Positions 1 to 38,858 of a stretch of 38,858 bases of DNA are shown piece by piece. A program made the position numbers and the translations under genes. Within the stretch, counting starts at the first letter, position 1. Each line of letters begins with the position of its first letter. Below the pieces are notes generated by a model. The model was not told the origin of the DNA, made no database searches, and worked only from the letters and a program-made list of their open reading frames with translations. This stretch comes from a virus (Duplodnaviria > Caudoviricetes). The stretch spans positions 1 through 38,858 of IMG/VR virus record IMGVR_UViG_3300036770_002623, one strand, 5' to 3'.

Positions 1-2
1 TT

Positions 3-452
3 GCGGGTGGATTGCCCAAGATCCTGCAAATCTTCCAAGACCGGCAGGACAAGAAGCACGAGTTGGCTCTGGTTGCAGCCCAGAAAGAGCGCGAACTGGC
101 ATTAGCCGAGCGCGGTTTTCTGGCTCAAGCGCGGGTTGAGGAAATTAAACTGGAGCAGATCCAGACTCAAACTGCAGCCGAGGAGCGTCAGGCTCTATAC
201 CAGCACGACATCGAAATCGGCAAAGGCGCATCTCAATGGATGATCAATCTTCGTGCCTCGGTGCGTCCGGTTGTGACCTACATCTTCGTGTTGGAACTGG
301 TGGCCATCAATATCGCCGGAGTCTGGTACGCCTACAACACGGGTGTGCCGTTTGCGGCTGCGATGGCTGAAGTATTCTCGGATGACGAGATGCTGATCTT
401 GTCTTCGATCGTAAGTTTTTGGTTTGGAACGCAAGCGTTTAGCAAGAAATGA
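3..452 (+). CDS. Holin (3TM / gene-transfer-release holin-like), 5'-truncated by the window edge
   Basis: Frame is open from the window start (AGGLPKIL...). Coiled coil, then SQWMINLRASVRP, two hydrophobic segments and SFWFG. Lies upstream of the lysozyme. Confidence 0.75.
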   Translation, partial: AGGLPKILQIFQDRQDKKHELALVAAQKERELALAERGFLAQARVEEIKLEQIQTQTAAEERQALYQHDIEIGKGASQWMINLRASVRPVVTYIFVLELVAINIAGVWYAYNTGVPFAAAMAEVFSDDEMLILSSIVSFWFGTQAFSKK

Positions 453-946
453 TCGGGGTATATGCAATCAGGAATGTTATTGCTGGTAAGGTATATATCG
501 GCAGTAGTGGTAATGTTAAGCAGCGACTTATCTGTCAAAAGTCGTACCTGAAAAATGGTAATCACCCGGCCACTATCCGTTCCTTGCGTGGAACCAAGCA
601 GAACATATCTCAGTTCTCATTTGATGTTATATGCCAGACCGACAGCATGGAGCAGGCGAGAGAACTTGAAGAGTTTTTGCTAGCGGAAATCCCGCAAGAA
701 CGGCTGTATAACCTTGCTTCTGACTATACCGGTGGACGGGTAAAGCGTAAAAACAGAGAGCAATACAAGAGCGGTGCTGCCAAGCGACTTGCTGACCCTG
801 AGTTTAGAAACAAATTGAGTGAAGCCTGTAAGGGCAAGCGTAAGGTTATTACTTGCCCAAAATGCGGGTTGTCTGGTGGCGGTGGTAACATGCGGCGATA
901 CCATTTTGATAGGTGTAGGCATGAAAGTAAGCCCTCGCTGTATTGA
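449..946 (+). CDS. Free-standing GIY-YIG homing endonuclease with NUMOD3-like and Cys-rich C-terminus
   Basis: GVYAIRN...KVYIGSS, conserved Arg, E..YNL; C-terminal KLSEACKGK and CPKCG...YHFDRC. Confidence 0.85.
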   Translation: MIGVYAIRNVIAGKVYIGSSGNVKQRLICQKSYLKNGNHPATIRSLRGTKQNISQFSFDVICQTDSMEQARELEEFLLAEIPQERLYNLASDYTGGRVKRKNREQYKSGAAKRLADPEFRNKLSEACKGKRKVITCPKCGLSGGGGNMRRYHFDRCRHESKPSLY

Positions 947-1409
947 AATGGTAAAACACCACGAGGGTTGCAGAACCCGCCCGTACCAATGTCCGGCGTT
1001 AATCTGGAGCGTGGGGGTGGGTCACGTAATAGATCCTGCTCACTTGGCGGTGAAGTATGAGGAGCGCAAGAATCTACCGATACCCGAAGGCTGGGACCGG
1101 GTTCTCACGATGGACGAGGTGGACCGGATACTTTCTCAAGACCTTGGCCGGTTTGAGCGTGGTGTGGTTCGACTTTGCCCTGCTGCTGTTGGCCGTCAGG
1201 GAGTCTTCGATGCTCTCGTATCTTTTGCCTTCAACGTGGGTCTCGGCAATCTCCAACGCTCTTCCCTTCGGATGAAGACTAATCGTGGAGAACTGGAAGA
1301 GGCTGCTGACGAGTTCCTCAAATGGACGAAAGCAGGTGGACGGGTATTGCCCGGACTGGTTAAACGGCGCAATGATGAACGTGCGTTGTATTTGTCTGGA
1401 GTAGCGTGA
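921..1409 (+). CDS. Endolysin, GH24 lysozyme
   Basis: Start refined to ATG 921. HEG catalytic Glu, WSVGVGH, FDALVSFAFNVG, LPGLVKRR.E motifs. Confidence 0.93.
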   Translation: MKVSPRCIEMVKHHEGCRTRPYQCPALIWSVGVGHVIDPAHLAVKYEERKNLPIPEGWDRVLTMDEVDRILSQDLGRFERGVVRLCPAAVGRQGVFDALVSFAFNVGLGNLQRSSLRMKTNRGELEEAADEFLKWTKAGGRVLPGLVKRRNDERALYLSGVA

Positions 1410-3712
1410 TGCCGCTGTCCAAGGTTGTATTTAAGCCGGGTGTCAACCGAGAGACCACAAACTACGCCAACGAAGGTGGGTTCTTCTCGGTAGACAAGGT
1501 CCGGTTCCGTGGCGGATACGCCCAGAAGATTGGCGGCTGGGTTAATCAGAGTTCCAACGGAGGATCATTTGAAGGCGTACCCCGTTCACTGTGGAACTGG
1601 GTGGCTATTGCTGGCCAGAACCTGTTGGGCGTTGGAACCAACCAGAAATACTATGTAGAACTGGGTGGCACTTACAACGACATTACCCCTCTCGCCAGCA
1701 CGGTCAGCCTGACCCTGAATCCGTTCACGACCACCTCCGGTAGCCGAAGCATTGTCGTTAGATCAACGTCACACGGAACCACCATTGGTTCCTATGTCAC
1801 GTTCACTGGAGCCAGTTCTTTTGTCGTTGGTGCATCAACTCTTTTGATCAATGGCCAATACGAAGTTATTTCGGTTCCCGGCTCAGACACGTTTACTATC
1901 TTCGGCCCATCTATTGCCGCTTCGACTGTAACCGGTGGCGGTTCCCACGTCATAGCCGCTTATCAGATTGATGCAGGTCCAGCCGTTTACACGACGCAGG
2001 TTGGTTGGGGCGGCCCTCCGTGGGGTTTTGGAGGTTGGGGATCATCTGATCCACAAGGTGTTCCATTGCGCCTTTGGTCCCAGTTCAACTTTGGAGATGA
2101 CCTAATATTCGCTGAACGGCGTGGGTCAATCTATTACTGGACCATTGACACTACGACATGGGCTAGAGCCACGACTTTGGCTGACAAAGCCGACAGCATT
2201 ACCAAGTTTTCGACAGTGGCCACAGCAGCCTCTGGCGCAACCACTATTGTCGTAGCCGATGCGACTGGCATTAACACCGGATCGGTAGTATCTGGTAGCG
2301 GTATTGCTGCTGGAACCTATGTCACTACGTCATGGACCGGTGGTCAGTCTGTCACTATCTCTGCAGCCACTACGTCTTCATTGACGCTGACTGCTGTTGA
2401 TTTCAGTTACGCCGGTCGGCATGTTCCACCGCAAACCAACTTAGTGATCGGTTCTCCGCTGAACGATTTCACCATCGCTCTTGGAGCCAATCCCTACAGC
2501 CCGGTGGATTTCACGACTGACTTTGATCCGCTGTTGGTTCGTTGGTCAGACCAAGAGAATCCATGGGAATGGGTTCCCGAAGTCACCAACCAATCTGGTG
2601 AGCGTCGCATATCCAGTGGATCTGAAATCGTTGCAGGTATCTCAACTCGTCAGGAAATCTTGGTGCTGACTGATACTGCTGTGTTCTCCATGCAGTATCT
2701 GGGTCCGCCGTTTGTCTGGGGATTCAACCTCCTTGACCAAGACATTTCCATTGCGTCCCAGAACGCGATTGCATCCATCAACAACACCGTTTACTGGATG
2801 GGAACCGATAAGTTCTTCGTCTACAACGGTCGCGTTGACACACTGCCTTGCACCATTCGACAGCACATCTTTAGCAACCTGAACCAAGATCAGATTGCTC
2901 AGGTGACCTGCGGCAATAACGAAGCGTTCAGTGAGGTGTGGTGGTTCTATCCATCCACCAATAGTTACGTCAATGACAGTTTCGCGGTGTTCAACTACCT
3001 TGAAGGTGTCTGGACTTATGGCAGTTTAAACCGCTCTGCATTTGCTCCTCAGACCATCCGCAAGTACGCGATGATGGCCTTTGGTATCCAGACCAGTTAT
3101 CTGGATACCGCTATCGATTCCTCTGTCACAACTATTTCTCTCGTCAATGCATCGTCCTATCCCAATTCTGGAATCGTTCAGATCGATTCAGAGAAAATCA
3201 GTTATACCGGCATTAGTGGTAATACTCTTACCGGTTGTGTTCGCGGTGTTGGCGGTACAACTGCTGCTTCGCACACCATCGATACTGAAGTCGCGTTTGT
3301 CGCGCCGAATCAGGTGATGTTCCACGAAGTCGGCTGGGACGATGTTTCGACGGGAACCCCTGAGCCAATTGAATGCTTCATTGAATCTTCAGACTTTGAT
3401 ATCGGGGACGGCGAATCATTCCAGTTTGTATCCAGAATTATTCCGGACGTGAAGTTTCTGGGATCTACCACTAATACTCCGGCAGTGACGTTGTCTCTGT
3501 ATCCCAGAAACTATCCGGGTTCTGCCTACGGCACACCGGATTCCGATGCAGTGACAGCCACGGTTGTGCTTCCGATTGAGCAATACACCGAACAGGTCTA
3601 CACCCGTGTTCGTGCCAGACAGATTGCATTCCGCATTGCATCGACTGCACTGGGTGTAGCGTGGCAGATGGGTGCGATGAGATTCGACATTCGCCCGGAT
3701 GGTAAACGGTAA
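1409..3712 (+). CDS. Tail / DNA-stabilisation (tail tubular B, P22 gp10-like) structural protein
   Basis: N-terminal FKPGVNRE..Y, VRWSDQEN, VYWMG, EVWWFYPS, C-terminal R.DIRPDGKR typical of podovirus nozzle proteins; inserted S/T-rich beta domains. Confidence 0.75.
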   Translation: MPLSKVVFKPGVNRETTNYANEGGFFSVDKVRFRGGYAQKIGGWVNQSSNGGSFEGVPRSLWNWVAIAGQNLLGVGTNQKYYVELGGTYNDITPLASTVSLTLNPFTTTSGSRSIVVRSTSHGTTIGSYVTFTGASSFVVGASTLLINGQYEVISVPGSDTFTIFGPSIAASTVTGGGSHVIAAYQIDAGPAVYTTQVGWGGPPWGFGGWGSSDPQGVPLRLWSQFNFGDDLIFAERRGSIYYWTIDTTTWARATTLADKADSITKFSTVATAASGATTIVVADATGINTGSVVSGSGIAAGTYVTTSWTGGQSVTISAATTSSLTLTAVDFSYAGRHVPPQTNLVIGSPLNDFTIALGANPYSPVDFTTDFDPLLVRWSDQENPWEWVPEVTNQSGERRISSGSEIVAGISTRQEILVLTDTAVFSMQYLGPPFVWGFNLLDQDISIASQNAIASINNTVYWMGTDKFFVYNGRVDTLPCTIRQHIFSNLNQDQIAQVTCGNNEAFSEVWWFYPSTNSYVNDSFAVFNYLEGVWTYGSLNRSAFAPQTIRKYAMMAFGIQTSYLDTAIDSSVTTISLVNASSYPNSGIVQIDSEKISYTGISGNTLTGCVRGVGGTTAASHTIDTEVAFVAPNQVMFHEVGWDDVSTGTPEPIECFIESSDFDIGDGESFQFVSRIIPDVKFLGSTTNTPAVTLSLYPRNYPGSAYGTPDSDAVTATVVLPIEQYTEQVYTRVRARQIAFRIASTALGVAWQMGAMRFDIRPDGKR

Positions 3713-4311
3713 TGGGTACACCCCGCGCTGTTGTCCCACCGAACTTACCTGTTGCGCCTCAGCAATATCAGCAGCGTTATCAGGATCAGTTGACCAACGT
3801 ACTACGTTTGTTTTTTAACGGGATATCGAACGAGGTCAACTCTCCGATTCCGCATGCCTCGTACTACGACACGACCACCCAGACAAACCCGGTAGCGGAT
3901 TCGGTCAACCTGTTTACTTATAACTCCGTTGAATCTGAGTTTCAGATTAAACGGGGGGTTCCCACATCTAAAATCTATGTCAACGACACTGGAGTCTATA
4001 ACTTCCAGTTCTCTGCTCAGATAGATAAATCAAGTGCTAACTCAGCGGCCATCTATATATGGCCTCGTATAAATGGGGTGAATGTCCCAGACAGTGCTAC
4101 CAAGATAGTGGTAAGTGGATCTGATGCAGAAATTGTTCCGGCTTGGAATTTCCTGCTGGTAATGGAGACTGGGGACTATTTTGAACTGGCTTGGCAAACC
4201 TCGGAAACTGACGTTGTTATGTTAGCGGAACCCGCTGCCAGCAACTATCCCGGCATTCCATCCATCATCCTGACGGTCACATGGATATCCAATTATGAGG
4301 CTAACCAGTGA
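3712..4311 (+). CDS. Virion structural / tail accessory protein
   Basis: PNLP.AP..Y...YQDQL.NVLRLFF N-terminus; GVYNFQFSAQ beta-sandwich; coupled to the upstream gene. Confidence 0.6.
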   Translation: MGTPRAVVPPNLPVAPQQYQQRYQDQLTNVLRLFFNGISNEVNSPIPHASYYDTTTQTNPVADSVNLFTYNSVESEFQIKRGVPTSKIYVNDTGVYNFQFSAQIDKSSANSAAIYIWPRINGVNVPDSATKIVVSGSDAEIVPAWNFLLVMETGDYFELAWQTSETDVVMLAEPAASNYPGIPSIILTVTWISNYEANQ

Positions 4312-4316
4312 TCTCA

Positions 4317-4345
4317 TTGAAATTTAAACGCTGTTACACCAGAAT
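4317..4345 (+). promoter_or_regulatory. Putative sigma70 promoter for the EndoVII gene
   Basis: TTGAAA-N17-CAGAAT in the intergenic gap. Confidence 0.4.
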
Positions 4346-4381
4346 CGCGGGAACCGTGGCTCTCTGCTCGGAGATTTTGTA

Positions 4382-4816
4382 ATGCCGCATGCAGATATTG
4401 AAGTTAGGCGTAAATACCACAGAGAGTACGAGCGCCGTAGACGATCCAATCCTGAGTTAGCGGAAAAGCAAAAGGCTGCATGTAAACGGTGGTATGAAAA
4501 ACGATCTCGTGGTGATCCAGTTTGGAGAGAAAACAAGAATCGCCGCAGAGTTCTTAGTAAGTATAAGTTTTCTTTAGAAGAGTTTAAACGTATTCTTCAT
4601 GAGCAAGATGGCGTTTGCGCTGTCTGCAAGGAAGTAAAGCACATTGAAGAAAAGGGCAAAAGACTGCATGTGGATCACTGTCATGCCACTGGAAAGATTC
4701 GTGGATTGTTGTGTTCTCCGTGCAATATAACCCTTGGTCGCGCAAAAGATAACGTAACTAGGCTGAAGTCATTGATCGGGTATTTGGAGAAAAACCATGC
4801 AACCAATGCCATATAA
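4382..4816 (+). CDS. Endonuclease VII-family (HNH-like) free-standing endonuclease
   Basis: QDGVCAVC...LHVDHCHATGKIRGLLCSPCN.TLG..KDN signature. Confidence 0.88.
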   Translation: MPHADIEVRRKYHREYERRRRSNPELAEKQKAACKRWYEKRSRGDPVWRENKNRRRVLSKYKFSLEEFKRILHEQDGVCAVCKEVKHIEEKGKRLHVDHCHATGKIRGLLCSPCNITLGRAKDNVTRLKSLIGYLEKNHATNAI

Positions 4817-6245
4817 ACAAGTTGCTGATCATTTGGCTTCATATGGAAGGCTAGGTGATTCTCAGTTAGTCCACATGAACCCGATTGAGGTTCAGATGCT
4901 GGGGTCTTTGTCCCCTACCGGACAATTAACGATTAACCCGGTCACAGGTCAGCCTGAGGCGTTCCTTCCCTTCCTCGCCCCATTGCTTGGATCATGGCTT
5001 GGCACTACTGCGCTAGCCGGTTCTACATTAGGCGGTCTTCTAGGAACCGGATTGAGCAAGGCGGCGGCGGGAGCCATAGGTTCAGCCCTTGCCAGCACTG
5101 CTGCAACCGGCGACCTGAAGGAAGGTATCCTTTCTGGCATCACCGGGTTTGGTCTAGGCAAAGTCTTTGGCGCTATGGGTGGCGCAGACAAACTGGCTGG
5201 CGCTGCTGGATCAACGCCAACACCGGCCAATGTGGAAGGATTCTTCTCCCCAACTGGTGGCGGTGCCGCGCTTAATCAGGCCACCACTGCGACTGCTCCC
5301 ATCCTTGCTGGCGCTCCAACTTCCGCCCCTGTTGGTGGATTCTTTTCGCCAACTGGCGGGGCTGCTGCATTTAACCCTGTTAATGCTGCTCAATCTGCAG
5401 CAGGCGCTGGTCCGGGTAGCATGAACTTTTCGGCTGGGCTTGAGGAACTGATGAAGCCCGGTACTTTCCTGCCTATCTATGCGGGAACCAGTGTCACTGA
5501 AGGCATTCGTCAGCAGGAAGAACTGGATCGTCTTATGAAAGAGCAGGGTCTCAGCGAGGAAGAAGCCAAGCGCAAGTACGAGGAAGACGCTCGTCGCGCT
5601 ATTGAAACAGCCCAGCGACTGTATCCGCAAATGCGTCCCCCGAAGGGAATGGCTGCAGGCGGACAGGTCGAAGGCTATCTGGAAGGCGGTGCCTTCAGCA
5701 ATCAATTTGGTTTAAACAATATGACTGGTGGTTTCTACGACACCGAGTTTGGTCGTAGCAGTCCGTCTGACATCCAAGGCCGACTGCGCGGGAACATTAG
5801 CGTTGCTGCCCCGTATGCCAGTTATGGCGCACTGGATGTAGGCGGTCGCGGATATCTGCCGGGTATTGCTCCAGAATTCCAGTACTTCCGTCAGGCTGAA
5901 GAAGTCTATCCGCAGCAGCCCCTATACCCTACGATGAATCGCGGCAAAGGCGGCGGATTCGGCGGTGGGAACCAGTTCGGCGGTGGCTACAGCAGCATGC
6001 CCGGTGGTAAGGGTGGCGGCTATAGCAGCGGTTACGGGAACCCCTTCGGTGGCGGCTACAGCGGCGGCTATGGAAGCATGCCGGGTGGCAAAGGTGGATA
6101 TAACACCGGCTACGGCGGTGGTTATGGTGGCGGATATGGCAACACCGGCGGCGGATACGGGAACGTGTTCGACCGATACAGCCAGCCTTACAGCAACTAC
6201 GGTGGAAGTTCCTTCGGCAACTTCAACCAGATCATGCCGTTCTGA
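4797..6245 (+). CDS. Internal virion / ejection protein, N-terminal part (Gly/Tyr-rich)
   Basis: GRLGDSQLVHMNP.E and LTINPVTGQPEAF motifs, Gly/Ala hydrophobic stretch, MAAGG motif; position in the injection module. Confidence 0.6.
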   Translation: MQPMPYKQVADHLASYGRLGDSQLVHMNPIEVQMLGSLSPTGQLTINPVTGQPEAFLPFLAPLLGSWLGTTALAGSTLGGLLGTGLSKAAAGAIGSALASTAATGDLKEGILSGITGFGLGKVFGAMGGADKLAGAAGSTPTPANVEGFFSPTGGGAALNQATTATAPILAGAPTSAPVGGFFSPTGGAAAFNPVNAAQSAAGAGPGSMNFSAGLEELMKPGTFLPIYAGTSVTEGIRQQEELDRLMKEQGLSEEEAKRKYEEDARRAIETAQRLYPQMRPPKGMAAGGQVEGYLEGGAFSNQFGLNNMTGGFYDTEFGRSSPSDIQGRLRGNISVAAPYASYGALDVGGRGYLPGIAPEFQYFRQAEEVYPQQPLYPTMNRGKGGGFGGGNQFGGGYSSMPGGKGGGYSSGYGNPFGGGYSGGYGSMPGGKGGYNTGYGGGYGGGYGNTGGGYGNVFDRYSQPYSNYGGSSFGNFNQIMPF

Positions 6246-6254
6246 GGTAGCAAT

Positions 6255-7604
6255 ATGGGAATGGGCGTATCAATTAATCCGTCAACTCGTCAGGCTTTTC
6301 CAGACATGTACGGAACCCCATACGGTCAGCAAACCAATCCGTATGCCACGCAACCGACGAATCAGTTTAGCGGTCCGTCGTTTAATCAGAATTCTGGTTA
6401 CGGCCCGACCTTCGCCAACATGACCGGCTATGGGAACTTTGGTGGCGCATATCAACCACCTCAAGACCAAATGCCCCAGCGTTATTCAAACGACTACAAC
6501 CGCTTTCTCCAAAGCGGTCAGGCGTTTAACGAACCTGTGATGGGCTATAACACTTACGGCCAAATCTTTGCTCCGCCCCGCCAGCAGCCTCCGTCATTTG
6601 GCAAGGGCGGTGGTGGATTCCGTCCGCAACCGCCAGCGTTTGGCGGTAAGGGCGGCGGCATGGGATATGCCCCTCAGCCCCCGGTCATGGGTGGCAAGGG
6701 TCAGCCGCAGCCTAGTGGTTATGGTGGCCTTAGAGTAAGGCCGGGTAGTGGCCCTCCTCGCGTACCACGGACTCGTCAGTTAGGTTTGAATGAGCCTACT
6801 GGTCCGGGTCCAATGGATGTGCAGACGAATCCTACTCCGCCCTTGATTACAGGCGGGGTTCCGCAGGAATACGCCTATCCCAGTAATGAGCAACTTATAA
6901 CCATGCCGGGACAGCAGCCTGCTCTTGCCACTGGAACTTATTCTCCAACTGGCGGAGCATCAAGTGTTGCCCTTGCTGGACTGCAGCCTGCTCCTATTAC
7001 TAAGGACGTTGGTGTTGGCCAAGGTAGCCCTGTTCGCCCCATCATGTTTGATAACGAAGCCTTCCAGAACTTTAAGTTTGGTGACGGCTTTGGCCAGTTG
7101 AGATTCCAAGAAGGCGGTGAAATTCCTAATTCCGCTCAGAACATGGAAATGATGTTGTCTGAAGCAGGCCCCGCCAATCCTCAGGCTGAAATGTCTGGCG
7201 AATATGACCGGCTGATTCAGATGACCATGCAGGCAGTGCTGGGTCAGGTTGAGAAGCCGGATGAAATCATCCAGATGTTTATCGATGAGTTCGGCGTGGA
7301 TGCATTCCGTCAGTTGCGCGATGCTGTCCTGAAGAGTCAGGTTCCCGATGCCCAGACCGAAGGCATGGTCGATGGGAACGGCGGCGGCATGGACGATCAG
7401 GTGATGGGCATGATCGGCGCACAGCGTCCGGTTGCCGTATCGCCCGGTGAATACATCATCCCGGCTGATGTCGTGTCAGGCTTAGGCGATGGTAGTTCCA
7501 AGTCTGGTGCTGACATCCTTGATGAACTCAGCCAAGCCGTTCGCATGACTCGCACGGGAACCACTGAGCAACCCCGTCCCTTGATGGAGACGCTCTCGCA
7601 ATGA
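6255..7604 (+). CDS. Internal virion / ejection protein, C-terminal part
   Basis: C-terminal G.GGGMDD...VSPGEYIIPADVVSGLGDGSS.SGA motif; GAGG RBS upstream; same frame as the preceding ORF. Confidence 0.6.
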   Translation: MGMGVSINPSTRQAFPDMYGTPYGQQTNPYATQPTNQFSGPSFNQNSGYGPTFANMTGYGNFGGAYQPPQDQMPQRYSNDYNRFLQSGQAFNEPVMGYNTYGQIFAPPRQQPPSFGKGGGGFRPQPPAFGGKGGGMGYAPQPPVMGGKGQPQPSGYGGLRVRPGSGPPRVPRTRQLGLNEPTGPGPMDVQTNPTPPLITGGVPQEYAYPSNEQLITMPGQQPALATGTYSPTGGASSVALAGLQPAPITKDVGVGQGSPVRPIMFDNEAFQNFKFGDGFGQLRFQEGGEIPNSAQNMEMMLSEAGPANPQAEMSGEYDRLIQMTMQAVLGQVEKPDEIIQMFIDEFGVDAFRQLRDAVLKSQVPDAQTEGMVDGNGGGMDDQVMGMIGAQRPVAVSPGEYIIPADVVSGLGDGSSKSGADILDELSQAVRMTRTGTTEQPRPLMETLSQ

Positions 7605-8047
7605 ATGCAGCCGTAGAGGAAATGCAGACCTATGTGTCGCTGATTCCACCGGCACACATTGAGTCTGCTTGGCCATCTGTGGAGGAGTATCTACTCCCGG
7701 CTGTCGAAAGATCCAATGGTCGCTGGACCATGGAAGCCCTTAAGCAATGGGCTTTGCACAATGAGAAGCAAGTGTGGATTGTGTTTGATGATGACAAAAC
7801 CATTCACTGTGTAGCCGTCACACAGAATGTCATTTATCCTGCCAGTAGAATGCTCTCCATCGAATTCCTCGGTGGCACTGGCTTGAATCAGTGGGCGTTT
7901 AAACTTCTTGATGTCCTGAACAATTGGGCGAAGGACAGCGGATGCAACGGTATCGAAGCCACCGCAAGGATCGGCTTCTGGAAATGGCTTGAGAAAGACG
8001 GTTTCGACAAAGCCTACACGGTGTTCGAAAAGAGGTTTGAACAATGA
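7601..8047 (+). CDS. GNAT-fold acetyltransferase-like virion-module protein
   Basis: IEFLGG.GL..W......WAK..GC..IE..AR.GF.K.L...GF pattern; size and position typical. Confidence 0.6.
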   Translation: MNAAVEEMQTYVSLIPPAHIESAWPSVEEYLLPAVERSNGRWTMEALKQWALHNEKQVWIVFDDDKTIHCVAVTQNVIYPASRMLSIEFLGGTGLNQWAFKLLDVLNNWAKDSGCNGIEATARIGFWKWLEKDGFDKAYTVFEKRFEQ

Positions 8048-9921
8048 GCAAGGGCAAAAGTAGCGCCCCAACCGGCACACAGAAGGTTGAGACCACTCAA
8101 ACCAACCTTCCACCGTACGCTGAACCGTACTATCGATCAGCCCTTGAAAGGGCGATGTTTGAAAGTGCGCGTCCCTATGAACCGTTCTTGGGACAGCGCC
8201 TTGCACAGTTTGCCCCAGAAGAGACCTTTGCCCAGCGCGGCATCATGTCTCTGGGTCGTCCAACCCAGATCAACGAAGCGACTGACATCTTCCGTCAGAT
8301 CGGTGGCATGCCGACTGGTGGCGGAGCGCAGATCGCGGGTCAGTTTAATCCGCAAGCCATCAGCCCGACTTATCGCGGCAGAGAGTTCCAAACTGGATAT
8401 GATCCAAGGCAGTTCCAGTCTGGATATACCGCAGGCGGATTAGGTGATCTTTATCAGGCTGGGATGTATTCCTCAGGATACACCCCCGGTCAGATTACCT
8501 CTGGTTATCAGGCTGGTCAGTTTGCACCCGGCTTTGAGGCACAGGCTGTCTCTCCGACCTATCGTGCTGGACAGATCCAAAGCGGATATCAGGCTGGTCA
8601 GTTTCAACCGGGCTATGAAGCCGGTCGTTTAGGCGCATCATTTGAAGCCGGTAGTCTTGCGGCTCCGGGCGCTATTGAACAATACATGTCCCCGTACCAG
8701 CGCATGGTCACGGACGTGGAGAAGCAAGCGGCTACCCGTGCCTCGCAGATGCAGGCTCAGGAGACCGGTGCTGCCGCAGCCCGTGCGGGTGCAAAGGGCG
8801 GTACTCGCGAGGCTTTGCTGGAAGCAGAGCGTCAGAAGAATCTGAGCGGACAGTTGGCGGGTATCGAAGCCCGTGGCGCACAGTCTGCCTTTGAGCAGGC
8901 TCAGAGAGCCTTTGAAGCGGATCGCGCTGCCCGATTGCAGCAGGGTCAGTTTGGTATCCAAGCCTTCCAGACTCAGGAAGGTGCGCGTCAGCGTGAAGCC
9001 GAGATGCGCTTTGGCGCACAGCAGGCTGGGGAACAGGCTCGTCAAGAGGCTGCTCGTATGGGCATGTCTGCTCAACAGCAGACCGAAGCAGCCCGTCAAG
9101 CAGAGCAAGAGTTTGGTCTTCGCGCATTTGGAATGGGTGCAGAAGAGCGTCAGTTCCAAGCGAACATTGGACTGCAAGCACAGCAAGCCGGTGAGCAAGC
9201 CCGTCAACGTGCCGCTGAGATGGGCATGTCTGCCCAGCAACAGAATCAGGCAGCGTTGCAAGCGGCTGAAGAGTTCCGTTTGCGTGGCTTCCAAGCCGTG
9301 GAATCGGCTCGTCAGGCTCAGGGTCAGATGGGCTTGGGTGCATTCCAAGCCCGTGAGGCGGCTCGTCAGCAACAACAGCAGTTCCAGTTCCAAGCCCAGC
9401 AGGCTGGAGAGCAAGCACGTCAACGTGCTGCCGAGTTGGGATTGTCAGCCCAGCAGCAGAGCGATGCTGCCAACCGCGCTGCACAAGAGTTCCTCATGCA
9501 GTCGCAGCAGTTCAACGTGGAGCAGCAGCGTCAGAGAGCGTTGCTCGGATTCCAAGGTTTGGAAGCCGACCGTGCTGCACAAGAACAGCGACTTCGTGCT
9601 GCAGAACTTCTGCGTGGAACCGGTGGCATGCAGCAAGAATTGGATCTGCAAAGACTGCAGGCTCAGTTGGGTGTCGGCGGACAGCGCCGCGATCTCATGC
9701 AGCGTGGCTTGGATATCGGCTACGAAGACTTCATGCGTCAGCAGGCGTTCCCGAGAGAGCAGTTGGCGTTCCTCAGCAACCTGTTGCAGGGTGTTCCGGT
9801 TCAACCGGGTTCCACCACCGCAAGTTTCGGACGTGTTCCGACACCGACCCAACAATTGCTTGGCGCGGGTCTGGGTGCTGCGGGTCTTTATAGAACCCTT
9901 GGCGGAGGACAACCGGGATGA
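8044..9921 (+). CDS. DNA pilot / ejection protein with Gln/Ala-rich repeats
   Basis: TNLPPYAEPY, YMSPYQ..V, P.EQL.FLS.LL.G.P, GAGLGA.GLY motifs; long predicted coiled coil. Confidence 0.65.
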   Translation: MSKGKSSAPTGTQKVETTQTNLPPYAEPYYRSALERAMFESARPYEPFLGQRLAQFAPEETFAQRGIMSLGRPTQINEATDIFRQIGGMPTGGGAQIAGQFNPQAISPTYRGREFQTGYDPRQFQSGYTAGGLGDLYQAGMYSSGYTPGQITSGYQAGQFAPGFEAQAVSPTYRAGQIQSGYQAGQFQPGYEAGRLGASFEAGSLAAPGAIEQYMSPYQRMVTDVEKQAATRASQMQAQETGAAAARAGAKGGTREALLEAERQKNLSGQLAGIEARGAQSAFEQAQRAFEADRAARLQQGQFGIQAFQTQEGARQREAEMRFGAQQAGEQARQEAARMGMSAQQQTEAARQAEQEFGLRAFGMGAEERQFQANIGLQAQQAGEQARQRAAEMGMSAQQQNQAALQAAEEFRLRGFQAVESARQAQGQMGLGAFQAREAARQQQQQFQFQAQQAGEQARQRAAELGLSAQQQSDAANRAAQEFLMQSQQFNVEQQRQRALLGFQGLEADRAAQEQRLRAAELLRGTGGMQQELDLQRLQAQLGVGGQRRDLMQRGLDIGYEDFMRQQAFPREQLAFLSNLLQGVPVQPGSTTASFGRVPTPTQQLLGAGLGAAGLYRTLGGGQPG

Positions 9922-11939
9922 ACATCATAGAGATGGAGGACATGGTCAAGGGTCTTCCCGACCAAGTCCTTATGCAAGAAGCGCAGGCTCCTTCGGGTCG
10001 TATCCCGCAGTTCCTCGCGTTGTCGGAAGTGCAGCGCCGCAAGGATATGCGTGATCGCTTTCAACAGCAGGCTCCGCAGCAGACCGTCAAGGACATGATC
10101 CTAGGGGGCACCGCTGGTCCGCCTTCACCCCAGCCACCGCCGATACCCGGTGGCACCCAACCCGGCGGTGCCCCTCCTCAACCCGTGATGGCGTATGCCG
10201 GTGGCCGCATGCCGAACATGTACGCCGATGGTGGGTTTATTGAAAAGGCTGCGTATGTCCTTCCTAATCCGGTTCGATCAGTCAAAGCCTTGGTTGATCT
10301 GCCGCGCAATCTTGCCGCGCTGAAACAAGCCAGAGAGACTGGCCCTAATCCGAATAACCCCGGAAACTTTGGATATAAGCCAAGCGAGTCTGGGTATGGT
10401 CCTGATCCTTTTGGGATGGGTCCGGCTGGGTTTATGCAGGCTGGGCAGAAAGCAGAAGCCATGGATCGCGCTGGCGCTATGGCATTGGGTAACCGATATC
10501 AGGACTACCTGAATCGCATGACCAACCCGTTCGCGGGAACTGGCTCCGGTATTGTCCGAGATGAACGTCTCGGTGATGACAGTTTAAACATGGGTCTTGG
10601 CGCATTCTCTGGCATGTCTGCTGGTGGTGTGGTCAAGATGCAGGAAGGCCGCACTGTCCCTGATTTCCAGAACTTGATTTCGTTGCCTCAGTTTGGTGGC
10701 AATCGCAATAGCAATCTTCTGGCTATCGAAGAACTTCTGAAGATTCCTGAGGAACTGCGTACTCCGGAACAGAACCAGATCATTGCAAGTCTGTTGCCTG
10801 CCATGCAGGAGTTCCCGGTAACACCTCCGCCTCCGCAGGTTCCCGAAACTATTGCCGCCCCGACCATGGCTCAAACCTCTGCGACTGTTGCGTCTCCTGC
10901 TGCTGGTACAGCACCGCCTGCTGCTCCTCCGGGAAGCACTGATTCGTTCATGCGCTATCTGCCCGGTGTCGAGTCAATGGTCAGCAAGATGATGCCGCAG
11001 GCTGCTGGCTTCGATGTCGCTGGCTACACAGAAGCATTTAAACCCAAGGAGTCTGATTACGTCAGCCCTGAGTTCAAAGCAGCCAGAGAGAAGATGATCA
11101 CGGATCTTCGCACTGAAGCGCAGAAGCGCCGCGAAGCAGACATGGCTTTGGCGCAGCGTTATATGAGCGAAGCAGAGGCTCCCATCAAAGCCGCTGAGGA
11201 AGAGGCTAAGAAGGCTGCACTGGGTGCAGTTCTGACTCGCCTTGGCGCAGGACTCATGCAGGGTGATGCTGCTGCAGGGTTGGCCATGGCTACGGAAAGT
11301 GCCGAGAAGATCATGGGTCGTTCCCGTGAACTGTCTCAGGCCGAGCGTCGTGCTGCCAAGCAAGAGTTCCGTGTGGCAGAACGCGAAGCCACTCGCGCAG
11401 AGCGTGGTTCGGCTGATCAAGCGTTCAATATGCAGGCTCAGAATCTGTTGTCGGATGAGAACGCACAGCGCATGTACGTTCGCGATTCGAAGAACTTTGC
11501 TCAGTCTGTCTATGGCTTGATGCGAGATGCTGGTAAGGATGCTCGTGCTGCTCACATGGAGTCAGTGCGTTTGACCTTCAGCATTGCTCAGGCCATTGAC
11601 ACTGCCGAGCGCGAAGCCAAGCGCGAAGCCGGATTGACGGATCGTCAATACGCTCAGACCTTCGGCACCGTGTTCGACAATGTCATCAAGGCTTTGGAAG
11701 ATGCGGACTTTGTTGATCCGAAGACGGGCGAATCCCGTGCCCCGACTGGTGAAGAGTTGTTGGATCTTGCCAACAAGAAGGCTGGTGAGATTCTGACTAC
11801 CCGTGGTATTCGGGCACCCAGTCAATCTGCAAATGCCGTTCGGGTTACAAGTCAAGACGAGTTGAATAAACTTGATCCGGGAACGCCATACATTTATGTT
11901 GGCCCCGGATCGGACAACAAAGTAAGGATTAAGCCGTAA
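9918..11939 (+). CDS. Internal virion protein (ejection module)
   Basis: P.G.IPQFLALSEVQRR..MR N-terminus, YAGG/YADGG/SAGG motifs, helical C-terminal half. Confidence 0.55.
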   Translation: MNIIEMEDMVKGLPDQVLMQEAQAPSGRIPQFLALSEVQRRKDMRDRFQQQAPQQTVKDMILGGTAGPPSPQPPPIPGGTQPGGAPPQPVMAYAGGRMPNMYADGGFIEKAAYVLPNPVRSVKALVDLPRNLAALKQARETGPNPNNPGNFGYKPSESGYGPDPFGMGPAGFMQAGQKAEAMDRAGAMALGNRYQDYLNRMTNPFAGTGSGIVRDERLGDDSLNMGLGAFSGMSAGGVVKMQEGRTVPDFQNLISLPQFGGNRNSNLLAIEELLKIPEELRTPEQNQIIASLLPAMQEFPVTPPPPQVPETIAAPTMAQTSATVASPAAGTAPPAAPPGSTDSFMRYLPGVESMVSKMMPQAAGFDVAGYTEAFKPKESDYVSPEFKAAREKMITDLRTEAQKRREADMALAQRYMSEAEAPIKAAEEEAKKAALGAVLTRLGAGLMQGDAAAGLAMATESAEKIMGRSRELSQAERRAAKQEFRVAEREATRAERGSADQAFNMQAQNLLSDENAQRMYVRDSKNFAQSVYGLMRDAGKDARAAHMESVRLTFSIAQAIDTAEREAKREAGLTDRQYAQTFGTVFDNVIKALEDADFVDPKTGESRAPTGEELLDLANKKAGEILTTRGIRAPSQSANAVRVTSQDELNKLDPGTPYIYVGPGSDNKVRIKP

Positions 11940-14900
11940 TGGCTGCAAACTGGTGGGAAATAGGCAAACTCGTTGATACCAAACCCACCACCACAGACGA
12001 AGAAAAAAACTGGTGGGAAATTGGGCGAGTTGTAGAGGAGCCTAAGAAGGAACCTCAACCATCAGTTGCGCCTGAAGCACAGCCTGCTCAAGGGCCGGTT
12101 GGCTTTGGTCCGTTGTCTATGCTGATGGAGTCTCTTCCTGCCGTAAAGCAGGAATTGACCAGCGTCTTTACACCAGAGACTGTGCAGGGTGTTGGCTCCA
12201 ACATTCCGTTGACGGCCCAACTTGCCATCCTCAGCAGCAACCTTGAGACCATCGATAACACGATGGTGGATTCGCCTGAGAAACAAAAGGCTCAGGCTGA
12301 CACGCTTAAACAGATCGAAGATATCCAGCGCCAGATTCAGGCAAACACCCCAGAAGATCTTGGGTTTTTGCAGCGCGGTGTCCGCCTCGGTCTTGAGAAT
12401 TTACCAGCAATGGGCATCGGAACCATTGCGTCTATTGCTGCCCGTAGTCCTGCCCCTGCATTAGCCACGGCTGGTGCGTTGACCCGTACTCAGTCCTATG
12501 GTCAAGCCAGAGCAGAAGGTCTTGCGCCTGACTTGGCGGGAACCTATGCCGATATCAATGCAGCCATTGAAGTAGGTCTTGAGGCTTCACCAACTACCAA
12601 GTTGCTGGATGCCTTCAATGTCAAGGATGCGGCTGGTCTTAAAAAGAAAGTCCTTGAGTTTGCTTTAACGGAAGGCGTTACAGAGCAAGCAACGACAGCC
12701 CTGCAAACCCTGAACGACTTGGCATTCCAACTAGATCAACAGTTGGCCAATGCAGAATCCCCGTTAGAAGCCGCCAAGATTCAAGCGGAGCGTCAGGCTT
12801 TGACCGCCGTGGCCACTGTTGTTGGTGGCGGCACACAGGCTGCTGGCGTTGGTGCCCTGAACAAGATTCAGCGTGATCGCTTGCTGAAGCAAGTCGAATC
12901 TGGCGAGAGAGACCTTGAAGATATTGGCGTTGAGATAGAGCAGATCCAGATTGAGAAAGCCCGAGAGGATGCTCTCAATAGCGCAGCCAATATTGCTGCC
13001 CCAACTCCCGATGAAGTTCGCACTGAGCCGGGTCAGACTGAAGCAACTCCGTTCCAGTCAAGCGAATCGTACGCAGAAAAGATATTCAATTCTGTAGGTC
13101 AGTTCATTCCTACAGATACGACCTTTAAGGTTGAGACCAAGGACATCGATGGAACCCAATCCATCGTAGTGACTGACCAAAATGGTAGGCAATATGGTCA
13201 GGCATTCCAGAACAAGGATCAGGCTGACCAGTTAGCATTAAGTTTAAACAATCTAACTAAGAGCCGTGACGGTGTCCTAAAAGAACTGGAACCGCTGGGC
13301 ACCTCCCTTAAGGACGTGCTGAAAGGCTACGGTCTTAACGATATCGGTCTCAAGTTAGACACCAAGATCTTCGGTCGTCGTGGTGAAGCCATGACATCCG
13401 AGGGTTTGTTTGATCCGGTGGTTCGACAGGTATTCCTCGCGGTCGATGCCATTGATCCGACCGGAACCCTGAACACAGACCAGCGCCGTGAGGCCCTCAG
13501 AGGCGTTCTACGCCACGAGGTTGTCCATGCCTTGCGCTATCTGGACCTCTGGAAGAAAAAGGAATGGAAGACGCTAGAGAAGGCTGCGGCTAACCTGAAG
13601 AAGGAAGGCACGGACAAGACCTATCTAGACGTTGCGAGGGAAGCCTACTCCGACCAGAACAAAGTCGTTCAGGTTGAGGAAGCCGTGGCGGAGATGATCC
13701 GTGACGTAGCGGATAGACAGGCTAAGTTTGCTGGCCGCCCTCGCAGTCTCTCTGAACGTGCGGTGCAGTTTTTTGATCGCACTAAGAATGCGCTGACCGG
13801 TGCTGGGTTCCAGACCTATGACGATGTGATCCAGCGTTTTGAGCAGGGCATCGTGGGTTCCCGTGAAAGAGGGCAGATCCGCACCCTTCGCGCTGTCGAG
13901 GAGCGTGCTGCCGAGAAGGGACAGGTTCCCGAAAGATTGCAGCGTCTCTTCACCAACCCTGAAGAGCGCAACAAGTTCCGTCAGGAAACGGTGCAGAACC
14001 TACAGACCCAGAAGGGTCCGGTTTCGCAGCCTGTTGCGAATAGCCTGAATACCCAAGGACTCCGAGAGTCGCGTTCGTTCGTGGAACCCGTGCCTGAAAA
14101 GATTCAGGTGGGCGACCGATCCGTTGGAACTCGTGATTCCGAAGGGCGTTTAATCTACTCCGGCTATGAAGGACCGGAAGTGTTTGGCATCCAGACTCGC
14201 CCGACACAGGAAGGTCTGCAGAACTTCTGGAACTGGTTCGGTACTAGCAAGACCATTGACAAGCAGGGTCGTCCGCTGGTGTTCTATCACGGAACCGCTG
14301 CTGATATCACTGCCTTCCGTCCCAAGCAGGCCGGGTCTGTATTTGTTACCCGTAGTCCTGAGTTTGCAGAAGAGTTCGGGTTCTTGTCTGACAACTACAT
14401 GGTCAGCAACTTCCCGGACTTCATGTCCGATCAGCAAGTCGTGGACGTGCTGAATGAAACGCTTGCCAACCCGGCTTCGTTCTCACCCAAGTACTACGAT
14501 CAAGTTGCTGCTGCCCGTGATCAGGCTATTGCAGATGTGCAAGCAGGCAAGGCGATTCGCCCCGCTGCACTGAAGCCGCTCAAAGACATTGCCGCTGATG
14601 GCCGCAGTTCCCGCTACCTGAATGCGATTCAGAAGCGGCTCCCGTCCAGTGCCAACATGATCCCGGTCTATGTCAAGGCAGATAAGCCTTGGGATTACGA
14701 TAACAAGGATGATGTAAAGGCAGTGGTTCGTCGCGCCAGAGACAATGGCGCAGACATCACTGCATCCATGATCGAAGAGATTGGTCAGGGTAACTGGCAG
14801 ACCATCGAAGGATCAGAGGGCAATGCCCCGATCCTTGATGCGATTCGGGAACTGGGCTATGACTCTATGTATGTTGAAGAGCAGGGTGAGAAGAACCTTG

Positions 14901-17900
14901 CTGTCTTTGATCCGGGTCAGGTCAAGTCTGCCATTGGAAACAATGGTGAATTTAGTCCGACCACCCCGAGCATTCGGGAGTCGCGAAAGCAGCCTGTTTA
15001 TAACATTGTCAACAGTCGCACTGGTGAAGTTGTTGGCCAAGCCGACACTATCAATGGCGCTCGTCGTGCAGTAGATCGTCGTGACAATCAGTACGGTGCG
15101 AGTGTCCACACGATTCAAACTGTAGATGCCGAAAGAGATGCAGAGCAAAGGGCAAAGTCCAGAGAAAGACTTGGTCTTCCTGCTTTGCGTGAGTCGCGTG
15201 GCATTAACGTAGAGGTTGCACCTGATCCTCGTGATCAAGAAGCCACTAATACGTTTAATAGTTTCCCAGAAGAAACTCGCGCACAGATCACCACCGAAGT
15301 TGCGGACCCTGTTGTTCGCAATGTCATGCGTAATCTTGGCATTCAAGATTATCAAGTGGAGTACACCCTTGGTGGATTCCAAGGCGGTACGCAGCCGTCC
15401 ATCATTGTTCGCTTTGGCAATGACGTTCCATACGAAAGAATCATTGAGTCCAGCAAAATCCTTGGAACTTTGTGGAAGCAGCAAGCCGTCATTACTTACG
15501 ATGAGAATGACAAAGAAGGCGGCGATCAAAGACAGTATGTCAAAGTTACTCCGAGCAGACCGTTGTCGTACTCGGAAACTCAAAATTTGTTTAACCGTAT
15601 TTATCAGGCATATCCAAACGCAGCAGGATTTACTAGCCGCGAAGGATCTTTGGTGTTTGGAAACTTTGACAACACACCGCCTGAAGAATTTTTGAACAAC
15701 TTACGTTCAGTAGTTGGCGACAACATTGCTGACTTGGATTATGATGCCGAAACGTCATCATCTATTTTTAGATCTGACTGGATTGAACCTGTAAATTTAG
15801 AAGGCACTCAGTATGGGCAAGTTACTGGAACACCGGGAGTTGCAGCCGGGAGAGACAATGTTCGGCGGCAGAGGGAGTTTGATTCCCTTCAAAGCCAGTC
15901 CGATGAACTCTTCAGGAGAGCAGTTGAACTTCGATCCCAACGCGCCAGAGACAGAGCAGGACGCGATCAAGTCGGAGCAATTGCGCCGCTTGAAGGTGCG
16001 CCAATTATCGAAGGCGCTACCGGGCCGGACCCAGAAATAGTTTCTGTTGCTGAAGGATATGCCCGTAAACTTGGGATTCCTTACAGCCGTCAAAGATCTT
16101 ACGTTGAAGTAGATCCGGATAGAGCCAAGCGCATTGCCGATGCTTACGAAGCAATGGCACATGCACCGCAAGATCCTGCGGTTAAACAGGCTTACGATGA
16201 TTTGATTCGCCAAACTCGTGATCAGTACGATGCACTGACCGATGCTGGATATTCCTTCACCTTCTTCGATAGCAACACCGATCCGTATCAAGGCAATCCT
16301 TGGAACGCGATGCGGGATCTCCGTGCCAACAAGCGCATGGCTGTGTATGGAACCTATGATGGTTTTGGAACAGAAGGGATTACTGATGCTGCAGTAGAAG
16401 ACAATCCTCTTCTACGAGACACTGGTTTGCGATGGCCAGATCAGAATGGTGTTCTTCGTCCTGTTACCGCCAATGATCTATTCCGTGCAGTGCATGATGC
16501 ATTTGGTCATGGACTTGAGGGTGCAGGGTTCCGTGCCAGAGGAGAAGAGAATGCATGGCAAGCCCATGCTCAACTCTTTACTGGCCCTGCTCTAGGCGCT
16601 CTGACATCTGAAACTCGCGGCCAAAACAGTTGGCTGAACTACGGTCCATACGGTGAAAAGAACCGTACTGCGAATGTGCTAGACACTGTATTCGCAGAGC
16701 AGAAGTCTGGACTCATGCCGTCATGGACATGGCAAGAAGGACTTGAAACGCCGGTAGTTCCCGCCGCCCGAGAGGCAAAGCGTAAGAAGCCGAAGGAAGG
16801 CGTTCCGCTTGGCCCACCGAATCCGGGTCCAGAGACGGACTTCGATACCACTGCCGCTGCTGAGGCTCTAAACAACAGCCAGCCTGTCGATCAGATGGGT
16901 ATCCCGGCAGGTCCGCTTGTCACGGACACCATGCCAGACAACACGGTAGACATTTCCCGTGCGCGTCTGGACCCGCTGATGAAGCGACTGATCACGGGCG
17001 TGGAGTTCTTCCAGTCTGCACCAGACAAGTTGCGCTCTGGCGTGGGCTTGACCGATATCGCCAAGCGAATCGAAGACTACTACGACACCTATGCCGAGAG
17101 GCTAGGCATCGTCAACAGCATCATCCGTGATGCGAATAAGAACATCCGGATTGGTGGGAACAAGTCTGCCCTTGAAACCTTTGAGCGTTTCATCCGTGCT
17201 CGTGAAAACAATCGGGCCGATGAGGCTGCCGCTATCAAAGCCGAGGCTTCGGACAGCGACCGTCAATTGATTGACGCATGGGAAAAGATTGCCGAGGAAA
17301 CCGGTCGCGTCAATCTTAGTGTCCGCACACCGAATGGTCAGCCGATGAAGGTCTATGACCCGAATCTGGTCACGGGAACCTATGGCGAAAAGGTAGGCGG
17401 CTTCCGCCCAATCAAAGCGGTTAAACAGTTCTTCCCAAGGACCATGCGTCGGGAAGTACTGGAAGTGATGATGAATCCGAACACTGATCCGGCTCTCTAC
17501 AACGAACTGCTGGACGCATTGGTTGCATCTGGAAAAGCAGAGGATCACGAATCAGCAGACGCATTCCTTGTCAGAGAATATTTTTCTGATGAAGTCAAAC
17601 AGGATTATTTTGCTGGTGTTGAGAAAGCCCGTACTGACCCGCTCCCGGAAATCTTCTACGACTACTCATGGGATGCGGCTACCCGTTACCTTCGAAAGTG
17701 GGCACGTCGTACATCTCAGATCCAGTACTTCGGTCAAGAGATGGGCGAGTTCCATAAGGACTGGTTCGACACGAACATCAAGAAGATTCGTGACGACGAA
17801 ACACAGAAGTATTTAAACGAAATCAAGAATCGTATCTACGAGATTGAGTCGTTTGGGCCACTCACCAACATCATGAGTTGGCTCAACTCAATTGCGACGG

Positions 17901-19450
17901 GAACCATGCTTGGCAATCCCATCGGGGCCAGCCTGAATCTTTTTGGTGGAACCACAAGTAATGTGCAGGCGTTTGGAATTCTTCAAGTTGGCAAGTCTTA
18001 CTTGGAACTCCTCACGGATTGGAAGCAAGTCCAGAAAGAGGGCACGACCCTTGGCATTCTGAACACAGACTTCTTGAATATCCTTTCTGATCACGTTGAG
18101 AATGATGCTGGAAAGTACTTCTCTAAAACAGAGAAAGTCTCTGAGGCATTGTCTAAGTTCACCAATGTCATGCTGACTTATGGTGGATTCAACGGCGCAG
18201 AAAACGTGGTACGCGCCACTGCAATGTTAGCGGCAAGAAGTTGGCTGAATGATTCACTTAAAGCAGTCAATGAAAATCCCAACTCCAAAAAAGCCAAGAA
18301 GTTTTACGAGTGGGTAAGACGAGAGAACCTTGACGCAGACAAATTGATCTTGGAGAACGGGGCTGGCGAAGAGACCGGCAAGTTCTTGCGACGTGCGGTC
18401 AACGTGCCGCAGGGTTCTTACAAGATCGATATGACCCCTGTCTTTGTCGATACTGCTGCTGGACGATTCTTCCTTAAGTATCAAAAGTTTGGAACCCAGA
18501 TTAATCGGTTCTTCTATCGCCATTTTCTCAAGCCATTCTTTGACAACCCAAGTCCTGCTACGTTTTTTAGAGTGATTGGATTCCTTGGCTCTGCAATTGT
18601 TGGCGGTCAAGTTATTCTTGCTATACGCGAAGCGTTTGGATACGGTGATCCGGGTCCGGACGATGAGGAAATCAAGAAGGCATTTGAGAACGAAGACACC
18701 TCCAGAGGTTGGGCTTTGTTGTTCTCTCGCGTCTGGCAAAACATCATGGCGGCAGGCAGCGCGGGTAACTTTGGAAATTACCTTCAATTTAGTTTGGATT
18801 GGCAAGATCAGTTACGCCCGAAGAATCCATTGAGTCCTCCGGGAATTGCAAGCATTGATAACTTTGTTGAATTTGTTAACAAGATCCTCAACCAGAAAGG
18901 AATTACTGCAAGAGATATCGATGAGACCTTAGAAACATCTTTATCTTTCTATCGTGCCTACAAACGAATTGGATTGGGCGCTTTAGATTCGATTGGTGCA
19001 GATTTCAAGGAAGTCAAACGCTTTGCCAGTCGAAAGGAAATGCGCGAGATCCGTGAGATCAGCCGTCGTTACAGCGACGAGATGGAGTTGGAGTACAAGC
19101 GTCGTGTGGCTCCGGGTGCTGTCGTTCGCACTCCGATGTCTCCCGTAAATCGGGCTGTTGTTGACGCGCTGTATGCCGGTGATGGAGCCAGAGCCAGAGC
19201 CATCATCCGTGAAGCACAGAAGGGGCTGCCGAGGAAAGAGCGTGAACGTGTTCTTCGCAGCGTTCAAGCAGCGGCCCGTAATGGACAACCAATTCAGATT
19301 GCTGGCGTGTCTCCGTCCAAGGAGATTCGTCGCGACTTTGATCGTTGGGCTAGACAGAATCTTCCTGCCGAAAAGGTTCAGTTGATTAAACGAGTGGATC
19401 GCAATTACAGGCGAGCCGCTCGCACAGCAGGGATCAGTATTGGCGACTAA
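11939..19450 (+). CDS. Large polyvalent virion protein: zincin HExxH domain, ADP-ribosyltransferase (ART-PolyVal-like) domain, second HxxxH domain, LPD-like C-terminus
   Basis: LRHEVVHAL...EEAVAE; NFWNWFG.SK..D.QGRPLVFYHGT...VF..GQVKSAIGNNGEF; FRAVHDAFGH...GEENAW. 2503 aa, last gene of the injection module. Confidence 0.75.
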   Translation: MAANWWEIGKLVDTKPTTTDEEKNWWEIGRVVEEPKKEPQPSVAPEAQPAQGPVGFGPLSMLMESLPAVKQELTSVFTPETVQGVGSNIPLTAQLAILSSNLETIDNTMVDSPEKQKAQADTLKQIEDIQRQIQANTPEDLGFLQRGVRLGLENLPAMGIGTIASIAARSPAPALATAGALTRTQSYGQARAEGLAPDLAGTYADINAAIEVGLEASPTTKLLDAFNVKDAAGLKKKVLEFALTEGVTEQATTALQTLNDLAFQLDQQLANAESPLEAAKIQAERQALTAVATVVGGGTQAAGVGALNKIQRDRLLKQVESGERDLEDIGVEIEQIQIEKAREDALNSAANIAAPTPDEVRTEPGQTEATPFQSSESYAEKIFNSVGQFIPTDTTFKVETKDIDGTQSIVVTDQNGRQYGQAFQNKDQADQLALSLNNLTKSRDGVLKELEPLGTSLKDVLKGYGLNDIGLKLDTKIFGRRGEAMTSEGLFDPVVRQVFLAVDAIDPTGTLNTDQRREALRGVLRHEVVHALRYLDLWKKKEWKTLEKAAANLKKEGTDKTYLDVAREAYSDQNKVVQVEEAVAEMIRDVADRQAKFAGRPRSLSERAVQFFDRTKNALTGAGFQTYDDVIQRFEQGIVGSRERGQIRTLRAVEERAAEKGQVPERLQRLFTNPEERNKFRQETVQNLQTQKGPVSQPVANSLNTQGLRESRSFVEPVPEKIQVGDRSVGTRDSEGRLIYSGYEGPEVFGIQTRPTQEGLQNFWNWFGTSKTIDKQGRPLVFYHGTAADITAFRPKQAGSVFVTRSPEFAEEFGFLSDNYMVSNFPDFMSDQQVVDVLNETLANPASFSPKYYDQVAAARDQAIADVQAGKAIRPAALKPLKDIAADGRSSRYLNAIQKRLPSSANMIPVYVKADKPWDYDNKDDVKAVVRRARDNGADITASMIEEIGQGNWQTIEGSEGNAPILDAIRELGYDSMYVEEQGEKNLAVFDPGQVKSAIGNNGEFSPTTPSIRESRKQPVYNIVNSRTGEVVGQADTINGARRAVDRRDNQYGASVHTIQTVDAERDAEQRAKSRERLGLPALRESRGINVEVAPDPRDQEATNTFNSFPEETRAQITTEVADPVVRNVMRNLGIQDYQVEYTLGGFQGGTQPSIIVRFGNDVPYERIIESSKILGTLWKQQAVITYDENDKEGGDQRQYVKVTPSRPLSYSETQNLFNRIYQAYPNAAGFTSREGSLVFGNFDNTPPEEFLNNLRSVVGDNIADLDYDAETSSSIFRSDWIEPVNLEGTQYGQVTGTPGVAAGRDNVRRQREFDSLQSQSDELFRRAVELRSQRARDRAGRDQVGAIAPLEGAPIIEGATGPDPEIVSVAEGYARKLGIPYSRQRSYVEVDPDRAKRIADAYEAMAHAPQDPAVKQAYDDLIRQTRDQYDALTDAGYSFTFFDSNTDPYQGNPWNAMRDLRANKRMAVYGTYDGFGTEGITDAAVEDNPLLRDTGLRWPDQNGVLRPVTANDLFRAVHDAFGHGLEGAGFRARGEENAWQAHAQLFTGPALGALTSETRGQNSWLNYGPYGEKNRTANVLDTVFAEQKSGLMPSWTWQEGLETPVVPAAREAKRKKPKEGVPLGPPNPGPETDFDTTAAAEALNNSQPVDQMGIPAGPLVTDTMPDNTVDISRARLDPLMKRLITGVEFFQSAPDKLRSGVGLTDIAKRIEDYYDTYAERLGIVNSIIRDANKNIRIGGNKSALETFERFIRARENNRADEAAAIKAEASDSDRQLIDAWEKIAEETGRVNLSVRTPNGQPMKVYDPNLVTGTYGEKVGGFRPIKAVKQFFPRTMRREVLEVMMNPNTDPALYNELLDALVASGKAEDHESADAFLVREYFSDEVKQDYFAGVEKARTDPLPEIFYDYSWDAATRYLRKWARRTSQIQYFGQEMGEFHKDWFDTNIKKIRDDETQKYLNEIKNRIYEIESFGPLTNIMSWLNSIATGTMLGNPIGASLNLFGGTTSNVQAFGILQVGKSYLELLTDWKQVQKEGTTLGILNTDFLNILSDHVENDAGKYFSKTEKVSEALSKFTNVMLTYGGFNGAENVVRATAMLAARSWLNDSLKAVNENPNSKKAKKFYEWVRRENLDADKLILENGAGEETGKFLRRAVNVPQGSYKIDMTPVFVDTAAGRFFLKYQKFGTQINRFFYRHFLKPFFDNPSPATFFRVIGFLGSAIVGGQVILAIREAFGYGDPGPDDEEIKKAFENEDTSRGWALLFSRVWQNIMAAGSAGNFGNYLQFSLDWQDQLRPKNPLSPPGIASIDNFVEFVNKILNQKGITARDIDETLETSLSFYRAYKRIGLGALDSIGADFKEVKRFASRKEMREIREISRRYSDEMELEYKRRVAPGAVVRTPMSPVNRAVVDALYAGDGARARAIIREAQKGLPRKERERVLRSVQAAARNGQPIQIAGVSPSKEIRRDFDRWARQNLPAEKVQLIKRVDRNYRRAARTAGISIGD

Positions 19451-19748
19451 ATCCAACCACGCCAGTAACTACATGGGGCGGGTCAAGGAACTAGACTGCG
19501 CTCTCTGTACGATCTTGGGCCAGCCTCAGACTTCCATCACTGAAGCCCATCACATCCGCACTGGGCATGGGCTTGGTGATAGAGCCAGTGATTTCCTGAC
19601 AGTCGCGCTATGCGTTGAGTGTCATCGCGGGACGCATGGGTTCCACGGGACCAAGGCTCTGATGAAGATCGCCAAACTCAGTGAGATGGATTTGTTGGCC
19701 GAAACAATTAGAATGCTGGATCTTAAAAGTTTAAACTTAGAGAAATAA
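19440..19748 (+). CDS. HNH-fold protein (Ref / DUF968-like)
   Basis: C.LC...EAHHIR.G.G...RASDF.TVALC.ECHRG..G.HG. Confidence 0.7.
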   Translation: MATKSNHASNYMGRVKELDCALCTILGQPQTSITEAHHIRTGHGLGDRASDFLTVALCVECHRGTHGFHGTKALMKIAKLSEMDLLAETIRMLDLKSLNLEK

Positions 19749-19787
19749 ATCTAGGTTATATTTGGCCAAACGATGAGGGCTTGCATC

Positions 19788-20018
19788 GTGGCAAAGCGCA
19801 AAGATAAGTACATTCCTATTCAGATTGAAGAGGGGAAATGGTACAGAGTTAGGGGGTATACCCACTCTGAGTGTTGCGACTGTGCCTTGGTTCACCTTGA
19901 AGAATATCGTTTGGTTGATGGACATCTGGAATGGAGGGCTGTCAGGGATGACAAGACCACCAACGCCAGACGTAAACAACTAGGCATAAAGGTGGATCGT
20001 GCCAAAAAAGATCACTGA
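19788..20018 (+). CDS. Hypothetical protein (CCDC.LVH motif)
   Basis: GTG start with GAGG RBS; overlaps the phosphoesterase start. Confidence 0.6.
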   Translation: MAKRKDKYIPIQIEEGKWYRVRGYTHSECCDCALVHLEEYRLVDGHLEWRAVRDDKTTNARRKQLGIKVDRAKKDH

Positions 20019-20997
20019 CGAAGACTTCATTGCATGTTGGGAACGGTATAACAACCCTAGAAAAGTCTCAGAAATTCTTGGATTAAGCCTGCGCCAAACC
20101 TCCTCGCGAAGGCGAAGTCTAGAGTCCCGATATGGGATTCAATTGAAATCAAACACGGTTATATTCAACCCCAACAATAAGAACCTGATCTCAGCGGTAA
20201 GGGCAGATGAACTTGCCCGTGAGCGCGTTACCCGATACGAAGATGAAATGCATGGAACCCTGTTAGATGGGGTTCTGATGGTGGGTTCTGATGCCCATTA
20301 CTGGCCGGGTATTGTCAGCCCTGCACATGAAGCCTTCTGCAGATTAGCGAAAGAACTTAAACCCAAAATGGTTGTCCTCAATGGGGACATCATGGATGGT
20401 GCCCGGATTAGTCGCCATCCCAGAGTCCTTTGGCAGAAACTGCCGACCGTCAAGGATGAAGTCCATGCCATGCAGGATCGGTGCGCTGAGATCGAACGAG
20501 CAGCGCCCAGAGCCGCGCTAGTTCGGACTATCGGGAACCATGATGCAAGGTTTGAGAATTACCTTTGCGGACATGCACCCGAGTTCGAAGAGATGACGGG
20601 AACATCTCTGCTGCATTACCTGCCGAGATGGAGAGCAGGGTGGGCATTGCATTTAAACGCTAGCACACATGGCTGGACGGTCATCAGACATCGTCATGTC
20701 AGCGGCGGTATCCATTCAGCCTATGCATCCACTGTCAGGGCGGGTGTCCATTACGTTCATGGCCATCTCCACAAACTGCAATGCGTCTCGTTTGGAGATT
20801 ACCGAGGCCGCCGCTATGGGATAGACTGTGGAACCCTCGCTGACCCCAAGGGACCACAGTTCGCTTATACCGAAGGTGGTCCACTCAACTGGTCTAGCGG
20901 GTTCTACGTTCTGACATTCAAAGGTGGCGTGTTGTTGCCACCTGAACCCTGTTTGATTGATAGAGGTAAGGCATGGTTTCGCGGAGAGGAGATCTAA
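19999..20997 (+). CDS. Calcineurin-like metallophosphoesterase with N-terminal HTH-like segment
   Basis: SDAH, LNGDIMD, GNHD, GHLH motifs. Confidence 0.88.
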   Translation: MPKKITDEDFIACWERYNNPRKVSEILGLSLRQTSSRRRSLESRYGIQLKSNTVIFNPNNKNLISAVRADELARERVTRYEDEMHGTLLDGVLMVGSDAHYWPGIVSPAHEAFCRLAKELKPKMVVLNGDIMDGARISRHPRVLWQKLPTVKDEVHAMQDRCAEIERAAPRAALVRTIGNHDARFENYLCGHAPEFEEMTGTSLLHYLPRWRAGWALHLNASTHGWTVIRHRHVSGGIHSAYASTVRAGVHYVHGHLHKLQCVSFGDYRGRRYGIDCGTLADPKGPQFAYTEGGPLNWSSGFYVLTFKGGVLLPPEPCLIDRGKAWFRGEEI

Positions 20998-21182
20998 ATA
21001 ACCTACGTCCAGAACCTTGCGTGTCTTGTGTTTGGTGTTGCCCTTGGAATGGAAAGGGCTGGGGCTGTGCCCACAAATCAGTTAAGGGATTGCTTCGCGG
21101 AACGGTTCCGTGTGGAGGCCAGCACTACAAAAAAGCGGGGGCCTTTTCGTGGCCCCCGAAGGATGGTCTTGCAGAAGCATAA
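20973..21182 (+). CDS. Possible small Cys-rich protein
   Basis: CVSCVWCC...GC...C. The 3' end runs antisense over the terminator/sRNA candidate. Confidence 0.35.
   Translation: MVSRRGDLNNLRPEPCVSCVWCCPWNGKGWGCAHKSVKGLLRGTVPCGGQHYKKAGAFSWPPKDGLAEA
21129..21158 (-). terminator. Rho-independent terminator
   Basis: CGGGGGCC-ACGAAAA-GGCCCCCG followed by CUUUUUU on the minus strand, at a convergent gene boundary. Confidence 0.85.
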
Positions 21183-21218
21183 CCCGACTGCGCCGCGAGA
21201 ACAGGAGCGGCACCGACC
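21129..21218 (-). ncRNA. Putative trans-acting anti-RBS small RNA
   Basis: TTGTGT-N17-TAGTAT upstream (21252-21224); 7-bp stem with loop UCCUGUUCUC; second hairpin; terminator. Confidence 0.5.
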
Positions 21219-21226
21219 CGTGCATA

Positions 21227-21553
21227 CTACTCAGGTTGATCTGACCACACAACATCGTGGTCGCTACCGAATGACATGATCAGATCTAGCATGTCTGCCA
21301 TCTCCTGCTTGGACATGCCAGAGGTAGGCTCACCAAGGTAGACCATCCCGCCTTCGATACCGGGAACCATGCGCTGCTTACGGATGGCAGCAGTGAAGAT
21401 CCACTTCCAATCCTTCTTCGACAATCTCTGCCCGTGCCATTCAACCTGATCAGAGATGTCACCGAGCAGCGCCCACATCATGGAGTTCTGACTGACACTG
21501 CGACGGTTCTTCTTGATGACCTGTCCCAGCAATCTCTCTATGTTCTCTTCCAT
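21227..21553 (-). CDS. ninB: NinB / Orf family recombination protein
   Basis: RS.SQN..MWA.L.DIS.QV.WHG..L...DWK.IF.A...PG..GG.V.LG..TS.MSK. Start refined to ATG 21553. Confidence 0.85.
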   Translation of the reverse strand: MEENIERLLGQVIKKNRRSVSQNSMMWALLGDISDQVEWHGQRLSKKDWKWIFTAAIRKQRMVPGIEGGMVYLGEPTSGMSKQEMADMLDLIMSFGSDHDVVWSDQPE

Positions 21554-21555
21554 GT

Positions 21556-22107
21556 TTAAACTTCCTCTGAACTGAAGTAGCCGGACTGCCTCTTCAGGAA
21601 CTTCGGCCATGTAGGTTCAGCAAAAGACTTGTCCTTGATCAGGACATGGTTCGTGGGCTGTGCCGTGAACCTTCCGATGTTCTTCAGGGCAATGAAGTAG
21701 AACTCTTTGGATTGCTCTGGCTCTGCGCTAAACCCATCGCCAATCGGAGCAGCGGTAAATAGATACTCTCCGTCATGCTCTGATCGATTCTGGAGGCGTA
21801 CACGGGCCTGCATCCCTGAAAGGAAGGGATACTCCAGTGTCGTGAACTGCCAGCCATAAGCGTCCCATGTCGCTGCATCAGAGGGTTCCCAAGGTACGCA
21901 TTGAGGAGACAATGACAACTGATGCAAGCCAAGGTTCCGATATACCGCGCCACATTCCAGCATCACATGACATCCCCATGCTCGACCCGGCCATGCGGTT
22001 AAACCAAACCAGACACCCCGCATCCAGCCATGTTCCCCACAAGCATTGGGTTCCACCCAAACATATTGGTGTTTAGGTAAAGCACCGGACCCGGTGTAGA
22101 GCGTCAT
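21556..22107 (-). CDS. Hypothetical phage protein
   Basis: 183-aa ORF packed into the minus-strand operon; motif-like H.MLE.GA.YR.L, WD.YG, QPTN. Confidence 0.7.
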   Translation of the reverse strand: MTLYTGSGALPKHQYVWVEPNACGEHGWMRGVWFGLTAWPGRAWGCHVMLECGAVYRNLGLHQLSLSPQCVPWEPSDAATWDAYGWQFTTLEYPFLSGMQARVRLQNRSEHDGEYLFTAAPIGDGFSAEPEQSKEFYFIALKNIGRFTAQPTNHVLIKDKSFAEPTWPKFLKRQSGYFSSEEV

Positions 22108-22335
22108 TTATTCCCCCCTCGCACGGATGGCGGCGGCGCATCCCACAAGTGTCGGGATATGCGTCAATGTCGTTGATTCTTTCGGTATCGGACCGTCCTC
22201 ACACACCTTCGCACACGCCTCCCGCTCGGCTGCGGAAACGAGGGCGGCGAATCGTTCAAGTGCATGAGGCCAGAGGTCTGCGAATGTTCCAAACCCTGCC
22301 TCTCGCGCCAGTCGGATGATGTCGTCGCGGGTCAT
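22108..22335 (-). CDS. Hypothetical protein (MTRDDII.LAREAG...EREACAK.CE...AAAIRARG type)
   Basis: ATGA overlap with the upstream paralog; common phage small-ORF pattern. Confidence 0.75.
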   Translation of the reverse strand: MTRDDIIRLAREAGFGTFADLWPHALERFAALVSAAEREACAKVCEDGPIPKESTTLTHIPTLVGCAAAIRARGE

Positions 22336-22595
22336 AAAAAACCTCTCGCACGCTCCATAGCCTGCCACTCCAATGCCTTCAACAAATCTTCAACCGTATC
22401 ACCGTGACCGGTGGCATAGTCATGTTTAATCATCCACTTGGCTACCTTATCCCGCTCGGCTGTGGTAGCAAGGCGGTGGAAATGAATGTCTCGTATTGCA
22501 AGAAATCCCGTAGTCAAATAATCCCCATTAAATAAGTCTTTCTTGGCAAGTTCATACGCTTCATCTGCCATGCGTAGGATATCTTCGCGGGTCAT
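22332..22595 (-). CDS. Hypothetical protein (MTREDI.RMA...GHGDTVEDLL)
   Basis: ATGA-coupled; N-terminus paralogous to 22108-22335. Confidence 0.7.
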   Translation of the reverse strand: MTREDILRMADEAYELAKKDLFNGDYLTTGFLAIRDIHFHRLATTAERDKVAKWMIKHDYATGHGDTVEDLLKALEWQAMERARGFL

Positions 22596-22744
22596 TTTTC
22601 TACCCCAAGGGCTTTACATAGATCGTAGTACGCAAGCCCGAACCACAAAAAAATTGCCATGCCAACCATGTAAGGCAGAATCCATATCGGTGATGTCGCA
22701 ATAATCAAAACGGCTGCGACTTTTTTCCAGAAATTTAGTTTCAT
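22592..22744 (-). CDS. Small membrane protein, 50 aa, absent from the ORF track
   Basis: MKLNFWKKVAAVLIIATSPIWILPYMVGMAIFLWFGLAYYDLCKALGVEK; ATGA overlaps at both ends fill the gap exactly. Confidence 0.7.
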   Translation of the reverse strand: MKLNFWKKVAAVLIIATSPIWILPYMVGMAIFLWFGLAYYDLCKALGVEK

Positions 22745-22953
22745 ACCTTAGCCCCGTAGTATCTGCCAACCAGTTTAAATGCATCGATGTGCTGCTTTAA
22801 TTCTGCTAGGTCTTTGTCTTTGTCGAAGTTAAAGATGGCAATGTCTTTTCCAGCCTTGCGATCTTTGTAATCTTTCTGAAGCGACTTCAGGGTGCGCTGT
22901 AGTTCCGCTGCTGCAATCTCTTCTAGTAAGTCAGAACTAATTTCAATCTTCAT
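22741..22953 (-). CDS. Hypothetical protein
   Basis: GAGG RBS, ATGA-coupled. Confidence 0.7.
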   Translation of the reverse strand: MKIEISSDLLEEIAAAELQRTLKSLQKDYKDRKAGKDIAIFNFDKDKDLAELKQHIDAFKLVGRYYGAKV

Positions 22954-23147
22954 TTTGATTTCCTCTTGTATTCGCTGTTCTCTACTTTCTTGAGCCAGCC
23001 CTTGCCGGTCTCAACAAACCCCGCCATTGCCAGCGCCTCTAATGATCGGCAACCACCAAAGCCGTAGATGTGCGCTCTGAAAGATTCGGGTGTTGCAAAC
23101 TTACGTTTGCAGTCGGTGCATCGTCTTTCCTTTTTTACCACGCTCAC
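22950..23147 (-). CDS. Small C2H2-like zinc-finger protein
   Basis: CTDCKRKF....F.AH......C. Confidence 0.55.
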   Translation of the reverse strand: MSVVKKERRCTDCKRKFATPESFRAHIYGFGGCRSLEALAMAGFVETGKGWLKKVENSEYKRKSK

Positions 23148-23310
23148 GTTTCAACCTCGCCACTTCTTTACGCAGCCAAATGATCTCGTCCCTACAGGCC
23201 CACAACACGCTACCCACAGTCAGAAACTTCATCTCTGTTGTGGTAGATGTGTCGTTGATCTCACTTGGCAATGCCTGAATCAGATCAAGAATGTCATCTT
23301 CGATTTCCAC
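23101..23310 (-). CDS. Hypothetical protein
   Basis: GTG start after GGAG (MEIEDDILDL...), DEI..LR coiled-coil end. Confidence 0.6.
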   Translation of the reverse strand: MEIEDDILDLIQALPSEINDTSTTTEMKFLTVGSVLWACRDEIIWLRKEVARLKRERGKKGKTMHRLQT

Positions 23311-23536
23311 GAAGGCTCTCCAGTTCAATCCTCAAAGTATTCAACTCTAACGAGAGGACTGTAGCCTCGTCGAACAGACCCGCCCTCCGAATACTCTGCA
23401 AGGATTGCTCGACGCGCTTCTGCTGACTTTGACCATATCCCCATGGCGCAGCCCTCATTTCGTCTTTCCACGCGCCGGGCGGGGACTGGTTGTCTATTGT
23501 TACGCTGTCTATCTTCTGCTTGGATTCGCTCGTCAT
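23294..23536 (-). CDS. Hypothetical protein
   Basis: GAGG RBS upstream; DN.SPPGAW.DE.R.APWGYGQ. Confidence 0.55.
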   Translation of the reverse strand: MTSESKQKIDSVTIDNQSPPGAWKDEMRAAPWGYGQSQQKRVEQSLQSIRRAGLFDEATVLSLELNTLRIELESLRGNRR

Positions 23537-23771
23537 ACTGCATGATTCCTCGGTTTACTGCTTTCGCCAAGTACAGGTTAGAGATGCCCCACGATGCGCT
23601 TAATTTTTTGTAATCAACACGTTCGCCCCGATCCCTAGCCTTCTGTCTGTACTCCAGCAAAAACAAATACTGTTCATACGAAAGAACCAAGTTGTATCTT
23701 GACTTTCGTGTGTAGACCTTAGGTTCTTTTTCCTTTCGTCGTCTCATAGTTCTTTGGCTACTGCTAGCCAT
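23325..23771 (-). CDS. Basic HTH-like hypothetical protein
   Basis: YKKLSASWGIS..YLAKAV.RG helix-turn-helix-like segment; C-terminal half overlaps the next ORF. Confidence 0.5.
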   Translation of the reverse strand: MASSSQRTMRRRKEKEPKVYTRKSRYNLVLSYEQYLFLLEYRQKARDRGERVDYKKLSASWGISNLYLAKAVNRGIMQYDERIQAEDRQRNNRQPVPARRVERRNEGCAMGIWSKSAEARRAILAEYSEGGSVRRGYSPLVRVEYFED

Positions 23772-23775
23772 TTGT

Positions 23776-24060
23776 TTACTTGCCTTCGTATTGCGCTCGG
23801 ATCTTAGCCTCGGTCTCCTCCGCAACTGCATTGCGAACGAGTGTGATCAACTTGCACATCACATGGCTCTCGGACTTCTCCTGATTCGCCTTGTGCAGTT
23901 CATCAAACTGAGCAGCCATACCGGTGATCACTTCCCAGTCGATGTATTCCAACTGAAGGTTGTCACCGATAGTCGCCCAGACCTTTTCCTGCGGCGGGAT
24001 AAGAACCATGTCTTCTTTCTTCACGTCCAGATAGGACACGTCATCATCTAAGTTTTCCAT
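23776..24060 (-). CDS. Hypothetical protein
   Basis: GGAG RBS; operon packing. Confidence 0.65.
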   Translation of the reverse strand: MENLDDDVSYLDVKKEDMVLIPPQEKVWATIGDNLQLEYIDWEVITGMAAQFDELHKANQEKSESHVMCKLITLVRNAVAEETEAKIRAQYEGK

Positions 24061-25228
24061 TTCTCATCTCCCTTAATGCTTTGGTGATCTCACGAACCTG
24101 ATCATCCCAAGGGGCGACCATGTTCTTGCGGTTAAACATTCGGACGCTGGGATACCACAGCGAACGATCTTCATCTTTGCCGTTCCAGTACCAAAGTTTG
24201 TTGGCATCGAACATCAGGACAGGCTTGCCCATACCGCCAGCGATATGGACGTTGGCATTGCTGCATGACACCACGACATCGCAACACTGCATGGTGGCAG
24301 CGATTCCTTCCAGATCAAAGAAGGTATTGACGTGGGTCTGCTCAACGCGCCTGCCAGTTTCCTTTTCAAACGGTTCGATCTGTTCCTTGTTCTTGCCGTA
24401 CTGAAGGTTCACGAACCGGGTGTTCGGGATATCGAACAGCGGCTCCAGTTCTTTCAGAGCAATGCTCTTGTGTTCGCCTACGCGAGGGGCTGTGCTAGCC
24501 CATGACAATCCCACGATGAACTCATCGCCCCGAATCTTCAGTTGCTTGGAGATCGTCCCTGCATAGTCGTAGTTGGGAACCAAAAAGTTGGTGGAACGAT
24601 GCTTAGGGATATCGTCGAAGGACTTGATAAAGAACTCGCCGATACTGGCAATCGGAATCTGCGAGTCATACTCAGAGTTCTTGACCCGTGCGTCATGCCT
24701 CAGGAACTGGATGTGTGGCAGACCGCGTTTAAATAGTTCGACAAGGCGGATGTCCAGCATGACCGTGACCTTATCGACCTGTTTGCTCAGTGCATCTAGC
24801 AATGAGCCATACAGAATCTGATCGCCGATACCCTGCTCACACCAGACGAGGACGTTCTGGTATCCCTTGCCGGGTTCCCAACGAGGGAGTTTGGTCTTGA
24901 GTTTGGGAGACTTGAATGCATCGCTCTCCCATCGATGCTCGTAGAACTTCCAACCCGTATCGAATCGACCGAGTTGCAGATTCATCAGGCCCATCGTCCA
25001 GATCGCATCTGAACTATTAGGGTCGATCTGCATCAGCATTTCGAAATCGTGGAGCGCCTTGTCCCATCGATTCATTTCCCAGTGGACACGGCCACGCAGC
25101 GAGTAAGCCGATGCCACTAGCGAGTGCAGTTTGAGAATGGTGTCTAAGTTTGGAACAGCCTCGTCAAATTTGTCTTGATCTACAAGACGAACCGACTCGT
25201 TGAATAAATCCTGAATGCTTTTGCTCAC
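24044..25228 (-). CDS. TPR-containing glycosyltransferase (GT-B, GT9-like)
   Basis: N-terminal TPR-like repeats; GW..YE.RW, VWCEQGIGDQI, VGLSW, FVNLQYG, CDVVVS..N...H.AG.MG, W.W...SLWYPSVR. Confidence 0.85.
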   Translation of the reverse strand: MSKSIQDLFNESVRLVDQDKFDEAVPNLDTILKLHSLVASAYSLRGRVHWEMNRWDKALHDFEMLMQIDPNSSDAIWTMGLMNLQLGRFDTGWKFYEHRWESDAFKSPKLKTKLPRWEPGKGYQNVLVWCEQGIGDQILYGSLLDALSKQVDKVTVMLDIRLVELFKRGLPHIQFLRHDARVKNSEYDSQIPIASIGEFFIKSFDDIPKHRSTNFLVPNYDYAGTISKQLKIRGDEFIVGLSWASTAPRVGEHKSIALKELEPLFDIPNTRFVNLQYGKNKEQIEPFEKETGRRVEQTHVNTFFDLEGIAATMQCCDVVVSCSNANVHIAGGMGKPVLMFDANKLWYWNGKDEDRSLWYPSVRMFNRKNMVAPWDDQVREITKALREMRNGKLR

Positions 25229-25338
25229 CAGTAATCTCTCCCGCTGCGCTTGGCTGCCCATTCCGGTGGTGGAACATGGACTCTTTCGTTTCGGCTATCT
25301 CGTAGAACCTTGAAGAACAGATCAACGATCCATCTCAT
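25225..25338 (-). CDS. Small hypothetical protein, 37 aa, absent from the ORF track
   Basis: MRWIVDLFFKVLRDSRNERVHVPPPEWAAKRSGRDYW; GTGA overlap with the glycosyltransferase start. Confidence 0.55.
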   Translation of the reverse strand: MRWIVDLFFKVLRDSRNERVHVPPPEWAAKRSGRDYW

Positions 25339-25351
25339 AAAGCCCCCGTTT

Positions 25352-25386
25352 AAATCCCGGCGACACCATGTGATGCCGCCGGGTTT
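25352..25386 (-). other. Intergenic stem-loop (weak terminator or processing site)
   Basis: CCCGGCGGCAUCA-CA-UGGUGUCGCCGGG. Confidence 0.5.
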
Positions 25387-25389
25387 GGT

Positions 25390-25602
25390 TTACTTGAGAA
25401 TCTTCTGAACGCTCTTGACGAACTCTCGTACCAAAGTCTCCAGAGAATCCTTCTTGGTTTTGTTGGTAACCTTTTTGTTACCACGACAAACGATGTAGAC
25501 CAACTGGTAACTGTACTTGGTCTTGGCCACGATCTCTCGCGGTGACAATCCCTTCGCTACCAGTTCCCGAATGTGTGCAGATTTAGAACGGGGTTTCTTC
25601 AT
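25390..25602 (-). CDS. Small HTH DNA-binding protein
   Basis: SKSAHIRELVAKGLSPREIVAKT..SYQLVY.V. Confidence 0.65.
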   Translation of the reverse strand: MKKPRSKSAHIRELVAKGLSPREIVAKTKYSYQLVYIVCRGNKKVTNKTKKDSLETLVREFVKSVQKILK

Positions 25603-25858
25603 CAGCCTCTTCCTTCTTGTACTCAACGTACTTCTGTGCGGACAGGGAGATGTATTGGTTCCCGGCCTTGGAGGTGTTGTTCCATGCAGAGATGGACAAC
25701 TTGATCGGGTTGCCAACCTTTGCCTCTTCGATCAACTCCTTCAGCAACGCCTTGGTCAGCGTCAGTTCTCCACGCAGGGCAGGGGACTTGTCGTTCTTGC
25801 GAACCTTTGCTTTGAACAGCGCCCCGGTGCTGCGATCATCGCGGTTGTAATCAGCCAT
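25583..25858 (-). CDS. Putative single-stranded DNA-binding protein
   Basis: GALF......KSP..RG....ISAW...SK.G..YISLS, acidic tail ending PF; follows Sak. Confidence 0.6.
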   Translation of the reverse strand: MADYNRDDRSTGALFKAKVRKNDKSPALRGELTLTKALLKELIEEAKVGNPIKLSISAWNNTSKAGNQYISLSAQKYVEYKKEEADEETPF

Positions 25859-26558
25859 TGGTTGATGCTCCTTCCAGTTTTGTCTTCAACTCAGTAAACC
25901 CAGTCTTCAATGCCTCAAACTGCGCCTTGTAATGGCTGTCTAAGATATCGATGACCTGCTTGTTTTCGCCCCAGAACTTCCTGAGCGAATTGGTATCGCT
26001 GCAGAACTTGTTCGCGAACTCCAACAACTTTTGAACGACCTCGGCTGCACCACTCTCATCAGGGATGTCAGTGAATCCCTGCTTGGTGGGAACAGTCTTC
26101 TTCGGCTTTTGTTTAACCGGGGTCTCATCGATGAGCGGGGCCTCAGCCTCGCCATCCGGTGTGGTGACTGCCGCCACATCCTCACCGGCATAGATCGCAT
26201 GGCCCAGACCATACATCGCAAGGCACTTGACGAGGCAGCGCATGCGGGTGTCGCTGATCTTTCGTGCATCCGGATTGCGGATGGCATTGTTCTTGTAGTC
26301 CATGACCGGGAGCCACATCACTCGCCAGCAATCACCAATGGTGACCTTGCAACTGATAGCGACAGTGCCATCCGAATAGGTCTTCTCATCAAGGAAACTG
26401 TATTGAGCCTGAGGGTAGTACTCCATGAGTACGCCCCATGCCCATGCCCAACTCAGATAGGACAGGCCATTCTTTTTCTCGACATGCTTGGACACATCCA
26501 CCTTGACGAGGGTGTTCCAGATTTCTTCATAACTTGGCGATAAAGGCTTCTCTGACAT
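25851..26558 (-). CDS. sak: Sak (Rad52-like, DUF1071) single-strand annealing protein
   Basis: EKKNGLSYLSWAWAW, MWLPVMDYKN, MRCLVK.LA..GLG..IYAGED. Confidence 0.88.
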   Translation of the reverse strand: MSEKPLSPSYEEIWNTLVKVDVSKHVEKKNGLSYLSWAWAWGVLMEYYPQAQYSFLDEKTYSDGTVAISCKVTIGDCWRVMWLPVMDYKNNAIRNPDARKISDTRMRCLVKCLAMYGLGHAIYAGEDVAAVTTPDGEAEAPLIDETPVKQKPKKTVPTKQGFTDIPDESGAAEVVQKLLEFANKFCSDTNSLRKFWGENKQVIDILDSHYKAQFEALKTGFTELKTKLEGASTNG

Positions 26559-26582
26559 ACTGTTCTCCTGTTTAGTATTGTC

Positions 26583-26610
26583 ATTGTACATGATTGGTAT
26601 TGATAAGCAA
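26583..26610 (-). promoter_or_regulatory. Putative sigma70 promoter upstream of sak
   Basis: TTGCTT-N16-TACAAT. Confidence 0.45.
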
Positions 26611-26614
26611 GCAA

Positions 26615-27493
26615 TCAATACCCTGCTTCGATGGCTTCGCGTTCACGCTGGAACTGTGAACACCATGCGCTGACGCGACACCAGTTGGCATTACAGCGGG
26701 TTGCTTCACCCCTCCTGAACTCCAACTCCATCCCATCCGCAACGGCTGCACGGGCTTCTGCTTCGTTGTCAAACAACTTGACCGCCCTCTTCTGACCCTT
26801 GCGCTTGAGTGCCCACTTGGATTCCTTGATCCAACGCTCCTGCTCAGAGCAGTCAGGCAGTTCCGCGCCAGTCAGCCGGTCGAACTCCGCCTTCTGGTGC
26901 AGTACCACTCGCTCGTTTAAATACCTATCGGCATCCATCTCGCTCCACATCGGGATGTCTACCTCGACGATGGGGGCACGGGGATAGTCAGGCTTCTCTT
27001 CGGCATCACGCGCTCTCCAGTCACGGAGAATGGCAATGACCTTCAAGGCTTTCACCTTGGAACCCTTGGCCCTACGGACGAGTGCGGCATAGCAATTCAA
27101 CTGCCGCTCCCATTCGATCTTGCCCATGATCACTGACCACACCGAGGTGGTCTTGTAATCCATGATCGTGACACCGTCGTCTTCGATCTTCTGGACATCG
27201 ATAGCACCACTGACAACCCAGCCTTCGATCTCAGTGAAGATGCGCTCTTCGCTGATGTGCTTGTCATCGGCAGTCTCTTCGAACATCTTGTGAGCAGCAG
27301 TTCCCAACACAGCCCACATCTTTTCCGAAACATCTTCGGTCAGTTCATCCCAGTGTTCTCGCCGCAGGATGCGGACACGGGGTGAGTCGATGAGTTGTGT
27401 GATCGAACGATTGCTCTCGCCCTTGGTGTACTCACTGCGCGTCAATGCTTTGACGACAGGGTCTGGCAGTCCGAACTTGTTGGTGAGTTTCAT
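26615..27493 (-). CDS. PD-(D/E)XK exonuclease (Cas4/RecB-like)
   Basis: GTAAH, SGAID, DYKTT, QLN.YA, C-terminal C..WC.V..WC.Q. Confidence 0.85.
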   Translation of the reverse strand: MKLTNKFGLPDPVVKALTRSEYTKGESNRSITQLIDSPRVRILRREHWDELTEDVSEKMWAVLGTAAHKMFEETADDKHISEERIFTEIEGWVVSGAIDVQKIEDDGVTIMDYKTTSVWSVIMGKIEWERQLNCYAALVRRAKGSKVKALKVIAILRDWRARDAEEKPDYPRAPIVEVDIPMWSEMDADRYLNERVVLHQKAEFDRLTGAELPDCSEQERWIKESKWALKRKGQKRAVKLFDNEAEARAAVADGMELEFRRGEATRCNANWCRVSAWCSQFQREREAIEAGY

Positions 27494-27729
27494 TTGCGCC
27501 AGATCCTCACGCCGCCTTTGTCTTTGCTACTACTGAACTTGTAATCCTTGTGCTTCGATGAGAATCTTGACAGCCTGACTCGCACCGAATGCAAGACGCG
27601 ATCAATCTCCTCGTCACTGCAATCGATCAGGATACTGTCACCGGGCCGCAATTCTTTGAGTGGTAGTGGCCCCACTGTAACCCTGTTCGCGATGCGCGAA
27701 GGCAGCGGAACATTTTTTTCAATCTTCAT
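27490..27729 (-). CDS. Small DNA-binding-like protein (MKIEKNVPLP...GDS...GVRIWR family)
   Basis: Characteristic N- and C-terminal motifs; GAGGAG RBS. Confidence 0.7.
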   Translation of the reverse strand: MKIEKNVPLPSRIANRVTVGPLPLKELRPGDSILIDCSDEEIDRVLHSVRVRLSRFSSKHKDYKFSSSKDKGGVRIWRK

Positions 27730-27741
27730 CAGGGTCTCCTC

Positions 27742-27789
27742 TTGGAAATCAACGAGTGACAGTTTAGCATTGTGACTATGTCAAGTGAA
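27742..27789. promoter_or_regulatory. Overlapping divergent promoters
   Basis: Plus: TTGGAA-N17-TAGCAT (27742-27770). Minus: TTCACT-N17-TAAACT with extended TG (27789-27761). Confidence 0.4.
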
Positions 27790-28137
27790 GTATCTTTTGT
27801 AGTGTTTGGTGAGCCAGCAAGCAAGGCGAATAGTCGTAAACTTGTGCGTTTAAATGGTCGCCCTGCTTTTATCAAATCCCAGAAGGCTCGTGACTATCTC
27901 GCTGCGTTCCAACTGCAATGCAAAAAGGTTTTCCCGTTGATGACAGGCGATGTCTCCGTTGAGATCACGATCTGGTACGCAAGTCGTAGACCAGACCTTG
28001 ACGAGAGTGTAATTTTAGATGCCATGCAGGGATTGATCTACGAGAACGATAGACAGGTGAAAGAAAAGCATGTGTTCCACCGTCTCGACAAAGACAATCC
28101 CCGCGCACAGATCACCGTTCGACCCTTGACCCCATAG
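27778..28137 (+). CDS. rusA: RusA-family Holliday junction resolvase
   Basis: GEP.SK.N, RRPDLD...ILDAMQG..Y.NDRQV, D..NPR..I.V. Confidence 0.88.
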   Translation: MSSEVSFVVFGEPASKANSRKLVRLNGRPAFIKSQKARDYLAAFQLQCKKVFPLMTGDVSVEITIWYASRRPDLDESVILDAMQGLIYENDRQVKEKHVFHRLDKDNPRAQITVRPLTP

Positions 28138-28230
28138 ATATATATAAATATATATCTAGATATATCTTTATAGATATATCTATAACTACCTGTAAAGGAA
28201 TCTTATATATAAATATCTTTTTTTATAATA
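28135..28230. other. AT-rich palindromic segment, putative replication origin
   Basis: Three AGATATAT-based palindromes directly upstream of the primase-helicase. Confidence 0.55.
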
Positions 28231-28246
28231 ACTATTGGAGAACAGT

Positions 28247-29944
28247 ATGAATCTAGAACAGATTGTGTTATCGCAATCAAACAACAGTCGAATCCGTTGT
28301 CCTGTCTGTGCAGAGGACAGGAAGAAGTCGCACATCAAAACGATGGGTGTTACGGTCGAGAATGACCGTGTCGTTTACCAATGCTTTCACTGTGGAACTT
28401 CGGGTGCAGTGAGAAGGGATCGCTTCATGTATCAAGTCAAGGAACTCAGCAAGAACGTCGCGCCTATTGATCCACCATCGGAGGTCAAGCCTGAGATCGT
28501 GGAGAACTTCTTGCGGAGCCGGGGCATTGATCCTCAGTTGGTTCAGGACTACCCATTGGTGGGTGGGAACAAGTACTTTGCAGAAGGTGGCAAGCAAGAT
28601 GCCATCGGGTTCATCTACGGTGACACCCGCGCACCTCAGGCGATCAAGTGGAGATCGGTCAGCGACAAGGCGTTCACGCAGCAGGGTTCTGCTCGTTCGT
28701 TCTTTGGTTTAAACCAATTACCAAAAGACCTGACGGATCTGGTCATCTGCGAAGGCGAGATGGATGTCCTTGCACTGGCCGCAGCGGGTATCCATGCCAT
28801 CGGTTGTCCGAACGGGGCACCGCAGAAGATCAGTGATCGCAAGGTAGACCCCAAGGAAGATGGCAAGTACTCGTTTGTGTGGGAGTCACGGGAACTGATT
28901 GAGTCCGTGCAACGGGTGGTGTTCATCCCAGACCAAGACGAACCCGGTCAGGCCCTCGTTGAGGAACTGGCAAGACGTATCGGACGCGCCAAGTGTTGGA
29001 CGGTCACGCTCCCCTGCAAGGATGCCAACGAGACCCTCCAAAAACATGGCGCTGAGGCCATACGAGAGGCTTTTCTAGCCGCTAAACCCCTCCCACTAGA
29101 GGGTGTGTACTCCCCCGCTGATTTTGAGACTCAGATCCTGTCTCTGTACGACGATGGGGTGGTGAAGGGGGCAAGTACAGGCTTGGGAACCCTTGATCCT
29201 TTGTACACGGTGCTGCCGGGACAGTTATCGGTGTTCACTGGACTGCCGGGTAGTGGTAAGTCCGAGTTGATCGATCACATCTGCGTCAACATTGCTATGC
29301 AAAAGGGATGGCGGTTTGCGATTGCGAGTTTTGAGAACCCACCTCACATGCACATCGCCAAACTGGCTGAGAAGGTGGTCGGCAAACCGTTCTTTGGTGA
29401 GAACCGAATGGATGCAGACGAGCGCGACTATGCATTGGCATTCTTGAACGAACACTTTGTGTTCCTGCAGTCCCATGACGGCGCTCCGAGTACGGTGCAG
29501 TCCATCATCGACCGCACCAAGCAAGCGGTCATGCGTATGGGTGTGCGTGGCCTGATCATTGACCCGTACAACTACCTCGACATGAGCGGATCAGACTCCG
29601 AGCATCAAGCCATCAGCAAAATGCTCACGGACATCGTGCTGTTCTGCAAATCGCATGAACTGCATGCATGGTTCGTTGCTCACCCGGCCAAGCAACTGCC
29701 CGACAGCGGCCCTCCGAAGGGGCAGCACATCTCAGGCAGTGCGGCATGGTTTGCGAAGGCAGACATGGGTGTGACGGTTCACCGGGCAGGGAACCAGACC
29801 GAGGTGCATGTGTGGAAGTGCCGGTTTAAATGGGTCGGCAAGGTTGGCATGGTCGAATTGAATTACGACATCCCAACGGGGCGCTACTCAGATAAGGCTC
29901 ACTTCGCTGCGCTCACCAACGAGTGGGATGACATCGACCTATGA
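28247..29944 (+). CDS. Primase-helicase (Zn finger + TOPRIM + DnaB/T7 gp4/Twinkle-like SF4 helicase)
   Basis: CPVC...CFHC, ICEGEMD, D.DEPG, KDANE, GLPGSGKS, IIDPYN, VAHP.K, ISGS, K.RF..VG. Confidence 0.93.
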   Translation: MNLEQIVLSQSNNSRIRCPVCAEDRKKSHIKTMGVTVENDRVVYQCFHCGTSGAVRRDRFMYQVKELSKNVAPIDPPSEVKPEIVENFLRSRGIDPQLVQDYPLVGGNKYFAEGGKQDAIGFIYGDTRAPQAIKWRSVSDKAFTQQGSARSFFGLNQLPKDLTDLVICEGEMDVLALAAAGIHAIGCPNGAPQKISDRKVDPKEDGKYSFVWESRELIESVQRVVFIPDQDEPGQALVEELARRIGRAKCWTVTLPCKDANETLQKHGAEAIREAFLAAKPLPLEGVYSPADFETQILSLYDDGVVKGASTGLGTLDPLYTVLPGQLSVFTGLPGSGKSELIDHICVNIAMQKGWRFAIASFENPPHMHIAKLAEKVVGKPFFGENRMDADERDYALAFLNEHFVFLQSHDGAPSTVQSIIDRTKQAVMRMGVRGLIIDPYNYLDMSGSDSEHQAISKMLTDIVLFCKSHELHAWFVAHPAKQLPDSGPPKGQHISGSAAWFAKADMGVTVHRAGNQTEVHVWKCRFKWVGKVGMVELNYDIPTGRYSDKAHFAALTNEWDDIDL

Positions 29945-30405
29945 GCAGCCAAGATTGGGATGACTCGTTCATCGAACGATTCAAGCAAAGCCACCAGACC
30001 GAGATGGTCGTGGCTGTGTGGTTGCTGAGTCGCGGCAACGAGGTGAAGTTGCAGGAGAAACATCTGCGACTGAAATGGGAAGATCGTTTGGAGCATGCGG
30101 ACGAGGGAGATTTAATCGTCAACGGGAAGCGTTGCGAGGTGAAGGGACTCAGGCGTAAATTTGAGATGGGCAAGTGGCCCTTCCCTTACGCATTGGTCTG
30201 CAGCAAATGGTCGTATGACCGTGCCGCTAAGAAGCCTGACGTATTCTTTTTGGTGAGCGGGGATCATTCCTGCACTGCGGTGGTGGACGTGGTCAAGACC
30301 TGCCGCAAATGGACAGTGGTGTCTCAGCAGGATCATGAACGGGGTGAGACTTACGATGCGTATGCTATCGATCCATCATTGCTGCAATGGTACGAACTGA
30401 AATGA
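29941..30405 (+). CDS. Hypothetical PD-(D/E)XK-like protein
   Basis: E...D.GDL......EVK pattern. Confidence 0.55.
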   Translation: MSSQDWDDSFIERFKQSHQTEMVVAVWLLSRGNEVKLQEKHLRLKWEDRLEHADEGDLIVNGKRCEVKGLRRKFEMGKWPFPYALVCSKWSYDRAAKKPDVFFLVSGDHSCTAVVDVVKTCRKWTVVSQQDHERGETYDAYAIDPSLLQWYELK

Positions 30406-30629
30406 AAACCTACATCCATGTGAATCAGCATGTCATCAGAGCCAACAAGAAGACAGGCGCTGATGATCCAGTCATCACGGTTAAACAGGGTAAGAAGAAC
30501 ACCTACGCGAGGCGAGTCCTAATTCATGGACCGAGCGAGGTGCTGTACTCAGGGAACGGGAAGCCGCTGCTCTCATGCGGAGCGAGGGTTGCGGTGGTCA
30601 CTGAGTCTGAGGTGGAGATCGTGGAATAA
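30402..30629 (+). CDS. Conserved hypothetical phage protein
   Basis: IHVNQH.IR.N.K....PVITVK...I.GPS...Y...LSCGARV. Confidence 0.75.
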   Translation: MKTYIHVNQHVIRANKKTGADDPVITVKQGKKNTYARRVLIHGPSEVLYSGNGKPLLSCGARVAVVTESEVEIVE

Positions 30630-30660
30630 AAAAACCCCGGCGCTCTCAAGGAGGCCGGGG
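30628..30660 (-). terminator. Rho-independent terminator
   Basis: ACCCCGGC-N12-GCCGGGGUUUUUUU on the minus strand at a convergent boundary. Confidence 0.8.
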
Positions 30661-30720
30661 TCTCTTCCTTTGCCGCCGTCTTGCACTGACGGGATTGGAC
30701 GGCGACTAGGGTGGATTACT

Positions 30721-30909
30721 TTAACGCACTCGGATACTCAACGGACAGAGTTCGTGCGCTCGGATAGTCCGAGTGTACTCACTGCCAAGGTAATCATAGA
30801 AGCACTGCTTGGTCATGCCAGTAACCTTCTCGCCAGTCAGGTACGCCGTACCTGCATGAGCCGAAGCACTCGCCACTAACGCAGCCATCAACAGAATCAA
30901 CTTCTTCAT
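30721..30909 (-). CDS. Small secreted protein (signal peptide, two Cys)
   Basis: MKKLILLMAALVASASAHA signal-like N-terminus; C.Y...CP; GGAG RBS. Confidence 0.7.
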   Translation of the reverse strand: MKKLILLMAALVASASAHAGTAYLTGEKVTGMTKQCFYDYLGSEYTRTIRAHELCPLSIRVR

Positions 30910-31082
30910 GCTATCACTCCTCTGGTAAAACTATTTGCCCAATCGATGCATTCTTCACGGGAACCTTTCCAGTATTTAAACGCCTCGCCGTGGGTGAATG
31001 CGACCCATCGATCCTTCCAGATGCGACCCGGACATGGGAACACCCAGACCATGGGGTTCCCGTCCGAATCGGCAAAGGTCAA
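30906..31082 (-). CDS. Hypothetical protein
   Basis: TTGA overlap with the upstream stop; start uncertain. Confidence 0.45.
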   Translation of the reverse strand: MTFADSDGNPMVWVFPCPGRIWKDRWVAFTHGEAFKYWKGSREECIDWANSFTRGVIA

Positions 31083-31408
31083 TGCTTGGTCATCGGTGCG
31101 TTCGACAATTTGTCCATCATGATTCGGGACACATAAGCCGCCACTGATCCGCATTGCTCTGCCTCCTCTGCGTCATCTGTTTCCATGGCGCGGATCGCCA
31201 GAGTCCTTGCGAAGTCCGCGATCAGGCTGATCACGGCCACGTCAGCAAACTCCATGCGCTCCAAGTTCTCAGGGACAATATCGAAGGCGAGTCCACCCTC
31301 AATGGTCACTGCTTCGATGGCACAAGCCAGATCGATGTTCTGTTGGTGATACCAAGACTCGGGATAAATCTCCCCGTCTTGCGGGTTCAAAAAGAATCTA
31401 GTGTTCAT
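31079..31408 (-). CDS. Hypothetical acidic protein
   Basis: GAGG RBS; operon packing. Confidence 0.65.
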   Translation of the reverse strand: MNTRFFLNPQDGEIYPESWYHQQNIDLACAIEAVTIEGGLAFDIVPENLERMEFADVAVISLIADFARTLAIRAMETDDAEEAEQCGSVAAYVSRIMMDKLSNAPMTKH

Positions 31409-31420
31409 TGTTTAAATACC

Positions 31421-31624
31421 TCAGAACGGTGGGCCGTTGGGTTCGTCTTCCTCACCACCCCATGACTGACTTTGATGCTCGGCCAGTGCGGAGTCAATGC
31501 GATCAATCTTTTCCATCATCTTCGACAGGTCATGTTGTATCCGCATGATCGCGTATGCAATAGCGGGATCAAGTCGAAGACCTTTGACCTCGCGCTCCAA
31601 GTATTCGATATCGGAAAGGTTCAT
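31421..31624 (-). CDS. Hypothetical protein with acidic ...PPF tail
   Basis: GGAG RBS; ATGA coupling. Confidence 0.65.
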   Translation of the reverse strand: MNLSDIEYLEREVKGLRLDPAIAYAIMRIQHDLSKMMEKIDRIDSALAEHQSQSWGGEEDEPNGPPF

Positions 31625-31905
31625 GCTCTGCTCTCCTGCTTTGCTCGTTGTAGTTCAAACCATTTGCGTGTGATGTCATCGGTCAGTTGTCGAGTCCGCA
31701 TGTTGTACTGCTTCCGCAACAATTCAAACTTGTTGACCTCGCGTTCTAGTTCCACCTTCAGCATGCGGTACTCAGCATCCAGTTGCTCAACGTAGGGGTC
31801 AGTCAATCGTTCCATGTTGCGATTCTCCATGCGACGATCAGCATCAGGGGAATGAGTGCCATGCGAGGCAAGTAAAACAAGAAGTCTTCCCATGTCATCA
31901 CTCAT
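31621..31905 (-). CDS. Hypothetical coiled-coil protein
   Basis: GGAGG RBS; overlaps its neighbours. Confidence 0.6.
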   Translation of the reverse strand: MSDDMGRLLVLLASHGTHSPDADRRMENRNMERLTDPYVEQLDAEYRMLKVELEREVNKFELLRKQYNMRTRQLTDDITRKWFELQRAKQESRA

Positions 31906-32104
31906 CCCTCCGTATCTGATACACGGTCTCGCCCATGGTGATCACGATGTGACCGTTGTCGAGCATCCATTCGAACTGCTTGCGGTCGAAGGGATGCATG
32001 TCATCTAGCGAATCGTACTCATGCACTGATGGGTCATCACGCATGGACGAACCATCAGCACCGCGCACCCATTCACCCGTGTTGTGGACTGCAAACTTTT
32101 TCAT
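31898..32104 (-). CDS. Hypothetical protein
   Basis: Start refined to ATG 32104 (GGAGG RBS, ATGA overlap). Confidence 0.65.
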   Translation of the reverse strand: MKKFAVHNTGEWVRGADGSSMRDDPSVHEYDSLDDMHPFDRKQFEWMLDNGHIVITMGETVYQIRRDE

Positions 32105-32301
32105 GCTGCCTCCAAGATTTTGCCAACGTACTTGTTTAAATGCTTTGAGTCGAACCACCACTTGCCGTTTGACTGCTCACCGTCTGGGTTCCAGTCGGTG
32201 TAGTAAATCAAACCGCCCCTCGTACAGGTCACATAGCACAGCAGCGGCATGTTCTTGTTGTCGAGCCAGTGCTTGTGTTCGAAGACCGTGCCGCGCTTCA
32301 T
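32101..32301 (-). CDS. Hypothetical protein
   Basis: ATGA-coupled at both ends. Confidence 0.65.
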   Translation of the reverse strand: MKRGTVFEHKHWLDNKNMPLLCYVTCTRGGLIYYTDWNPDGEQSNGKWWFDSKHLNKYVGKILEAA

Positions 32302-32546
32302 GCTGCAACCCGCATGGTTTTTGGATCAACTTTCAAAACCTTCAAAACCTTTTTAGCAATTCGGCCTTTCAGACTGAGTTTGAAAAAGACCTCAGTGTAG
32401 ATTCGATCCTTGCCGTGCTTCCAACCCCATGTTGAAACGACTTCACGGGAACTTTCGATGCTAGTGCATTCGCCATCGATGAAAAGCGCGGTGTATAGCC
32501 GTCCGTCTACCATGACTTTTTTCTTCTCAATGTAAACGATGGTCAT
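32298..32546 (-). CDS. Hypothetical protein
   Basis: GAGG RBS, directly downstream of a promoter. Confidence 0.65.
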   Translation of the reverse strand: MTIVYIEKKKVMVDGRLYTALFIDGECTSIESSREVVSTWGWKHGKDRIYTEVFFKLSLKGRIAKKVLKVLKVDPKTMRVAA

Positions 32547-32572
32547 GCTGCACCTCTGTTCTAATGTTGTTA

Positions 32573-32601
32573 AGTATAGTTGTTTGTATGTTATTGATCA
32601 A
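32573..32601 (-). promoter_or_regulatory. sigma70 promoter (early)
   Basis: TTGATC-N17-TATACT. Confidence 0.65.
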
Positions 32602-32782
32602 GCATTTTGTCGAGGCGGTCATACAGTGCGAAGTACTCCAAAGATTCTTCGTCGAGCGCCTCTGATAAATCTTTGTTCCCGTCACGCAGTGCAAGCAATG
32701 CCGCATGAGACTTCTTGTTGGCATAGTTCACTGCCGCGAGGGCGAGTTGTTCAAGGTCTAACTTGCTGAGTTCGACTTGCAT
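32591..32782 (-). CDS. Hypothetical protein
   Basis: CAGGAGAACAAC RBS before ATG 32782. Confidence 0.65.
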   Translation of the reverse strand: MQVELSKLDLEQLALAAVNYANKKSHAALLALRDGNKDLSEALDEESLEYFALYDRLDKMLDQ

Positions 32783-32806
32783 GTTGTTCTCCTGCATTTA
32801 AAAGGA

Positions 32807-33664
32807 TCAGGCGGCGAGTGCCGCCTCCCCGTCGAGTTGCTTAACCGCAGCGGTGATCCATCGACTAGCGTCGGAAGAATCGCAGATGTCCTGCCCCGCA
32901 ATGAACGCCACTGCATTGCTGTCATCATCCGCAAACTTGCTTACCGTCGCGACATCGACACCGTACCCCGCGCCGCTGATCATTGTCGGTGCGGCAACGA
33001 AGTGCCATGTGTGCCATAGCGCCCGAAAGAACGCAGGCAGCGCCGTCGTTGCGGCCAGTGCGGGAAGGTCGAGCGGCGACTGATAATCTTTGACGATCAC
33101 GCTGCCGCGATACTCGTTGCCCTCGCCCGATCCAACCATGACCGATTCCAACTGCACCGAATATCCCGCGCCGATCAGTGCATCCGCGAGAACCAGTGCA
33201 GCGACACCGCGCCACCGCATCTTTGCTGAATCAACACCGCCATACGCAATCGAATCCACCAGAATTCGAACCCGCGCAGGGCCGCGACCAGATGCTCTGA
33301 CAGTGCGTCTCCATGCCTGCTCAAGGTTGCCTGCATAGACGCGCTGCATTTCGACATCGTCACCGGCATCAGTCCATCGACCGCGACGACGAATGCTGAT
33401 CGGCTGCGGCACGTCGATCTTGCTCTGAACTTTGGACATGAGCGCAGTGCCGCGAGTCCAACCTTCCTTGATCAAGCGTTTAACCGTGTCGGCAGCATTG
33501 CCCTCAGTGGGCAGGCAATCCTCCGTGGTTCCGCACCAATCATGGTTCACGATTTCTCCTCGCGATAGCCATGACTGGCGGGTCTTGTTGTTCGAAGCCA
33601 CCTTGCAGGGGCCATCAACCACCCGCAGGAACTCGTCGAGCGAGTACTTTTCCTGAATGATCAT
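32807..33664 (-). CDS. Degenerate VWA-like (CobT-like) partner of the AAA+ ATPase
   Basis: Coupled (TGATG) to the MoxR-type ATPase; RG.AAL.LAD.L...GYSV..E, .VK....PLD, PAFFR. Confidence 0.6.
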   Translation of the reverse strand: MIIQEKYSLDEFLRVVDGPCKVASNNKTRQSWLSRGEIVNHDWCGTTEDCLPTEGNAADTVKRLIKEGWTRGTALMSKVQSKIDVPQPISIRRRGRWTDAGDDVEMQRVYAGNLEQAWRRTVRASGRGPARVRILVDSIAYGGVDSAKMRWRGVAALVLADALIGAGYSVQLESVMVGSGEGNEYRGSVIVKDYQSPLDLPALAATTALPAFFRALWHTWHFVAAPTMISGAGYGVDVATVSKFADDDSNAVAFIAGQDICDSSDASRWITAAVKQLDGEAALAA

Positions 33665-34737
33665 CAAACACCTGCCTTGCTGCGTTCAGCAGCAGTCCAA
33701 CCGGCCAAGAGCATTTCCTTCACGTTCTGCCACTGCAGCCCTGCTGCGAGTGCCAAAGCGCCCTTCTGGATCATTCGCGTGGAAGCCACACGGCGAATGG
33801 AGTGCTGCGAAATTTTCTCGCGCAGTTCCCAAACGAAATTCAGCAACTTCTGATCGTTGGTCAGTGACCGTTCGAACGCACGGTCATAGTCCATTTCGAC
33901 CACCATCCAACGGTCGAGCGTCGCTGCGTCGAGTTGGTTGCGACCAACGTACAACGCACCGGCTCCCGTGCCGTAGGTGTTCGCAGAAGCGATCAGCACC
34001 GAGTTCGGATCGCGGCGAACGTAAGTGTCGAGACCACCCGCAGCACGGGCCTCCACGTCGAAGCCGCCATTGGCAGTGGCTTGGTTGACCACCGTCAAGC
34101 AGTTCGGATCGAACGCATCGACCTCGTCGAAAAGGAACACGCCGCCAGAGGTGTATTCGCGAACGAATACGGAGGCCGTGTATTCGAATCGACCGCCCTC
34201 GCCAGTGGGCAGCAAGCGACCCACCAACTGGGCTTCAGAGACACCGGCAGAACCGCTGATCGAACCGAATGACTTGCCCAATGCCTTGGCGACGTTGTGC
34301 GCGAGGTGAGTCTTGCCGCAGCCTGCAGGGCCGACGAGCATGACGTTCATGCCTGCAGAGGCCAGTTTCAGCACGGTTTCGAAGACCGGATGCTGATGCC
34401 CTTCCAGTTCCACAACCGGACGGTCAGCGACCTTGACTTCGATGCGTCGAGCGGGTGCATTTGCCAGACGCTCATCGACGATCCGTTCGACTGCAGCCAC
34501 GTCCATCGACGAGCCTGCGAACTGGGCAGCGATAGCCTGCACCGCAGCGGCGAGGCTTGCCGCAGCATCGACGGCGGGAACCGGAGGGGTCGCGACAGGG
34601 AACACCGCATCGCCCTCGTACAGGGCTAGCAGCGCCTCGTCAGACATGTTCGGCGACTTGCCCTGACGCACGGCATGCATTTTCAGGTACGAACGATCCG
34701 CATCAGACAGCGGGAGCGAGAAATTGCGCTTGGACAT
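33664..34737 (-). CDS. MoxR/CbbQ/CobS-like AAA+ ATPase
   Basis: Walker A GPAGCGKT, Walker B FLFDEVD, ASANTYG.G...YVGRNQLDAATLDR, STR. Confidence 0.9.
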   Translation of the reverse strand: MSKRNFSLPLSDADRSYLKMHAVRQGKSPNMSDEALLALYEGDAVFPVATPPVPAVDAAASLAAAVQAIAAQFAGSSMDVAAVERIVDERLANAPARRIEVKVADRPVVELEGHQHPVFETVLKLASAGMNVMLVGPAGCGKTHLAHNVAKALGKSFGSISGSAGVSEAQLVGRLLPTGEGGRFEYTASVFVREYTSGGVFLFDEVDAFDPNCLTVVNQATANGGFDVEARAAGGLDTYVRRDPNSVLIASANTYGTGAGALYVGRNQLDAATLDRWMVVEMDYDRAFERSLTNDQKLLNFVWELREKISQHSIRRVASTRMIQKGALALAAGLQWQNVKEMLLAGWTAAERSKAGV

Positions 34738-34739
34738 GA

Positions 34740-35351
34740 TTAGCCCTCCACGTTGAGTGAGTTGATAGACGCGCAGACCGGGCAAGCCGATTCAGCGTGT
34801 AAACGATTCGCCTGCAAGGCAGAAACCCGAGCCGTCCAGTTGCAGGAACCGCACTGCAGTTTCAGCAGGCGAGTGCCCTGCTTCTTACGAGCGTTCGGGT
34901 CAACCTTCGCATGCGGGTACGAACCCAGTTGATTGACGATGCGCTCCAACTTGCCGCGCAGTTCGGCACTGGGAACCGTTGCGGTCATGGGACCGACAAG
35001 GCCAATGGCACGGCAGACACGGGCGAACTCGCCACGATGGCCGCACTGAATCCCTGCCCAGACATGCGCGAGTTCATGAGCCAGAACCGCGATCACATCG
35101 ACCGGCTTGTCGAGAATCGGGTTGATGAAAACCTCAAAGGTTCCATCAGCCGAAATGCTCGGATCGAAGGCTTGACCGAGCGTCACCTTGCCGGTGCGTG
35201 ATCCGCGATAGCCAATCGGGAAGCCGCAAGCGACCCGATACTTGCGTTGCTCCCATGAGATCGCATCGACAGCGGCGAGGGGGAAAATCTCGTGCTGCAG
35301 CATGACTGCAGCGGCGGCTAGCCATGACTCGCGTTCGTTGAACTTGACCAT
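34740..35351 (-). CDS. SprT-like zinc metalloprotease
   Basis: LAHELAH.....GH...F, C-terminal CxxC...CPxC. Confidence 0.8.
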   Translation of the reverse strand: MVKFNERESWLAAAAVMLQHEIFPLAAVDAISWEQRKYRVACGFPIGYRGSRTGKVTLGQAFDPSISADGTFEVFINPILDKPVDVIAVLAHELAHVWAGIQCGHRGEFARVCRAIGLVGPMTATVPSAELRGKLERIVNQLGSYPHAKVDPNARKKQGTRLLKLQCGSCNWTARVSALQANRLHAESACPVCASINSLNVEG

Positions 35352-35384
35352 GATTCTGTTCTCCATGTTGTCGGTATGTTGTGA

Positions 35385-35414
35385 AGTATAAACGCTGCGT
35401 TGTGTCGCAGTCAA
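35385..35414 (-). promoter_or_regulatory. sigma70 promoter (early)
   Basis: TTGACT-N18-TATACT. Confidence 0.7.
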
Positions 35415-35431
35415 CTTGTGTAAACGGTGAC

Positions 35432-35510
35432 GGTCTCGTCAGATGCCGCATGACGGCATGACATCCCGGCCTGTTGGCAATCAAGCCCGAAGGCGCGGGA
35501 TGTTTCGACC
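35432..35510 (-). ncRNA. Type II hammerhead ribozyme
   Basis: GGUC-GAA-ACAUCCCG...CGGGAUGU-C^-AUGCCG(UCAUG)CGGCAU-CUGACGA-GACC: complete catalytic core and three perfect helices. Confidence 0.9.
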
Positions 35511-35752
35511 TAGTTTCCAGTGGCCTTTTCGATAGCCTGTCTGGCAATGTTGTCGTATGTCTGCCATGCGACAGGCATTGCGTCGAAGTGCTTCTGGTAG
35601 GCATCGACGATGTCTTGCAGCGCGGCGCTGAGTGCCTGAATTTTTTCGTTTTTGCGCTTGATCTGCCTGTGGTAGTCGCGAAGGTCCTCTTGCATTTCGC
35701 TGATTTCTTGACGCAAGGCGTTGGTGTTGTTTCCGTAGATGTCGTAACTCAT
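35510..35752 (-). CDS. Hypothetical coiled-coil early protein
   Basis: CAGGAGAACAG RBS; ends AR.AI.KATG. Confidence 0.75.
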   Translation of the reverse strand: MSYDIYGNNTNALRQEISEMQEDLRDYHRQIKRKNEKIQALSAALQDIVDAYQKHFDAMPVAWQTYDNIARQAIEKATGN

Positions 35753-35764
35753 GACTGTTCTCCT

Positions 35765-36010
35765 GTTGTGTGTGACTCAGTGCAGCGTCCTCAGCGAGGG
35801 CGCTCTACTGAATCAAGGCTTCCCGGTAGATTGGGCATCGTCACACTGTCGGGCGACTCGCGAAATGTCGGTCATCGTCTTCAACCCTACGGCTACACCG
35901 ATGCTTTAGGCCGGATTCCCCTTGCGGGAACCGTCGGGCTGCTTGCGCTCATCCGACACCAGAACCTTTGTTTTTCACCTAGCGGCTTGGCCTGTCTGGG
36001 GGGCCAGTGC
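35765..36010 (-). ncRNA. Structured 5' leader / candidate ncRNA
   Basis: No plausible CDS between promoter and first gene; several hairpins, two GCAA tetraloops. Confidence 0.45.
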
Positions 36011-36015
36011 TGCGC

Positions 36016-36044
36016 ATTCTCCGGATTACATGACCACCTGTCAA
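36016..36044 (-). promoter_or_regulatory. Strong sigma70 promoter (first early promoter)
   Basis: TTGACA-N17-GAGAAT with an upstream A-tract. Confidence 0.75.
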
Positions 36045-36117
36045 CAACTTTTTTCGTTTACACGCACACACATTTACAGAACCACAATCAATTCAAGCAC
36101 TTACGAGCGAAAAAAAT

Positions 36118-36146
36118 TTGCGTCTAAACGGTGCGGAACGTAGGAT
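36118..36146 (+). promoter_or_regulatory. Putative sigma70 promoter for terS
   Basis: TTGCGT-N17-TAGGAT with an upstream A-tract. Confidence 0.55.
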
Positions 36147-36218
36147 TCGGTGAGCGATCATGGTCTATACATGATCAAAGATTAGCAATTACACGGTAAA
36201 ACAAGGGCAAAACGCACC

Positions 36219-36767
36219 ATGGCAGGCATGACAGATGAATACGGGTTGACTGCAAAACAGCGGAAATTCTGCGAGAACGTGATCAGCGGCATGAATCTCG
36301 CGGAGGCATACCGGAATTCATACGATGCGGAGAACATGAAGCCAGCCTCAGTGCAGAAGCGTGCAGCGGAACTGATGGTGGACGGGAAGATCAAGGGGTG
36401 CTTGCAGGCTCTAGCAGCGGTCAGGAGGCAGCAGAGTGAGGCTCTGACGATCTCTGACAGAGACATGCTCGTCTCCCTGCTCCGCAAGTGGTCGAAGGGT
36501 GACGAGTCTGCGACGAGTTCCCAGTTGCGTGCAGCCGAACTACTGGGCAAGGCATGCGGCCTGTACCGGGACGTTGTCGAGGATCACCGTGAGCGTCCCT
36601 CGACATTGGTAGCGGCTGAGTTGGAGGCAAGGCTAGCGTCTATGCTTCAGCCTTCGGTGCAGCCTCAGGCTTCCGCATCAGTTCCCAGTGAGAGCGCAGC
36701 GCCTTTGGAGCGTGTAAACGTAGCCGATTCGCATGATGACGCTGCGAGTTCCACCGTAACTCATTGA
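36219..36767 (+). CDS. terS: Terminase small subunit
   Basis: LT.KQ.KF......G.N..EAYR.SY, A.ELLGK..GLY; upstream of terL. Confidence 0.85.
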   Translation: MAGMTDEYGLTAKQRKFCENVISGMNLAEAYRNSYDAENMKPASVQKRAAELMVDGKIKGCLQALAAVRRQQSEALTISDRDMLVSLLRKWSKGDESATSSQLRAAELLGKACGLYRDVVEDHRERPSTLVAAELEARLASMLQPSVQPQASASVPSESAAPLERVNVADSHDDAASSTVTH

Positions 36768-36769
36768 TT
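36757..36769 (-). promoter_or_regulatory. IHF-binding consensus
   Basis: AATCAA-TGAG-TTA is an exact match to WATCAAN4TTR; a one-mismatch copy lies at 36091-36103 (+). Confidence 0.5.
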
Positions 36770-37046
36770 CTACAAGGGGTGTCGGGGTTAAGTCGCCGTG
36801 TAAACGAGGCGAAAAGCGAGGTGCCGACCCCCCTTTTTGCAGCGTGACGCACCATGGCTGGTATACATGCGATTCCGCTCCCACAATGCTGTACTTTTGT
36901 AACGTGTTGCTTTCACGCAACACACCCCCTACCCCTTGTTGTTCTATAGATCGGGGTAGTTCCAATGGTTCCCCGGAGATTTTTATAGAGAGAGGTTCCG
37001 GAGTCCCAGTCTGTAAAATTTTTTTATAAAAATTCCCCTCTACATA

Positions 37047-37075
37047 TTGACTTTCGGGATTAAATATGCTAAAAT
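37047..37075 (+). promoter_or_regulatory. sigma70 promoter for terL and the late operon
   Basis: TTGACT-N17-TAAAAT with extended -10 TG. Confidence 0.7.
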
Positions 37076-37249
37076 CGGAACAGTTTTTAGAGAAATGGAT
37101 ACACCCTGAGTTGGTCAGTGTGGGGTAGGGACACTCCAAAGGGTGTCCCCCCCGAGATAGGATGGTGAGGAGTGAGGGGGCTGGGTGTAGAATGCTCCAG
37201 AATATGCTGAAACGGGGGCTATTGTCCCTGCATTTTGAGGTTTTCAGTC

Positions 37250-38749
37250 TTGAACATCACTCCCGAAATCCTGAATAAAGTCAAACAGTTACCGTTTGAC
37301 CAGCAAAAAGAGATTCTGAAACTCCTAGACGAGTACGAATCCGCTAAATCCAAGGAAGAGTGTCGGGAAAAGTTCATTCCGTTCGTGCAAAGGATGTGGC
37401 CGGGGTTCATTTCGGGCAGACATCACCGGATCATGGGGGAGAAGTTTGAGGAAATCGCCTCGGGTAAGTTGAAAAGGCTGATCATCTGCATGCCGCCTCG
37501 GCATACCAAGTCAGAATTCGGGTCATATCTCTTTCCGTCATGGTTTTTGGGCAAGTTCCCACACAAAAAGGTCATTCAGACCTCACACACCGCAGAACTC
37601 GCAGTGGGTTTTGGTAGAAAAGTCAGAAACTTAGTGGATTCTGAGGACTACCACAGCGTTTTTCCGGATGTTGGACTCCGGGCTGACTCCAAAGCAGCAG
37701 GACGCTGGTCCACTTCCAAGGGTGGGGAGTATTTCGCTATCGGTATCGGCGGTGCGGTGACCGGAAAGGGTGCTGATTTGCTGATCATCGACGATCCCCA
37801 TGATGAACAAGAGGGTCAGTCCGCTGATCCCACCGTATTCGACCATGCTTACGAGTGGTACACCTCCGGTCCTCGCCAGCGTCTCCAGCCGGGTGGAGCC
37901 ATTGTGGTGATTTGTACCCGTTGGTCGAAAAGAGACTTGGTGGGTCAGGTGCTAAAAGCCTCTGCCATGCGAGAAGGGGTGGATGAATGGGAGGTCATTG
38001 AGTTCCCAGCCATCATGCCCTCAGGCCAACCCCTCTGGCCCGAGTTCTGGCCCCTTGCGGAACTGGAAGCCATCCGCAACGAAATCCCGATTCACAAATG
38101 GCAGGCCCAGTACCAGCAAGATCCCACCTCCGAAGAAGGCGCACTGATTAAACGCGAGTGGTGGAAGGTCTGGGAGGAGAGAAACCCACCGCAGTGTCAG
38201 TATTTGATCCAGTCATGGGACACCGCTTTCTTGAAAAAGGAACGTGCCGACTACTCCGCCTGTACCACTTGGGGGGTTTTTTACCATCCAGACCAGAATG
38301 GGGTCATGCAACCCAATCTCATCCTGATGGATGCCCTGAAGGAGAAGATGGAGTTCCCCACCCTGAAGAAACGGGCTTACGAACTCTATCAATACTGGAA
38401 ACCGGAGACCTTGATCGTCGAAGCCAAGGCTGCTGGAACCCCTTTGATTTTTGAATTGAGGGCGATGGGCATACCAGTCGCCGAATACACCCCCTCTCGG
38501 GGTAACGACAAGATTGCTCGTGTGAATGCGGTGGCGGATCTCTTTGCGAGTGGAAAGATCTGGAGACCACAGACCCGATTTGCTGAGGAAGTCGTAGAAG
38601 AATTTGCATCATTTCCCGCCGGGGAGCATGATGACTATGTAGACTCAGGAACGCAGGCTCTTCTGAGATATCGGCGTGGAGGATTTATTTCTCTGCAATC
38701 CGATGCTCAGGATGAACCCGTCTATAGACGTAAAGTGGAGTATTACTAA
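37250..38749 (+). CDS. terL: Terminase large subunit
   Basis: MPPRHTKS Walker A, LLIIDDP, TRW...DL.G, QYQQ.P, QSWDTA, VE.KA.G, FP.G.HDD.VDS. TTG start at 37250 after GAGG. Confidence 0.95.
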   Translation: MNITPEILNKVKQLPFDQQKEILKLLDEYESAKSKEECREKFIPFVQRMWPGFISGRHHRIMGEKFEEIASGKLKRLIICMPPRHTKSEFGSYLFPSWFLGKFPHKKVIQTSHTAELAVGFGRKVRNLVDSEDYHSVFPDVGLRADSKAAGRWSTSKGGEYFAIGIGGAVTGKGADLLIIDDPHDEQEGQSADPTVFDHAYEWYTSGPRQRLQPGGAIVVICTRWSKRDLVGQVLKASAMREGVDEWEVIEFPAIMPSGQPLWPEFWPLAELEAIRNEIPIHKWQAQYQQDPTSEEGALIKREWWKVWEERNPPQCQYLIQSWDTAFLKKERADYSACTTWGVFYHPDQNGVMQPNLILMDALKEKMEFPTLKKRAYELYQYWKPETLIVEAKAAGTPLIFELRAMGIPVAEYTPSRGNDKIARVNAVADLFASGKIWRPQTRFAEEVVEEFASFPAGEHDDYVDSGTQALLRYRRGGFISLQSDAQDEPVYRRKVEYY

Positions 38750-38858
38750 TGAAAGGTCGCACTGAAATGTCCGACAAGGCTGAGGCTCCTAAGAGCCGCA
38801 AGCAGCCGAAGGACAAACTCAAAGGTAAGATGTCGGGCATTGGCAAAGCGGCGATGGT
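38749..38858 (+). CDS. Small basic protein, 3'-truncated
   Basis: TAATG overlap with the terL stop, GGAG RBS; open to the window end. Confidence 0.55.
   Translation, partial: MKGRTEMSDKAEAPKSRKQPKDKLKGKMSGIGKAAM

Follow-up and report, generated by a model that had tools for sequence, protein, structure and literature searches.

A predicted anti-RBS small RNA behind ninB whose loop changes together with the ribosome-binding sites of sak and other phage early genes

The 38,858-nt virus record analyzed here, which we refer to in its entirety as the window, is predicted to encode a trans-acting small RNA of ~90 nt on its minus strand, immediately behind ninB (positions 21129..21218), with an open loop complementary to ribosome-binding sites (RBSs) of the same genome. 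We consider it fairly probable that this RNA pairs with, and represses, sak and other early genes. Comparison of relatives points to a real, conserved and previously unlisted candidate family of phage small RNAs (sRNAs), whose own-genome targets appear to be supported comparatively to an unusual degree. Because the loop and the RBSs have changed together across relatives, the RNA likely lowers early-gene translation.

Virion genes occupy the plus strand of the record, which is 65% complete; the early/replication module, at ∼21.2–36.2 kb, encodes ninB, Sak, a PD-(D/E)XK exonuclease, RusA, a primase-helicase, an AAA ATPase and an SprT-like protein. The RNA locus lies at the junction between the minus-strand operon of this module and the end of the late operon. 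No close cultured relative was found: a nucleotide search of cultured phages gave two short matches at chance level, the nearest cultured terminases (Pelagibacter phages HTVC023P/027P and two others) are 53–55% identical, and the nearest cultured helicase is 35% identical. A distant relative at the end of a 466-kb Pseudomonas MAG contig (G035:C21 1-58000; L325), with 64% identity in terminase and 39% in sak, is possibly integrated; neither ninB nor the element was found in it. Two further features of the early module are recorded here as side observations. The very AT-rich gap at 28137-28230, between rusA and the primase-helicase gene, carries repeated ATATAT/AGATAT and is a possible replication origin. 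The 79-aa protein encoded at 27490-27729 (minus strand), divergent from rusA and conserved across the clade, is a candidate transcription regulator for which there is only a sub-0.9 Atlas lead, to DUF7303.

The predicted transcription unit begins within ninB (21227..21553, minus strand; PF05772, E = 5e-34; phrog_72), the 3′ end of which contains a −35-like hexamer, TTGTGT (21247..21252). A 17-nt spacer separates this from a −10-like hexamer, TAGTAT (21224..21229), whose TAG is the ninB stop codon, and the 5′ end of the RNA is placed from the position of the −10. The predicted seed is hairpin 1 (21190..21213), which consists of a 7-bp stem (arms GUGCCGC, 21213-21207, and GCGGCGC, 21196-21190) and a 10-nt open loop, UCCUGUUCUC (21206-21197), that is unpaired in the folding ensemble. 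Hairpin 2 (21165..21184), variable in length and sequence among relatives, is followed by an intrinsic terminator (21129..21158), made up of a hairpin at 21158-21136 and a U6 tract and present on the minus strand only. The promoter-like site, both hairpins and the terminator all lie on the minus strand where the sequence-only reading had put them. With three of six consensus matches at the −35, the promoter-like TTGTGT is absent from the sites listed by a consensus scan, and what suggests a promoter in the window is comparative. Folding alone barely chooses a strand, since the 90-nt minus-strand RNA folds at −39.6 kcal/mol (z −2.8) and the plus strand across the locus at −36.9 kcal/mol (z −2.5); the RNA is assigned to the minus strand because the U-tract and the promoter are found there.

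Relatives were gathered by NinB searches, which gave at least 40 distinct downstream sequences with NinB at least 60% identical. One of these is truncated (L090), one is without the element (L124) and 38 carry it, so that the hairpin and terminator stand behind ninB in 38 of the 39 full-length distinct relatives among the matches listed. In L124 (NinB 65% identical) the ninB frame runs on and, with no RNA element, directly adjoins a convergent gene (655 onward). The element is absent from three inspected loci with NinB at 55–57% identity. The more distant relative G017 (NinB 54%) has it in a longer form (L204 16406-16515) with two seed-like hairpins, whose C/U-rich loops are UUCCCCU and UUCUCCUG. 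A pattern scan for the element gave 30 matches; three of 13 new matches inspected, having neither ninB nor the structure, were set aside as chance. A separate sequencing run of contigs, which are probably DNA, contains relatives as short pieces only.

The promoter-like site is conserved along with the RNA. All 38 element carriers have TTG-N20-TAnnnT, a 17-nt spacing, in either of two registers relative to the ninB stop codon; in about half of the relatives the −10 box lies wholly behind the stop and is still 17 nt from the −35. The TTG, the T at position 6, the TA and the last T are invariant in 30 of 30 distinct promoters, and the three middle bases of the −10 vary. The −35 T is supplied by a synonymous T in a Val codon that is invariant in 50 of 50 ninB sequences (L124 excluded), and this is the only invariant site among the 23 four-fold columns of the last 96 ninB codons.

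The stems of hairpin 1 differ widely among relatives yet pair, with 191 of 210 positions Watson–Crick in 30 hairpins that were picked to maximize pairing. Pair changes were counted in a 15-sequence subset, because a MAFFT alignment of 35 whole RNAs misaligned shifted loops. In this subset, a single sub-clade with two misaligned rows, both sides have changed in four of eight stem pairs, and the covariation score exceeds 500 of 500 shuffles and every slid control.

An opposite-strand, convergent ORF covers the RNA in most relatives. In the window this place is taken by a small Cys/His-rich ORF (20973..21182, plus strand) that ends the convergent late operon, stops inside hairpin 2 and is antisense to the 3′ half of the RNA; similar peptides occur in L091, L096, L105 and L118. 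The opposite-strand ORF ends before the loop in the window and in L097, L098, L099, L117, L126, L127 and L129, the tail peptides differ, and two unrelated ORFs occupy that place. Other relatives have a DUF968/HNH-like ORF that spans the entire RNA on the opposite strand and often ends in AV or AA. We regard it as very improbable that the plus strand is the functional one. In that reading the 3′ end of the late transcript would present ACAGGA, likened here to a Csr motif, in a decoy loop, and so draw a repressor, Csr/Rsm-like or a phage RNA-binding protein, which has the early RBS motif as its other binding site. The folding of that strand and the ORF that covers it in most relatives fit such a role, but the promoter and U-tract would then be on the wrong strand, the specificity of a protein would need to have changed at least four times, and the stem pairs that are not Watson–Crick favor the minus strand, where eight are G-U versus four A-C, the latter all at or beside the outer end of the helix.

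The predicted targets of the minus-strand RNA are early genes. The motif GAGAACAG is found six times in the window, versus 1.75 expected: one copy is the element itself, one is inside a coding sequence (22982), and four stand just before an ATG (P = 1.6e-4 for at least four of the five non-element copies at an ATG, with a background of 0.076). As the sequence-only reading had claimed, these four directly precede the ATG codons of sak, the primase-helicase gene, the SprT-like gene and ORF 35752, and AACAGGAG precedes two of the four, sak and ORF 35752. The motifs follow the mRNA strand and so occur on both DNA strands. The sak RBS, AACAGGAGAACAG (26560..26572, minus; CDS 26558-25851; PF06378), contains both pairing registers, and ORF 35752 has the same RBS, AACAGGAGAACAG (35755..35767, minus; CDS 35752-35510). 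The GAGAACAG sites of the other two genes are at 28238..28245 (plus) for the primase-helicase (CDS 28247-29944) and at 35356..35363 (minus) for the SprT-like gene (CDS 35351-34740), which is assigned by a Pfam match below cut-off (E = 0.0012).

An accessibility-aware scan of 51 start regions in the window ranks six early genes at the top: the SprT-like gene (−12.2 kcal/mol), ORF 31624 (−10.4), ORF 35752 (−10.4), ORF 32782 (−10.0), the helicase gene (−9.9) and sak (−9.1). An internal start in terS comes seventh. Two genes are thereby added as likely further targets on this modeling, ORF 31624 with the RBS GAGAGCAG and one G-U pair (31628..31635, minus) and ORF 32782 with the 7-nt RBS GAGAACA (32785..32791, minus). 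The conserved sequence GUUGGUG behind hairpin 1 had been considered by eye as a second seed for the 5′ coding sequence of the exonuclease in some phages; it was dropped because it is stem sequence of hairpin 2 and the best sites in the energy scan are on loop 1.

To judge from 20 records, the constant core target would be sak, with the helicase, exonuclease and SprT-like genes as lineage-specific targets. A match of at least 8 nt to the loop of the same genome is present at sak in 17 of 20, at the helicase gene in nine of 18, at the exonuclease gene in seven of 18 and at the SprT-like gene in three of six. The gene behind sak has such a match in two of 20 records, and five control genes (DUF7303-like, rusA, ninB, terS and cobS-like) jointly have one in 62. 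The original list of four targets is kept at its core, sak, made lineage-specific for the primase-helicase and SprT-like genes, and extended by two ORFs. Across seven genomes (G005 and G008 dropped as near-duplicates), matches of at least 8 nt occur at 26 of 112 early versus one of 69 late starts with GGAG, and at 27 of 229 early versus one of 206 late starts overall, as counted with a simple home-made gene caller that misses ORF 35752; the Fisher p of 2e-5 for early versus late is optimistic because the genomes are related. G006 has the RNA unchanged, on 37.8 kb of sequence made up largely of late genes, and its five other matches all lack a closely following ATG. Sites with one mismatch are G-U compatible in nine of 18 early and one of five late cases, the differences being transitions, which are common anyway.

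Promoter-like sites stand upstream of three predicted targets, all on the minus strand: TTGCTT-16-TACAAT upstream of sak (26583..26610; a pattern match only), the sigma70-like TTGACT-18-TATACT upstream of the SprT-like gene (35385..35414) and TTGACA-17-GAGAAT upstream of ORF 35752 (36016..36044; a consensus match only). Sigma70-like sites are not enriched in the window, with nine versus 10.6 in shuffles. The promoter-like sites at 36044, 35414 and 26610 have ORF 35752, the SprT-like gene and sak, respectively, as their first ORFs, and blocking these three genes would damp downstream genes as well because they are first cistrons. ORF 35752 is separated from the best of the early promoter-like sites by an ORF-poor leader of ∼260 nt (35753-36016, minus), which may be structured.

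Comparison of relatives shows that the loop and the sak RBS change together. The common loop UUCUCCUGUUU is paired with the sak site (A)ACAGGAGA. In G003 the loop is UAUUCUCCUGU and the sak site ACAGGAGAAUA; the corresponding pairs are UUCUGUUCUC and GAGAACAGAA in G001, GUUGCUCCU and AGGAGCAAC in G002/G005, CUCCUGUGU and ACACAGGAG in G008/G009, and CCUCCUGUUAU and AUAACAGGAGG in G016, for which the sak site was taken from L200, 99.3% identical to G016 across 5.8 kb. At least four separate paired changes of loop and site (G001, G002, G008 and G016) fall on a tree of four proteins in which several inner nodes are weak (45–78). In G008/G009, the exonuclease and helicase sites share the ACAC variant, one of them with a G-U pair.

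The sequence-only reading had named covariation of the loop with the RBS motif in relatives as a test, and its outcome is positive: the longest perfect match between loop and sak site is 9.1 nt for cognate versus 7.5 nt for foreign pairs in 15 records. When ten hand-chosen loop types are permuted, 910 of 3,628,800 arrangements reach the observed sum of match lengths. By duplex energy, the mean is −15.1 kcal/mol for own pairs and −11.4 kcal/mol for foreign ones, and 265 of 3,628,800 permutations are as good; the loops in both comparisons were delimited by hand and the counts are phylogenetically non-independent. On the same energies, seven of ten loops bind their own site best, and five of ten sites are bound best by their own loop. 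Part of any match between loop and RBS is expected because the seed overlaps the ordinary Shine–Dalgarno core.

The fit is not uniform. Among later-found records the sak match is 9 nt in L401, 8 nt in L408, 9 nt in L422 and 7 nt in L435, and sites below 8 nt occur in three of 20 records (L118, 7 nt; L435, 7 nt; L129, 6 nt). L129 has a one-base loop change with no matching change in the site, and the loop of its sister L408 is intact. The helicase gene of L118 retains an ancestral-type site that the L118 loop no longer fits. In L435/G014 one loop base has changed, and the 8-nt fit is lost at seven starts and gained at the SprT-like gene; in L435 (G042), this gene starts near 3272 behind the RBS AACAGGAU, which fits the one-base loop variant. 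The SprT-like gene of L435 is 88% identical to that of the window, and the rest of the genome is near G012. The window loop itself matches its own sak site over 8 nt (−12.7 kcal/mol), versus 12 nt (−19.5 kcal/mol) for the ancestral loop, and it reaches −13.2 on two foreign sak sites. We interpret the window sak site, AACAGGAGAACAG, as probably holding the old and the new register together. In L094 (665-755), a contig too short to include sak, the loop region has the G002, ancestral and G000/G001 seeds in overlapping registers, a possible intermediate for shifts in specificity.

A detector fed only with the sak RBS returns just the element behind ninB in nine of 11 in-group records, missing G003 and L129, and gives one match in 14 out-group records, which have no ninB. 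We take this lone match (G041) to be an AT-rich RBS seen on its reverse strand. These comparisons bear on another account of the locus, that it is an ordinary operon terminator with neutral hairpins and matches to common strong RBSs, or is conserved on behalf of the opposite-strand ORF. RBSs of the ACAGGAG type are common and an opposite-strand ORF often reads through the element, which is what such an account would predict. It has no place for the covariation of loop and site or for the constraint on the promoter, ACAGGAG is absent from all 14 out-group sak sites examined, and the opposite-strand ORF stops before the loop in seven relatives and the window, with differing tail peptides; we find this account scarcely credible.

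The site distribution also bears on whether the RNA acts in trans. The hairpin could be the 3′ UTR of a long sak-to-ninB mRNA and pair in cis with the sak RBS at the 5′ end of that mRNA, with no free sRNA being made. That sak is the most constant target (17/20), has a promoter-like site upstream and is in an operon ending at this terminator is in keeping with such an arrangement. We nevertheless think it unlikely, since it leaves unexplained both the selection on a promoter inside ninB and the matching sites outside the sak-to-ninB unit. Of these, the primase-helicase site is on the opposite strand, and those of the SprT-like gene and ORF 35752 belong to upstream units; non-sak sites of this kind also track the loop in G008/G009 and L435.

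A generic anti-Shine–Dalgarno RNA directed mainly against host mRNAs, and causing host shut-off in the manner of the toxic small RNAs of Burkholderia, is a further reading that we hold to be quite improbable. Most of the loops contain CUCCU, and the RF02278 RNAs are likewise short double hairpins with CU-rich loops that are predicted to lie over RBSs, according to the accessible text of PMC5688073; the unpaired, CU-rich, RBS-complementary loop of that family is found here as well. Those RNAs, as that text presents them, are chromosomal and multicopy with host targets, and it describes no phage-specific covariation. The RF02278 model has no match at 19500-23000 in the window or in 12 homologous loci. 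CUCCU has been lost from the G001, L086, L091 and L096 loops, and the G001 loop, in the sole CUCCU-less record with sak on the contig, forms 11 nt of pairing with the sak site of that genome. Tracking of phage RBSs would not be expected of an RNA aimed at the host.

The reading that we prefer is therefore a trans-acting RNA directed at the phage's own early mRNAs. Host polymerase with a sigma70-type factor would transcribe it from inside the 3′ end of ninB, and read-through of the sak–ninB transcript would stop at the same terminator. Bacterial sRNAs usually repress translation by pairing over the Shine–Dalgarno sequence and spacer, and a loop helix of 8–12 nt would cover both here and block 30S binding. 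The RNA may be made by the host polymerase together with the early genes, accumulate, and then cap the amounts of Sak, helicase and other early proteins. Its likeliest purpose would be delayed negative feedback on recombination, replication and host-takeover proteins. Late mRNA is naturally antisense to the RNA in most relatives, where the two overlap through a convergent late ORF, and this convergent transcript could neutralize the RNA late in infection.

The same base pairing could instead serve immunity or quiescence, with the RNA silencing a resident genome or blocking superinfecting kin and the divergence of loops and sites defining immunity groups, as with the C4 RNAs of P1 and P7. At the molecular level this is compatible with the preferred reading. 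Several loop types are nearly orthogonal: the G002 loop scores −16.2 with the sak site of G002 and from −7.2 to −9.3 with the others, and the ancestral loop, matching over 5 nt, is evaded by the G002 site. A 4-nt difference limits C4 cross-reactivity, as far as the accessible text of PMC5320573 describes it. On the other side, the ancestral loop is retained in many lineages and cross-reacts widely. A Phage_integrase match is absent from 24 of 24 records, nine of them at least 90% complete, HTH_3 has no match in 16 in-group records, none of the 61 ORFs in the complete genome G003 is annotated as integrase or repressor, and no close sak relative was found among 80 listed bacterial-genome loci. 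An immunity role is less likely because no integrase or repressor match was found, and we treat it as a doubtful, minority possibility.

C4 is also the nearest mechanistic precedent. In the accessible text of PMC5320573 it is a short, trans-acting phage RNA with loops on its own mRNA, partly over the RBS, and, as predicted here, its specificity depends on a small number of changes that are matched between RNA and target. It differs in having three stem–loops with two target loops (a′ and b′), in being excised by RNase P and in serving lysogenic immunity, according to the same text. The RNA predicted here has a single seed hairpin, a variable hairpin 2 and a terminator, with two C/U-rich loops only in G017; it has its own promoter-like site and terminator, and its several unlinked recombination and early targets are in phages with no integrase match. 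Computationally, a loop lying on the phage's own RBS with covarying specificity is found in this family too. The C4 Rfam model gave no match at E ≤ 5 in the window (19500-23000) or at E ≤ 2 in the 12 homologous loci; Rfam as a whole gave two chance matches in the window and none in those loci.

The P4 CI RNA, in the portion of PMC4825925 available, is likewise small and phage-encoded, and uses short stretches of pairing to silence replication genes of the phage itself. That RNA is processed and terminates its own transcript at seqA/seqC, whereas the sites here are RBSs on several transcripts, 5–15 kb away, at start codons and on both strands. Other known phage sRNAs share with the predicted RNA the post-transcriptional control of phage development; as covered by the accessible part of the review PMC12197685, sar of P22 and OOP and aQ of lambda are antisense to single genes, lambda PreS targets host dnaN, and VP882 VpdS acts via Hfq on host and phage RNAs. 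No phage sRNA in that part is described with a loop whose sequence varies in step with several early RBSs of the same genome. The general features of a base-pairing sRNA are found here on conservation evidence only for the promoter and intrinsic terminator, and by prediction for an accessible, conserved seed complementary to unlinked mRNAs. In the open literature searched we found no description of this RNA. The searchable supplements of PMC10690425 contain no match to ninB, PF05772 or four motif strings, and the alignment archives of that study may list the RNA. The suggestion of a possibly undescribed system accordingly holds for the RNA family and its regulon and does not hold for the mechanism, for which C4 of P1/P7 is a precedent.

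A comparable arrangement may exist in cluster K mycobacteriophages. In the accessible text of PMC3203893, SAS is an extended RBS motif found only at non-structural genes, its role is given as unknown, and four K1 phages each have one copy in reverse orientation; it is 13 bp long and present in 11–19 copies, and the accessible parts of PMC3203893 and PMC11373665 propose no RNA partner. The reverse SAS lies between gp96 and gp97 in Anaya (JF704106; L482 33871-33883) and between gp92 and gp93 in Adephagia (JF704105; L483 32683-32695). In both, a long intergenic hairpin, GC-rich and on the plus strand, holds it in its open loop, CCUCCUAU, and the outer stem differs between the two phages with pairing retained; these are two of two phages examined, closely related, and the observation is without a shuffle control. 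The hairpin is a candidate anti-SAS RNA. SAS differs from the motif of the RNA predicted here in sequence and in the phylum of the host, and the Adephagia hairpin sits in the 92–93 gap where, in the accessible text of PMC11373665, late transcription begins. We tentatively raise the idea, which we hold at less than even confidence, of a widespread layer of phage regulation in which early genes share a private extended RBS and one complementary RNA loop shuts the class off, and which would explain SAS.

The phage sRNAs covered by the accessible part of PMC12197685 are antisense to single genes, act on host mRNAs or work via Hfq. If the preferred reading is true, co-repression of a phage's own recombination and replication regulon by one RNA would provide a protein-free means of timing or capping early expression. 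The matched loop–site pairs, together with the putative intermediates in L094 and in the window sak site, would be a rare record of shifts in sRNA specificity, and the natural series of loops and sites supplies ready-made orthogonal pairs. The anatomy shared by Anaya and Adephagia brings the question of SAS, posed as open in 2011 and again in 2024, within direct reach of tests in a cultured phage. If the broader idea is true, it would amount to an RNA-only early-to-late switch or a kin-exclusion system.

Follow-up and report, generated by a model that had tools for sequence, protein, structure and literature searches.

A predicted type II hammerhead ribozyme at an early-gene stop codon of a tailed phage, probably a self-cutting spacer of the early transcript

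Introduction

Why would a self-cleaving RNA motif lie precisely at the stop codon of an early phage gene, a few nucleotides ahead of the next promoter? We address this question for a hammerhead ribozyme in IMG/VR record IMGVR_UViG_3300036770_002623 (Duplodnaviria; Caudoviricetes), where the window is the whole stretch of 38,858 nucleotides that was analysed. It is a phage record with an estimated completeness of 65%, and it encodes a terminase, a primase-helicase, an exonuclease and a Sak-like annealing protein. No cultured phage was found to share DNA with the window beyond chance, while four sequencing runs match 0.07-0.16 of its words, all of them through contigs that mostly belong to related phages.

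Hammerheads in phage DNA have a precedent. The accessible part of Perreault 2011 (PMC3088659) describes clustered prophage hammerheads that flank single, non-constant genes. Three arrays cleaved in vitro and one did so in E. coli, neither circular nor spliced products were detected, and the role proposed is the cutting of long transcripts to gene-length mRNAs. Two reviews (PMC6155905, PMC6765202), in their accessible sections, describe what hammerheads do in bacteria and phages as open and their purpose as unproven. For the copy in the window, the initial annotation had suggested an insulator between two early transcription units. Here, we examine the motif itself, the family to which it belongs and its surroundings in related phages, and weigh what it may be for.

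A complete type II hammerhead in the window

Reading of the letters and a scan of both strands reveal a complete type II hammerhead motif on the minus strand at 35510-35432, which is the sole type II match of that scan in the whole window. All elements of the class are present, namely a CUGANGA core (CUGACGA, 35442-35436), the GAAA (35506-35503) and an NUH triplet (GUC, 35462-35460), and the topology is that of type II, with stems I and III closed and stem II open. Stem II comprises 4 bp between GGUC (35510-35507) and GACC (35435-35432), and stem III comprises 8 bp (35503-35496 with 35468-35461) followed by an extension. Stem I comprises 6 bp (35459-35454 with 35448-35443), to which the scan script added a seventh pair, U-G, and is closed by the 5-nt loop UCAUG. 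The cut is predicted between C35460 and A35459. The three stems around the core measure 6/4/8 bp in the window copy, and are variable yet paired over 203 distinct instances. When the dinucleotides were shuffled, 15 of 300 sequences gave any match at stems of 3/3/3 bp, and none of the 300 did so at 6/4/8 bp.

The canonical core, GUC triplet and stem lengths given in the initial annotation are thus borne out, and the cut site that it placed between 35460 and 35459 agrees with the geometry of the motif. Both boundaries that it drew also hold: stem II starts on the last base of the TAG stop codon of the upstream ORF, which begins at 35752, and 17 nt after the ribozyme comes the -35 hexamer of the next promoter, at 35414. 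Neither a type I-III pattern scan nor a sequence model of the long form found further hammerheads in the window. Judged from its sequence, the 35510-35432 hammerhead very probably cleaves, at least partly.

The stem III cap is one extended hairpin

Stem III carries a cap at 35469-35495 (minus strand), in which a bulged C precedes a 4-bp helix, a 3x3 internal loop (UCG/AAC), a 3-bp helix and a 6-nt loop (UUGAUU). The initial annotation had instead placed a branch of two mini-hairpins on stem III. Both inverted repeats do exist as letters, but the branch does not hold as a fold: at -29.5 kcal/mol against -37.4 kcal/mol, it is 7.9 kcal/mol less stable than the single extended hairpin, and its pair probabilities are 0.0. 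Each of the 22 distinct homologous contexts folds the cap as one hairpin, as do eight forms folded separately. Both mini-hairpins could form in 10 of the 22 contexts and neither can form in another 10. In the remaining two, C-G in the long helix has become U-A, a compensatory change that costs the second mini-hairpin one of its pairs. The branched form was rejected on these grounds.

Homologous caps have a UCG/AWC internal loop and a GGC-UUGANY-GCC tip, where the tip letters were largely fixed by the search patterns, with L006, L007 and L014 found without such patterns. In a pattern search of viral contigs, the cap is restricted to hammerheads of the window's phage clade. The idea of an independent, widespread motif was rejected, as 7 of 108 distinct matches lie in hammerheads of the clade and the rest are apparently unrelated and mostly coding. 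Base pairing between the cap loop and the region of the SprT start was likewise dropped, being by eye not conserved in relatives. After the cut, the released RNA would have the cap as its 3′ end; that the cap is a protein or nuclease site is a guess.

A large sub-family below the Rfam cut-off

The initial annotation had proposed the Rfam Hammerhead_II model as a check. When run, the search left the window copy undetected: it does not reach the gathering cut-off of RF02276 (37 bits), and no Rfam match appears at E<=10. Fifteen related loci also gave no match to RF02276 at cut-off, and three of the four short homologues in L004 score 25.5-30.9 bits on this model (cut-off 37). Yet about 560 IMG/VR stretches, along with about 130 stretches of bacterial and archaeal genomes, match one and the same narrow ribozyme pattern. 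Because its members score below the Rfam cut-off, the family is missed in routine annotation despite its large size. Among the cellular genomes, this pattern is frequent in contigs labelled Gastranaerophilales or Melainabacteria (L468-L547), while three phage loci (L056, L082 and L107) hold 7-9 hammerheads in about 5 kb.

From the first 217 matching loci together with the window, 203 distinct instances were collected. Stem II has 4 bp in 192 of the 203 listed, and stem I with its loop spans 17 nt (6 bp and a 5-nt loop) in 186, whereas in the RF02276 consensus stem II is 2 bp long, and loop I is longer and forms a pseudoknot with the tail. Over the same instances, the sequences of stems I and III vary freely with their pairing kept. 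The core has variants: L183 and L026 read UUGACGA (C3U), L485 and L534 carry one more base after CUGAUGA, and L118 reads CUGAUGU. In the window, loop I (UCAUG) and the tail (GUCAC) meet in a C-C mismatch mid-way, which leaves them short of the RF02276-type pseudoknot of at least 4 bp. Nor is the pseudoknot enriched in the family, where its frequency (40 of 202, against 34.5 +/- 4.4 after shuffling) is that of chance, and it was rejected as a family feature. The window copy differs further from RF02276 in its long stem III cap and in a tail that pairs with the core.

What might stand in for the pseudoknot is suggested by two single bases. A study of an sTRSV-type hammerhead reportedly describes a U1.7-A trans-Hoogsteen contact. 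In the accessible text of PMC9217987, a U seven nucleotides past the cut pairs with an A at the end of stem II in an activity-enhancing contact, from which the authors' own constructs gained little. In the present family, the first base of loop I (U1.7, at 35453 on the minus strand) is U in 200 of the 203 listed members, and the base immediately 5′ of stem II (A11.5, at 35511 on the minus strand) is A in 201 of the 203, where the search pattern fixed the stem II letters and the GUC for many instances and fixed neither U1.7 nor A11.5. In the window, A11.5 doubles as the middle base of the upstream stop codon. This conservation fits a trans-Hoogsteen pair with A11.5 as the putative tertiary partner of U1.7, and the contact may replace the usual loop I-tail pseudoknot throughout the family; the pairing is deduced from conservation, since invariant bases cannot themselves prove it. 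The family resembles the type described in the accessible text of PMC9217987 in having a near-invariant U seven nucleotides past the cut and a near-invariant A directly after a 4-bp stem II, and differs from it in that the A there ends a GUGA loop II, whereas here stem II is open and the A is supplied by the end of the upstream gene.

Promoters, leader and neighbouring genes

Reading leftward, the order is a promoter (36044-36016), a leader, an 80-aa ORF, the ribozyme, a second promoter (35414-35385), the SprT-like gene and an AAA ATPase gene. The first early promoter (TTGACA-17-GAGAAT, 10/12 matches, minus strand) has an inferred start near 36008, and the second (TTGACT-18-TATACT, minus strand) holds an inverted repeat in its spacer. 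Promoter-like sites occur in this region at chance frequency (3 against 2.6 expected), so support for the two promoters comes from relatives, where the hexamers of the first are recognisable and where TTGACN, an 18-nt spacer and TANACT are common to six distinct variants of the second. The two promoters named in the initial annotation are plausible, and relatives retain their hexamers while spacers vary. In L004 a double change preserves the inverted repeat of the 18-nt spacer (35410-35395, minus strand), and in L010 and L011 different inverted repeats take its place; the repeat is possibly an operator, or a hairpin in read-through RNA. Terminator-like sites are also at chance level (6 found against 5.5 expected), and the sole candidate here is the weak hairpin in the promoter spacer. 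The 8-mer GTTTA(C/G/T)AC, likely a regulator binding site, occurs at 34804, 35393, 35425, 36056, 36129, 36719 and 36805, such that 7 of its 8 copies fall within 34700-36900, or 5.7% of the window; two copies lie in or beside the second promoter and one lies just upstream of the first.

The conserved, structured 5′ leader (35773-36008, minus strand) would make up the 5′ half of the RNA set free by the cut. An alignment of 26 sequences contains 45 predicted pairs, nine of which have changes on both sides, and in 8 of the 26 a domain of about 55 nt is missing, with a short hairpin in its place. The leader has no Rfam match and, folded alone, is not more stable than its shuffles (z -0.74), so the case for its structure comes from covariation only. 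By eye, the conserved loop CCAGA of the first hairpin could pair with UCUGG at 35963-35959, as an alternative to the long-range closing stem.

The 80-aa ORF (35510-35752, minus strand, with AGGAG at 35764-35760) has no PHROG match and no Pfam match over cut-off. Its place is taken by a different gene in relatives, and it is one of many interchangeable small early genes. The SprT-like gene (34740-35351, minus strand, 203 aa) is the first of the SprT/AAA ATPase block; its phage homologues are annotated as SprT-like protease, its match to PF10263 is weak and below cut-off, and the gene after it matches AAA_5 above cut-off. Elsewhere in the window, a 2503-aa ORF (11939-19450, plus strand) follows several large ORFs lacking PHROG matches; these probably encode internal virion proteins.

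The hammerhead follows stop codons, rarely precedes promoters

Thirty-eight loci were fetched by means of the SprT-like protein, several of them near-duplicates or incomplete, and 20 of the 38 hold 1-4 hammerheads, all on the sense strand and upstream of SprT. The 18 distinct leader-to-SprT spans contain 55 ORFs, which fall into 26 families, and each span has 0-4 hammerheads: 11 spans have a full copy, one has a core variant, one has a truncated copy and five are without any trace. The hammerhead must accordingly be dispensable, given that 5 of 18 close relatives lack a trace of it and two more have only the core variant or the truncated copy. Several copies flanking single genes of non-constant identity are the pattern of the clade, with one copy in the window itself.

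Flanks were analysed for the 148 of 203 instances with 400 nt on both sides, the other 55 being dropped. An upstream ORF ends within 80 nt of the ribozyme in 119 of the 148, and within 5 nt in 98 of these, while the next start codon lies no more than 45 nt downstream in 113. Promoters of the sigma-70 type, the only type tested, precede the next start in 8 of the 148 copies, and seven of these eight are SprT-proximal copies of the window's clade. As so few copies have a promoter, and mostly there is no room for one, the position ahead of a promoter belongs to the last copy in one sub-clade and not to the element. The second promoter is present in 7 of the 18 spans, which are close kin, with a hammerhead upstream of it in all seven and directly upstream in six. 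Of 22 contexts with the long form, 9 have a promoter after it, and in the other 13 it stands before SprT or other genes without one.

A 3′ tail that pairs with the core

Folding brought out a feature overlooked in the initial annotation. In an alternative 5-bp hairpin (35428-35441, minus strand), the tail at 35432-35428 pairs with the core at 35441-35437, and this pairing excludes stem II. For the window copy, the predicted probability of the tail-core hairpin is 0.95 against 0.04 for stem II, and the hairpin lies 1.6 kcal/mol below the active secondary structure in a model without tertiary energy. Because this hairpin is predicted to outcompete stem II, the window copy may cut poorly. It carries five of the six tail-core pairs.

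The tail, with the consensus RUCA, is found in 26 of the 202 listed copies and is absent from 176. In all 26, core position N7 and the first base of the tail are paired (17 U-A, 8 C-G, 1 U-G and 0 C-A), while in the other 176 the two positions are not linked; four further copies keep the tail-core pairing one base out of register. A scan that admitted all four base combinations gave 121 distinct matches, comprising 80 full hammerheads and 41 others. The 80, which represent 64 distinct stem I sequences, include 71 U-A, 8 C-G, 1 U-G and 0 C-A, such that non-Watson-Crick combinations amount to 1 of 80 (the U-G) against 12 of 41 among the other matches; the two covariation sets overlap, and kin within them are not independent. 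Among near relatives, L003, L589 and one contig of run X2 have lost the tail through deletion of a single nucleotide. Of 111 copies found in cellular genomes, 2 have it intact. An earlier description of a core-pairing tail was not found in the literature searched, which did not extend to subscription journals. The motif also had no match in the accessible supplements of Perreault 2011, a weak result given that the alignment there is partial and probably gapped.

Gene exchange around the ribozyme

Gene g6 occurs with three different ribozyme bodies behind it and with three different next genes, the long form is found after four different genes, and a contig of run X2 departs from the window sequence exactly at 35511. 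Genes are reshuffled at ribozyme-free junctions too, and for this reason we take gene exchange to be a side effect. Comparison of L183 with L170 and L175 shows the same gene end continuing into a ribosome-binding site versus a hammerhead, with CAGG common at the junction, which reads as a ribozyme gain or loss at a 4-nt overlap. RNA-mediated mobility by way of half-ribozymes was rejected, as 5 apparent 3′ halves stand against 360 full copies; most of the five are variants or truncations, and only L114 breaks near the cut site.

Discussion

The reading that we favour, and consider rather likely, is that a hammerhead at an early-gene stop codon is a self-cutting mRNA-processing spacer that splits the early transcript into gene-sized RNAs. 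Host sigma-70 polymerase would start near 36008 and transcribe the leader and the 80-aa ORF, and the motif would then fold, using the U1.7-A11.5 contact instead of the usual pseudoknot, and cut at 35460|35459. The 5′ product would measure about 549 nt (36008 to 35460), in keeping with the RNA of about 550 nt whose release had been proposed from the inferred start, and would end in the long stem III hairpin with a 2′,3′-cyclic phosphate. The 3′ product would begin with a 5′-OH and the stem I hairpin and continue into SprT, which also owns a promoter. RNA ends of this chemistry, 5′-OH and cyclic phosphate, slow decay and can be ligated. They are the ends of hammerhead products as given in the accessible part of PMC6155905. 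Translation and decay of each piece of RNA would not depend on the adjoining piece, as is the case for engineered ribozyme insulators. Folding of the 3′ tail onto the core would separate the products once the cut is made and may reduce the proportion of RNA that is cut, while the invariant 10-11 nt at the ribozyme ends seem to act as exchange points in small-gene swaps, again as a side effect.

How does this compare with an insulator, in which the ribozyme exists to part the first transcription unit from a SprT/AAA unit with its own promoter? The type II hammerhead and the plausible promoters of that proposal stand, and the conservation of the second promoter in six variants, its position after a hammerhead in 7/7 spans (directly in six) and the spacer inverted repeat, which a double change preserves in L004 and at which polymerase could pause or stop, all suit it. 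As the purpose of the element, however, it is distinctly unlikely, with a promoter after 8/148 copies and none after the long form in 13/22 contexts. Cleavage does not end transcription, so that polymerase from the first promoter reads into SprT unless the weak spacer hairpin terminates, and terminator-like sites are at chance. The proposed uncoupling from the SprT/AAA operon cannot be achieved by cleavage alone, and whatever insulation the element provides, if any, would act through RNA ends. The tail raises another alternative, a regulated switch, in which the tail-core hairpin keeps the ribozyme off and cutting depends on translation of the upstream gene. Since the stop codon abuts stem II, such gating is conceivable, and it draws on the covariation of N7 with the tail base (26/26 RUCA copies paired, and 79/80 Watson-Crick in the wider scan) and on a stop codon no more than 5 nt from stem II in 98 of the 119 copies with an upstream ORF. 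A terminating upstream ribosome would here cover stem II and the GAAA during synthesis of the tail and so decide which fold wins, an idea that we regard as doubtful. The switch as a whole is also unlikely, for the window copy has five of six pairs, a 1-nt deletion abolishes the tail in two loci and one contig, 176/202 copies are tail-less and only 2/111 cellular-genome copies have it intact. Moreover, product release after cleavage accounts for the same pairing with no regulation needed, and the simplest reading of the tail is product release or partial damping.

Two further explanations move away from mRNA processing. The element could be of use chiefly as DNA, as a repeated cassette at which small genes are exchanged, or be a near-neutral passenger of such exchanges, which would suit the varied ribozymes and genes after g6, the four genes that precede the long form, the divergence of the run X2 contig exactly at 35511, the Sak-like annealing protein of the phage and the parallel with the PeSL cassettes of T4-type phages, as far as the accessible text of PMC2839356 describes them. 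The pairing, the core, U1.7 and A11.5 are nonetheless kept while stem sequences diverge, which indicates selection on RNA catalysis and shortens DNA homology, and junctions without ribozymes shuffle as well; we consider this explanation very unlikely. It is scarcely probable that pairs of hammerheads cut out RNAs the size of a gene for circularisation, with the single copy in the window only maturing the 3′ end of a stable leader RNA. The ligatable product ends, the up to four copies in relatives and the conserved, structured leader are compatible with this scheme, but the window has a single copy (in a record estimated to be 65% complete), the tail hairpin would oppose religation, the leader is kept by relatives without hammerheads, and no circles were detected in the work described in the accessible part of Perreault 2011 (PMC3088659).

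The window hammerhead is, by its motif, a real type II ribozyme from a sub-family missed by Rfam, in an arrangement known since 2011. With the hammerheads of RF02276 and of the accessible part of Perreault 2011 it shares the topology and core, the position between small non-constant phage genes and the proposed role. Like RiboJ, as presented in the accessible part of PMC7536230, it lies before a ribosome-binding site and would fix the 5′ end of the downstream gene; RiboJ, in contrast, is engineered and placed after a promoter, whereas the present element is natural, follows a stop codon and is repeated along the operon. The PeSL elements in the accessible text of PMC2839356 are likewise repeated intergenic cassettes among small variable early genes, with exchange at the cassettes. 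There, each cassette consists of a sigma-70 promoter and a terminator stem-loop, while the ribozymes are mostly without a promoter, which follows in 8/148.

In essence, the clade provides a natural test series, with 0 to 4 copies, with the tail or without it (a 1-nt difference), with a promoter or without, and with core variants. If the tail does not gate cleavage, the window copy is an ordinary member of the arrangement known since 2011; if it does, it is a rare natural regulated hammerhead. In that event, DNA phages would possess a translation-gated natural ribozyme switch, by which an early message is cut only when and where upstream translation lags, and which would tune the release of a structured 550-nt leader RNA with a conserved recognition hairpin at its 3′ end.
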